NCBI GenBank assembly: GCA_016208085.1
Contig: JACQYT010000096.1
Coordinates: 1-14,372 of the forward strand
Direction of reading: 5' to 3'
DNA from: Elusimicrobiota bacterium
GTDB taxonomy: Bacteria > Elusimicrobiota > Elusimicrobia > Elusimicrobiales > UBA9959
Length of the DNA stretch: 14,372 bases
The notes beneath the pieces were generated by a model. It worked only from the letters and a program-made list of their open reading frames with translations, was not told the origin of the DNA and made no database searches. Shown here in pieces: positions 1 through 14,372 of this stretch. Position numbers and translations under genes: made by a program. How positions within the stretch are numbered: position 1 is the first letter of the stretch; the number at the start of each line of letters is the position of its first letter.

Positions 1-27
1 AGGTTTATCTAAGGGACTCCAGGGGAA

Positions 28-140
28 TTTTTAAAATGTCTCGTGTTGTCACTCTCACGAAAAAGCAAGAACTGATTTTGAGGGCCATAGATAAGAAACT
101 CATCAAGTTGTAATGAGTAAAAATCGCCCGGAATTCAGGT
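28..140. repeat. left copy of a ~110-bp imperfect inverted repeat; the right copy is at ~13650..13775 in reverse complement
   Basis: Hand alignment of 28-140 against the reverse complement of 13650-13775 gives about 78% identity across the small ORF. Similarity continues through the shared block aaatc(g/a)(c/g)gcggaattcaggt downstream of the stop codon. Confidence 0.5.
37..111 (+). CDS. small ORF, 25 aa (MSRVVTLTKKQELILRAIDKKLIKL), basic/amphipathic; has a diverged paralog at 13688..13765
   Basis: ATG at 37 and TAA at 109-111, followed immediately by TGA. A second inverted copy at 13688..13765 differs at 15 codons, 11 of them synonymous, which is the pattern expected under purifying selection on a coding sequence. 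The RVVTLT-KKQELILRAIDKK pattern resembles the beta-strand plus helix A of ribbon-helix-helix proteins, but the ORF is too short for a full fold. Confidence 0.4.
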
Positions 141-148
141 GTTATAAT
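140..148 (+). promoter_or_regulatory. extended -10 promoter element TGtTATAAT
   Basis: TGTTATAAT matches TGnTATAAT exactly. It lies about 180 nt upstream of the 326 ATG. The intervening 155-325 is GC-rich with several short hairpins (cccgc-acttca-gcggg, acccc-ttcc-ggggt, accgc-att-gcggt) and may be a structured leader. Confidence 0.3.
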
Positions 149-325
149 ATTCGTGTTCTGCCCGGTTGCGAGTTATTTATGCAAAACCCGGCAGACCCCG
201 CACTTCAGCGGGACCCCTTCCGGGGGTTTACCCACAGGTGGACACCGCATTGCGGTTTCCCCTACCTTTCAGAAAAAGCGCGGGGCGGGTCCGGGCCGCG
301 TTGCGCGCGGAGGGATTTAAGAGCA

Positions 326-885
326 TGCTTTTGGGAAAATTGTTATCGGGTTTAATGACCATCGTTCTTATATGGGGTCTGTATTCGCTGATGATAGCGT
401 TTTTTCCGGTTTTTTCCCGAAGTTGTTTCAGGACGGGCAGGCGGCTGCCCGGCCGCAGCCTGCTCAACGGCGGAGCGTTATTCGGCGGCTCCCTGGCCGT
501 CCTGTTCTGCCTGCTTTTTTTAACCCGCGGGGCCGGCGGCGTCGGCATCGGCGGGATATTCCTTATCTTCCAGATAGCCGGCCTGGCGGTGGGGCTTGTG
601 GCGCTGGGGGGATTGCTCGGGTTTATCGATACTGAAAAAAAACCGTACGGCGCGCTTGCATTGGGTATGGCGATGCTCTGGATCGTGCGGATGTTCTCTG
701 AAGGCGTTTCGAATATACTGTGCCTGCTGATAGGAATATACGGCGTCGGAGCTATAATCCTTTATTTCCGGGGGCAGGCTCCCGAAGCCCCGCGCTCGGA
801 AACGCTTACCGGCATGACGGCGCAGCCGCCTCCCGCGGCGGCGCCGGAACAGAAACCCGGGGCGCCGGAGAAAAAGTATCCCTGA
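326..885 (+). CDS. small integral membrane protein (about 5 predicted TM helices) with a Pro/Ala-rich C-terminal tail; function unknown
   Basis: The ORF track gives 166..885. The first 53 codons are Arg/Pro-rich and not protein-like. An internal ATG at 326 is preceded by GGAGGGA with a 9-nt spacer. The downstream protein is strongly hydrophobic with Gly-rich helices and ends PPPAAAPEQKPGAPEKKYP. Confidence 0.55.
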
Positions 886-909
886 GTTTATGGGCCGAGG
901 TGATTCTCT

Positions 910-1626
910 ATGATTTCTTTTACGACCGTCAGTGAAAAATTCAACCTGGACCTGGAGCCGAACTTCTCGGAATTGCTCGGCGATTATATTTTAAAGAAAT
1001 CAGGCACACAGGCATCCGCCGCCCAGCAGGATTGCATGTCGCGCCGGCTGAAATCCAATAAGCTTTCTTTGATTGGGTTGAAAGATTTGTTGGCCGGGCT
1101 GTCGGTAAAAGCGAGCTGGTGCGGAGAGCCGTCCCTGAAGCAGGGAGAACAGTTAAATCTTACTCATCTGGAGTCGCCGGATTGCGCCATGTCGCAGGGC
1201 TACACTCTTCTGAAAGCCATGTTCAATCAATTCGCGCCTAACGATATGTTCAGGGTCGCCTGGTCGTATATCGCGGAAGACGCCGAAAGAAAATACGGTG
1301 TTTTGTTCATCGAGAGACAGCGGGAGGAGCAAAAACAGGAAGAGAGCGCCATATATGAATTCTGGTCGTTTATTTATGTCAACTCACAGGACCGCATCAC
1401 GCACTACGCTCATCACCTGGATCATTTCGTGCTCGAGAAAAGTCTTCGGATGCAGCTCGTGTTTATGGGGTTCGGCAACACGGGAAACCTTATTGCACAA
1501 TGTAATCGGGATGCGAACCCGATGTTGATGTTCAAATTCAAGAACATCTTTAACAGCATTATCAATCCGCTTTATACATTCGTTCAGGACGGTCCCGGGC
1601 CGGGCGCTAACAGGACCGCGCCCTGA
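910..1626 (+). CDS. hypothetical cytoplasmic protein, 238 aa
   Basis: Long ORF with protein-like composition. GGTGA sits 6 nt upstream of the ATG. It follows the 885 stop after a 24-nt gap, so it is probably co-transcribed. No family recognised. Confidence 0.6.
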   Translation: MISFTTVSEKFNLDLEPNFSELLGDYILKKSGTQASAAQQDCMSRRLKSNKLSLIGLKDLLAGLSVKASWCGEPSLKQGEQLNLTHLESPDCAMSQGYTLLKAMFNQFAPNDMFRVAWSYIAEDAERKYGVLFIERQREEQKQEESAIYEFWSFIYVNSQDRITHYAHHLDHFVLEKSLRMQLVFMGFGNTGNLIAQCNRDANPMLMFKFKNIFNSIINPLYTFVQDGPGPGANRTAP

Positions 1627-1691
1627 TCGCGCGTGGGAGGCCGGCTGAAGCGCCACAAGGTCAATAATTCAACAGCCCGCCCCAGATTTAA

Positions 1692-1749
1692 AAAACCGTC
1701 CGCCTGACCTGCCTGCCGGTAGGCAGGGGCGGACGGTTTTCTTTTAACC
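1692..1749. terminator. bidirectional rho-independent terminator between convergent genes
   Basis: A 13-bp stem (aaaaccgtccgcc at 1692-1704 pairing with ggcggacggtttt at 1728-1740) encloses an inner 6-bp hairpin (cctgcc-ggta-ggcagg). It is followed by ttttctttt on the + strand and preceded by aaaaaa, which supplies the T-tract for the - strand. It sits between the 1626 stop and the 1773 stop. Confidence 0.7.
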
Positions 1750-1772
1750 GGGATTTTTGCCGCGCCGATTTT

Positions 1773-2495
1773 TTACTCCCGGCTGAAGCGTTCGTGGTAG
1801 GCGAAAATTATCGTGCCGCCTTTAAGCGTGTCTATCAGCTTTGTCCGCACCGACAGCTCTACGGCCGGGCAGCCCCAGCTGCGGCCGAGGGGAACTACGG
1901 AGGGGTTCACGTACTGCGCGCCGTGTATTACTATGGCGCGGGCCAAAGCGTTGCTGTTGGCGGAGCTGAGGCCGTGAAGCTTCAGCGAATAACCGTGCTG
2001 GCCGTCATAGGCGCTTCCGGTCCTGAAAAATCCGAGCGAAGTGGCGTGCGTGCCGTCATCATTTGAAAAGACAGTGGCGTAGCCTGTGTGCTTGGGGTCC
2101 GACCCCTTGCCGTGCGCTGCCAGGAACCGCTCCACGGCGCCGGTGCGCATATTGATGATATAAAATCTTTTGTTGTTCGCGTTTTGTGTGTAATCTATCA
2201 CCGACAGGTAGCCGGAATTGGGGATGCCGGCCAAGTTGGCCTTGTAATAACGCAGCGCCGCCGCCAGGGGCTTGGCCGGGACGATATGGCCGGGGTCCAC
2301 ATAGACGAATTCGTCTCCGGCGCGGGCTTCGGCGGCCGGGACGGGCGTTGCCGGCCCGGCCGGGCTTACCGCCGCGTCCAGGCTTTCGTAATTGCCGAGC
2401 AGGTCTTCCAGGGCGGAATTCTGCGCCGAGGCCGCGCCGCCAAAGCAAAGGGCCGCCAGGACCGCCGCCGAAGAGATTAGCAATTGCCTGTTCAT
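1773..2495 (-). CDS. secreted L,D-transpeptidase-like protein (YkuD-type catalytic motif H-x14-S-x-G-C)
   Basis: N-terminal signal peptide MNRQLLISSAAVLAALCFGGAASA-QN. The C-terminal half carries IHGAQYVNPSVVPLGRSWGCPAV, which fits the His...Ser-x-Gly-Cys active-site spacing of L,D-transpeptidase catalytic domains. Family assignment is by motif only. Confidence 0.55.
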   Translation of the reverse strand: MNRQLLISSAAVLAALCFGGAASAQNSALEDLLGNYESLDAAVSPAGPATPVPAAEARAGDEFVYVDPGHIVPAKPLAAALRYYKANLAGIPNSGYLSVIDYTQNANNKRFYIINMRTGAVERFLAAHGKGSDPKHTGYATVFSNDDGTHATSLGFFRTGSAYDGQHGYSLKLHGLSSANSNALARAIVIHGAQYVNPSVVPLGRSWGCPAVELSVRTKLIDTLKGGTIIFAYHERFSRE

Positions 2496-2729
2496 GAGAT
2501 ATTATTGCTGATGCGCGGCTTTCCGGCTAGTGTCAAAAGGTCCTGAATCCATTAGGCCCTTTAGCCCCCGGCAACATATAGATACACTACTTGTAATGGA
2601 GCTTTCCATTTCCCGGCGGTAAAAGACCGAAGGGCCCAGAAGGGCCTATGCCCGCGCCGGGAAATTAAGCGTTTATAAGGCCTAGCCGCGCGTAGGACAA
2701 AAAACTTCGGGAAAATGGGCTATTCGCCT

Positions 2730-2759
2730 CTGACGAAAATCCCGCCCGCGCGCTATACT
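2730..2759 (+). promoter_or_regulatory. candidate sigma70-type promoter (cTGACGa, 17-18 bp spacer, TATACT) giving a leaderless transcript for the 2766 gene
   Basis: TATACT at 2754-2759 ends 6 nt before the ATG at 2766. A TGACG -35-like hexamer lies 17-18 bp upstream. No Shine-Dalgarno (SD) sequence precedes the ATG. The same -10/6 nt/ATG geometry is seen at the toxin gene (6088). Confidence 0.35.
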
Positions 2760-2765
2760 ATTTGC

Positions 2766-5045
2766 ATGACGATCCTTAAACAGCTATCCAAACTCAGTTT
2801 GGCCGCAGTTTCACTCTCGCTTTTCTCCGCCTCCGGAGCAAAAGCCGCCGAGCTCTCTTTCGATGGAATGGACCGCGGGGCCGGCCTGGCCGCCGCGATG
2901 CAGGAACTGAAAGACCGGGCCGCAACCGGGGACGACAGCCGCGCCCCCGTTCCGTCCACCACCACCCAATCCAACGAGCTGACCAACTTTTTTGACCATC
3001 TCAAGGACGGCGCGCTGGACAGCCTCTGCAAAAAGGCGGAGATAAAGCTCAATAAAGACTTCAAACTCGTTGAGGTCATAGGCATAGACGGCGGGCTCAA
3101 GCGACGTCTTAAAGCTTTTCCCGACAAGCGGCTGGCCCTGCTGGACGAGATCAATCTTAAGCTCAGTGTCTCTTTCGGGACCGAAGTGCTGCAAGTGCCC
3201 AATGTCGGCTCTTTGAACATAGGTATAAGCGGCGGCGTGGAAGGCAAGTCGGTCGTCGTCCGCCCGCTGGACAGCACCAGGTACTGCAAGGAACTGGACA
3301 CCCTGATAAAGCTCTACGAGGTAAAGACCGTCCTTCCCGTAACCGCCAAGCGCATAAATAAGATGGAAAAGGGCGAGATCTGGAAGCTGCCAGTGACGGT
3401 CCACTACAGCATCAGCGCCGGAATAGGCACCATGATCAGCGAAGTGGTCAATGTCTCTATCGGGGCCGGCTATACCAGAGCGAAAAAGCCTTCCGTCAGC
3501 CTGTATAAGATGGATGAGAATAATTTAAGGCTGCGCCTGAGGCTGGACTATGTGAAGGTGAAAAGCGTCGGCGTCTCGGCCAACACGGTCGAGGTCCCGG
3601 TCGGCGACATAGGCCTGATCAGCGGTGAGAACCTGATAGCCACCACGGTCAACCGGGAACTGGCCAAAGAAATAAATAAGATGATAGCCTTCAAGTTGGC
3701 CTACAGCCATGCAATGACCAGCGGCCAGAAGCTGCTGCTTGAGTTCTACCTTGACCCCAATAACGCCGAACAGGTGGACAGGCTGGCGGAGTTTCTGCAG
3801 GGCGATTTCAACACTATCCGCAAGTTCATCGCGATGGGGCTGAAGTTCAACACCTTCTCCGAAGAGGCCAGCGGCCAGGCCGGCGTGGGCGAGATAGAGG
3901 AACTGGCGGACCAGGCCGGTTCCGAGCTGAACGCGACCTCCACTTTCGCCGGTTCCGACCACTATAACGGGAACAGCAATAACTTTAATATCAACATACC
4001 GGTCATACATAATCACCAGAACAGCTGGGCCTCCAGCTATCACCGCTACCAATCGCTTAACAACGACGGCGCCACCATCCATGTCCGGCAGCGGACCCGC
4101 GTCTCCAACGGCGATACAATCAACATCCCTTTAATCGGGACGGTGGTCAAGTATAATTCGCAGCAGCATATCTATGCGGTCAACAAGGAAGCCGCCGGCG
4201 GCGAAGTCTCAAGGCCCGTGCTGCTTTACCAGAAGTACGAAGGCTTTCTGCGGCAGGGCGATTCGACGGCACGCGGGATGATAGACGACGCCAATAACGT
4301 GCTGAAATACGCCGGCAGGCAGGGCAACGGCGTTGACATGAGCAACACACTTCCCTCGGCGGCTATCTTCCCGCCGCTGCCGCCCCAGGAATACACCAAT
4401 CAGAACAACGACTACATGCAATCCGACCCTGTAAAGACCTATAAAGCGGCCGTAATGTCCTTTAAGCTGGTATTCGCCCAAACAGCGGTGCAGGACATCA
4501 TCTTCGCGCCGGCCCAACTGATAATGAAATCCTTTATGAACGTGATGCGCGAGACCGAAGCCGCGATCATAGACAAGGTCATGGACCTGTTCACGATAAA
4601 TGAAAAGGGTAAAGTGGATTATGATTATAAGGCCGTGATCAAGCGCCTGGACGTGAGTCCATTCCCCGACAATAACAATAACGGCCAACCGACCCCGCTG
4701 GACATAGTCAGAAACCTGGCCTACGCGGCGACAAAGTTCATTGAAAGGATAGTCAGCGTCAGGGACGAATCCGACTTGAAAGCTCAGTCGGAGCGGCTGG
4801 CCAAGGTGGCCTCAAGCGGCGAGATGAAATACGAGGATTTCCTGAAAGTGGTCATCCAGATGGTGGATGTGAAGGATATTTCTTCCGAGATTTACATCCA
4901 CACCGACAAGCGCGTCAAGGACGAAGAGGACGTGACCCAGACCTACAGCATGTTCAACAACCGCGACAACGGCTTTGACAGCACAATAGCCGACGTGACC
5001 CAGATGCGGGAGCGCTTCAATGACCCCGGCGATCTGACGGACTGA
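2766..5045 (+). CDS. large secreted protein (759 aa) of unknown function, with amphipathic beta-hairpin-like segments
   Basis: Track ORF 2715..5045. The Met at 2766 begins a classical signal peptide (MTILKQLSKLSLAAVSLSLFSASGAKA-AE). There are no further hydrophobic helices. Segments such as VTVHYSISAGIGTMISEVVNVSIGAGYT alternate small/polar and hydrophobic residues. Asn-rich stretches and codon usage are visibly more A/T-rich than the neighbouring genes. Confidence 0.75.
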   Translation: MTILKQLSKLSLAAVSLSLFSASGAKAAELSFDGMDRGAGLAAAMQELKDRAATGDDSRAPVPSTTTQSNELTNFFDHLKDGALDSLCKKAEIKLNKDFKLVEVIGIDGGLKRRLKAFPDKRLALLDEINLKLSVSFGTEVLQVPNVGSLNIGISGGVEGKSVVVRPLDSTRYCKELDTLIKLYEVKTVLPVTAKRINKMEKGEIWKLPVTVHYSISAGIGTMISEVVNVSIGAGYTRAKKPSVSLYKMDENNLRLRLRLDYVKVKSVGVSANTVEVPVGDIGLISGENLIATTVNRELAKEINKMIAFKLAYSHAMTSGQKLLLEFYLDPNNAEQVDRLAEFLQGDFNTIRKFIAMGLKFNTFSEEASGQAGVGEIEELADQAGSELNATSTFAGSDHYNGNSNNFNINIPVIHNHQNSWASSYHRYQSLNNDGATIHVRQRTRVSNGDTINIPLIGTVVKYNSQQHIYAVNKEAAGGEVSRPVLLYQKYEGFLRQGDSTARGMIDDANNVLKYAGRQGNGVDMSNTLPSAAIFPPLPPQEYTNQNNDYMQSDPVKTYKAAVMSFKLVFAQTAVQDIIFAPAQLIMKSFMNVMRETEAAIIDKVMDLFTINEKGKVDYDYKAVIKRLDVSPFPDNNNNGQPTPLDIVRNLAYAATKFIERIVSVRDESDLKAQSERLAKVASSGEMKYEDFLKVVIQMVDVKDISSEIYIHTDKRVKDEEDVTQTYSMFNNRDNGFDSTIADVTQMRERFNDPGDLTD

Positions 5046-5080
5046 GGCGGCCAAGGTTTAAGGAAACGTCACGAAGTGAG

Positions 5081-5118
5081 CGCCCTCCGGGGGACCGGAG
5101 GGCGTTTTATTTGTGTTT
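5081..5118 (+). terminator. rho-independent terminator of the 2766..5045 gene
   Basis: A perfect 10-bp stem cgccctccgg (5081-5090) / ccggagggcg (5095-5104) with loop ggga, followed by ttttatttgtgttt. Confidence 0.85.
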
Positions 5119-5196
5119 CAAGCCAAAATCAACGCGACGTTATGCTGTCTGGGTGGTCTGATAGGATATTTGTGTGGATAATAGGAGGGATAAAAT

Positions 5197-5298
5197 ATGA
5201 CAAAGGATAAAAATATCAAGTCTTTTATGCCCGCTGAAGTGATTGAAAACAAGGGGGGAAAGGTAGCAGGCACCTTTTCTTTATCCTCCGGGCCTTAG
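5197..5298 (+). CDS. small ORF, 33 aa (MTKDKNIKSFMPAEVIENKGGKVAGTFSLSSGP)
   Basis: A GGAGG Shine-Dalgarno at 5184-5188 lies 8 nt upstream of the ATG at 5197. The stop TAG at 5296-5298 lies inside the left terminal repeat of the 5293..5451 element. No homolog recognised, and coding status is uncertain. Confidence 0.3.
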   Translation: MTKDKNIKSFMPAEVIENKGGKVAGTFSLSSGP

Positions 5299-5451
5299 GA
5301 GCCTCCGCAGAATAACTTGGACATCTGGAGGCACAGCCTTGAGTCGGATGCAAGGCGCGACGACGATAGTGTAGCAGCGCTACATTGAGGAGGAGCAACG
5401 CAGCAGCCGGCCAAAGATGTGCCTTCAAGTTATTCTGCGGAGGCTCCTTAG
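5293..5451. mobile_element. MITE-like element of 158 bp with 23-26-bp terminal inverted repeats
   Basis: Left arm aggagcctccgcagaataacttg (5297-5319) is the perfect reverse complement of the right arm caagttattctgcggaggctcct (5426-5448). The outer 3 nt match 2 of 3 (ctt against cta). The ~106-bp core has no long ORF and contains the short hairpin tgtagc-agc-gctaca. A degenerate second copy lies at 13531..13582. Confidence 0.5.
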
Positions 5452-5736
5452 CTCTATTATTAGCTTGCTTTTGACTGCCTGGGAAATCTCCCATAGGGTA
5501 TGGAGAGTGAGATTTTGCCCGCCCCGCTCTATCCGGGAGATAGTCTGCTGTTTCGTCCCCAGTTTCCTTGCCAGTTGAACCTGAGACATATGAGCGCGCT
5601 CGCGCGCCAAGGCAATCTGAACAGCTAAACGCGCTTCAATGTCCGCCTCTTCAAAGGCTTTCCGAAAACCGGGATCTTTTAGATCCTTTCTCAATACCTC
5701 GTTTAACGGAATCCCGGCTTGAATTTTTTTCTTCAT
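5425..5736 (-). CDS. higA: XRE-family helix-turn-helix antitoxin (HigA-like)
   Basis: Contains a canonical HTH (MSQVQLARKLGTKQQTISRIERGGQNLTLHTL). It starts 4 nt after the toxin stop (TAA-cgat-ATG), in the usual toxin-then-antitoxin hig order. The last 9 codons (ELRSLRRIT) are encoded by the right terminal repeat of the MITE-like element. Confidence 0.8.
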   Translation of the reverse strand: MKKKIQAGIPLNEVLRKDLKDPGFRKAFEEADIEARLAVQIALARERAHMSQVQLARKLGTKQQTISRIERGGQNLTLHTLWEISQAVKSKLIIELRSLRRIT

Positions 5737-5740
5737 ATCG

Positions 5741-6088
5741 TTAGTCCCCCTTCCTTCTTAACCAGTTCGCGAATGTCCGCTTGGAACGTTCAATCTCGGA
5801 CTTCGGCGCCACCTGCGTCTTCTTCAAGAAAGCATTGGTTATCAAAATTGTTTTACCACAAATCACATAAAGAAACCGGTGTTGATGATGCTCTATCGCA
5901 GGGCGAAGCTCACGGACATTCCTTTCCAACACATCGGCATAAGGCCTTGGTAAATTCGGTCCGTACTCCTGTAATAATGTAAGCCATTTCTTTGCTTTCG
6001 CCTCATGTTTTCTATTTAGGCTTTTAAGATAGTCTAAAGGCTGGCTGCATCCGTTTTCGTCCTGGTAGAATACGACTGTATAATCCAT
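5741..6088 (-). CDS. higB: RelE/ParE-superfamily toxin of the Gp49/HigB type (phage-related-protein family)
   Basis: The protein MDYTVVFYQDENGCSQPLDYLKSL...RELRP...HRFLYVICGKTILITNAFLKKTQVAPKSEIERSKRTF matches the Gp49-like HigB toxin pattern. The track ORF starts 6 codons upstream (6106), but those codons contain the -10 box. The start was placed at 6088 so the mRNA is leaderless. Confidence 0.8.
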   Translation of the reverse strand: MDYTVVFYQDENGCSQPLDYLKSLNRKHEAKAKKWLTLLQEYGPNLPRPYADVLERNVRELRPAIEHHQHRFLYVICGKTILITNAFLKKTQVAPKSEIERSKRTFANWLRRKGD

Positions 6089-6094
6089 AATATT

Positions 6095-6123
6095 AGTATA
6101 CAGCATATACGCTGTTTTGTCAA
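6095..6123 (-). promoter_or_regulatory. near-consensus sigma70 promoter (TTGACA, 17 bp spacer, TATACT) for higBA with a leaderless start
   Basis: Read on the minus strand: TTGACA (6123-6118), a 17-nt spacer, then TATACT (6100-6095). The -10 ends 6 nt before the ATG at 6088, so transcription is predicted to start at or next to the start codon. Confidence 0.6.
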
Positions 6124-6514
6124 GGGGGAAAGCAGGCGCCTTTTCCGGGTGTCTTTTTCCGCAGTGGAACTTCGTGATTATAAGTTGGCTGCGACCTTGG
6201 GGGTGGGGATGGATTTATCATCTGGGTTGGAATAAATATACAAAAAATAGCTGACCAAAAGGCCAGCCGGGGGGCGGCGGGGGTTTGCTGGTGCACGCCT
6301 TTCCGGCTTTCGGCCAAACTGTTGGAGCGAACCGCTATCATTCGGCGGCGGCGAGGACCGTATGTTCAAGCCGTCCGCCTAAAGCGGACGGCACGTTCCA
6401 CAGCCGGCGGAAACGGCTTGGCCGCTTCCCCATAAAGCCGGTCCCGGCGTGCGAGCGGCAAAACCCCGCCGGCACCCCGACCAATTATACAATAAGCGTT
6501 AGTATTGGAAAAAA

Positions 6515-7579
6515 TCAGTGTTTTATCTTTGAGTCCACGCCGAAGATGTGGGAGATCAGGGCGGCCCGGGCCCACATGCCGTTGCGCTCCTGGCGCCAGA
6601 AAACGGCGCGCGGGTCTTCGTCCACCGAAACCTCTATCTCGTGGCGCCGCGGGAGCGGGTGCATGATAACGCAGGTCTTCTTAATGACCTTTAGATGTTC
6701 ATGTTTGAAATAAAAAGGGGAATAATCCACTTTTTTTGACTCGCCGGACTTGTCGTGCTCGTCCTGGATGCGGGTCATGTAAATAGCGTCCGCGCCGTCC
6801 ATCACCGATGAAAAATCCCCGGTCTCGGTATACGGCATCTTGTGCCGCTTTAAAAACTCCAGGATGTCCTGTTCCATCCGGAACTGCTCCGGGGACACGA
6901 AGGCCAGCTTTATGTTCTTATAGTTTTTCATCAGGTAAGTGAGCGAACGTACGGTTCTGCCGCGCTTTAAATCTCCGACCATCACTATCGTTTTATTGTC
7001 CATCTCGCCGTTAAAACTCCTGTAAAGCGTGTAGGTGTCAAGCAACGCCTGGGTCGGGTGCTGGTCCTTGCCCGAGCCGCCGTTTATGATCGGCACCGGC
7101 CTGTTGGTGCGGTTCATCAACCAGGCCGTTTTCTCCACGAAACCGGGCGCCGGATGCCGCATGATTATTAGGTCGACGTAGCTTGAGAACGTGCGCACGG
7201 TGTCCTCGGGGCTTTCGCCCTTCACTTCGGAGGAAGTGGAGGTGTCGCGTATCTCGGAGATCTTTATCCCCAGGATATGACAGGCGTTCAGAAAAGAAAG
7301 GAAAGTTCTGGTGGACGGCTGGACGAAATAAAGCATCGCCCGCCTGTCGGACAAAAGGTTGGAGACGAAGTCCATGCCTTCTTTATGCTGCGTCAGCGTC
7401 CTTAAAGCCTCGGCCGTCTTAAAAAGATTGGTCAGGATCTCGCGGTTGAACTGCTGGGCGAAAAGGCAGTCGTAAAGACGGCCCTCTTTGGCGAAAAAAG
7501 GCAACTTTTCCGAGATTTCTTTTGAGTAAAACTCGTCCCAATTGGCGTTTATGCTGGTCATCACCGGGGTTCTTTCCAT
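6515..7579 (-). CDS. aspartate/ornithine carbamoyltransferase-family protein of the ATCase type, divergent, with an N-terminal extension of about 45 aa
   Basis: Carries the signature motifs STRTF (canonical is STRTR), HPTQ, HPLP (ATCase-type; OTCases have HCLP) and YMTRIQDEH (canonical is TRxQxER). It is the last gene of the flotillin operon. The start at 7579 is preferred over 7561, with a weak AAGGCGG SD. Confidence 0.75.
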   Translation of the reverse strand: MERTPVMTSINANWDEFYSKEISEKLPFFAKEGRLYDCLFAQQFNREILTNLFKTAEALRTLTQHKEGMDFVSNLLSDRRAMLYFVQPSTRTFLSFLNACHILGIKISEIRDTSTSSEVKGESPEDTVRTFSSYVDLIIMRHPAPGFVEKTAWLMNRTNRPVPIINGGSGKDQHPTQALLDTYTLYRSFNGEMDNKTIVMVGDLKRGRTVRSLTYLMKNYKNIKLAFVSPEQFRMEQDILEFLKRHKMPYTETGDFSSVMDGADAIYMTRIQDEHDKSGESKKVDYSPFYFKHEHLKVIKKTCVIMHPLPRRHEIEVSVDEDPRAVFWRQERNGMWARAALISHIFGVDSKIKH

Positions 7580-7627
7580 TTTACCGCCTTGTGCGTTATC
7601 CCTCGCCGACCCTGTGCCGGGAAAAAG

Positions 7628-8242
7628 TCAGTTGGAAGCGTCCTGTTCCGGAAGCGGCGGCGGGGGGATGGTCCGGGGCATAGCGACGGCGCCCGCCGCG
7701 CCGGGGCCGCTGTCCCAGCCACCGGGCTTTTCCACTAGGTCCACCAGCCTCAGGTTCCCCAGGCCGTCCACTTTGACCCGCGCGACGAATTTGCCGCTGT
7801 TCCAGTTCTTCCGCTGGTCGTCCTCGCTGACGAAATATTTTTCTATGCCGTAGCGCAGCTGGGGGCCGCCCCAGCGGCCCTGCCTTTGGCCGCGGACCCA
7901 GAGCTTCCCGTCGGAGGCCGGCTTTTCCTCCGCGCAGGCCTGGGACCCGTACACCGGTAATTCCTGTCCGCCCGCGCTGACCGTCCTGCCCGTCGGCGAC
8001 AGGTGCACGTGGACGGGGTCTTTCCGTTCCGCCAGGACCCTTTCGCAATTGGTTCCCTTCGGGGTGGCGATTTCGTACCTGAGCGCCAGGTAGGTGCCGC
8101 TCAGCAGGTCCCGCGGATCCACCGGGAGCGTGTCCAGGCAGAACTCGGCCACGGACCGGGACGAGAAAGAGAAAAGCCAGCCGGCCCAGGCGACGAAGAA
8201 AGCGAGCTGCAGGATGATCACGAGGCGGAGCTTGTTATTCAT
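7628..8242 (-). CDS. GDYXXLXY-domain membrane-anchored protein
   Basis: An N-terminal TM helix is followed by VDPRDLLSGTYLALRYEI, which matches the DPRDLLRGDYxxLRY core of the GDYXXLXY family. AGGAGG lies just upstream. The start overlaps the upstream gene's stop by 8 nt. Confidence 0.7.
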   Translation of the reverse strand: MNNKLRLVIILQLAFFVAWAGWLFSFSSRSVAEFCLDTLPVDPRDLLSGTYLALRYEIATPKGTNCERVLAERKDPVHVHLSPTGRTVSAGGQELPVYGSQACAEEKPASDGKLWVRGQRQGRWGGPQLRYGIEKYFVSEDDQRKNWNSGKFVARVKVDGLGNLRLVDLVEKPGGWDSGPGAAGAVAMPRTIPPPPLPEQDASN

Positions 8243-9587
8243 GCTGCCTCCTGGCGTTGGCGGCTTCTATCAGCGATTTTCGTGTTTTGTTCAGGAAATA
8301 AGCCAGGGCGCCCAGCACCAGCCCGCTGACGATGAAAGCCATGCCGGTCTTCATCAGCGTTCCGAAGATATCCATGAACCGGGTGATGATGATAAGAAAG
8401 ATGACGGCGACCCCGCCGTTGATGCGTTTCTCGTCCGATTCCATCGAGCCGGAAACGATCAGGCCGAGCCCCGAGAGGATGATAAGAGCATTCGCTATAA
8501 CCGCTATAGGCTTGGCCCCGGCCTCGGTGGCTCCGAACATCAAGAAGGCGGAGACCATCGAGATGAGCAGCAGGGCTTTGGCCGCCCAGTCTGCGGTCTT
8601 TCCGCTCCCTCCGGCTTTGACCGGCCTTAACACCGTCAGGGCCACGGCCACGGCGAAAATGATCAAGGCCGCGACGACTCCGGAGGGGGAATCCTCCCCG
8701 CGCGGCGCATAGGAAGGCTTGTAGTGCCAGAAGAACGTCATGCCGTAGACCACGGCGAACCAGGCGAGCATGGGCAGTCGCCCCGGCCCTTCGCCGATGG
8801 AGCTGATGCCCAGCCACAGTACCGTCAGCGACGCGGCCGCCAGCAGAATGAACGCCGGGCTGTGCAGCTGGAAGAAGGTGGGGCTCACCAGCGCTATGAA
8901 GAGCCATATCAGCGTTCCGCCAGCGACCCTGTCGCGCCAGGCGAAGGCCTTGAGGCGCGCGAAATATACCCAGAACAGCGCGCAGAATACGAGAAGCACG
9001 GCCAGCCAATGCGTCCAGGGAAAAGCAAAGTCCCCGGAAGTGAACCGCCACTCGACCAGCGAGAACATATTGTTCGGCCGGAAAGCCCCGAAGTAAGCCA
9101 CGCCGAGGAGCAGGACCATAGACAGCGCCGCTGCGATCCTGCGCCCGGTGAAGAAGGCCAGCGGCAGGGAAATCAGCGCCCAGGCGGCGAACGGCTTGAC
9201 CGGGTCGCCGGAGAGCTGGAATACCTGCGCGTAGAGGCCTATGCCGATGGGTGGCATGAAGAACCAGATCACCTCGGCCGGGATGCCGACCGCGGGCTTG
9301 TCCTCCCAGCGTATCGCCGCCTCGGCGACGGCGGCGTAGGCCGCCAGGAAAACCGCTACCTTCGCGATAGCGCCTATCTTGTCCCAGTTGTGCGCGATTA
9401 TAAGGGAGAGGCCGCCGGCGATGAAAATGCCGGCTATGATGCTTATCCAGTGCGCCGCTTTGAACGAGGCGAACAGGCGCTGCGCGTAGATGTTTTCATA
9501 CAGCGCGTCCGCTTGCTGCGGGGTTATAGTCCCCGATGCGGCGGCCGCCGCGAGGTCCCGCTTAAGGCGCTTGTAATAGGAGGCCAT
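8235..9587 (-). CDS. polytopic membrane protein of the DUF2157 type (likely with a fused DUF4401-like region)
   Basis: The N-terminus (MASYYKRLKRDL...TITPQQADALYENI followed by a TM-rich region with NWDKIG) resembles the DUF2157 family, which is typically encoded next to GDYXXLXY proteins. It has at least 10 predicted TM helices. Assigned from recalled family features, with no search run. Confidence 0.65.
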   Translation of the reverse strand: MASYYKRLKRDLAAAAASGTITPQQADALYENIYAQRLFASFKAAHWISIIAGIFIAGGLSLIIAHNWDKIGAIAKVAVFLAAYAAVAEAAIRWEDKPAVGIPAEVIWFFMPPIGIGLYAQVFQLSGDPVKPFAAWALISLPLAFFTGRRIAAALSMVLLLGVAYFGAFRPNNMFSLVEWRFTSGDFAFPWTHWLAVLLVFCALFWVYFARLKAFAWRDRVAGGTLIWLFIALVSPTFFQLHSPAFILLAAASLTVLWLGISSIGEGPGRLPMLAWFAVVYGMTFFWHYKPSYAPRGEDSPSGVVAALIIFAVAVALTVLRPVKAGGSGKTADWAAKALLLISMVSAFLMFGATEAGAKPIAVIANALIILSGLGLIVSGSMESDEKRINGGVAVIFLIIITRFMDIFGTLMKTGMAFIVSGLVLGALAYFLNKTRKSLIEAANARRQHE

Positions 9588-9598
9588 TCAACTCGTCC

Positions 9599-11668
9599 CT
9601 ATTTCTTCTTCGTATCGTCGTCCCTGACGATCTTCATGCCGCCGGTCATCAGGCTGCCTATGAAAGCGGAAAGCATATTATTGCCGCCGCCGTCCGCGCC
9701 GCTGTTCACCACGACGTCCGGGGTTATCTTCACCTTGCCGTTGGAAACCTGTTTCATCACTTCTATCACGGACATCGGGGCCTGCCCGAGCGCCAGCGCC
9801 TGTTTGGTGTAGGCTTCAGCGGTCGCCTGCCCGATGGCGCGTATCTTTTCGCCCTCGGCCCGGCCTACGGCTTCAATGCCGGCGGCTATGCCTTCCTGCT
9901 CAAGCTTCGTGCTCTGCCCTTTGCCCTCGGCCAGGGTTATGGACTGCTGCTTCTGCTGGGTCGCTATCTGCACGTCTATCTCCGCCCTCACGAGATTGGG
10001 CTGCAAATCCGCCTGGGCTTTGGTCTTTTCCATTTCTTTGCGGCGGCCCTCGGCTTCCTGCTGCGCGTCGAACATGGATTTTTGCTGGGTGGCGACCACC
10101 TTGTTGGTCAGCGTCTGCATCAGCCTTTCCGGCAGCTTTATCTGGCAGATCAGCACGCTGACGCATTCCACGTAATATTTTTCAAGCTCCTCCATTATAT
10201 GCTGCTCGGCCTTACGCTGCTGCTCGTGACGGTCCTGCATGAACATCATCGCCTCGGAAGAGGAGGCCTGGTTTCTGAACGAACTGTCCACCAGCGGGTG
10301 AATGACCGCCTCTATCAGGTTGTTGATGGTGCCGATCCTGGCCACCATGTGCGGCGCCTGCTGCGGCTGGACCCGCAGTATGACCTTTACTTCCACGGTC
10401 ATCTCAAAACCGTCTTTTGAGACGATGGCCAGCGGGTCGAAAACCATCGGCACCCGCGTATCCGACTTCTGCTCCGCCCAGTCTATCGTGATGTTGGTGG
10501 TGGGGATTATATGCGGAGTGAAGGCCAGCTTGTTCAGATAATAGGTGCCGGGGCCCAGCACTTCGCGCTGTATGCCGCGGTAGCCCGGCTCCACCACATA
10601 ACGCTCCACGCCGACCTTTATCGGGTCCGGGGAGCCCGGCTGGGGTTTCGGAAGAATCGAAATCGGGTCCTTGCCGACGTTGGAAACTATTACCGCCACC
10701 TCGCCACGCTGCACCATCAGCACGTCGTCTAAGGTTGCGTCGAACATCAGCGGGTTTATATAGAAAGTGCCTGGCTTCAGGAAGTCAAACTGCGGGCCGC
10801 GCTGGCCGGCGTTGGCAAGAAAGGCCGCCGAATCCTGGAATTCGCCGGTGTTGCTGACGCTCCTGGCCACGTATTCGCCCAGCGGCAGTTGTTCGCCGTC
10901 GCGGGCGGTGACCAGCCCCACTTTTTTGGTCGGGATCACGGTGGCGTCTTTTATGACGACGTTGAACAGTTTTGAGTTTATCCGGTAGGAGCCCGGCAAA
11001 AGGATATCTATCTGCGGACCCTTCTGCCCGCCGTTCTCAAGGAAGGCCTGGCCGTTCTGGAAATTATCATGCCCCGCCGTTTTCTTGCCCAGCAGCCGCC
11101 CCGGGGCTATGGGCTGGCCGTCGGTTGCCACGGCTACGCCTATCTGGTTGTTCGGGATCCTGATTATCGGGGCCTTTGCCACTTTGAAAAGGTAAGGGTT
11201 GATCCTGTAAAGCCCGGGCGGCAGCAACTGGACCTGGGGACCCTTGTTCCCGCCGTTCCGCAGGAAGACCTCGCCTTCCTGGAAGAGATCGTGTCCTTCA
11301 ATAACCCCGCCGAAGATCTTTCCCGGGGCTACCGGCAGGCCGTCTATGGATTCCACGAGGCCCACTTCGTTCTCGCCGATAGTCGTCATCGGATGTTTTT
11401 CAACGCGGTAAAGGAAAGGGATCAGCAGGTGAAGGCCCGGCGGCAGGATCCTGGCCTGTATGCCGACTTCGTCCGGCATGGCGGCCACGCGGCCGCGGGG
11501 CATATTCTTTCCCAGCCAGCGCCGCTCTAAAACGGCAATCTGCGCTCCGCCCACCACGACGAAAGCGTTATAAAGAATGATAAAGACAAATAATATAAGG
11601 AATGCGGCCAGTATGGTCGTGCCCCCGCTGGCATTCAGTGCGTCCAGCAGCGCGGAAATATTGAGCAT
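9599..11668 (-). CDS. SPFH/Band-7 flotillin-family protein (YqiK-like), 689 aa, with internal tandem ~75-aa repeats
   Basis: N-terminal TM anchor. Four tandem repeats share G..D.FQ.G..FL.N.G..GPQ...L.PG.YRIN..LF. The C-terminus is an Ala/Glu/Lys/Gln-rich coiled coil (AEGEKIRAIGQATAEAYTKQALALGQ) typical of flotillins. A GGAGG SD lies 6 nt upstream of the ATG. Confidence 0.85.
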   Translation of the reverse strand: MLNISALLDALNASGGTTILAAFLILFVFIILYNAFVVVGGAQIAVLERRWLGKNMPRGRVAAMPDEVGIQARILPPGLHLLIPFLYRVEKHPMTTIGENEVGLVESIDGLPVAPGKIFGGVIEGHDLFQEGEVFLRNGGNKGPQVQLLPPGLYRINPYLFKVAKAPIIRIPNNQIGVAVATDGQPIAPGRLLGKKTAGHDNFQNGQAFLENGGQKGPQIDILLPGSYRINSKLFNVVIKDATVIPTKKVGLVTARDGEQLPLGEYVARSVSNTGEFQDSAAFLANAGQRGPQFDFLKPGTFYINPLMFDATLDDVLMVQRGEVAVIVSNVGKDPISILPKPQPGSPDPIKVGVERYVVEPGYRGIQREVLGPGTYYLNKLAFTPHIIPTTNITIDWAEQKSDTRVPMVFDPLAIVSKDGFEMTVEVKVILRVQPQQAPHMVARIGTINNLIEAVIHPLVDSSFRNQASSSEAMMFMQDRHEQQRKAEQHIMEELEKYYVECVSVLICQIKLPERLMQTLTNKVVATQQKSMFDAQQEAEGRRKEMEKTKAQADLQPNLVRAEIDVQIATQQKQQSITLAEGKGQSTKLEQEGIAAGIEAVGRAEGEKIRAIGQATAEAYTKQALALGQAPMSVIEVMKQVSNGKVKITPDVVVNSGADGGGNNMLSAFIGSLMTGGMKIVRDDDTKKK

Positions 11669-11747
11669 AAGAACCTCCGTTACCCCGAAAATACCGCTGA
11701 ACTTATTCTAGCTTATTTTACCCCCCGGAATAAAAATCCTTTTTAGA

Positions 11748-11776
11748 TTGTTCTGGGCGGGGATGTTTTATAGAAT
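11748..11776 (+). promoter_or_regulatory. candidate promoter (TTGTTC, 17 bp spacer, TAGAAT) for a leaderless 11785 gene
   Basis: TAGAAT at 11771-11776 ends 8 nt before the ATG at 11785, and a TTGTTC -35-like hexamer lies 17 bp upstream. No SD. It is located in the divergent intergenic region shared with the flotillin operon. Confidence 0.3.
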
Positions 11777-11784
11777 CTAACTGG

Positions 11785-13536
11785 ATGAAAGGCCTTATTC
11801 AGGACAAAGTTTCAAAGGTGTTTATTTTCGCGGGCGCGGCGCTGGCGGTGTCGGCGGTTTTTCTGCCGGTGATAAACCCGGACCTGTTCTGGCACCTGTC
11901 GGCGGGCCGGTATATGTTTGAACATCTCGCCGTGCCGCGCGCCGATTTTCTTTCCTGGACGATGCACGGCCGCCCCTGGCTGGATTTTGAGTGGCTGGCC
12001 CAGCTTATCTACTACGGGCTGTTCCTGAAAGGGGGGATGGCGGCGCTTTTCGCGTTCAAGGCCCTCATTCTGGCCCTCGCTGTTTTCGCGTTTTTTAAAA
12101 TAATAAAACTTCACCGGTCCGAAGATTCCGCTTTTTTTCTGCTGCCGTTATTCGCGGCCGGCCTTGTGACCAATTCCGACCTGCGGCCGGAGAACTTTTC
12201 AGTGCTGTTCTTCGTCCTGGTTTTCCGGCGGCTTGAGGTGATAAGGCTTAACCCATCTTACAGGCCGTTCGCCGCGGAACTGGCCTGGGCCGCGGCATTT
12301 TTCGCTTTCTGGACGAACCTGCACGCCGGGTACCTTTACGGCGCCGTACTTATAGCGTTTTATGCGGCCGGAAGTTTTTTTGAGGAAGCGCTGCCTTTCA
12401 TATACGGCCATAAATCCCGTATCCCCTTAGGCAAATGGGCGCAGTACCTTAAACTCCTGGCAGCGGGGGGCGCCGCAAGCCTGATAAACCCGTACGGGGC
12501 GCGGCTCTATGAGGTCATAGCCAATCACCTGCGGTACACAGACGTCCTGCAGGAATATATACAGGAATGGAAGCCGTTCGATCTGACCAATATCTACCAG
12601 TGGCCCTACCTGGCGCTTATGGGGCTGGCTTTCGGCCTGACGCTTTACAGGTTCTTAAAGACCAGGACCATGGTCTACGAGCATCTTATCGCGCTGCTGT
12701 TCTTTGCTTATTTCTCCTCAAATCACGCGCGCCACACGCCGTTTTTCTCGGTCACCGCGGCCGTCTGCCTGGCTGCGCTGCCGCTCTCCGCCGTTATGCG
12801 CCCCGTCCTTCGGGTGGTTTTTAAAATCTCCGTCATAGCCGTTTTCGCCGTTTATTACAGGACTTTTGTCTGGAGCCAGTATTCCGGCGTCGCGCGGTTC
12901 AATAATTATTCCGAAGGCCTGGCCGGATTTCTGCGGCACAACGCCGACCGCCTGGCCGGGCTTAAGATGTTCAACTACTGGGGCTGGGGCGGCTACCTCG
13001 GCTTCGCGCTTTCTCCACGGTACAGGGTGTTCGCGGACGGCAGATATATTTTCCACGAGTTTCTGGAAGAAATGGAAAATTCCCGGAACAGTCCGTCGGT
13101 CTGGGAAAATTTCAATCGCAAGTACGGCTTTGAGCTGATGGTGCTGAACAGGGATAAGACCAAAATAACGGTCAAACAGCGCCTTAAAAGCGGCCGCGAA
13201 ATAATTTCCCGGCGTCCCGCCTATCTCTTTTACCTGCCCAAAAAAGACTGGGCGGTCGTCTATTGGGATATAAAGACCCTCGTCCTGGTGAAGCGGGACG
13301 CCGCGGACGCGGCCTGGCTGGCCGGCAATGAATATAAGGTATTAAGACCGGACGACATGAACAATGTCGCGGCCGCCGCGCTTGACGGCGAGATAAGAAT
13401 GGGCGAGATAAACGGGGAAGCGCAAAGGTTAATGGGCCGGGCCGACGCCCCCGGACCGGCAAAGAACTATCTGGCGGACTGGCTGAAGCTTCTGGAAAAT
13501 CTCTGCAAGGAAAAGAACGCCAAATGCAAACCTTAG
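11785..13536 (+). CDS. polytopic integral membrane protein; GT-C-fold glycosyltransferase-like by inference
   Basis: 583 aa with about 10 TM helices in the N-terminal two-thirds and a soluble C-terminal domain. The first extracytoplasmic loop carries NPDLFWHLSAGRYM...DFLSWT..GRPWLDFEWL, an Asp-containing aromatic motif typical of GT-C enzymes. The specific family was not identified. Confidence 0.7.
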   Translation: MKGLIQDKVSKVFIFAGAALAVSAVFLPVINPDLFWHLSAGRYMFEHLAVPRADFLSWTMHGRPWLDFEWLAQLIYYGLFLKGGMAALFAFKALILALAVFAFFKIIKLHRSEDSAFFLLPLFAAGLVTNSDLRPENFSVLFFVLVFRRLEVIRLNPSYRPFAAELAWAAAFFAFWTNLHAGYLYGAVLIAFYAAGSFFEEALPFIYGHKSRIPLGKWAQYLKLLAAGGAASLINPYGARLYEVIANHLRYTDVLQEYIQEWKPFDLTNIYQWPYLALMGLAFGLTLYRFLKTRTMVYEHLIALLFFAYFSSNHARHTPFFSVTAAVCLAALPLSAVMRPVLRVVFKISVIAVFAVYYRTFVWSQYSGVARFNNYSEGLAGFLRHNADRLAGLKMFNYWGWGGYLGFALSPRYRVFADGRYIFHEFLEEMENSRNSPSVWENFNRKYGFELMVLNRDKTKITVKQRLKSGREIISRRPAYLFYLPKKDWAVVYWDIKTLVLVKRDAADAAWLAGNEYKVLRPDDMNNVAAAALDGEIRMGEINGEAQRLMGRADAPGPAKNYLADWLKLLENLCKEKNAKCKP

Positions 13537-13582
13537 GAGCCTCCGCATACTTTGTGTCAGAAAAATTCTTCGGAGGTTTGCC
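13531..13582. repeat. degenerate short copy of the 5293..5451 element's terminal repeats
   Basis: ccttaggagcctccgca (13531-13547) is identical to 5293-5309. An attcttcggaggtttgcc segment (13565-13582) resembles the right-arm sequence attctgcggaggctcct. The TAG stop of the upstream gene lies within the repeat in this copy, and the same is true for the 5197..5298 ORF and the repeat at 5293. Confidence 0.4.
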
Positions 13583-13649
13583 GAAAGAATGTCAAAATAG
13601 CCGCGCACTACCCTGGGCGAAATGCCGGCTTCCCTGGCCACATTGGCGT

Positions 13650-13775
13650 AATTACCTGAATTCCGCCTGATTTGTGTACACAACACTTTACAATTTCAGC
13701 AACTTCTTGTCGATGGTCTTCAAAATTAGTTCCTGTTTTTTTGTGAGCGTTACAACACGAGACAGTGTGAAACCT
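13650..13775. repeat. right, reverse-complement copy of the window-terminal inverted repeat (partner of 28..140)
   Basis: See feature 28..140. The copy contains the second small ORF. Confidence 0.5.
13688..13765 (-). CDS. second copy of the small ORF (LSRVVTLTKKQELILKTIDKKLLKL), with CTG in place of ATG
   Basis: Identical length and a conserved stop position relative to 37..111. Divergence is dominated by synonymous third-position changes (non-synonymous changes: R to K, A to T, I to L). The start codon is CTG in this copy, so expression is uncertain. Confidence 0.3.
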   Translation of the reverse strand: MSRVVTLTKKQELILKTIDKKLLKL

Positions 13776-14250
13776 TTTTTAAAATCCCGCAGGCAACAGG
13801 ATCCGGCGACAGATAATGCGGGGGAAGAAGGCCGGAAACCATAATATTTTCCAGGCTGAAGCCTTCCGTTTCCATGTGGGCCTTTCAGGATGAAGTTCGA
13901 ACCTACTTCGCGCAACATCCCGAGGAAACTTTATAAATTCCGCTTTTCCGGTCGTTCCCCGCGCTCCAGGGCGATTACCGCGAGATGCCGCACGGTCCGC
14001 AGGCTCGCCCACTCGCCGGCCCATTGGTGGGCCGGCTCCGGGCTCGCTCTGCTCCAGCGGAAACAGAGTTGTTTTTCATCTCATCACCCCCGGTTGCGCG
14101 GCCGGTTGGTCCCAACAGGCCTTCCCCGCCCGCTCCCGGCTTCGCCGTATAAATCGGAAAATTATCGCCCGCGCCCACTACAAAAAAAAGATCACAAAGA
14201 CTTCAGAATTGTTGTCATATAAGTTCAGGCTTAGGAATTTCAATGTTTGC

Positions 14251-14323
14251 TGTAGCGGTCGCATTCATGCGACGAATTTGTGCGATAAATCGCACCGCTA
14301 CAAAAGTTGCCCCCGAAGGGGGC
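14251..14323 (+). ncRNA. candidate small structured RNA or protein-binding palindrome, followed by a GC hairpin
   Basis: A 9-bp outer stem (tgtagcggt at 14251-14259 pairing with accgctaca at 14294-14302) encloses two similar hairpins, gtcgca-ttca-tgcgac and gtgcga-taaa-tcgcac. A 6-bp GC hairpin gcccccgaagggggc (14309-14323) follows. The unit is flanked by direct repeats TAGGAATTTC at 14232-14241 and 14338-14347. Strand is undetermined because the structure is near-palindromic. Confidence 0.3.
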
Positions 14324-14372
14324 CTAATTTAATACTATAGGAATTTCCTTTTTTGACAGTCGTAAGCCGTAA

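Follow-up and report, generated by a model that had tools for sequence, protein, structure and literature searches.

Inverted repeats at the two ends of an Elusimicrobia contig are very probably truncated right ends of IS1634-family insertion sequences

Insertion sequences (ISs) of the IS1634 family measure 1500–2000 bp, have ends that fit the consensus C-----YT and produce AT-rich direct repeats (DRs) of 5–6 bp, and their transposases carry a YREK signature from which the Arg is usually missing (PMC2266710). These transposases also carry a C-terminal beta-sliding-clamp-binding motif whose strength tunes transposition, a pentapeptide that resembles Q-L-x-L-F and binds the hydrophobic pocket of the clamp (Diaz-Maldonado et al. 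2015, PMC4549789). IS1634 and IS1549 themselves differ from the relatives considered here in that they generate long and variable duplications (8–514 bp), none of which were found in these relatives. The annotated plasmid-borne members of the family (in Acidiphilium, Alicyclobacillus and Gloeothece) are only 22–26% identical to the subgroup considered here, which is mainly found in uncultivated lineages of groundwater, soil and sediment (Elusimicrobia, Acidobacteria, Verrucomicrobia, Brocadiaceae, Raymondbacteria). In short-read assemblies, multi-copy ISs are usually broken at contig ends, and solo IS ends in metagenome-assembled genomes (MAGs) are the result: a contig begins inside the repeat, and the other copies collapse to IS-sized contigs of ~1.7–2 kb.

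The stretch of DNA analysed here (hereafter the window) is the entire 14,372-bp contig of an Elusimicrobia MAG, whose proteins are recorded as MBI4802977-84. Two inverted copies of one segment lie at its ends, copy A (1–139, forward strand) and copy B (13655 to ~13796, reverse strand), and both are almost certainly right ends of IS1634-family insertion sequences, A being cut by the end of the contig and B being a decayed stump. Each copy would comprise the last 34–36 codons of a transposase gene, followed by a terminal inverted repeat of ~32 bp that the transposase recognises, and the complete elements would be IS4-related DDE transposons of ~1.67–1.69 kb. Copy A would stand where assembly of the contig halted within a multi-copy repeat, and copy B would derive from a different subgroup, with ~140 bp left and everything before the last 34 codons lost, its ancestor having presumably inserted at a TAATTA site in a fragment of a DUF4143 gene. 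The feature is of an already known kind, and close relatives carry the IS1634 annotation in NCBI.

A repeat search of the window returned two pairs of inverted arms, one of 90 nt (29–118 and 13683–13772, 77% complementary) and one of 20 nt (121–140 and 13654–13673, 85%), and the degenerate back-translation of TLT[KR][KR]QELIL matched the window exactly twice, as compared with 0.00 matches expected from 200 shuffles. The first-pass annotation, which had reported inverted copies ~78% identical by hand alignment, was thus right on this point: over 25 codons, 17 of the 75 sense-codon bases differ (77.3% identity). Its codon tally also proved exact on recount, with 15 of the 25 codons differing, of which 11 are synonymous and four conservative (M/L, R/K, A/T, I/L), and with the stop position kept. 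The excess of synonymous changes is considerable (Nei-Gojobori pS 0.65, pN 0.096, dN/dS ~0.07), and synonymous sites are near saturation between the two tails while the protein is conserved. An Rfam scan of the whole window (E<=1) gave 0 matches and a tRNA/tmRNA search of the window found none, so that an RNA element is unsupported. The earlier proposal that selection acted on protein and not on RNA or DNA structure was right. This excess is nevertheless inherited from full-length, working transposase genes, and is uninformative about a product of 25 aa.

The reading frame itself extends beyond the segment that had been proposed as a gene. In copy A it is open from window base 3, upstream of the ATG at 36–38 (VYLRDSRGIFK-M-SRVV...), and in copy B the likeness to protein relatives begins at 13792 in tblastn (LRDFKKGFT-L-SRVV...). 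Further copies, which the first-pass annotation had suggested searching for, do exist: the degenerate TLT[KR][KR]QELIL pattern, run on one genome per species and on JGI metagenomes, retrieved 17 and 61 loci, respectively. In 72 of these loci, however, what the pattern matches is the C-terminal end of one single transposase family (..TMYKVYLRD....F.[ILM]SRVVTLTKKQELILK.IDK.LL.. followed by the stop), and not a peptide gene. Contig ends cut 28 of these 72 loci; among the 44 left uncut, 37 hold an ORF of at least 500 aa, and the others are visibly truncated pseudogenes. An exact 45-mer of copy A had 0 matches in the JGI metagenomes, and a protein search with a 42-aa probe (including six padding residues taken from the relative L013) returned three short fragments only. 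A protein database search gave 1511 relatives, the named ones being called "IS1634 family transposase" or "transposase"; the best 120 of these 1511 are nearly all ~500 aa long and typically lie on contigs of 1.7–2 kb. The closest Logan transposases (P0005 and P0007) come from other samples (SRR2238...) than the window's own, and none of the full-length copies retrieved is from the latter.

The ORF of L013, from an Elusimicrobia MAG and with a tail 93% identical to that of copy A, matches the NCBIfam model NF033559 ("IS1634 family transposase") at E 3.2e-71, with a score of 240.8 bits (the curated cut-off being 100) and over residues 41–493 of 499, and also matches Pfam DDE_Tnp_1 (E 2.7e-9). 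The same NF033559 model gives 184.5 bits for P0132, the protein with a tail matching that of copy B at every residue. The window fragments A and B, taken alone, match no family HMM, as they are too short to score, but are tied to full-length members by tblastn (E 1e-8 to 1e-13), and their IS1634 membership rests on 71–93% amino acid identity to the tails of these members. The earlier advice to look for a transposase beyond the window ends was on target.

The tail is strongly conserved in 115 full-length relatives, gathered independently of the motif, with the consensus F K [I/L/M] S R V V T L T K K Q E x I L K .... At the supposed start, 80 of these 115 relatives have Ile, 26 have Leu and six have Met, and copy B has CTG, so that the case for a gene of 25 aa falls: the ATG is an internal codon of a frame that, in intact copies, reaches back by more than 500 aa. 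Further upstream, an alignment of the transposases shows invariant Y393, E400 and K407 in a YREK-type signature (Y393-x2-K-x3-E400-x6-K407), with residue 396 of L013 being Lys and not Arg (Y-LD-K-DLI-E-KAFHSI-K).

In their overall architecture, the relatives resemble described IS1634-family elements by their ~500-aa DDE transposase, their length of 1.66–1.69 kb (1664–1689 bp in 20 full-length relatives), their Arg-less signature and their termini, CCTGAATT, in which C1, T7 and T8 fit the consensus C-----YT. They are also multi-copy and break assemblies. The left inverted repeat (IRL) of full-length relatives reads ACCTGAATTCC... and the right one (IRR) ...GGAATTCAGGT, over ~32 bp, with 31 of 32 positions agreeing in L023. 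As the right end (...TGAGTAAAAATCGCCCGGAATTCAGGT) is an inverted copy of the left end (ACCTGAATTCCGGGCGATTTTTACTCA...), the transposase stop lies inside the IRR in elements of the copy A type; in those of the copy B type, it lies ~2–8 nt before the IRR. Some of the relatives carry target duplications, which, where clean, are six bp long and mostly AT-rich: they flank ends drawn as CCTG...CAGG in L043 (TCAGTA, found also in the copies identical to it), L050 (TCAGGA) and L058 (TAATTA), and L036 (TGATTTA) is listed with them, while the duplication is absent or imperfect in the full-length copies L013, L023, L063, L068 and L081. Two Logan contigs made of the element alone (L087 and L088) are bounded exactly by ...CAGG / CCTG....

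Neither end of the window holds an element that has its two termini and an undamaged transposase gene, both copies being fragments. Copy A is cut by the contig end, since the window is the whole contig. Its transposase 3' end occupies 1–113 on the forward strand, with the last 36 sense codons at 3–110 (VYLRDSRGIFKMSRVVTLTKKQELILRAIDKKLIKL) and the stop TAA at 111–113. Its IRR (...GTAATGAGTAAAAATCGCCCGGAATTCAGG, 109–139, forward strand) overlaps the stop codon and terminates at 139, or at 140 if the flanking T is counted; the reverse complement of 109–140 equals the IRL of L023 at 32 of 32 positions. The tandem TAA-TGA of copy A, which had been regarded as a sign of a gene, is the start of this terminal inverted repeat, and full-length relatives read TAGTGAGTAAAAATCG... 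at this place. Positions 3–92 share 93% amino acid identity with the ORFs of L013 and L023 (tblastn, E 3e-12), and, at the DNA level, the first 140 bases of the window agree at 91% with the right ends of L013, L023 and L087. The first six bp of the host flank (TGTTAT, 140–145, forward strand) are the expected place of a 6-bp duplication, the left end of copy A being off the contig. Two Logan contigs from independent assemblies of the locus (L001 and L002) start at 111, 30 nt short of 140; we interpret this distance as a k-1 overlap at the edge of a repeat, with k taken to be 31. The rest of copy A would lie beyond the contig, and its completeness is suggested by the open frame, the perfect inverted repeat and the assembly break. 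Another Logan contig (L003, from SRR12113402), compared with window positions 112–1726, carries a 5-nt indel in the flank of copy A and is 99.7% identical overall and 97.4% over 140–330; these differences indicate strain-level variants of the locus among samples.

Copy B retains 34 codons of its transposase gene (13792–13691, LRDFKKGFTLSRVVTLTKKQELILKTIDKKLLKL) and the stop TAA (13690–13688) in a remnant spanning 13688–13792 on the reverse strand, and an IRR (...TGTTGTGTACACAAATCAGGCGGAATTCAGG, 13655–13685, reverse strand) of the type found in the L020/L073 subgroup, with its terminus at 13655. It shares 85% amino acid identity with the ORF tail of L020 (tblastn, E 6e-11), and its best DNA matches are L073 and L020 (83–85%), with which it also shares 8–9 extra nt between the stop and the conserved core of the inverted repeat. 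The inverted repeats of copies A and B have 23 of 32 positions in common, the outer 12 nt being identical. Nucleotide homology of copy B to its IS relatives begins at ~13780–13796; neither tblastn nor sensitive blastn found transposase sequence upstream of it, where one faint match of 25 nt (E 0.27) was judged not significant.

The insertion site of copy B is documented by an uninterrupted allele. Two Logan contigs, L004 and L006, break off at 13654, and another one, L005 (SRR12113399), which is 99.99% identical to the window over the 7,084 nt up to this position, departs from it exactly thereafter. Past 13654, L005 extends the flanking frame without interruption (...YVADYLKEEIAGEALVRNIPAFSEFLKVAAVTSSELL joined to NYANVAREAGISPR...), and its allele reads ...GAACTGCT TAATTA CGCC... 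as compared with ...TTCAGG TAATTA CGCC... in the window. The TAATTA target (13649–13654, reverse strand) is single in the uninterrupted allele, and the ORF rebuilt from this empty site matches Pfam DUF4143 (E 1.2e-5, profile positions 3–55 of 160). From the junction in L005 and the DUF4143 match, it follows that copy B lies at TAATTA in a fragment of a DUF4143 (AAA-ATPase-associated) gene (13561–13653, reverse strand, NYANVAREAGISPRVVRGYFDIL...), and that filled and empty alleles occur in the sampled population. The 5' part of the DUF4143 gene is absent from the window. An 85-aa ORF near copy B had given a weak hint of a DUF2089-HTH domain (Pfam, E<=10), and is in fact the DUF4143 fragment.

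The protein whose tail is identical to copy B over 34 of 34 residues (P0132) is MBI4802712.1, encoded on a contig of 10,233 bp and annotated as "IS1634 family transposase [Elusimicrobia bacterium]". Its accession lies 265 from those of the window's proteins, under the same organism name, and because of this proximity it very probably belongs to the same MAG. This protein has an internal deletion of 51 aa (IRHW...MYKVY), whose downstream breakpoint falls directly before LRD, i.e. where the homology of copy B starts; a deletion that both have in common, a hotspot of recombination and an artefact of assembly are all conceivable origins of this breakpoint.

Four other explanations have to be weighed against truncated IS ends, all of them improbable to different degrees. 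The first one treats copy B, or else the joint between it and the following 570 bp, as an assembly chimera in which unrelated sequence was linked through a repeat, and is very unlikely. The arrest or divergence of three Logan contigs exactly at 13654 could be taken in this sense, but is equally expected from a real insertion polymorphism in a de Bruijn graph. No Logan contig with the copy B region was recovered, the ORFs of this region are not on record, and 13799–14372 is without recognisable content; however, the IS terminus CAGG abuts a TAATTA that is single-copy in the empty allele, as in a real insertion, and the DNA of copy B is identical to no retrieved copy.

The second one is that the inverted copies bound one mobile unit of 13.5 kb, either a composite transposon or a larger repeated element with genes between its ends, and has a very low probability. 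Composite transposons carry inverted IS copies on both flanks, and the window does hold two inverted ends of the same IS family ~13.5 kb apart, with a toxin-antitoxin pair inside. Yet both are right ends whose termini point inward, and a scan of the window for further IS termini found only these two and no left end (CCTGAATTC...). The window thus differs from a composite transposon in having no two complete IS copies: copy B is a ~140-bp stump without transposase or outer end, and both inner termini are IRRs. The two copies are also only 77% identical and belong to different subgroups, and the interior consists of ordinary chromosomal genes (pyrB-like carbamoyltransferase, L,D-transpeptidase, SPFH). 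Finally, copy B arrived independently, since these 7 kb of interior also occur in an allele that lacks it. The suggestion in the first-pass annotation that the repeats are ends of a larger mobile unit therefore holds for the ends, which do belong to mobile DNA, and fails for the single unit of 13.6 kb, as both ends are right ends, their subgroups differ and copy B is polymorphic on its own.

A third explanation, of still lower probability, is that the remnants were co-opted, either as an outward promoter for the membrane-protein gene at 325–885 or as a source of a truncated transposase peptide regulating transposition. Copy A lies 185 bp upstream of this gene and in the same direction, with a TATAAT hexamer at 143–148, just past the IS end, but a promoter and terminator scan of 1–400 found nothing, including no sigma-70-like site. 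Copy B lies inside an ATG-initiated ORF of 76 aa, which has no homologues upstream of LRD and is absent from the genes called in the collection, and the remnant as such shows no sign of conservation.

The ribbon-helix-helix (RHH) fold that had been proposed for the peptide needs a strand and two helices, and would be expected from an independent ORF of ~45 aa or more whose start is conserved. The segment resembles RHH proteins by its basic N-terminal stretch followed by an amphipathic helix-like part, but is unlike them in not being free-standing, in having no second helix and in its unconserved start codon; in Pfam searches at E<=10, the 25-aa peptide, the 76-aa ORF of copy B and the neighbouring small ORFs gave nothing beyond the DUF2089-HTH hint, and what the segment does form is the C-terminus of a DDE transposase. 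A stand-alone, translated basic peptide of 25 aa, possibly an RHH strand and first helix and kept in two copies by purifying selection, is thus barely credible, even if the synonymous excess is real and the in-frame ATG of copy A has a G-rich stretch 8–13 nt upstream, given a frame open to the contig edge in A, Ile or Leu at the ATG position in 106 of the 115 relatives, a supposed tandem stop that is inverted-repeat sequence, no RHH or other Pfam match and a length too short for such a fold.

Other features of the contig were also noted. A MITE-like unit of 158 bp (5294–5451) has terminal inverted repeats of 26 nt (CTTAGGAGCCTCCGCAGAATAACTTG, 96% complementary), its right arm corresponding to the last eight codons and the stop of an XRE antitoxin gene, and the Logan contig L004 starts within it, at 5395. 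A third copy of its 16-mer is found at 13532–13547, as compared with 0.01 expected, near the end of the DUF4143 homology; this could be where a further repeated or mobile element terminates. The antitoxin gene belongs to a toxin-antitoxin pair (5425–6106, reverse strand), in which a Gp49/HigB-like toxin of 121 aa (PF05973, E 1.6e-15) is encoded upstream of an XRE-type HTH antitoxin of 103 aa (PF01381, E 1.3e-13). An apparent operon (7628–11668, reverse strand) encodes a GDYXXLXY protein of 204 aa, a DUF2157 membrane protein of 450 aa and an SPFH/Band-7 protein of 689 aa, and a polytopic membrane protein of 583 aa, divergent from this operon, has no Pfam match. Two proteins of 776 aa (2715–5045, forward strand) and 238 aa (910–1626, forward strand) have no Pfam match at E<=0.01, the former having, by eye, a hydrophobic, signal-peptide-like N-terminus. 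The end of the window (13537–14372) is composed of the DUF4143 fragment, which is incomplete on either side, the IS stump and, after it, ~570 bp (13799–14372) in which no gene could be recognised and for which neither blastn against every locus fetched nor inspection of the six frames gave any homology; nested palindromes are present at ~14240–14300 (tgtagcggtgcgatttatcgcac...gtcgcatgaatgcgaccgctaca).

Within the conserved tail of these IS1634-family transposases (peptide SRVVTLTKKQELILRAIDKKLIKL), the most constant part is Q-E-x-I-L, located 10–15 residues from the C-terminus: among the 115 relatives, Q is found in 114, E in 108, I in 111 and L in 107, and x is variable, its top residue reaching 32%, which is compatible with the pattern published for the family. 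This pentapeptide is a candidate beta-sliding-clamp-binding motif, a role which would be the likeliest one for the invariant core, although it can only be put forward tentatively. Like the motif of Acidiphilium IS1634-1, it lies near the C-terminus, begins with Gln and is hydrophobic at positions 4 and 5; unlike it, it has Glu and not Leu at position 2, and Leu and not Phe at position 5. Neither BLAST nor MAFFT gave a reliable alignment of the tail, or a dependable counterpart of the motif by position, with the Acidiphilium and Alicyclobacillus IS1634 transposases (22–26% identity overall). Truncated transposase inhibitors act in other IS families. The double proposal that Q-E-x-I-L is a divergent clamp motif of a cross-phylum IS1634 subgroup, and that stumps such as copy B would yield peptides binding the clamp or interfering with the transposase, is very doubtful. 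The candidate motif extends a published concept, and opens no new one.

Taken together, truncated ends of IS1634-family elements call for caution when a short ORF appears to be under strong purifying selection between two copies, as a contig edge or decay may have left only the last part of a longer gene; such a signal of selection is then inherited, and is not proof of a micro-protein. For the annotation of this MAG, the 5' end of the contig and the region from 13655 to ~13796 become IS1634-family fragments, and an insertion polymorphism is identified in the remnant of a DUF4143 gene. Among the loci L007–L084, near-identical copies of one IS of the subgroup (with an ORF of 524 aa and the same flank, CAGTAGTGAC) occur in many soil metagenomes and in two Acidobacteria gp2 MAGs, and the hosts of the subgroup include Acidobacteria, Verrucomicrobia, Elusimicrobia, Brocadiaceae, Raymondbacteria, Desulfonema and Proteobacteria MAGs. 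This host range is consistent with cross-phylum spread, and the IS subgroup to which these fragments are related is widespread over phyla in groundwater, soil and sediment metagenomes.

What the first reader, a model, noticed from the sequence alone, without database searches (positions are those of the whole stretch)
5120..6130. A/T-rich islet with a leaderless higB/higA toxin-antitoxin pair and a MITE-like insertion
By eye, the higBA genes and their flanks are markedly more A/T-rich than the surrounding genes, which are about 60% GC. That is consistent with horizontal acquisition between the terminator at 5081 and the 3' end of the flotillin operon. The toxin has a textbook TTGACA-17-TATACT promoter ending 6 nt before its ATG, so the mRNA is leaderless. 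The antitoxin start sits 4 nt after the toxin stop, which argues for translational coupling. This is a compact, probably functional TA addiction or defence module.
Basis: partly seen in the sequence, partly recalled or inferred. Interest (0 to 1): 0.6.

Follow-up and report, generated by a model that had tools for sequence, protein, structure and literature searches.

The report
Plasmid-type toxin-antitoxin cassette hit by MITE
A small, intact toxin-antitoxin gene pair was acquired from a plasmid-like element by an Elusimicrobia chromosome, and a 150-bp miniature transposon later landed in the last codons of the antitoxin gene; this is a clean but ordinary example of known kinds of mobile DNA.

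Summary
The 1,011-bp stretch has 46.7% GC against 55.7% for the contig, and it is essentially the lowest-GC stretch of that size. Third-codon-position GC (GC3) of the two genes is 0.50-0.52, against 0.64-0.85 for neighbours. On the minus strand, 5741-6088 encodes a Gp49/HigB-type RelE-fold toxin. It matches PF05973, gives a confident model closest to S. pneumoniae HigB, and keeps the catalytic R/R/F/K residues. 5425-5736 encodes an XRE-HTH antitoxin that starts 4 nt after the toxin stop.

The promoter TTGACA-17-TATACT ends 6 nt before the ATG. This geometry, and a 16-bp palindrome in the spacer, recur in homologues down to 51% identity, with compensatory changes in the palindrome. That supports a leaderless, autoregulated operon, but nothing has been measured.

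The closest relatives (87.5% nt, from the -35 element to the stop codon) sit beside resolvase, ParA and a replication gene. Related Elusimicrobia carry other genes at this position.

The hairpin at 5298-5447 is a true MITE. It has 22-26-nt terminal repeats and a TTA target duplication, and the plasmid-like copy preserves the empty site. An ISAzo13-family transposase gene ends next to the same terminal repeat. The insertion changed the antitoxin tail from PGG to SLRRIT.

This is a new member of known kinds and of modest interest.

The parts
5741..6088 (-). higB-type toxin gene, 115 aa, starting MDYTVVF; stop TAA at 5743-5741
   Evidence: PF05973 Gp49 scores 57.5 bits against a cutoff of 23.9. 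The PDB sequence match to S. pneumoniae HigB 6af3 has E 3.4e-11. The AF2 model has pLDDT 90.4, and the best Foldseek match is 6af4 at TM 0.84. NCBI's own call for this contig is the 115-aa form.
5425..5736 (-). Antitoxin gene, 103 aa, XRE-type HTH. The last 6 codons and the stop (SLRRIT*) are encoded by the right arm of the MITE.
   Evidence: HTH_3 scores 51.2 bits against a cutoff of 23. The plasmid-like orthologue is 100 aa and ends ...IELRPGG*.
5745..5754 (-). Purine-rich Shine-Dalgarno-like run GGAAGGGGGA inside the 3' end of the toxin gene, 8 nt before the antitoxin ATG
   Evidence: Read directly from the sequence. The 4-nt gap CGAT is the same in L013.
6095..6123 (-). Promoter: -35 TTGACA (6123-6118), 17-nt spacer, -10 TATACT (6100-6095). 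The -10 element ends 6 nt before ATG 6088.
   Evidence: It matches 11 of 12 consensus positions and is the only such site in the contig. The geometry is conserved in L013/L014, L026 and L022, and in P0004 as inferred from its extended ORF.
6100..6115 (-). 16-bp operator-like palindrome ACAGCGTATATGCTGT, filling the promoter spacer and touching the -10 element
   Evidence: Homologues keep the dyad through changes on both half-sites: ACAACGTATACGTTGT (L026), ACAACATATATGTTGT (L022) and ACACATATGTGT (L024).
5298..5447 (.). 150-bp MITE related to the ISAzo13 family; terminal inverted repeats GGAGCCTCCGCAGAATAACTTG
   Evidence: Repeat and fold data: (-92 kcal/mol, z -9.4). Larger copies of 323 and 353 bp with the same ends and core lie at unrelated loci L009 and L010. 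In L012 the same repeat follows an ISAzo13 DDE transposase gene by 6 nt.
5295..5297 (.). Left copy of the 3-bp target-site duplication TTA
   Evidence: L009 and L010 have TAA/TAA. The ISAzo13 family makes 3-bp duplications (PMC10045372).
5448..5450 (.). Right copy of the target-site duplication TTA
5281..5294 (-). Displaced ancestral end of the antitoxin gene (..GG CCC GGA GGA TAA, encoding PGG*), now separated from the gene by the MITE
   Evidence: Removing the MITE and one duplication copy gives GAGCTAAGGCCCGGAGGATAA, against GAGTTAAGGCCTGGAGGATAA in L013.
5117..6523 (.). Strain-specific segment between two conserved convergent genes: the 776-aa gene with its terminator, and the aspartate carbamoyltransferase-like gene
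   Evidence: Homology to relatives L017/L018 stops at 6524 and resumes at 5116. Those relatives carry a 269-aa gene and a 66-aa gene there instead.
5249..5278 (-). Downstream copy of an imperfect direct repeat, GAAAAGGTGCCTGCTACCTTTCCCCCCTTG, starting 2 nt after the ancestral antitoxin stop
   Evidence: (family D5).
6121..6146 (-). Upstream copy of the same direct repeat, GAAAAGGCGCCTGCTTTCCCCCTTG, ending in the TTG of the -35 element
   Evidence: (family D5). It may be a scar of integration or duplication.
5078..5107 (+). Intrinsic terminator of the 776-aa gene; left edge of the variable segment
   Evidence: It is conserved in L017/L018.

Best explanation
This is a chromosomally integrated type II toxin-antitoxin cassette of plasmid type, in an Elusimicrobia MAG, later hit by a MITE.

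Shown by sequence analysis:
- The cassette runs from its own -35 element to the antitoxin stop, about 0.7 kb without the MITE.
- It encodes a HigB/Gp49-type RelE-fold toxin first, then an XRE-HTH antitoxin 4 nt later.
- The closest copies lie next to resolvase, ParA and replication genes.
- The chromosomal position is variable among relatives.
- Both genes evolve under purifying selection.
- A 150-bp MITE related to the ISAzo13 family inserted at a TTA four codons before the antitoxin stop. It duplicated the TTA and replaced the C-terminal PGG with the MITE-encoded SLRRIT.

Inferred mechanism:
- RNA polymerase starts at or within a nucleotide or two of the A of the toxin ATG, so the bicistronic mRNA is leaderless.
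- The antitoxin is translated by coupling or re-initiation, helped by a GGAAGGGGGA run in the toxin's 3' end.
- An antitoxin dimer, alone or with toxin, binds the 16-bp palindrome in the promoter spacer and represses the operon.
- When the antitoxin is depleted, the toxin cleaves mRNA on the ribosome through R62, R71, F87 and K89.
- On its plasmid-like relatives the cassette most likely acts as an addiction (post-segregational killing) module.
- In this chromosome it is most likely a selfish, still-functional remnant. The MITE is most likely a tolerated passenger that adds a long hairpin to the 3' end of the transcript.
For: Identity of the two proteins. The catalytic residues of S. pneumoniae HigB (R68, R73, F90, K92; PMC7984235) align to R62, R71, F87 and K89, and these are invariant among homologues.

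Organism and start codon: NCBI names the 115-aa protein on a 14,372-bp Elusimicrobia contig. The neighbouring carbamoyltransferase's best named relatives are all Elusimicrobia.

Plasmid-like origin: L013-L016 and the related ENA contigs carry resolvase, Gp49 toxin, a 100-aa HTH protein, ParA, a 103-aa protein and an RPA replication protein. DNA identity is 87.5% over window 6125..5446 and ends exactly at the stop codon.

Composition.

Variable locus in relatives.

Selection: dN/dS is 0.08 for the toxin and 0.19 for the antitoxin, compared with L013.

Leaderless geometry and operator covariation. The upstream in-frame ATG at 6106 lies inside the promoter spacer and is not conserved; it is absent in L026 and out of frame in L022.

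MITE:
- Terminal repeats.
- Identical 3-bp duplications in 3 of 3 complete copies.
- Empty site in L013.
- The terminal repeat sits next to a PF07592 transposase gene, E 9.4e-86.
- Two other ISAzo13-family ends in L027 and L028 are each followed by TAA and then unrelated flanks.
- The family makes 3-bp duplications.
Against: Nothing here is experimental. There is no mapped transcription start, no toxicity or rescue assay and no DNA-binding test.

Two more distant homologues break the leaderless pattern. L023 has 16 nt with a GGGGGA run between its -10 element and the ATG, and L024 has a -10-like hexamer directly abutting its ATG. The geometry is therefore not universal in the family. How well Elusimicrobia translate leaderless mRNA, and what their promoter consensus is, are unknown.

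The antitoxin fails the curated HigA model (16.1 bits against 47.7) and resembles S. pneumoniae HigA only weakly (E 0.088).

dN/dS is measured over the whole path between the chromosomal and plasmid-like copies. It does not prove selection after integration or after the MITE hit.

No second MITE copy could be shown in the same genome, because only this contig was available. The transposase-linked repeat in L012 is seen at one end only, because the contig is cut.

The host of the plasmid-like contigs is unknown.
Confidence: 0.8

Rival explanations
1. The cassette is a decaying remnant. The MITE hit, or loss of promoter activity in this host, has inactivated the module, and the intact reading frames only reflect how recent the events are.
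For: The antitoxin's native C-terminus was replaced. The stop codon now lies inside a hairpin arm of an element that folds at -82 kcal/mol on the mRNA strand. Chromosomal toxin-antitoxin copies often decay (general knowledge).
Against: Both reading frames are full length. All catalytic residues and the HTH domain are kept. The promoter and operator match those of the plasmid-like copy almost exactly. Only 3 terminal residues beyond the HTH domain were exchanged. An inactivated antitoxin paired with an active toxin would be lethal, so the allele's presence in assemblies from several sequencing runs argues that it is tolerated.
Confidence: 0.12
2. The pair serves mainly as an anti-phage abortive-infection system rather than as an addiction or selfish module.
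For: The toxin family is named after a phage protein (Gp49). Some type II toxin-antitoxin systems defend against phage (general knowledge). The locus is a variable hotspot.
Against: The defence-system models give only a partial 21-bit match for the toxin and generic HTH matches for the antitoxin. No other defence genes lie nearby in the contig. The nearest relatives sit in a plasmid maintenance block next to ParA and a replication gene, which is the classic place for an addiction module.
Confidence: 0.1
3. The mRNA is not leaderless. Transcription starts further upstream, for example by read-through from the carbamoyltransferase operon or from another promoter, and translation starts at ATG 6106 or uses a non-Shine-Dalgarno mechanism on a leader.
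For: An in-frame ATG exists at 6106, and gene callers used it in some assemblies, giving a 121-aa form. Two distant homologues do not fit the leaderless geometry. The promoter consensus used here is the E. coli sigma-70 one.
Against: ATG 6106 lies inside the promoter spacer and palindrome, has no Shine-Dalgarno sequence either, and is not conserved. A terminator at 6268-6249 and a second hairpin at 6146-6126 lie between the upstream operon and the cassette. The first beta strand of the fold starts at residue 4, as it does in S. pneumoniae HigB. The -35, -10 and start-codon spacing is kept at 51-88% protein identity.
Confidence: 0.25
4. The 150-bp hairpin is a structured RNA or terminator that belongs to the cassette, not a transposon.
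For: It folds very strongly on both strands. It sits between convergent transcription units, where a terminator would be expected.
Against: It is absent from the orthologous site in L013, where the TTAAGG target is uninterrupted. It is flanked by a 3-bp duplication, as are its two larger relatives at unrelated loci. Its ends equal the end of a transposase-bearing element. There is no T run after the hairpin on the antitoxin strand and no Rfam match.
Confidence: 0.02

Closest known systems
Streptococcus pneumoniae HigBA (PDB 6AF3/6AF4; PMC7984235)
   Same: The toxin comes first in the operon. The toxin is a Gp49/HigB-type RelE fold with an extra C-terminal helix (TM 0.84, 31% identity). The catalytic Arg, Arg, Phe and Lys are conserved. 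The antitoxin is about 100 aa, with an N-terminal extension followed by an HTH domain. There are palindromic operators in the promoter.
   Different: Toxin identity is only 31%. The antitoxins are barely similar in sequence (E 0.088). Here there is a single 16-bp palindrome inside the spacer of a promoter that abuts the start codon. Four palindromes were reported for the pneumococcal promoter.
Mycobacterium tuberculosis HigB1 (Rv1955; PDB 7NBU/7AWK) and the leaderless toxin-antitoxin transcripts of M. tuberculosis (PMC3898074, PMC8485053)
   Same: HigB1 is the second-best structural match (TM 0.73). In M. tuberculosis, toxin-antitoxin operons are predominantly transcribed as leaderless mRNAs, the arrangement inferred here.
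   Different: HigBA1 in M. tuberculosis is part of a three-gene system with a SecB-like chaperone, and no third gene is present here. The leaderless status here is inferred only from sequence, in a phylum where it has not been studied.
Plasmid addiction modules next to partition and replication genes (classical post-segregational killing loci)
   Same: The nearest relatives of this cassette (88% toxin identity) lie between a resolvase gene and ParA/replication genes on plasmid-like contigs.
   Different: The copy in the window is chromosomal, between housekeeping-type genes, with no plasmid functions on the contig.
ISAzo13 family insertion sequences (Pfam PF07592 transposase; related to eukaryotic Zator; 3-bp target duplications, PMC10045372)
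   Same: The terminal repeat is identical over 22 nt, and about 27 nt counting the adjacent bases, to the end of a PF07592-encoding element. The ends are GG...CC. The target duplication is 3 bp, TAA or TTA.
   Different: The element is 150 bp with no transposase gene. It is an internally deleted derivative of non-autonomous elements of 323-353 bp. I found only one paper in the searchable library mentioning both ISAzo13 and MITEs, and it was not read for that point.
Bacterial MITEs that alter neighbouring genes, such as the Correia elements of Neisseria (from general knowledge, not tested here)
   Same: It is short, has terminal repeats, forms a long hairpin in transcripts, and can change coding ends or expression signals of adjacent genes.
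   Different: The transposase family, terminal repeats and target are all unrelated.

Membership tests
Gp49/HigB-type RelE-fold toxins (Pfam PF05973) | Score above the Pfam gathering threshold | tested here: met
   57.5 bits against 23.9, E 1.4e-15, covering profile positions 1-88 of 90.
Gp49/HigB-type RelE-fold toxins (Pfam PF05973) | RelE/ParE-type fold with antiparallel sheet and C-terminal helix | tested here: met
   The AF2 model has pLDDT 90.4 and pTM 0.84. Foldseek matches are 6af4 at TM 0.84, 7nbu (HigB1) at TM 0.73, then RelE, YafQ and ParE structures.
Gp49/HigB-type RelE-fold toxins (Pfam PF05973) | Catalytic residues equivalent to S. pneumoniae HigB R68, R73, F90 and K92 | tested here: met
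   The alignment maps them to R62, R71, F87 and K89. These are invariant in alignment A3. The residue list comes from PMC7984235.
Gp49/HigB-type RelE-fold toxins (Pfam PF05973) | Ribosome-dependent mRNA cleavage and growth arrest | not testable with these tools
   This needs expression and cleavage assays.
hig-type operon | Toxin gene upstream of the antitoxin gene, tightly spaced | tested here: met
   The toxin is 6088-5741 and the antitoxin 5736-5425, a 4-nt gap. Homologues have gaps from -4 to +11 nt.
HigA antitoxin family (NCBIfam TIGR02607 antidote_HigA) | Score above the curated cutoff | tested here: not met
   16.1 bits against a cutoff of 47.7. The protein is a generic XRE/HTH_3 protein (51.2 bits against 23) whose best PDB sequence matches are HipB HTH domains. 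It is 'HigA' by operon position only.
Autoregulated type II toxin-antitoxin operon | Antitoxin-binding palindromic operator in the promoter | tested here: inconclusive
   A 16-bp palindrome sits at 6100-6115 and is kept through two-sided changes in homologues. Binding was not tested.
Leaderless mRNA | Primary 5' end at the start codon | not testable with these tools
   This needs 5'-RACE or dRNA-seq.
Leaderless mRNA | The -10 element ends 5-8 nt before the start codon, with no Shine-Dalgarno sequence between them | tested here: met
   TATACT, then AATATT, then ATG. The spacing is 6 or 7 nt in L013/L014, L026, L022 and P0004, but not in L023 or L024.
MITE derived from an ISAzo13-family insertion sequence | Terminal inverted repeats, small size and no transposase gene | tested here: met
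   The element is 150 bp. The terminal repeats are 22 nt identical, 26 nt with one mismatch.
MITE derived from an ISAzo13-family insertion sequence | 3-bp target-site duplication | tested here: met
   TTA/TTA in the window and TAA/TAA in both L009 and L010. The family's property is stated in PMC10045372. Two other ISAzo13-family ends are flanked by TAA.
MITE derived from an ISAzo13-family insertion sequence | Empty site in an orthologous sequence | tested here: met
   L013 reads GAGTTAAGGCCTGGAGGATAA. The window with the element and one duplication copy removed reads GAGCTAAGGCCCGGAGGATAA.
MITE derived from an ISAzo13-family insertion sequence | Terminal repeat shared with a transposase-encoding element of the family | tested here: met
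   In L012 a PF07592 transposase gene (E 9.4e-86) stops 6 nt before CAAGTTATTCTGCGGAGGCTCC. Only one end is visible because the contig is cut.
MITE derived from an ISAzo13-family insertion sequence | Several copies in the same genome | not tested
   Only this contig of the MAG was available. Copies were found at three to four unrelated metagenomic loci.
Integron gene cassette (attC-flanked), as for Vibrio higBA | attC site with RYYYAAC and GTTRRRY cores at the cassette boundary | tested here: not met
   By eye, neither the MITE arms (GAATAAC / GTTATTC) nor the flanking direct repeat (...CCTTG|TTTTC) fits the core consensus. No integrase is on the contig.

The most novel reading that the evidence does not exclude
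The ISAzo13-related MITE family may be more than a passenger: it could be a portable expression module. Read outward, its terminal repeat is ...GCGGAGGCTCC. In the three other loci found, a host start codon lies 7-9 nt after that GGAGG: a CinA-like gene in L009, a Ham1/RdgB gene in L010 and a membrane-protein gene in L005/L011. In those places the element appears to supply the ribosome-binding site.

In this window the same element recodes the antitoxin's C-terminal tail and caps the toxin-antitoxin transcript with a hairpin of about -80 to -90 kcal/mol. That could change antitoxin stability or the toxin-to-antitoxin ratio, and so retune the module.

A second possibility is that the promoter-to-terminator unit at 6240-6511 (z -5.9, no Rfam match) is an undescribed small RNA gene carried in the same variable segment.
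Probability: 0.12. Interest if true: 0.55.

Novelty: new member of a known kind. Interest (0 to 1): 0.28.

Why it matters
The value is mainly as a clean, fully reconstructible case. The sequence preserves a plasmid-type addiction cassette that moved with its own promoter and operator into a chromosome of a poorly studied phylum. It also preserves a later MITE insertion whose exact target, duplication and effect on the protein (PGG to SLRRIT) can all be read off.

It gives comparative, non-experimental evidence that a leaderless, operator-in-spacer promoter is an ancestral feature of this HigB subfamily.

It documents a non-autonomous element family tied to ISAzo13, an insertion-sequence family with few described derivatives.

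None of this would surprise a specialist in toxin-antitoxin systems or transposons.

Tried and rejected
- **Rfam.** The whole window at E<=1 gave nothing. L009 and L010 gave nothing at the MITE. The 6225-6530 stretch at E<=10 gave only chance-level hits.
- **tRNA and tmRNA.** The scan found none.
- **Terminal-repeat searches.** Exact search of GTDB representative genomes gave one hit, a single end in another Elusimicrobia MAG. Viral contigs gave none for the repeat or the core. The JGI metagenome scan gave four loci.
- **Plasmid collection.** A DNA search with the whole variable segment found no match. A protein search found only relatives at 37% identity or less, annotated as RelE/ParE toxins.
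- **attC / integron reading.** Rejected, because the core motifs are absent.
- **Remnant genes in the variable segment.** I tested whether the segment holds remnants of the 269-aa, 66-aa or 252-aa genes that relatives carry there. tblastn gave nothing better than E 0.39.
- **The 33-aa ORF at 5197-5298.** It has a strong AGGAGG upstream. It was too short for one search tool, and its only match among 1.84 billion representatives was itself. It also spans the junction between cassette and flank. I treat it as probably not a conserved gene.
- **Full-length parent insertion sequence.** A search of viral contigs returned only contig-end fragments of a different ISAzo13-family element. These were still useful for the TAA flank.
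- **Assembly breaks.** Logan assemblies of the same strain break inside the MITE. I could not tell whether that reflects multiple copies or poor assembly through the hairpin.
Full report
**What the window is.** The toxin protein is on record at NCBI as a 115-aa 'RelE/ParE family toxin [Elusimicrobia bacterium]' on a contig of exactly 14,372 bp. The window is therefore a complete MAG contig. The neighbouring aspartate/ornithine carbamoyltransferase-like protein has dozens of relatives at 70-90% identity, and all the named ones are Elusimicrobia. The contig carries ordinary chromosomal genes: Band_7/flotillin, DUF2157, GDYXXLXY, the carbamoyltransferase and a 776-aa protein with no family.

**Check of the observation.**
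- *Composition.* The stretch 5120-6130 has 46.7% GC against 55.7% for the contig. Only 0.19% of windows of the same size are as low, and the minimum starts at 5105.
- *Codon usage.* The codon-level signal is clearer. GC3 is 0.50 for the toxin gene and 0.52 for the antitoxin gene, against 0.64-0.85 for nine other genes.
- *Genes.* Both genes are on the minus strand. 5741-6088 matches Gp49 PF05973 (E 1.4e-15) and 5425-5736 matches HTH_3 (E 1.3e-13).
- *Promoter.* TTGACA-17-TATACT (6123-6095) matches the consensus at 11 of 12 positions and is the only such site in the contig. My own scan counted 0.09 such sites per shuffle. It ends 6 nt before ATG 6088.
- *Gene junction.* The antitoxin ATG lies 4 nt after the toxin stop. 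It is preceded by GGAAGGGGGA inside the toxin's 3' end.
- *Hairpin.* The inverted repeat that suggested a MITE is real.

**The toxin.**
- *Sequence.* The best solved relative by sequence is S. pneumoniae HigB (6af3, E 3.4e-11).
- *Structure.* An AlphaFold model built from eight homologues has pLDDT 90.4. It superposes best on that HigB (TM 0.84), then on M. tuberculosis HigB1 (TM 0.73), then on RelE, YafQ and ParE structures.
- *Catalytic residues.* Mutagenesis of pneumococcal HigB identified R68, R73, F90 and K92 as its key residues (PMC7984235). In the alignment these correspond to R62, R71, F87 and K89 here, and all four are invariant in the homologue alignment.

**The antitoxin.** It is an XRE-type HTH protein with an N-terminal extension of about 35 residues. 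It fails the curated HigA model (16.1 bits against 47.7) and matches pneumococcal HigA only weakly (E 0.088). It is 'HigA' by operon position, not by family membership.

**Where the cassette came from.**
- *Closest copies.* The closest toxins for which DNA was available (88% identity) lie on contigs L013-L016 and related ENA contigs. Their gene order is resolvase, Gp49 toxin, a 100-aa HTH antitoxin, ParA, a 103-aa protein and a replication-protein-A-like gene. That is a plasmid-like maintenance block.
- *Extent of homology.* DNA identity to the window is 87.5% over 6125..5446, starting at the -35 element. Once the MITE is removed, it continues to the antitoxin stop codon and ends there.
- *The chromosomal site.* In relatives whose carbamoyltransferase is 86% identical (L017, L018), the same two convergent neighbours are present. 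Homology to the window stops at 6524 and resumes at 5116. The space between holds a 269-aa gene and a 66-aa gene that leave no trace in the window.
- *Inference.* The segment 5117-6523 is therefore strain-specific. Together with the composition, this supports horizontal acquisition of a self-contained promoter-toxin-antitoxin unit.
- *Selection.* Between the chromosomal and plasmid-like copies, dN/dS is 0.08 for the toxin and 0.19 for the antitoxin. This is consistent with maintained function, although it does not isolate the period after integration.
- *Possible scar.* An imperfect direct repeat of 26-30 nt brackets the cassette at 5278..5249 and 6146..6121. It may be a scar of integration or duplication. 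I did not resolve this.

**Leaderless promoter and operator.**
- *Aligned upstream regions*:
  - window: TTGACA-17-TATACT-6-ATG
  - L013/L014: TTGACA-17-TATAAT-6-ATG
  - L026 (55% protein identity): TTGACA-17-TACACT-6-ATG
  - L022 (51%): TTGACA-17-TATAAA-7-GTG
- *A further case.* The spurious N-terminal extension of P0004 (83%) back-translates to the same arrangement.
- *Start codon.* No Shine-Dalgarno sequence lies between the -10 element and the start. The upstream in-frame ATG at 6106 lies inside the spacer and is not conserved.
- *Operator.* The spacer holds a 16-bp palindrome, ACAGCGTATATGCTGT. In L026 it becomes ACAACGTATACGTTGT and in L022 ACAACATATATGTTGT. The changes fall on both half-sites and keep the dyad, as expected for a site bound by a dimeric HTH repressor.
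- *Exceptions.* L023 has a 16-nt gap with a GGGGGA run. L024 has a -10-like hexamer touching its ATG.
- *Conclusion.* The leaderless, autoregulated arrangement is the best-supported reading for this clade, but it is still inferred. Leaderless toxin-antitoxin operons are already well known in M. tuberculosis (PMC3898074, PMC8485053).

**The MITE.**
- *Definition.* The element is 5298-5447 (150 bp), with identical 22-nt termini GGAGCCTCCGCAGAATAACTTG. It is flanked by TTA at 5295-5297 and at 5448-5450.
- *Folding.* It folds at -92 kcal/mol (z -9.4) on the plus strand and -82 kcal/mol on the mRNA strand.
- *Other copies.* A scan of JGI metagenomes found elements of 323 bp (L009) and 353 bp (L010) with the same ends and a shared core. 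Each is flanked by TAA/TAA at unrelated loci. The window's copy is an internally deleted derivative of these. One end also occurs in another Elusimicrobia MAG.
- *Link to a transposase.* In L012 the same terminal sequence follows, after 6 nt, the stop codon of a DDE transposase fragment that matches PF07592 (ISAzo13) at E 9.4e-86.
- *Family properties.* The ISAzo13 family is reported to make 3-bp target duplications (PMC10045372). Two ends of a different ISAzo13-family element are each followed by TAA and then unrelated flanks.
- *Empty site.* The plasmid-like orthologue L013 reads ...GAG TTA AGG CCT GGA GGA TAA. The window with the MITE and one duplication copy removed reads ...GAG CTA AGG CCC GGA GGA TAA.
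- *Effect.* The insertion moved the last three codons and the stop to the far side of the element. The antitoxin now ends SLRRIT* instead of PGG*, and is 103 aa instead of 100. These residues lie beyond the HTH domain, so the change is probably tolerated. The same allele appears in assemblies from several sequencing runs.

**What it is, and how likely.** A plasmid-type HigB/XRE type II toxin-antitoxin cassette was integrated in a variable chromosomal spot and then hit by a MITE related to the ISAzo13 family. My confidence is about 0.8 for identity and history, and about 0.65 for the leaderless start. The alternatives (a decaying remnant, a defence role, a conventional leader, or a hairpin that is not a transposon) are set out with their tests. 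The last is refuted.

**Novelty.** Each component is a new member of a known kind. Overall interest is modest. The most novel readings left open are that the MITE's terminal repeat supplies ribosome-binding sites to host genes and retunes this module, and that the adjacent promoter-to-terminator unit is an undescribed small RNA.

Noticed in passing
L009:9690-9711; L010:1426-1448; L005:6150-6182 (same as L011:7955-7987); window 5426-5447: Read outward, the MITE's terminal repeat is ...TTCTGCGGAGGCTCC. In three other loci a host start codon lies 7-9 nt after that GGAGG. These are the ATG of a CinA-like MoCF_biosynth gene (L009), the TTG of a Ham1/RdgB gene whose Pfam match starts at residue 4 (L010), and the GTG of a 246-aa membrane protein (L005/L011). 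The element may donate a Shine-Dalgarno sequence. With only three cases, no statistics were done.
   Followed up: partly
window 6240-6511 (minus strand): Just after the carbamoyltransferase stop there is a promoter-like TTTCCA-16-TATAAT (6511-6484, 10 of 12). It is followed by a 62% GC stretch whose ends pair (inverted repeat 6269-6288 / 6458-6477), and then an intrinsic terminator (6268-6249) with a T run. The stretch folds at -138.7 kcal/mol, z -5.9. There is no Rfam match even at E<=10, and no tRNA or tmRNA. It is absent from relatives. It could be a small RNA gene of about 230 nt or a GC-rich repeat. Only same-strain copies were available, so covariation could not be tested.
   Followed up: partly
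window 5249-5278 and 6121-6146: An imperfect direct repeat of 26-30 nt (minus strand: GAAAAGG-Y-GCCTGCT-(ACC)-TTTCCCCC(C)TTG) brackets the toxin-antitoxin cassette. One copy starts 2 nt after the ancestral antitoxin stop. The other ends in the TTG of the -35 element. Each contains a small hairpin. It may be a scar of integration or duplication, or a duplicated terminator.
   Followed up: partly
window 5197-5298 (plus strand): A 33-aa ORF (MTKDKNIKSFMPAEVIENKGGKVAGTFSLSSGP) has AGGAGG 8 nt upstream and was called as a gene in another assembly of the same strain. It converges on the antitoxin gene, and its stop codon uses the MITE's first base. Its only match among 1.84 billion representative proteins is itself, and it matches no Pfam or NCBIfam family.
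   Followed up: yes
window 2715-5045 (plus strand): This large 776-aa protein has a signal-peptide-like N-terminus and no Pfam, NCBIfam or PADLOC match. It is conserved, at 761-781 aa, at the same position in related Elusimicrobia contigs.
   Followed up: no
L001:1176-1224, L003:6312-6342, L008:3592-3662: All Logan assemblies of this strain break inside the MITE, 30-48 nt past the antitoxin stop from one side and about 70 nt in from the other. This fits either a multi-copy repeat or poor assembly through the hairpin. I could not tell which.
   Followed up: no
L013:480-760: Upstream of the plasmid-like copy of the cassette there are three copies of a repeat of about 40 nt (CCTTAGCGTACGATTTTTTCCGTTTTCTGAGGCGRCCCC), between the resolvase gene and the toxin promoter. 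They could be a res site or iterons.
   Followed up: no
L009:855-925 (minus strand): There is a confident 2dG-II purine riboswitch match (75.3 bits against a gathering score of 60) on the metagenomic contig that carries the 323-bp MITE. It is unrelated to the finding.
   Followed up: no

Follow-up and report, generated by a model that had tools for sequence, protein, structure and literature searches.

The higA antitoxin gene of the window (the whole 14,372-nt stretch of Elusimicrobiota DNA analysed here, contig JACQYT010000096.1) was found to end inside a 150-bp element, which is very probably a miniature inverted-repeat transposable element (MITE) with the ends of ISAzo13-family insertion sequences (ISs) and without a transposase gene. 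The element has terminal inverted repeats (TIRs) and a short target-site duplication (TSD), and is small and devoid of a transposase; its TIRs are common to an autonomous IS, it is dispersed in further copies, and its insertion at higA can be read against empty sites. A family of miniature insertion elements had been one of three readings offered by the original prediction, and it is the one that the IS-derived ends, the further copies with TSDs and the empty sites bear out.

Structure and limits of the element

A repeat search of the window revealed two inverted repeat arms of 26 nt with one mismatch, at 5294-5319 and 5426-5451, placed 106 nt apart, which confirmed the non-coding core of about 106 bp described originally. 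Within these arms, a perfect 23-mer (5297-5319 and 5426-5448) occurred exactly twice in the window, once per strand, and was never recovered in 200 dinucleotide-preserving shuffles. The 23-nt identity reported before was therefore real, but the arms of the element itself measure 22 bp, since the outer TTA belongs to the TSD. In the same way, an inverted-repeat element does exist where one of 158 bp (5293-5451) had been proposed, but its true limits are 5298-5447, or 150 bp, with perfect 22-bp TIRs (GGAGCCTCCGCAGAATAACTTG) beginning with GG. The left TIR (5298-5319, plus strand) is the perfect complement of the right TIR (5426-5447, minus strand), and the two copies of the TSD, both TTA, occupy 5295-5297 and 5448-5450, the latter reading TAA in the higA sense, within the codons cTA Agg, at a place where uninterrupted higA homologues read GAGCTAAGGCCC.

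The core between the arms (5320-5425), referred to here as module B, forms an imperfect long hairpin and was present in all five complete copies of the element, with 79-92% identity to the window copy. Folding as RNA, a check suggested with the original prediction, turned the region 5285-5460 into a single long hairpin on either strand, far beyond chance expectation: the plus strand reached −92 kcal/mol (z = −9.4) and the minus strand −81.7 kcal/mol (z = −6.7). The five-sequence alignment of the core hairpin, which was disturbed by nested inserts, yielded one compensatory pair in a covariation test, and the comparison of the window and the element copies with Rfam gave no match at the gathering threshold or at E ≤ 1. 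The ORFs inside the 150 bp are short and without family match, none of them being a transposase gene. A promoter scan detected no sigma-70-type promoter, outward-facing ones included, in the element or in the MITE copies, and no terminator signal was predicted at the element, the hairpin having no T-run 3′ of it.

Distribution and modular composition of the copies

Few copies were recovered by exact-match pattern scans over about 600 Gb of genomes and JGI metagenomes. An 18-nt arm pattern searched against one genome per species gave eight matches, two of which were real (L008 and L009, both in the Elusimicrobia MAG JAHJSU01), while the other six were fortuitous matches from unrelated phyla. 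The scan of JGI metagenomes contributed the loci L014, L015 and L018, besides the duplicates L016 (= L009) and L017 (= L008). Scans of viral contigs with arm and core patterns returned chance matches only, and a protein search with the ORF read through the MITE gave no matches; an exhaustive search of representative proteins gave one real match, P0145, which led to the copy L036. The arm was present at five other metagenome or MAG loci, as well as at the ends of ISAzo13-family ISs, which went against one of the refuting outcomes named with the original prediction and favoured an insertion. Besides that of the window, complete copies were found at L014, L015, L016 and L036, in unrelated flanks; altogether, five complete and two truncated copies lie in different flanks. 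The 14.4-kb window itself holds one full copy and one 15-nt fragment, and a related MAG, whose neighbouring genes are 87% identical to those of the window at the nucleotide level, carries copies of it elsewhere and possesses a higBA of its own, at a different locus and without the element.

The alignment of the five complete copies demonstrated that they are modular. The 22-bp arms and module B were found in 5/5 copies, whereas a second hairpin of ~125 nt (module A) was found in 4/5 and is absent from the window copy, and a third unit of ~35-45 nt (module C) was nested at varying places; the window copy represents the shortest form. A palindromic unit of ~35-45 nt, GGCCGTCTGATRGGCATAGCCCYTGATACGGCGCC, was observed nested in two MITE copies at different places and in different orientations (L014:~9417-9460 and L015:~1350-1400), and it also stands alone just past a stop codon (L016:10630-10665); it may correspond to a second, smaller repeat family. 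The copy at L036:620-887 diverged from L016 in its ends: its interior was 94% identical (207/220) to that of L016:3003-3282, whereas its arms, GGAGCCGTCAAGAAATAACTG and GGAGCCGTTAAGAAATAACTG, matched at 13-15 of 22 positions, both having changed together while the interior remained constant. Two origins are conceivable: co-evolution of these arms with another transposase, or re-capping of a conserved interior.

The copies also leave traces in assemblies and annotations. An ORF on the minus strand of the window (5225-5494) is open through the whole element, and P0145 (L036:665-1735) is a 356-aa predicted protein whose ~75 N-terminal residues are translated MITE; such spurious extension of ORFs is an annotation artefact to be expected wherever the repeat occurs. 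An identical higA was found on four Logan contigs (SRR12113398, -399, -404 and -405), all four of which break inside the element core, and one of them continues with a variant core reading GTAGCCC instead of GTAGCGC. An assembly graph breaks in this way where a repeat exists in two or more versions.

Relationship with ISAzo13-family insertion sequences

The origin of the arms was indicated by L018, in which an arm identical at 22/22 positions lies 6 nt past the stop of a transposase ORF. This ORF matched Pfam PF07592 (DDE_Tnp_ISAZ013, E = 9e-86) and the NCBIfam equivalog NF033519 "ISAzo13 family transposase" (E = 8e-91, 305 bits, the cut-off being 200). A transposase 90% identical to it (P0002) is encoded on L019, a complete 1308-bp IS with TTA on both sides, whose ends, GGAGCATCCGCAAAATAATTTGAACAAG and GAGCCTCCGCAAAATAACTTGAACAAG, differ from the window arm by 3 and 2 mismatches in 22 (19/22 and 20/22). 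In more distant ISs of the same family from Elusimicrobia and other metagenomes (L020 and L021), the inner AATAACTTRAACAAC is kept and the outer ten bases vary. It was also observed that in L019:137-426 the N-terminal helix-turn-helix part of the transposase lies in a different frame from the catalytic part, which may reflect a frameshift mutation or a sequencing error, and this copy of the IS is possibly inactive.

The ISfinder family table lists GG at the ends of ISAzo13, and the annotated ISAzo13 ISs of finished Streptomyces plasmids (L043 and L044) start with GG between TTA flanks. The element resembles the ISAzo13 ISs in the terminal repeats that it shares with L018 and L019, in its GG start, and in its 3-bp TTA/TAA duplication, as in L043 and L044. 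It differs from them in lacking a transposase and in its length, 150 bp against about 1.3 kb; moreover, past the first ~26 nt its interior is an unrelated hairpin, so that it is not an internally deleted IS. Another annotated ISAzo13 IS (L042:562-2330, Streptomyces plasmid NZ_CP109358.1) has perfect 22-bp arms, with TTA as its left and TAA as its right flank; these unmatched flanks could result from recombination between copies, which occupy four places in that record, or be exceptions to the family rule. Duplications of 3 bp are documented for the ISAzo13 family and also for its reported relative Zator (PMC10045372); Zator, a eukaryotic superfamily (PMC10045372, PMC5718144), is of interest here as family background only.

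Judging from its ends, the element would be mobilised in trans by an ISAzo13-type DDE transposase. Such an enzyme, supplied from elsewhere, would bind both ends and cut a TTA/TAA target with a 3-nt stagger, and repair would then duplicate the triplet on both sides.

Target duplication and stop codons

When the ends of the element were taken as starting with GG, the flanking triplets were alike on both sides of every complete copy: TTA for the window copy and L016, TAA for L014, L015 and L036, and again TTA for the IS L019. Since TTA and TAA are reverse complements, they represent one target in two orientations. Five matched TTA/TAA pairs would be expected with p ~1/32 if each end were independently TTA or TAA. 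A 4-bp duplication, TTAG, was also considered; it fits L019 but not the MITE copies, and 3 bp was preferred.

The same target accounts for the stop codons at the ends of the element. Beside the terminal G of the element, TTA gives TAG and TAA gives TAA, and two further stops are found within the arm when it is read inward, a TAA at +15 (GAATAAC) and a TGA at +20 (CTTGA). As a consequence of the junction stop and of these in-arm stops, an ORF entering the element ends immediately or at most eight codons later, in two or three frames, which explains all three stop-codon coincidences pointed out originally; to call it unusual that a dispersed repeat should hit or supply stop codons was an overstatement. 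MITEs that overlap gene 3′ ends by 1-50 bp are already known from Coxiella, namely QMITE1 and QMITE2 (PMC5896051).

One of these coincidences is the 33-aa ORF at 5197-5298 (plus strand), whose coordinates confirmed that it stops at the TAG of the left end of the element. This ORF, MTKDKNIKSFMPAEVIENKGGKVAGTFSLSSGP, is possibly a gene, with a strong AGGAGG ribosome-binding site at a distance of 7 nt before it; it had no Pfam match, was not conserved beside the homologous higA loci, and its TAG would be there with or without the insertion. At another locus, a 170-aa ORF that follows an ECF sigma-factor gene (L016:3260-3772, minus strand) enters an arm and ends ...RSLRRVT*, its reconstructed pre-insertion end being ...AVRR*; frame and outcome are the same as for the higA of the window.

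Insertion into higA and empty sites

The toxin gene precedes the antitoxin gene in the window, as is typical of higBA. The higB-type toxin (Gp49/DUF891; Pfam PF05973, E = 1.6e-15) is encoded at 5741-6106 on the minus strand, upstream of higA and outside the element, and higA, which encodes an HTH_3/XRE protein (Pfam HTH_3, E = 1.3e-13), occupies 5425-5736 on the same strand, its TGA (5425-5427) lying inside the right arm. It was confirmed that the right repeat overlaps the 3′ end of higA and that the 103-aa protein ends ...ELRSLRRIT*. The contribution of the element is smaller than the nine codons first attributed to it: the right TIR provides the last 6 2/3 codons, that is, two bases of an Arg codon and six full codons (SLRRIT), followed by the stop.

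That this 3′ end is chimeric was revealed by homologue alignment and by reconstruction. In twelve HigA homologues, with 61-91% identity across the full alignment, the C-terminus reads ...ELRPGG, RPGL, RPGV, RPER or RP, and SLRRIT was found in 0/12; this comparison with native C-termini, which had been proposed as a check, pointed to an insertion, as the homologues end ...ELRPG(G/L/V) and not in the repeat-encoded tail. When 5298-5450, comprising the element and one TTA, was deleted in silico, a 98-aa HigA ending ...IIELRPGG* was restored, and the reconstructed DNA (GAGCTAAGGCCCGGAGGATAA, also given as ...AATAATAGAGCTAAGGCCCGGAGGATAA...) was colinear with the uninterrupted loci L027-L030 and L035, of which L027-L029 read GAGCTAAGGCCCGAAAGATAA and L030 and L035 read GAGTTAAGGCCTGGAGGATAA/TAG. 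From this reconstruction, the empty allele at higA is predicted to read GAGCTAAGGCCCGGAGG. Homologous higBA modules from other genomic contexts serve as the empty sites, the higBA region being a variable island; a strictly orthologous empty locus was not found, as the related MAG has a different island after the aspartate carbamoyltransferase gene.

The element entered a TAA triplet that spans the codons cTA-Agg, at a distance of four codons from the natural stop of higA, and translation now continues for 20 nt into the element up to the in-arm TGA, the tail PGG being replaced by SLRRIT. The effect on higBA appears to be small, and after this swap of three residues and extension by three more the antitoxin is probably still functional. 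The SLRRIT tail lies beyond the HTH domain (Pfam match 41-87), and a functional chimeric antitoxin is consistent with the intact toxin gene and with the stability of the allele across samples. Beyond the element as seen from higA, at about 5230-5270, there is a hairpin resembling a weak native terminator; because the element lies upstream of this signal, the higBA 3′ UTR probably contains the transcribed element as a hairpin of 150 nt. Other signals of this region include a near-consensus promoter-like site, TTGACA-17-TATACT, at 6123-6095 (minus strand), upstream of higB, and a strong intrinsic terminator at 5078-5107 (plus strand), after a gene for a 776-aa secreted protein.

Alternative explanations

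REPs, with units of 20-40 nt, are linked to Y1 (RAYT) transposases, and REP/RAYT elements are not known to make a target duplication. Such a host palindrome of the REP/REPIN or BIME kind, RAYT-mobilised or host-maintained, with the main role of stabilising or terminating the higBA transcript at its 3′ end, would share with the element its palindromic structure, its intergenic location and its probable transcription into mRNA 3′ ends: the hairpin is very stable on the higBA RNA strand (−82 kcal/mol), it is placed after the higA stop and before what is probably the native terminator, and its relatives are mosaics of several hairpin modules, as in BIMEs. However, a 3-bp duplication flanks each complete copy, the ends correspond to a DDE-type IS and not to REPs, no RAYT gene was seen, and the hairpin has neither a T-run after it nor a terminator prediction. 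With TSDs present and ends taken from a DDE IS, a REP-like stabiliser, as suggested in the original prediction, is very unlikely, and transcript stabilisation could be a secondary consequence of the insertion. A site-specific recombination site, such as an integron attC-like site bounding a higBA cassette, is still less probable, despite the fact that toxin-antitoxin cassettes are common in integrons, that attC sites are imperfect palindromes of similar size often overlapping the stop of the cassette gene, and that higBA lies in a variable island where homology to the related MAG ends at 6515. The consensus of attC R″/R′ is RYYYAAC/GTTRRRY, and the inner motifs of the element, GAATAAC and GTTATTC, fall outside it; furthermore, pairing runs 15 nt past these motifs to the tips, unlike in attC sites, and the window contains no integrase and no array. 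Other copies are placed upstream of housekeeping genes (Ham1/rdgB-like and cinA-like), not in cassette arrays, and the 3-bp duplications and IS ends offer a better account of the data.

Least probable is that the repeat forms a native part of higA or of its regulatory 3′ region, for which the presence of an identical allele of higA plus repeat in four to five samples, and thus its stability in the population, could be invoked. The tail that it encodes is missing from the whole set of homologues compared above, the uninterrupted ones are colinear with the reconstructed empty site, and the same repeat occurs beside unrelated genes elsewhere. An ISAzo13-related MITE inserted into higA remains the preferred interpretation of the element.

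Possible adaptation to gene junctions

A more specific, though rather improbable, possibility is that this MITE subfamily has become adapted to tight gene junctions and that its interior, conserved at 94% between L016 and L036 although their arms differ at 7-9 of 22 positions on both sides, might be a functional RNA or protein-binding module, not filler. Each tip bears an outward-facing GGAGG 4 nt from the end and, inward, stops in two or three frames. By inserting at the TAA/TTA of a stop codon or of a ribosome-binding-site spacer, the element could bring the gene before it to an end within 8 codons and equip the gene after it with a Shine-Dalgarno sequence. Tips located 0-2 nt before start codons were observed for a cinA-like gene (MoCF_biosynth; L014:9704-9711), a Ham1/rdgB-like gene (L015:1442-1448) and a membrane-protein ORF (L017:7962-7966), the starts of the first two being backed by Pfam alignments from profile position 2. 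At these three loci, the GGAGG of the arm was the sole Shine-Dalgarno-like motif, 7-9 nt upstream of the starts, and the element may supply the ribosome-binding site there. In a full-length transcript, the GGAGG would pair with the other arm, and the arms of L036, which is not next to a start codon, have no GGAGG. These observations on tips near starts and on GGAGG come from few copies.

Comparison with known MITEs and significance

Neisseria Correia elements and Rickettsia palindromic elements are similar bacterial repeats that overlap gene ends. A close comparison may be made with the Coxiella QMITE1 and QMITE2 (PMC5896051), which are likewise small and non-autonomous, form hairpins, have inverted-repeat ends and are flanked by brief duplications of A/T-rich targets. 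Genes tolerate their insertion within the final codons, and the element then supplies C-terminal residues and the stop. As in bacterial gene-end MITEs, the reading frame can also stay open through the element, as it does in the window ORF on the minus strand described above. Unlike QMITE1/QMITE2-type MITEs, the element derives from a different parent IS family, uses a different target (TTA/TAA, 3 bp) and has an apparently low copy number, and it differs from gene-end MITEs in that no outward sigma-70-type promoter was detected in it. A literature search found no MITE tied to ISAzo13 and no MITE in Elusimicrobia; the element is thus of an ordinary kind, but the MITE family itself appears to be undescribed.

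With these results, a small repeat of uncultured Elusimicrobia gains a parent, the ISAzo13 family, and a target, TTA/TAA with a 3-bp duplication. It provides a clean case in which the C-terminus of an antitoxin was rewritten by a mobile element and the gene was not destroyed, and it is of practical concern for assembly and annotation, as contigs break in the element and gene callers run ORFs through it. Since the mechanism is conventional, its value is descriptive and not conceptual, unless the adaptation to gene junctions or the conservation of the interior holds up.

The fragment at 13531 and the neighbouring genes

A truncated relative of the element had been placed at 13531-13582, with its TAG coinciding with the stop of a 583-aa gene. 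The coincidence was verified, as the stop of this ORF (11785-13536) is the TAG at 13534-13536, made by the TA and G of the fragment, but the part that belongs to the element is limited to TTA and the 12 outermost nt of the repeat (GGAGCCTCCGCA; 13533-13547, plus strand), within a 17-nt identity, CCTTAGGAGCCTCCGCA, between 13531 and 5293-5309. The site folds no better than shuffles (z = 0.19), and the sequence past the fragment is unrelated to the element. In the related MAG, the 583-aa orthologue (80% identical) has the same end residues, ...AKCKP, but a TGA stop, and nucleotide homology with this MAG (L039-L041) ends exactly at 13532. With moderate confidence, the site can be regarded as what is left of an element end at the breakpoint of a rearrangement; the right partner has been lost, as has the remainder of the arm. 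An interpretation of the sequence beyond the fragment as a truncated DUF4143 gene was unsupported.

The window is a complete contig, whose genes bear the locus tags HY796_10690-10725 (proteins MBI4802977-85), and it differs from the related MAG in gene content in other places as well. Near higBA, homology ends at the stop of the aspartate carbamoyltransferase gene (window 6515-6589). In the related MAG, the last 73 nt of this gene are duplicated beyond an AAA_14/DUF4143 gene (L039:7033-7105 and 8608-8680), in a manner that resembles the att duplication of an integrated element, and cas1 and cas2 follow in L040. The window instead carries higBA and the MITE at a hotspot where the related MAG has an AAA_14/DUF4143 and cas1/cas2 island. 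Finally, the 689-aa SPFH/Band 7 gene of the window (9591-11804) is missing from the otherwise syntenic L039-L041, which represents an indel between close relatives.

Follow-up and report, generated by a model that had tools for sequence, protein, structure and literature searches.

An apparently ordinary pyrB gene, probably the distal member of a lineage-specific operon with a dispensable membrane-protein pair in Elusimicrobiota

The window analyzed here, a 14,372-nucleotide stretch of DNA from an Elusimicrobiota bacterium, carries on its minus strand a row of four contiguous genes encoding an SPFH/Band_7 protein, a DUF2157 protein, a GDYXXLXY protein and the catalytic chain of aspartate carbamoyltransferase (ATCase). 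This row, described as an operon in the original prediction, is confirmed in position and layout: an 11-nt gap separates the SPFH and DUF2157 genes, the start of the GDYXXLXY gene overlaps the stop of the DUF2157 gene by 8 nt, and a 48-nt gap precedes pyrB. The common strand and the short or overlapping junctions are those expected of an operon. All four are real genes, each with many homologs, and the predicted families (DUF2157, GDYXXLXY, OTCace_N/OTCace and Band_7) all score above their Pfam gathering cut-offs (GA). The same contig segment was also obtained from an independent sample (locus L001). The features of the window are listed below, with the four genes of the row taken from the ORF listing.

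2715-5045, plus strand: unk776, a conserved protein of 776 aa without a Pfam family, convergent with pyrB
5425-6106, minus strand: HigB-like (Gp49) toxin and HTH antitoxin pair (Pfam Gp49; HTH_3/HTH_31 seen on L001)
6249-6268, minus strand: terminator-like hairpin and T-run about 250 nt past the pyrB stop, from a consensus scan
6515-7579, minus strand: pyrB (ATCase catalytic chain), 354 aa
7580-7627, minus strand: GDYXXLXY/pyrB spacer of 48 nt with the pyrB ribosome-binding site AAGGCGG, read from the sequence
7628-8242, minus strand: GDYXXLXY gene, 204 aa
8235-9587, minus strand: DUF2157 gene, 450 aa
9599-11668, minus strand: SPFH/Band_7 gene, 689 aa
11669-11784, no strand assigned: putative promoter region, a 116-nt AT-rich divergent intergenic region between unk583 (plus) and the SPFH gene (minus), assigned from position and AT-richness
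11785-13536, plus strand: unk583, a conserved membrane protein of 583 aa without a Pfam family, divergent from the row

A GGAGG ribosome-binding site precedes the SPFH ATG, and the intergenic region at 11669-11784 holds no match to the sigma-70 consensus. Neither a promoter nor a terminator consensus was found in the spacer at 7580-7627, and a minus-strand scan of the row gave nothing convincing in its interior, as judged by a sigma-70 consensus from which Elusimicrobia promoters may differ. The hairpin at 6249-6268 likely ends the transcription unit. Beyond it, the toxin-antitoxin pair is inserted between pyrB and unk776 and is missing from that position in relatives; its GC3 is about 0.5, against 0.70-0.85 in the neighboring genes.

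The carbamoyltransferase had been presented as a divergent enzyme, perhaps moonlighting, catalytically inactive or directed at a non-aspartate substrate, and its sequence bears out none of these suggestions. Pfam OTCace_N (109.7 bits, 1.7e-31, residues 39-186) and OTCace (97.8 bits, 8.6e-28, residues 195-344; GA about 29-30 for both) together span the whole protein, which scores 257.5 bits against the NCBIfam PyrB equivalog TIGR00670 (cut-off 236.95), and the OTCase, putrescine carbamoyltransferase (PTCase) and YgeW models all remain far under their own cut-offs. Its top PDB sequence matches are ATCases without exception, the nearest being Arabidopsis PYRB (6yw9, 2e-62) and the ATCase domain of human CAD (5g1n). 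The motifs STRT (position 89), KGE (120), MRH (140), HPTQ (174), GDLKRGRTVRS (202), TRIQ (269) and HPLPR (307) align with Arabidopsis PYRB and are kept in 116-120 of the 120 nearest homologs. Intact among them are the motifs for carbamoyl phosphate, whose established ligands are S52-T53-R54-T55, R105, H134, Q137 and P266-L267 in E. coli numbering, and those for aspartate (GRT, TRIQ and KGE), whose ligands are K84, R167, R229 and Q231.

Set against PyrB proteins in general (TIGR00670), the two-domain OTCace_N/OTCace architecture, the equivalog-level score and the full set of ligand motifs are shared; the differences are a 34-aa N-terminal extension, STRTF in place of the E. coli STRTR (R56 to F), the lack of an adjacent pyrI or other pyr gene in the window and, in one clade, a position behind two membrane-protein genes. 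The extension is conserved across Elusimicrobia; it and STRTF are typical of the clade with and without the membrane-protein pair, and both also occur on an archaeal contig. Across the phylum the ATCase is 60-90% identical, which points to strong purifying selection, as is usual for a housekeeping enzyme. The location of pyrB outside a pyrimidine gene context, which had been regarded as unusual, is real but is the norm among the sampled pair-less orthologs, which likewise have no adjacent pyr genes. Further, the window's pyrB is orthologous with ordinary pyrB genes and 73-85% identical to those of pair-less relatives; grouping with canonical PyrB in a phylogeny was half of what the original prediction had named as the mark of a plain housekeeping ATCase. 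On these comparisons, the gene appears to be the ordinary, intact housekeeping pyrB of this Elusimicrobia lineage.

The two genes upstream of pyrB encode membrane proteins. The DUF2157 protein (Pfam 70.7 bits, GA 32.4, 1.4e-19, residues 17-151) is polytopic, with about 11 TM helices by hydropathy, and has orthologs of 45-84% identity at L087-L097, L100, L104 and L105. The DUF4401 search suggested in the original prediction returned no match, whether the whole protein was searched at E<=0.01 or its residues 142-450 at E<=10, and no transporter family matched at E<=10. The GDYXXLXY protein (Pfam 72.8 bits, GA 27) is held in the membrane by an N-terminal TM anchor (2-28), carries a beta-rich domain on the extracytoplasmic side, in which two Cys residues are conserved, and ends in a Pro/Gly tail that is disordered (172-204). 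The eponymous motif reads G-T-Y-L-A-L-R-Y, and the change from D to T (SGTYxALxY) is common to the whole Elusimicrobia clade. The 8-nt overlap between the two genes suggests translational coupling, and we infer that their products probably form one membrane complex. Other pairs of DUF2157 (PF09925) and GDYXXLXY (PF14345) share this plan of a polytopic DUF2157 protein followed by a tightly coupled, membrane-anchored GDYXXLXY protein. The pair described here is set apart by the SGTYxALxY motif of its clade and by the downstream pyrB, which is specific to the Elusimicrobia clade; no DUF4401 domain was detected in it. Because the GC3 of the pair follows that of the host in every locus, the pair is a long-resident one rather than a recent import.

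The first gene of the row had been called a flotillin. Its product does contain an SPFH/Band_7 domain (71.9 bits, GA 23.6, 8.7e-20) behind an N-terminal anchor, but a Flot domain was not found in the C-terminal 223 aa scanned to E<=10. In the protein, a TM helix (21-39) is followed by 74-aa repeats of an LxPGxYxINP unit, four to five of them in tandem, then by the Band_7 core (358-543) and by a C-terminus that is charged and probably a coiled coil. Its sole NCBIfam match, to the HflC model, is sub-threshold (17.5 bits, cut-off 134.4), and its sole PDB sequence match is QmcA (3e-5). It thus resembles QmcA, HflK/C and YqiK/flotillin-like SPFH proteins in its N-terminal anchor, Band_7 core and charged helical C-terminal region, and differs from bacterial SPFH proteins in lacking a Flot domain, in falling far below the HflC cut-off and in carrying the 74-aa repeats between anchor and core. 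Homologs at least 68% (about 70%) identical occur across several phyla with different neighbors each time, and in other genomes it is usually a solitary gene with no conserved partner. The proposed coupling of a flotillin to the pair does not recur: the SPFH gene adjoins the pair only in the window/L001 and in L097, it is missing from the locus in the close relative L087 (ATCase 93% identical), and none of 80 SPFH loci from other genomes has the pair beside the SPFH homolog. Searches of these 80 loci for GDYXXLXY and DUF2157 found them only in Calothrix (L023), 3.5 kb away with unrelated genes between. The SPFH gene is therefore a recent addition, confined to the window's sub-lineage.

By contrast, the junction between the pair and pyrB is unbroken in every one of the 12 distinct loci found with this clade's pair, and is the only junction of which this is true. 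The order DUF2157, GDYXXLXY, pyrB holds in every one of them (12/12), with an overlap of 4-8 nt within the pair and a GDYXXLXY-pyrB gap of 12-280 nt, measured from the conserved pyrB start, while the genes upstream of the pair are of at least six kinds (unk583, cysS, MFS, a 1128-aa gene, SPFH and others). The expectation that DUF2157 and GDYXXLXY genes recur as a pair is borne out by these 12 loci and by Calothrix L023, with both members passing Pfam; in L103 the gene order is the same, with an upstream partner that gives only a weak local-HMM match and no Pfam match. The idea that an ATCase gene recurrently follows the pair holds within the one Elusimicrobia clade and fails for the distant pairs, since no ATCase lies beside either L103 or Calothrix L023.

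The window's pyrB is 77-93% identical to those of pair-bearing loci; for pair-less genes the identity is 85% in L098, 84% in L003, 82% in L099 and 79% in L005. In L005 and L099 an ortholog of unk583 lies divergent from and adjoining pyrB, marking the locus as syntenic, and L005 also has an unk776 ortholog past pyrB. In a neighbor-joining tree of pyrB, pair-less genes fall within the clade of pair-bearing ones and none of the outgroups L101, L006 and L102 has the pair, implying one gain and at least three losses. No sequence change is seen in pyrB orthologs after loss of the pair. The link between the pair and pyrB appears from this pattern to have been inherited within one clade and often lost.

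The explanation that we consider probable is that a housekeeping pyrB came to stand last in an operon specific to its lineage, behind a dispensable membrane-protein pair, to which the SPFH gene was added later. In the ancestor of one clade, a DUF2157/GDYXXLXY module would have come to lie directly ahead of pyrB in the same orientation, and pyrB would since then have been read at least partly as the distal gene of the pair's unit. Shared transcription may keep the pair and pyrB together while the flanks rearrange. The membrane module would be dispensable, having been deleted several times with pyrB left unchanged, and in the window's sub-lineage an SPFH scaffold gene, of a kind that moves horizontally and normally stands alone, would have been set 11 nt upstream of the pair. 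The pair would on this account have no biochemical link to pyrimidine synthesis.

That the linkage persists in 12 of 12 loci, although at least six different flanks occur upstream, could mean that the genes are functionally tied. The DUF2157/GDYXXLXY complex might then contribute to pyrimidine synthesis or share its regulation. It could, for example, transport or sense aspartate or a pyrimidine precursor, or have an envelope function whose need for UDP/CDP-activated precursors is matched by co-expressing pyrB. About 11 TM helices in the DUF2157 protein would fit a transporter, and in 7-8 relatives the stretch from the pair to the pyrB ribosome-binding site has a conserved element of two hairpins, which shows constraint on the pair-pyrB junction itself. 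However, the transporter searches were negative, the pair has been lost at least three times from beside a pyrB that stays the same, and the distant DUF2157/GDYXXLXY pairs have no ATCase nearby. Moreover, the 12 loci descend from one ancestral arrangement and are not independent, and the convergent unk776, outside any shared operon, is still the next gene after pyrB in 8 of 11 pair-bearing loci, so that most of the signal is simple inertia of synteny (Fisher one-sided p = 0.093). We therefore regard functional coupling as unlikely.

The adjacency might instead be purely positional, with pyrB read from its own promoter, no co-transcription, and a gene order simply inherited from the common ancestor. 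The whole neighborhood is indeed syntenic, including the opposite-strand unk583 and unk776; pyrB has its own ribosome-binding site, and the variable spacer before it reaches 280 nt in L092, where it is AT-rich and resembles a separate promoter. Against this, the coding strand of the window's 48-nt spacer has no promoter or terminator consensus, the spacer shrinks to 12 nt in L095, and the pair-pyrB junction alone was never broken across the 12 loci. We find this reading unlikely as well, and pyrB is probably co-transcribed with the pair, at least in part, as its distal gene.

We give still less credence to the proposal that the pair is tied to de novo pyrimidine synthesis, as a precursor transporter or sensor or as a membrane partner of ATCase, with the SPFH scaffold joining in the window's lineage; if true, it would offer the first functional handle on two widespread uncharacterized families. 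It is very improbable that the ATCase-like protein moonlights, is a pseudoenzyme or carbamoylates a non-aspartate substrate within a membrane module: the extension missing from textbook ATCases, the R56-to-F change and the tight packing against envelope-protein genes could hint at it, but the first two also occur in pair-less genomes and on the archaeal contig, and the scores above the PyrB equivalog and far below the OTCase, PTCase and YgeW cut-offs, the intact carbamoyl-phosphate and aspartate motifs and the strong phylum-wide purifying selection all oppose it.

Nothing in the data points to a new enzyme, and the locus has little value for enzymology because its carbamoyltransferase is a normal PyrB. 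It is instead a cautionary case, in which operon-like packing with a housekeeping gene can come from descent and recent insertion with no shared function implied. At the same time, the clade-specific DUF2157-GDYXXLXY-pyrB order gives a lead, weak but testable, to what two uncharacterized membrane-protein families do.

The four contiguous minus-strand genes of the original prediction were recovered in the ORF listing of the window, and their assignment to Band_7, DUF2157, GDYXXLXY and OTCace_N+OTCace held, with all four proteins scoring well over the Pfam gathering scores.

Features of the row and its flanks
11785-13536, plus strand: unk583, large conserved protein, 583 aa, several TM helices
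9599-11668, minus strand: SPFH/Band_7 gene, 689 aa, Pfam Band_7
8235-9587, minus strand: DUF2157 gene, 450 aa, Pfam DUF2157
7628-8242, minus strand: GDYXXLXY gene, 204 aa, Pfam GDYXXLXY
6515-7579, minus strand: pyrB (ATCase gene), 354 aa, Pfam OTCace_N+OTCace
5425-6106, minus strand: HigB-like (Gp49/DUF891) toxin and HTH antitoxin, inserted between pyrB and unk776
2715-5045, plus strand: unk776, large conserved protein, 776 aa
1773-2495, minus strand: YkuD_2 L,D-transpeptidase gene, Pfam 6.9e-47
166-885 and 910-1626, plus strand: two ORFs of ~239 aa before the YkuD_2 gene, no family match

The row is joined by an 11-nt gap (SPFH/DUF2157), an 8-nt overlap (DUF2157/GDYXXLXY) and a 48-nt gap (GDYXXLXY/pyrB), and an independent assembly of another run contains the same contig segment (locus L001). 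A consensus scan of the window gave no convincing promoter or terminator on the coding strand between the four genes and a terminator-like hairpin past pyrB (6268-6249); pyrB has a ribosome-binding site of its own. Co-transcription of the row is predicted and plausible. Rfam returned nothing for the window or for four related loci, so an RNA regulator of known type (PyrR site or riboswitch) ahead of pyrB was rejected; a tRNA search of the window found none. An anti-phage defence system was likewise rejected, since none of six proteins has a PADLOC match.

We compared pyrB neighbourhoods in two scans, one of ATCase-anchored loci and one a metagenome scan with DUF2157 as query, combined with GDYXXLXY homolog look-ups. 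ATCase orthologs that share 73-86% identity and lack the DUF2157 and GDYXXLXY genes (hereafter the pair) have varied upstream genes: cysS in L003/L004 and L098, and other genes in L006 and L101, while in L005 and L099 the neighbour is a divergent unk583 ortholog. The most telling of these loci, L005, reads unk583 ortholog (minus), pyrB (plus), unk776 ortholog (minus), an order that differs from the window's only in lacking the three membrane genes and the toxin-antitoxin pair. A single ATCase-anchored locus, L100 (ATCase 77% identical), carries DUF2157-GDYXXLXY upstream. The view drawn from the first ATCase-anchored loci, that adjacency of pyrB and the pair is specific to the window, was overturned by the DUF2157-anchored scan. 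Together with the GDYXXLXY look-ups it returned orthologs at 45-84% identity, and DUF2157, GDYXXLXY and pyrB follow one another on one strand in 12/12 distinct loci with enough downstream sequence (window/L001, L087, L088, L089/90, L091, L092, L094, L095, L096, L100, L104 and L105). An ATCase-like gene after the pair is therefore recurrent, within one Elusimicrobia clade. Across these loci DUF2157 and GDYXXLXY overlap by 4-8 nt and the gap to pyrB is 12-280 nt; the genes upstream of the triad vary (unk583, cysS, MFS, a 1128-aa gene, others, or SPFH).

In a neighbour-joining tree of the ATCases, pair-bearing loci form one clade, within which pair-less L005, L099 and L003/L098 are also nested; L101, L006 and L102, likewise pair-less, branch outside. 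On the simplest history the pair would have been gained once and lost at least three times. Distant pairs without an adjacent ATCase occur in Calothrix (L023, pair confirmed by Pfam) and in L103. A tblastn search of PLSDB with the two pair proteins, aimed at plasmid-borne relatives, found nothing.

GC is 0.59-0.66 in the three membrane genes versus 0.53 in pyrB, a difference mostly at codon positions 1 and 2. The difference had raised the suspicion of a recently imported cassette; its codon-position pattern, with GC3 matching the host, led to the rejection of that reading. Pair GC3 tracks that of the host locus in all related loci, which argues that the pair is a long-standing resident. Only the HigB/HTH pair looks foreign by composition in this neighbourhood (GC3 ~0.5 versus 0.70-0.85 in its neighbours); a strong sigma-70-like promoter match lies beside it at 6123-6095. 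Neither unk776 nor unk583 has a match in Pfam, NCBIfam or PADLOC. Both keep their synteny with pyrB throughout the clade, and unk776 is tandemly duplicated in L094.

The DUF2157 protein has ~11 TM helices, and its family has been classed with the LiaI/LiaF TM domain (PMC11237479). The GDYXXLXY protein combines a TM anchor with a beta-rich domain whose model is confident (pLDDT 82.9), two conserved cysteines and the invariant motifs PVDPRD..G and YGIEK; model, cysteines and motifs are consistent with an extracytoplasmic domain. Stop and start codons overlap in all loci, which suggests that the two proteins form a stoichiometric membrane complex. Residues 172-204 of the GDYXXLXY protein (7628-7726, minus strand) are a Pro/Gly-rich, low-confidence C-terminal tail confined to the window's close relatives. 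Most orthologs stop ~30 residues sooner, so the ORF seems to have grown into former intergenic DNA. There is almost no literature on the pair; a Fusobacterium nucleatum FtsX/EnvC pull-down list that includes an SPFH protein as well as a GDYXXLXY protein (PMC5915739) is a lead, not evidence. No hidden domain came up when the C-terminal part of DUF2157, the SPFH repeats, unk583 and unk776 were scanned leniently against Pfam.

Relatives of the window carry, downstream of the GDYXXLXY stop and ahead of the pyrB ribosome-binding site, a conserved GC-rich two-hairpin element that is absent from the window itself. It reads CCAGCMGGCG...CGCCCGCTGG, then AACCGC...GCGGTT, with invariant stems and variable loops; each locus has a single copy, and Rfam has no family for it. 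Possible roles are a pyrB leader/attenuator or a partial terminator.

Two-hairpin element in related loci
L089: 11828-11890
L091: 11828-11889
L094: 11830-11895
L096: 1697-1759
L100: 5927-5985
L104: 6512-6574
L105: 5175-5237

The original prediction coupled the row to a flotillin. The SPFH gene does lie 11 nt from DUF2157 in the window, but the coupling is non-recurrent and no Flot domain was found. The protein consists of one TM helix, four to five 74-aa tandem repeats (region ~40-392, LxPGxYxINP unit at residues 151, 225, 299 and 373), the Band_7 core and a charged tail. Among PDB sequences it matched QmcA alone, and weakly. The repeats are similar to the SPFH domain's first beta unit and lie ahead of the Band_7 core, the only part that Pfam detects. 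SPFH homologs of ~690 aa share at least 68% identity within Elusimicrobia and ~70% in MAGs labelled Deltaproteobacteria, Oligoflexia, Fibrobacteres, Actinomycetota and FCPU426 (cross-phylum loci L011, L012 and L019; proteins P0194, P0200 and P0217), a higher cross-phylum identity than that of the ATCase, which suggests horizontal spread of the SPFH gene. In L019 it is split into two ORFs.

The neighbours vary among 80 SPFH loci from representative genomes, and neither pair nor ATCase is adjacent in any. The pair comes within 10 kb only in Calothrix sp. NIES-4105, 3.5 kb off with unrelated genes between (L023:9791-18166; 920-aa SPFH-family, FHA-kinase, FHA-regulator, RsmB-like, DUF2157, GDYXXLXY), probably a coincidence. 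SPFH abuts DUF2157 only in window/L001 and L097 (12-nt gap); L013 has unk583 then SPFH, in which its contig stops, and in L087, with an ATCase 93% identical to that of the window, unk583 is followed by DUF2157 and SPFH is missing. By these comparisons, the link of SPFH to the row is a recent local event.

Because the 12 loci all descend from one arrangement, they are not independent. The gene unk776, which is convergent with pyrB and so cannot share its operon, still adjoins it in 8/11 loci, and the difference from 12/12 is not significant (Fisher one-sided p = 0.093). Only the pair-pyrB junction is never broken among those compared, as expected if an essential distal gene needs upstream read-through, with joint function or without it. 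A real functional tie of pair and pyrB would fit that junction, as read-through alone would, and we consider it unlikely. Slightly less likely again is a purely positional adjacency, with which the comparison to unk776 is compatible and against which the unbroken junction counts.

The "divergent ATCase-like enzyme" of the original prediction is unsupported. The pyrB product scores 257.5 bits on the NCBIfam PyrB equivalog TIGR00670 (cut-off 236.95) and far under every cut-off of the ornithine, putrescine, acetylornithine and YgeW carbamoyltransferase models; its PDB sequence matches are all ATCases (42/42), led by Arabidopsis PYRB (2e-62) and then the human CAD ATCase domain. The set of ligand motifs STRT, KGE, MRH, HPTQ, GDLKRGRTVRS, TRIQ and HPLPR is complete, and is retained in 116-120 of the 120 nearest homologs (61-90% identity, ~353-358 aa, overwhelmingly Elusimicrobia MAGs). 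Two features are clade-wide: STRTF in place of STRTR, and, across Elusimicrobia, a 34-aa N-terminal extension (residues 1-34, pattern M.RT..MTS....W..F...SEK.PFF.K.GRLYDCLF). The N-terminus is longer still in a 65-67% identical ATCase (L102:6001-7248), whose contig looks archaeal and also codes for a TFIIB-domain protein. A neofunctionalised or pseudo-ATCase, to which the clade-wide features might point, is highly improbable beside the equivalog score and intact motifs. Judged by its sequence, the gene is the housekeeping pyrB ortholog and its product a normal PyrB. Its link to DUF2157/GDYXXLXY is an inherited, often lost, clade-specific arrangement, and the best explanation, which we hold to be probable, is that housekeeping pyrB is the last gene of a lineage-specific operon with a dispensable two-protein membrane complex.

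Follow-up and report, generated by a model that had tools for sequence, protein, structure and literature searches.

The window analysed here is a stretch of 14,372 nucleotides from an Elusimicrobiota bacterium (contig JACQYT010000096.1, positions 1 to 14,372). On its minus strand, positions 6515–7579 form an ATG-initiated open reading frame of 354 codons. From the reading frame itself, Pfam, NCBIfam, AlphaFold2 and Foldseek we annotate this frame as the coding sequence of a 354-amino-acid catalytic chain (PyrB) of aspartate carbamoyltransferase (ATCase), which catalyses the first committed step of pyrimidine synthesis. We term its subfamily Q50/aromatic-234, or Q-type, after the residues at two E. 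coli positions. A putative Shine-Dalgarno-like sequence, AAGGCGG, can be read 4 nucleotides upstream of the ATG (7584..7590, minus strand). About 250 nucleotides 3' of the stop codon a consensus scan finds a terminator-like hairpin followed by a T-run (6249..6268, minus strand); the scan returns nine such sites in the region where 3.6 are expected, so this hairpin is a weak terminator candidate. Neither Rfam, which covers for example the PyrR-binding leader, nor a tRNA scan gave a match in the window.

No pyr gene adjoins the reading frame within the window. According to Pfam, the genes upstream encode a pair of DUF2157/GDYXXLXY membrane proteins and an SPFH protein, and those downstream a toxin-antitoxin pair. 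Gene order around the locus is conserved among Elusimicrobiaceae relatives (DUF2157, GDYXXLXY, MFS, NIF3, CysS and others). This synteny consists of unrelated housekeeping genes and gives no clue to function.

Both halves of the two-domain carbamoyltransferase fold are found in the product by Pfam, OTCace_N at 1.7e-31 and OTCace at 8.6e-28. The protein scores 257.5 bits against TIGR00670, the NCBIfam ATCase equivalog, above the cut-off of 236.95, and falls narrowly below the cut-off of a second ATCase equivalog model, NF002032 (235.3 versus 263). Its scores against the NCBIfam models for ornithine (OTCase), putrescine, YgeW and acetylornithine carbamoyltransferases are all far under the cut-offs. 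The nearest solved proteins are Arabidopsis PyrB (2e-62) and the ATCase of human CAD (3e-58). Identity to E. coli PyrB is 38% by BLASTP, and identities to solved ATCases in the fold search are 33–38%. AlphaFold2, given an alignment of 61 sequences, returned a model with a pLDDT of 86.6 and a pTM of 0.89, in which confidence drops only where the mobile 80s and 240s loops of ATCase would lie. The best Foldseek matches of the model are ATCase-PALA complexes (TM 0.86–0.89). The predicted fold is the same two-domain OTCace fold as in the bacterial, archaeal and eukaryotic enzymes (E. coli 1D09, P. abyssi 1ML4, Arabidopsis 6YW9 and human CAD 5G1N). A sequence-only reading of this DNA had called the product ATCase-like, and Pfam, TIGR00670, the nearest structures and Foldseek all agree.

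Other members of the superfamily were considered. OTCase was rejected: the translation has neither DxxxSMG/SMG nor HCLP, and it scores 97.7 against TIGR00658, for which the cut-off is 280.85. The motif at H307-P-L-P310 is of the ATCase type (HPLP/HPGP) rather than HCLP. NF006046 (PRK08192) and NF008853 (PRK11891) describe ATCase-branch proteins that have HPLP and exceed the core of about 300 residues, the models having 339 and 430 positions. The window protein scores fairly high against them, at 208 and 205 bits, but these values lie far under the cut-offs of 512 and 560, and membership in either long-ATCase family was rejected. From the match in length, NF008853 would appear to correspond to the second Burkholderia ATCase of about 430 residues (PMC4581275). 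That protein keeps FxExSTR and RxQxER (PMC4581275), whereas the window protein does not. By fold, HMM scores, ligand residues and the operon context of a homologue, the protein is a member of the ATCase branch, and on the same grounds it very probably works as an ATCase.

The protein is longer than E. coli PyrB at its N-terminus. Residue 35 of the window protein is matched by residue 5 of a 331-residue homologue encoded in a pyr operon (described below) and by L5-Y6 of E. coli, which gives an extension of about 30 residues. A further insertion of about seven residues precedes the STRT loop, so that the total offset to E. coli S52 is 37. The sequence-only reading had put the extension at about 45 residues, which the alignment replaces with these two shorter segments. 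The clade-specific part, residues 1–34 (7478..7579, minus strand), is absent from the operon homologue, which is 61% identical. Within the family it is conserved, with W14, F17, K25 and F29 nearly invariant, and AlphaFold2 models it as three short helices with a pLDDT of 87–92. The extension is thus predicted to be ordered and appears to be an addition of the Elusimicrobia branch.

For a residue-by-residue reading we used E. coli PyrB as the reference, aligned the window protein and 118 relatives to its sequence, and took the list of ligand residues from a review of the family (PMC4581275). Carbamoyl phosphate is contacted by S52, T53, R54, T55, R105, H134, Q137 and L267, together with S80 and K84 of the neighbouring chain, and aspartate by R167, R229 and Q231 (PMC4581275). 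The corresponding residues of the window protein are S89, T90, R91, T92, R141, H174, Q177, L309, S116 and K120 for carbamoyl phosphate and R208, R270 and Q272 for aspartate. Every one of them is invariant in 118 of 118 relatives.

Most of these residues fall in the segments described next, all on the minus strand. The carbamoyl-phosphate loop (7301..7321) reads Q87-P-S89-T90-R91-T92-F93 where E. coli has E50-A-S52-T53-R54-T55-R56. S, T, R and T are kept in all 118 relatives, Q87 stands for E50 in the same 118, and Phe or Tyr stands for R56. The 80s-loop residues S116...K120 (7220..7234; E. coli S80 and K84), which would serve the active site of the neighbouring chain, are likewise invariant and lie in a segment of low pLDDT, as expected of a mobile loop. 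The HPTQ motif, H174–Q177 (7049..7060; E. coli H134 and Q137), does not vary in the 118 relatives. In R206-G-R208 (6956..6964), R208 aligns with E. coli R167, whose role is to bind the aspartate alpha-carboxylate and to take part in domain closure, and which is invariant in the relatives; R206 aligns with Y165. Arginine at this latter position is found in 118 of 118 relatives, and it accompanies Q50 in 35 of 49 Q-type representatives. H307-P-L-P-R311 (6647..6661) is an invariant ATCase-type HPLP that aligns with E. coli P266-L267-P268-R269 preceded by what may be H265.

The 240s-loop motif T269-R270-I-Q272-D273-E274-H275 (6755..6775, minus strand) corresponds to E. coli T228-R229-V-Q231-K232-E233-R234. 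The equivalents of R229, Q231 and E233 are invariant, K232 is replaced by Asp, and R234 by His, Tyr or Trp. The differences from E. coli PyrB in and around the active site are therefore E50 to Gln, R56 to Phe, E60 to Leu (Leu or Gln among the relatives), Y165 to Arg, K232 to Asp and R234 to His; they come in addition to the N-terminal extension, the seven-residue insertion and the lack of a nearby gene for the regulatory chain PyrI. What the window protein shares with canonical PyrB is the whole first shell: STRT, S80/K84, R105, HPTQ, R167, RxQ and HPLP.

FxExSTR and RxQxER have been described as characteristic motifs of ATCases, the second as "found in all known ATCases" (PMC4581275). Both are incomplete in the window protein. 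The first reads F-V-Q-P-S-T-R, with the Gln present in 118 of 118 relatives, and the second reads R-I-Q-D-E-H, with His, Tyr or Trp at its last position in 120 of 120. The motifs named by the sequence-only reading (STRTF, HPTQ, TRIQDEH and HPLP) are all present in the translation, as F85-V-Q87-P-S89-T-R91-T-F93, H174-P-T-Q177, M268-T-R270-I-Q272-D-E-H275 and H307-P-L-P-R311. Its observation that the protein departs from the canonical STRTR and ER motifs holds, and the departure is clade-wide: Q-P-STRT-[F/Y] and TR[IV]Q[D/N]E-[H/Y/W] occur in all 120 closest database relatives (60–100% identity), the named ones among which are almost all Elusimicrobia MAG proteins annotated as ATCase. The changes are therefore due neither to chance nor to sequencing noise.

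The same reading took these changes to replace arginines of the substrate sites. However, R56 and R234 are not ligands, and the contact residues are all invariant. In the E. coli enzyme, a salt bridge among Glu50, Arg167 and Arg234 stabilises the closed arrangement of the domains (PMC6981877), and the E50A mutation reduces activity by a factor of about 15 and eliminates cooperativity (PMC6056424). Arg56 has its strongest links to residue 60 and, across the interface of the catalytic trimer, to Gly72 (PMC6056424). By alignment, then, the altered residues of the window protein are second-shell residues that change in pairs, E50/R234 to Gln/His (or Tyr/Trp) and R56/E60 to Phe/Leu.

We examined this coupling in a set of 124 full-length sequences, each of which represents a 50%-identity cluster drawn from an exhaustive search. 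E50 occurs together with R234 in 69 representatives and Q50 with Tyr, Trp or His at 234 in 44, and only five are mixed (Fisher p = 5e-28, a test that treats sequences as independent, so that shared ancestry inflates the covariation statistics). The replacement of R234 by His always accompanies that of its salt-bridge partner E50 by Gln, which speaks against reading it as a defect. Position 56 is variable whichever pair is present: E50-type representatives have Arg there in 44 cases, Ser in 9, Met in 4, Phe in 4 and Tyr in 3, and the loop of the human CAD ATCase reads STRTS, so that a change at this position is likewise no sign of a defect. Within the canonical sequences alone, position 60 tends to be acidic where position 56 is basic (odds ratio 12.5, p = 7e-6, subject to the same inflation). 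In a neighbour-joining tree, 47 of 56 Q50 sequences fall in one deep clade. The Q-type is thus essentially a single clade, so that one ancient event or a few, rather than many, underlie the E50/R234 association. The odd motifs are most likely a lineage signature, not the sign of a broken or re-purposed enzyme.

Loss of activity had been put forward from the motifs and was weighed against the selection acting on the gene. Among 42 Elusimicrobiaceae orthologues the median dN/dS is 0.15 over 610 pairs, and it is 0.02–0.08 for the closest pairs. The gene is under strong purifying selection. A pseudogene or decaying gene was rejected on these values together with the invariant catalytic residues. 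The values and the match of the AlphaFold2 model to ATCase-PALA complexes make decay or loss of function unlikely. It is also highly improbable that the product is an inactive ATCase-like pseudoenzyme retained for structure or regulation, as the inactive dihydroorotase-like PyrC' is in the Pseudomonas ATCase. The one observation in its favour is the missing E50–R234 pair, mutation of which lowers activity in E. coli (PMC6056424), but the catalytic and ligand residues are all invariant across 60–100% identity, dN/dS is low, and such a protein would have no need to keep R54, H134, Q137, R105, R229 and Q231 all intact.

The genomic context of homologues is informative about the pathway. At locus L188 (the same as L199 and L200), a Q-type gene that reads QPSTRTF...TRIQDEH lies between genes for PyrR (NF003549, 226.8 versus a cut-off of 138) and dihydroorotase (TIGR00857, 422 versus 279), and the ends of the three genes overlap. 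This is a classical pyrR-pyrB-pyrC operon, in which the Q-type protein is the only carbamoyltransferase, and the place of the gene is that of a canonical pyrB; the evidence belongs to a homologue 61% identical to the window protein rather than to the window organism itself. At a second locus, L140, pyrB and pyrC overlap likewise, and in one Elusimicrobia MAG pyrC is two genes from the Q-type copy. purM flanks the Q-type gene in five loci or lineages and argB in three. In 66 Elusimicrobia loci, which together give 1.13 Mb of sequence surrounding the gene, no canonical PyrB turned up as a second ATCase, nor was one seen adjoining any Q-type gene. Literature searches on pyrimidine metabolism in Elusimicrobia gave one relevant result, that Rs-D17 is inferred to make pyrimidines.

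The suggestion that the protein has a changed specificity or pathway role must be judged against this operon, whose pyrB has the same signature. A paralogous carbamoyltransferase misannotated as ATCase, using another second substrate (an aspartate analogue, beta-alanine, ureidoglycine or similar), would account for the unmatched FxExSTR and RxQxER, for the NF002032 score under its cut-off (235.3 versus 263) and for a homologue in a bacterium of the candidate phyla radiation (CPR). It also has a precedent in the ureidoglycine carbamoyltransferase (UGTCase) of Rubrobacter xylanophilus, an ATCase-branch enzyme that departs from the signature motifs, as the window protein does, and was once annotated as a "pseudo ATCase" (PMC4581275). 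UGTCase, however, has H(T/S)LP and carries S258/K261 in place of R229/Q231 (PMC4581275), whereas the window protein has HPLP and R270/Q272, and UGTCase identity was rejected on these residues. Since both sets of residues that bind the aspartate carboxylates (R167 with K84; R229 with Q231) are invariant and a Q-type protein is the only carbamoyltransferase of a pyr operon, we regard a different second substrate as quite improbable. What stands of the sequence-only reading as a whole is an ATCase-like protein with noncanonical motifs; altered specificity or loss of activity is not supported.

A second kind of neighbour recurs among the homologues. In 16 of 81 non-redundant loci (about 20%), or in 12 of the 56 with both flanks visible, the Q-type gene directly adjoins genes for OTCase and/or carbamate kinase, most of which share its strand. 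The adjacent OTCases are bona fide (TIGR00658, 355–428 bits), and an adjacent carbamate kinase scores 388 bits against TIGR00746. Neither gene was found near the Q-type gene in the window or in 54 Elusimicrobiaceae loci. One MAG carries a PreT/PreA-like dihydropyrimidine-dehydrogenase pair at a distance of 5 kb from its Q-type gene.

This clustering bears on the direction in which the enzyme runs. It could mainly convert N-carbamoyl-aspartate and phosphate to aspartate and carbamoyl phosphate, feeding carbamate kinase for ATP, and a closure lock loosened by Gln/His in place of Glu/Arg would then be a kinetic adaptation; taken jointly we consider this unlikely. The 16 loci with adjoining carbamate kinase and/or OTCase, the dehydrogenase pair of the one MAG and a review that names ATCase in catabolism as an open possibility (PMC4581275) are in its favour. 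However, the recurrent partners argB, purM, pyrC and pyrR are biosynthetic, no arginine deiminase, dihydroorotase acting in reverse or other catabolic partner recurs, and the window and the 54 Elusimicrobiaceae loci are without a nearby kinase or OTCase. Moreover, a carbamate kinase working anabolically can provide OTCase and ATCase with their carbamoyl phosphate (PMC6022934). The clustering at about 20% of subfamily loci resembles that system, unlike the arrangement in the window and in Elusimicrobiaceae.

A related and equally doubtful idea is that the Q-type proteins are a kinetically distinct class of ATCase, whose rebuilt lock and extension suit a complex with carbamate kinase and OTCase in which the reaction is channelled or reversible. 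If so, the enzyme would receive channelled carbamoyl phosphate, or would run reversibly to harvest ATP from carbamoyl-aspartate, and would be the "catabolic ATCase" that has been speculated about in the field but never found. That genes for carbamate kinase and OTCase so often adjoin the Q-type gene is a modest lead to the way in which these uncultured lineages organise their carbamoyl phosphate.

We consider it likely that the gene encodes a working ATCase catalytic chain, PyrB, whose sequence is of a variant not described before. What was computed directly is the fold, the conservation and covariation of residues, the purifying selection on the gene and the operon context of homologues, and from these we infer the activity. 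Points against this reading are the incomplete FxExSTR and RxQxER motifs, the activity lost on E50A mutation in E. coli (PMC6056424), the lack of pyr neighbours in the window, the loci with OTCase or carbamate kinase alongside, which would suit a catabolic role too, and the distant member in a CPR bacterium. As an ATCase, the protein would transfer the carbamoyl group of carbamoyl phosphate to L-aspartate, giving N-carbamoyl-L-aspartate for de novo pyrimidine synthesis. It would do so with a complete first-shell active site around which two second-shell ion pairs have apparently been rebuilt. The E50–R234 pair, the interdomain lock of the closed, active conformation in E. coli, is replaced by Gln87 and His275 (Gln with His, Tyr or Trp in the subfamily), beside which Arg208, the equivalent of R167, is retained. 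The R56–E60 pair, which in E. coli involves a helix and the trimer interface, is replaced by Phe93 and Leu97 (Phe or Tyr with Leu or Gln in the subfamily). The N-terminal extension of about 30 residues, predicted to be ordered, is a further addition, made by the Elusimicrobia branch. Any kinetic effect of the Gln/His pair is conjectural. With E. coli PyrI as the query, no homologue appeared anywhere in the window, in the 66 Elusimicrobia loci or next to any of 107 subfamily genes from metagenome loci, and the enzyme is therefore probably an unregulated homotrimer.

PDB searches with the two variant segments returned no solved structure in the Q50/non-Arg234 state. In the literature we found neither a paper describing the Q50/aromatic-234 variant nor an enzymatic or genetic test of any member of this subfamily. 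The annotation "aspartate carbamoyltransferase" may stay, and the odd motifs should not be read as a defect. FxExSTR and RxQxER, which have been treated as universal ATCase signatures, are shown by this subfamily not to be so. Moreover, the Glu50–Arg234 lock, a centrepiece of textbook descriptions of how the E. coli enzyme closes its domains and achieves cooperativity, would be replaceable wholesale by Gln with His, Tyr or Trp, and the large Q-type clade would amount to a natural experiment on domain closure that proceeds with no salt bridge.

The clade extends well beyond the window organism. Q50/aromatic-234 proteins were found in Elusimicrobia, Desulfobacterales, Ignavibacteria, one CPR bacterium and large phages, and a profile of diverse Q-type sequences detected members in MAGs of Desulfobacterales, Ignavibacteria and 'Ca. 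Auribacter'. CPR bacteria are generally regarded as unable to make nucleotides de novo. Scanning metagenomes with a pattern specific to the Q-type yielded 120 loci and 107 ATCase-like ORFs, which form 83 clusters at 85% identity and nearly all have Q50, Phe or Tyr at 56 and Tyr, Trp or His at 234. A search of INPHARED phages was uninformative, since most of its matches were canonical pyrB genes on mislabelled contigs of bacterial origin. One useful phage-like contig came from IMG/VR. On two phage-like contigs, the Q-type genes lie within thymidylate-synthase/dCMP-deaminase/dNMP-kinase modules.

Carbamate kinase, OTCase, and Q-type ATCase genes form a same-strand cluster that is repeated across unrelated lineages, including an Ignavibacteria MAG. 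Among the loci collected around homologues of the window ATCase gene, the cluster is found in L003 (8010–11041), L077 (8592–11080), and L078 (8099–11089), as well as in L101, L153, and others. In approximately 20% of non-redundant Q-type loci, OTCase and/or carbamate kinase directly adjoins the Q-type gene.

The gene order purM, Q-type ATCase, carbon-nitrogen hydrolase is likewise repeated, in four metagenomic lineages (L103, 3421–6464; L185; L177; L135), and in a fifth lineage purM lies directly upstream of the Q-type gene (L071, 6886–8951). The hydrolase bears weak similarity, under both cut-offs, to deaminated-glutathione amidase and N-carbamoylputrescine amidase. In addition, one Elusimicrobia MAG (L001) carries a PreT/PreA-like pair (15186–17821) at a distance of 5 kb from the ATCase gene, on its downstream side. 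The pair consists of a pyridine-nucleotide oxidoreductase and a DHO_dh protein with 4Fe-4S domains and resembles dihydropyrimidine dehydrogenase. This pair was not seen in the other loci.

Two Q-type homologues are located on phage-like contigs, L074 (8001–9014) and L075 (8004–8957; IMG/VR UViG_3300025000_000061, 152 kb), and carry the motifs FKQPSTRTF and TRLQDEY. Both genes lie within nucleotide-metabolism modules that encode ThyX or ThyA, dCMP deaminase, and dNMP kinase, and may be auxiliary metabolic genes. Their products match phrog_37670, which PHROG annotates as 'unknown function'.

A distant member of the subfamily, P0273, is encoded in a Candidatus Falkowbacteria genome (L072, 8001–9092), where it is labelled 'hypothetical protein' in the source record. 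Its motifs read FRQSSTRTR and TRLQNDY, and no pyr genes are found near it in this locus. The presence of P0273 in a member of the CPR is odd, because de novo nucleotide synthesis is generally considered to be absent from this group.

In each of three Elusimicrobia MAGs, the ATCase gene is present twice, on separate contigs (L020 and L024, L028 and L039, L060 and L064). These paired copies could stem either from bins that mix strains or from a genuine duplication of the gene.

In the window, two minus-strand genes (7628–9587) lie directly upstream of the ATCase gene; one encodes a membrane protein of the DUF2157 type and the other a GDYXXLXY protein. The intervening gap is 48 bp with no obvious terminator, and the three genes may be co-transcribed. 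DUF2157-like and GDYXXLXY-like clusters are present in 39 and 19, respectively, of 54 related loci; no functional tie of either protein to ATCase is apparent in the window or in these loci.

On the downstream side, a Gp49/HigB-like toxin ORF (5741–6106; PF05973, 1.6e-15) and an antitoxin-like ORF with an HTH_3/HTH_31 domain match (5425–5736), both on the minus strand, separate the ATCase gene from a convergent gene encoding 776 amino acids. The two ORFs, a toxin-antitoxin pair, seem to have been inserted locally, because in the related contig L002 a homologue of the convergent gene (approximately 780 amino acids) directly follows the ATCase gene.
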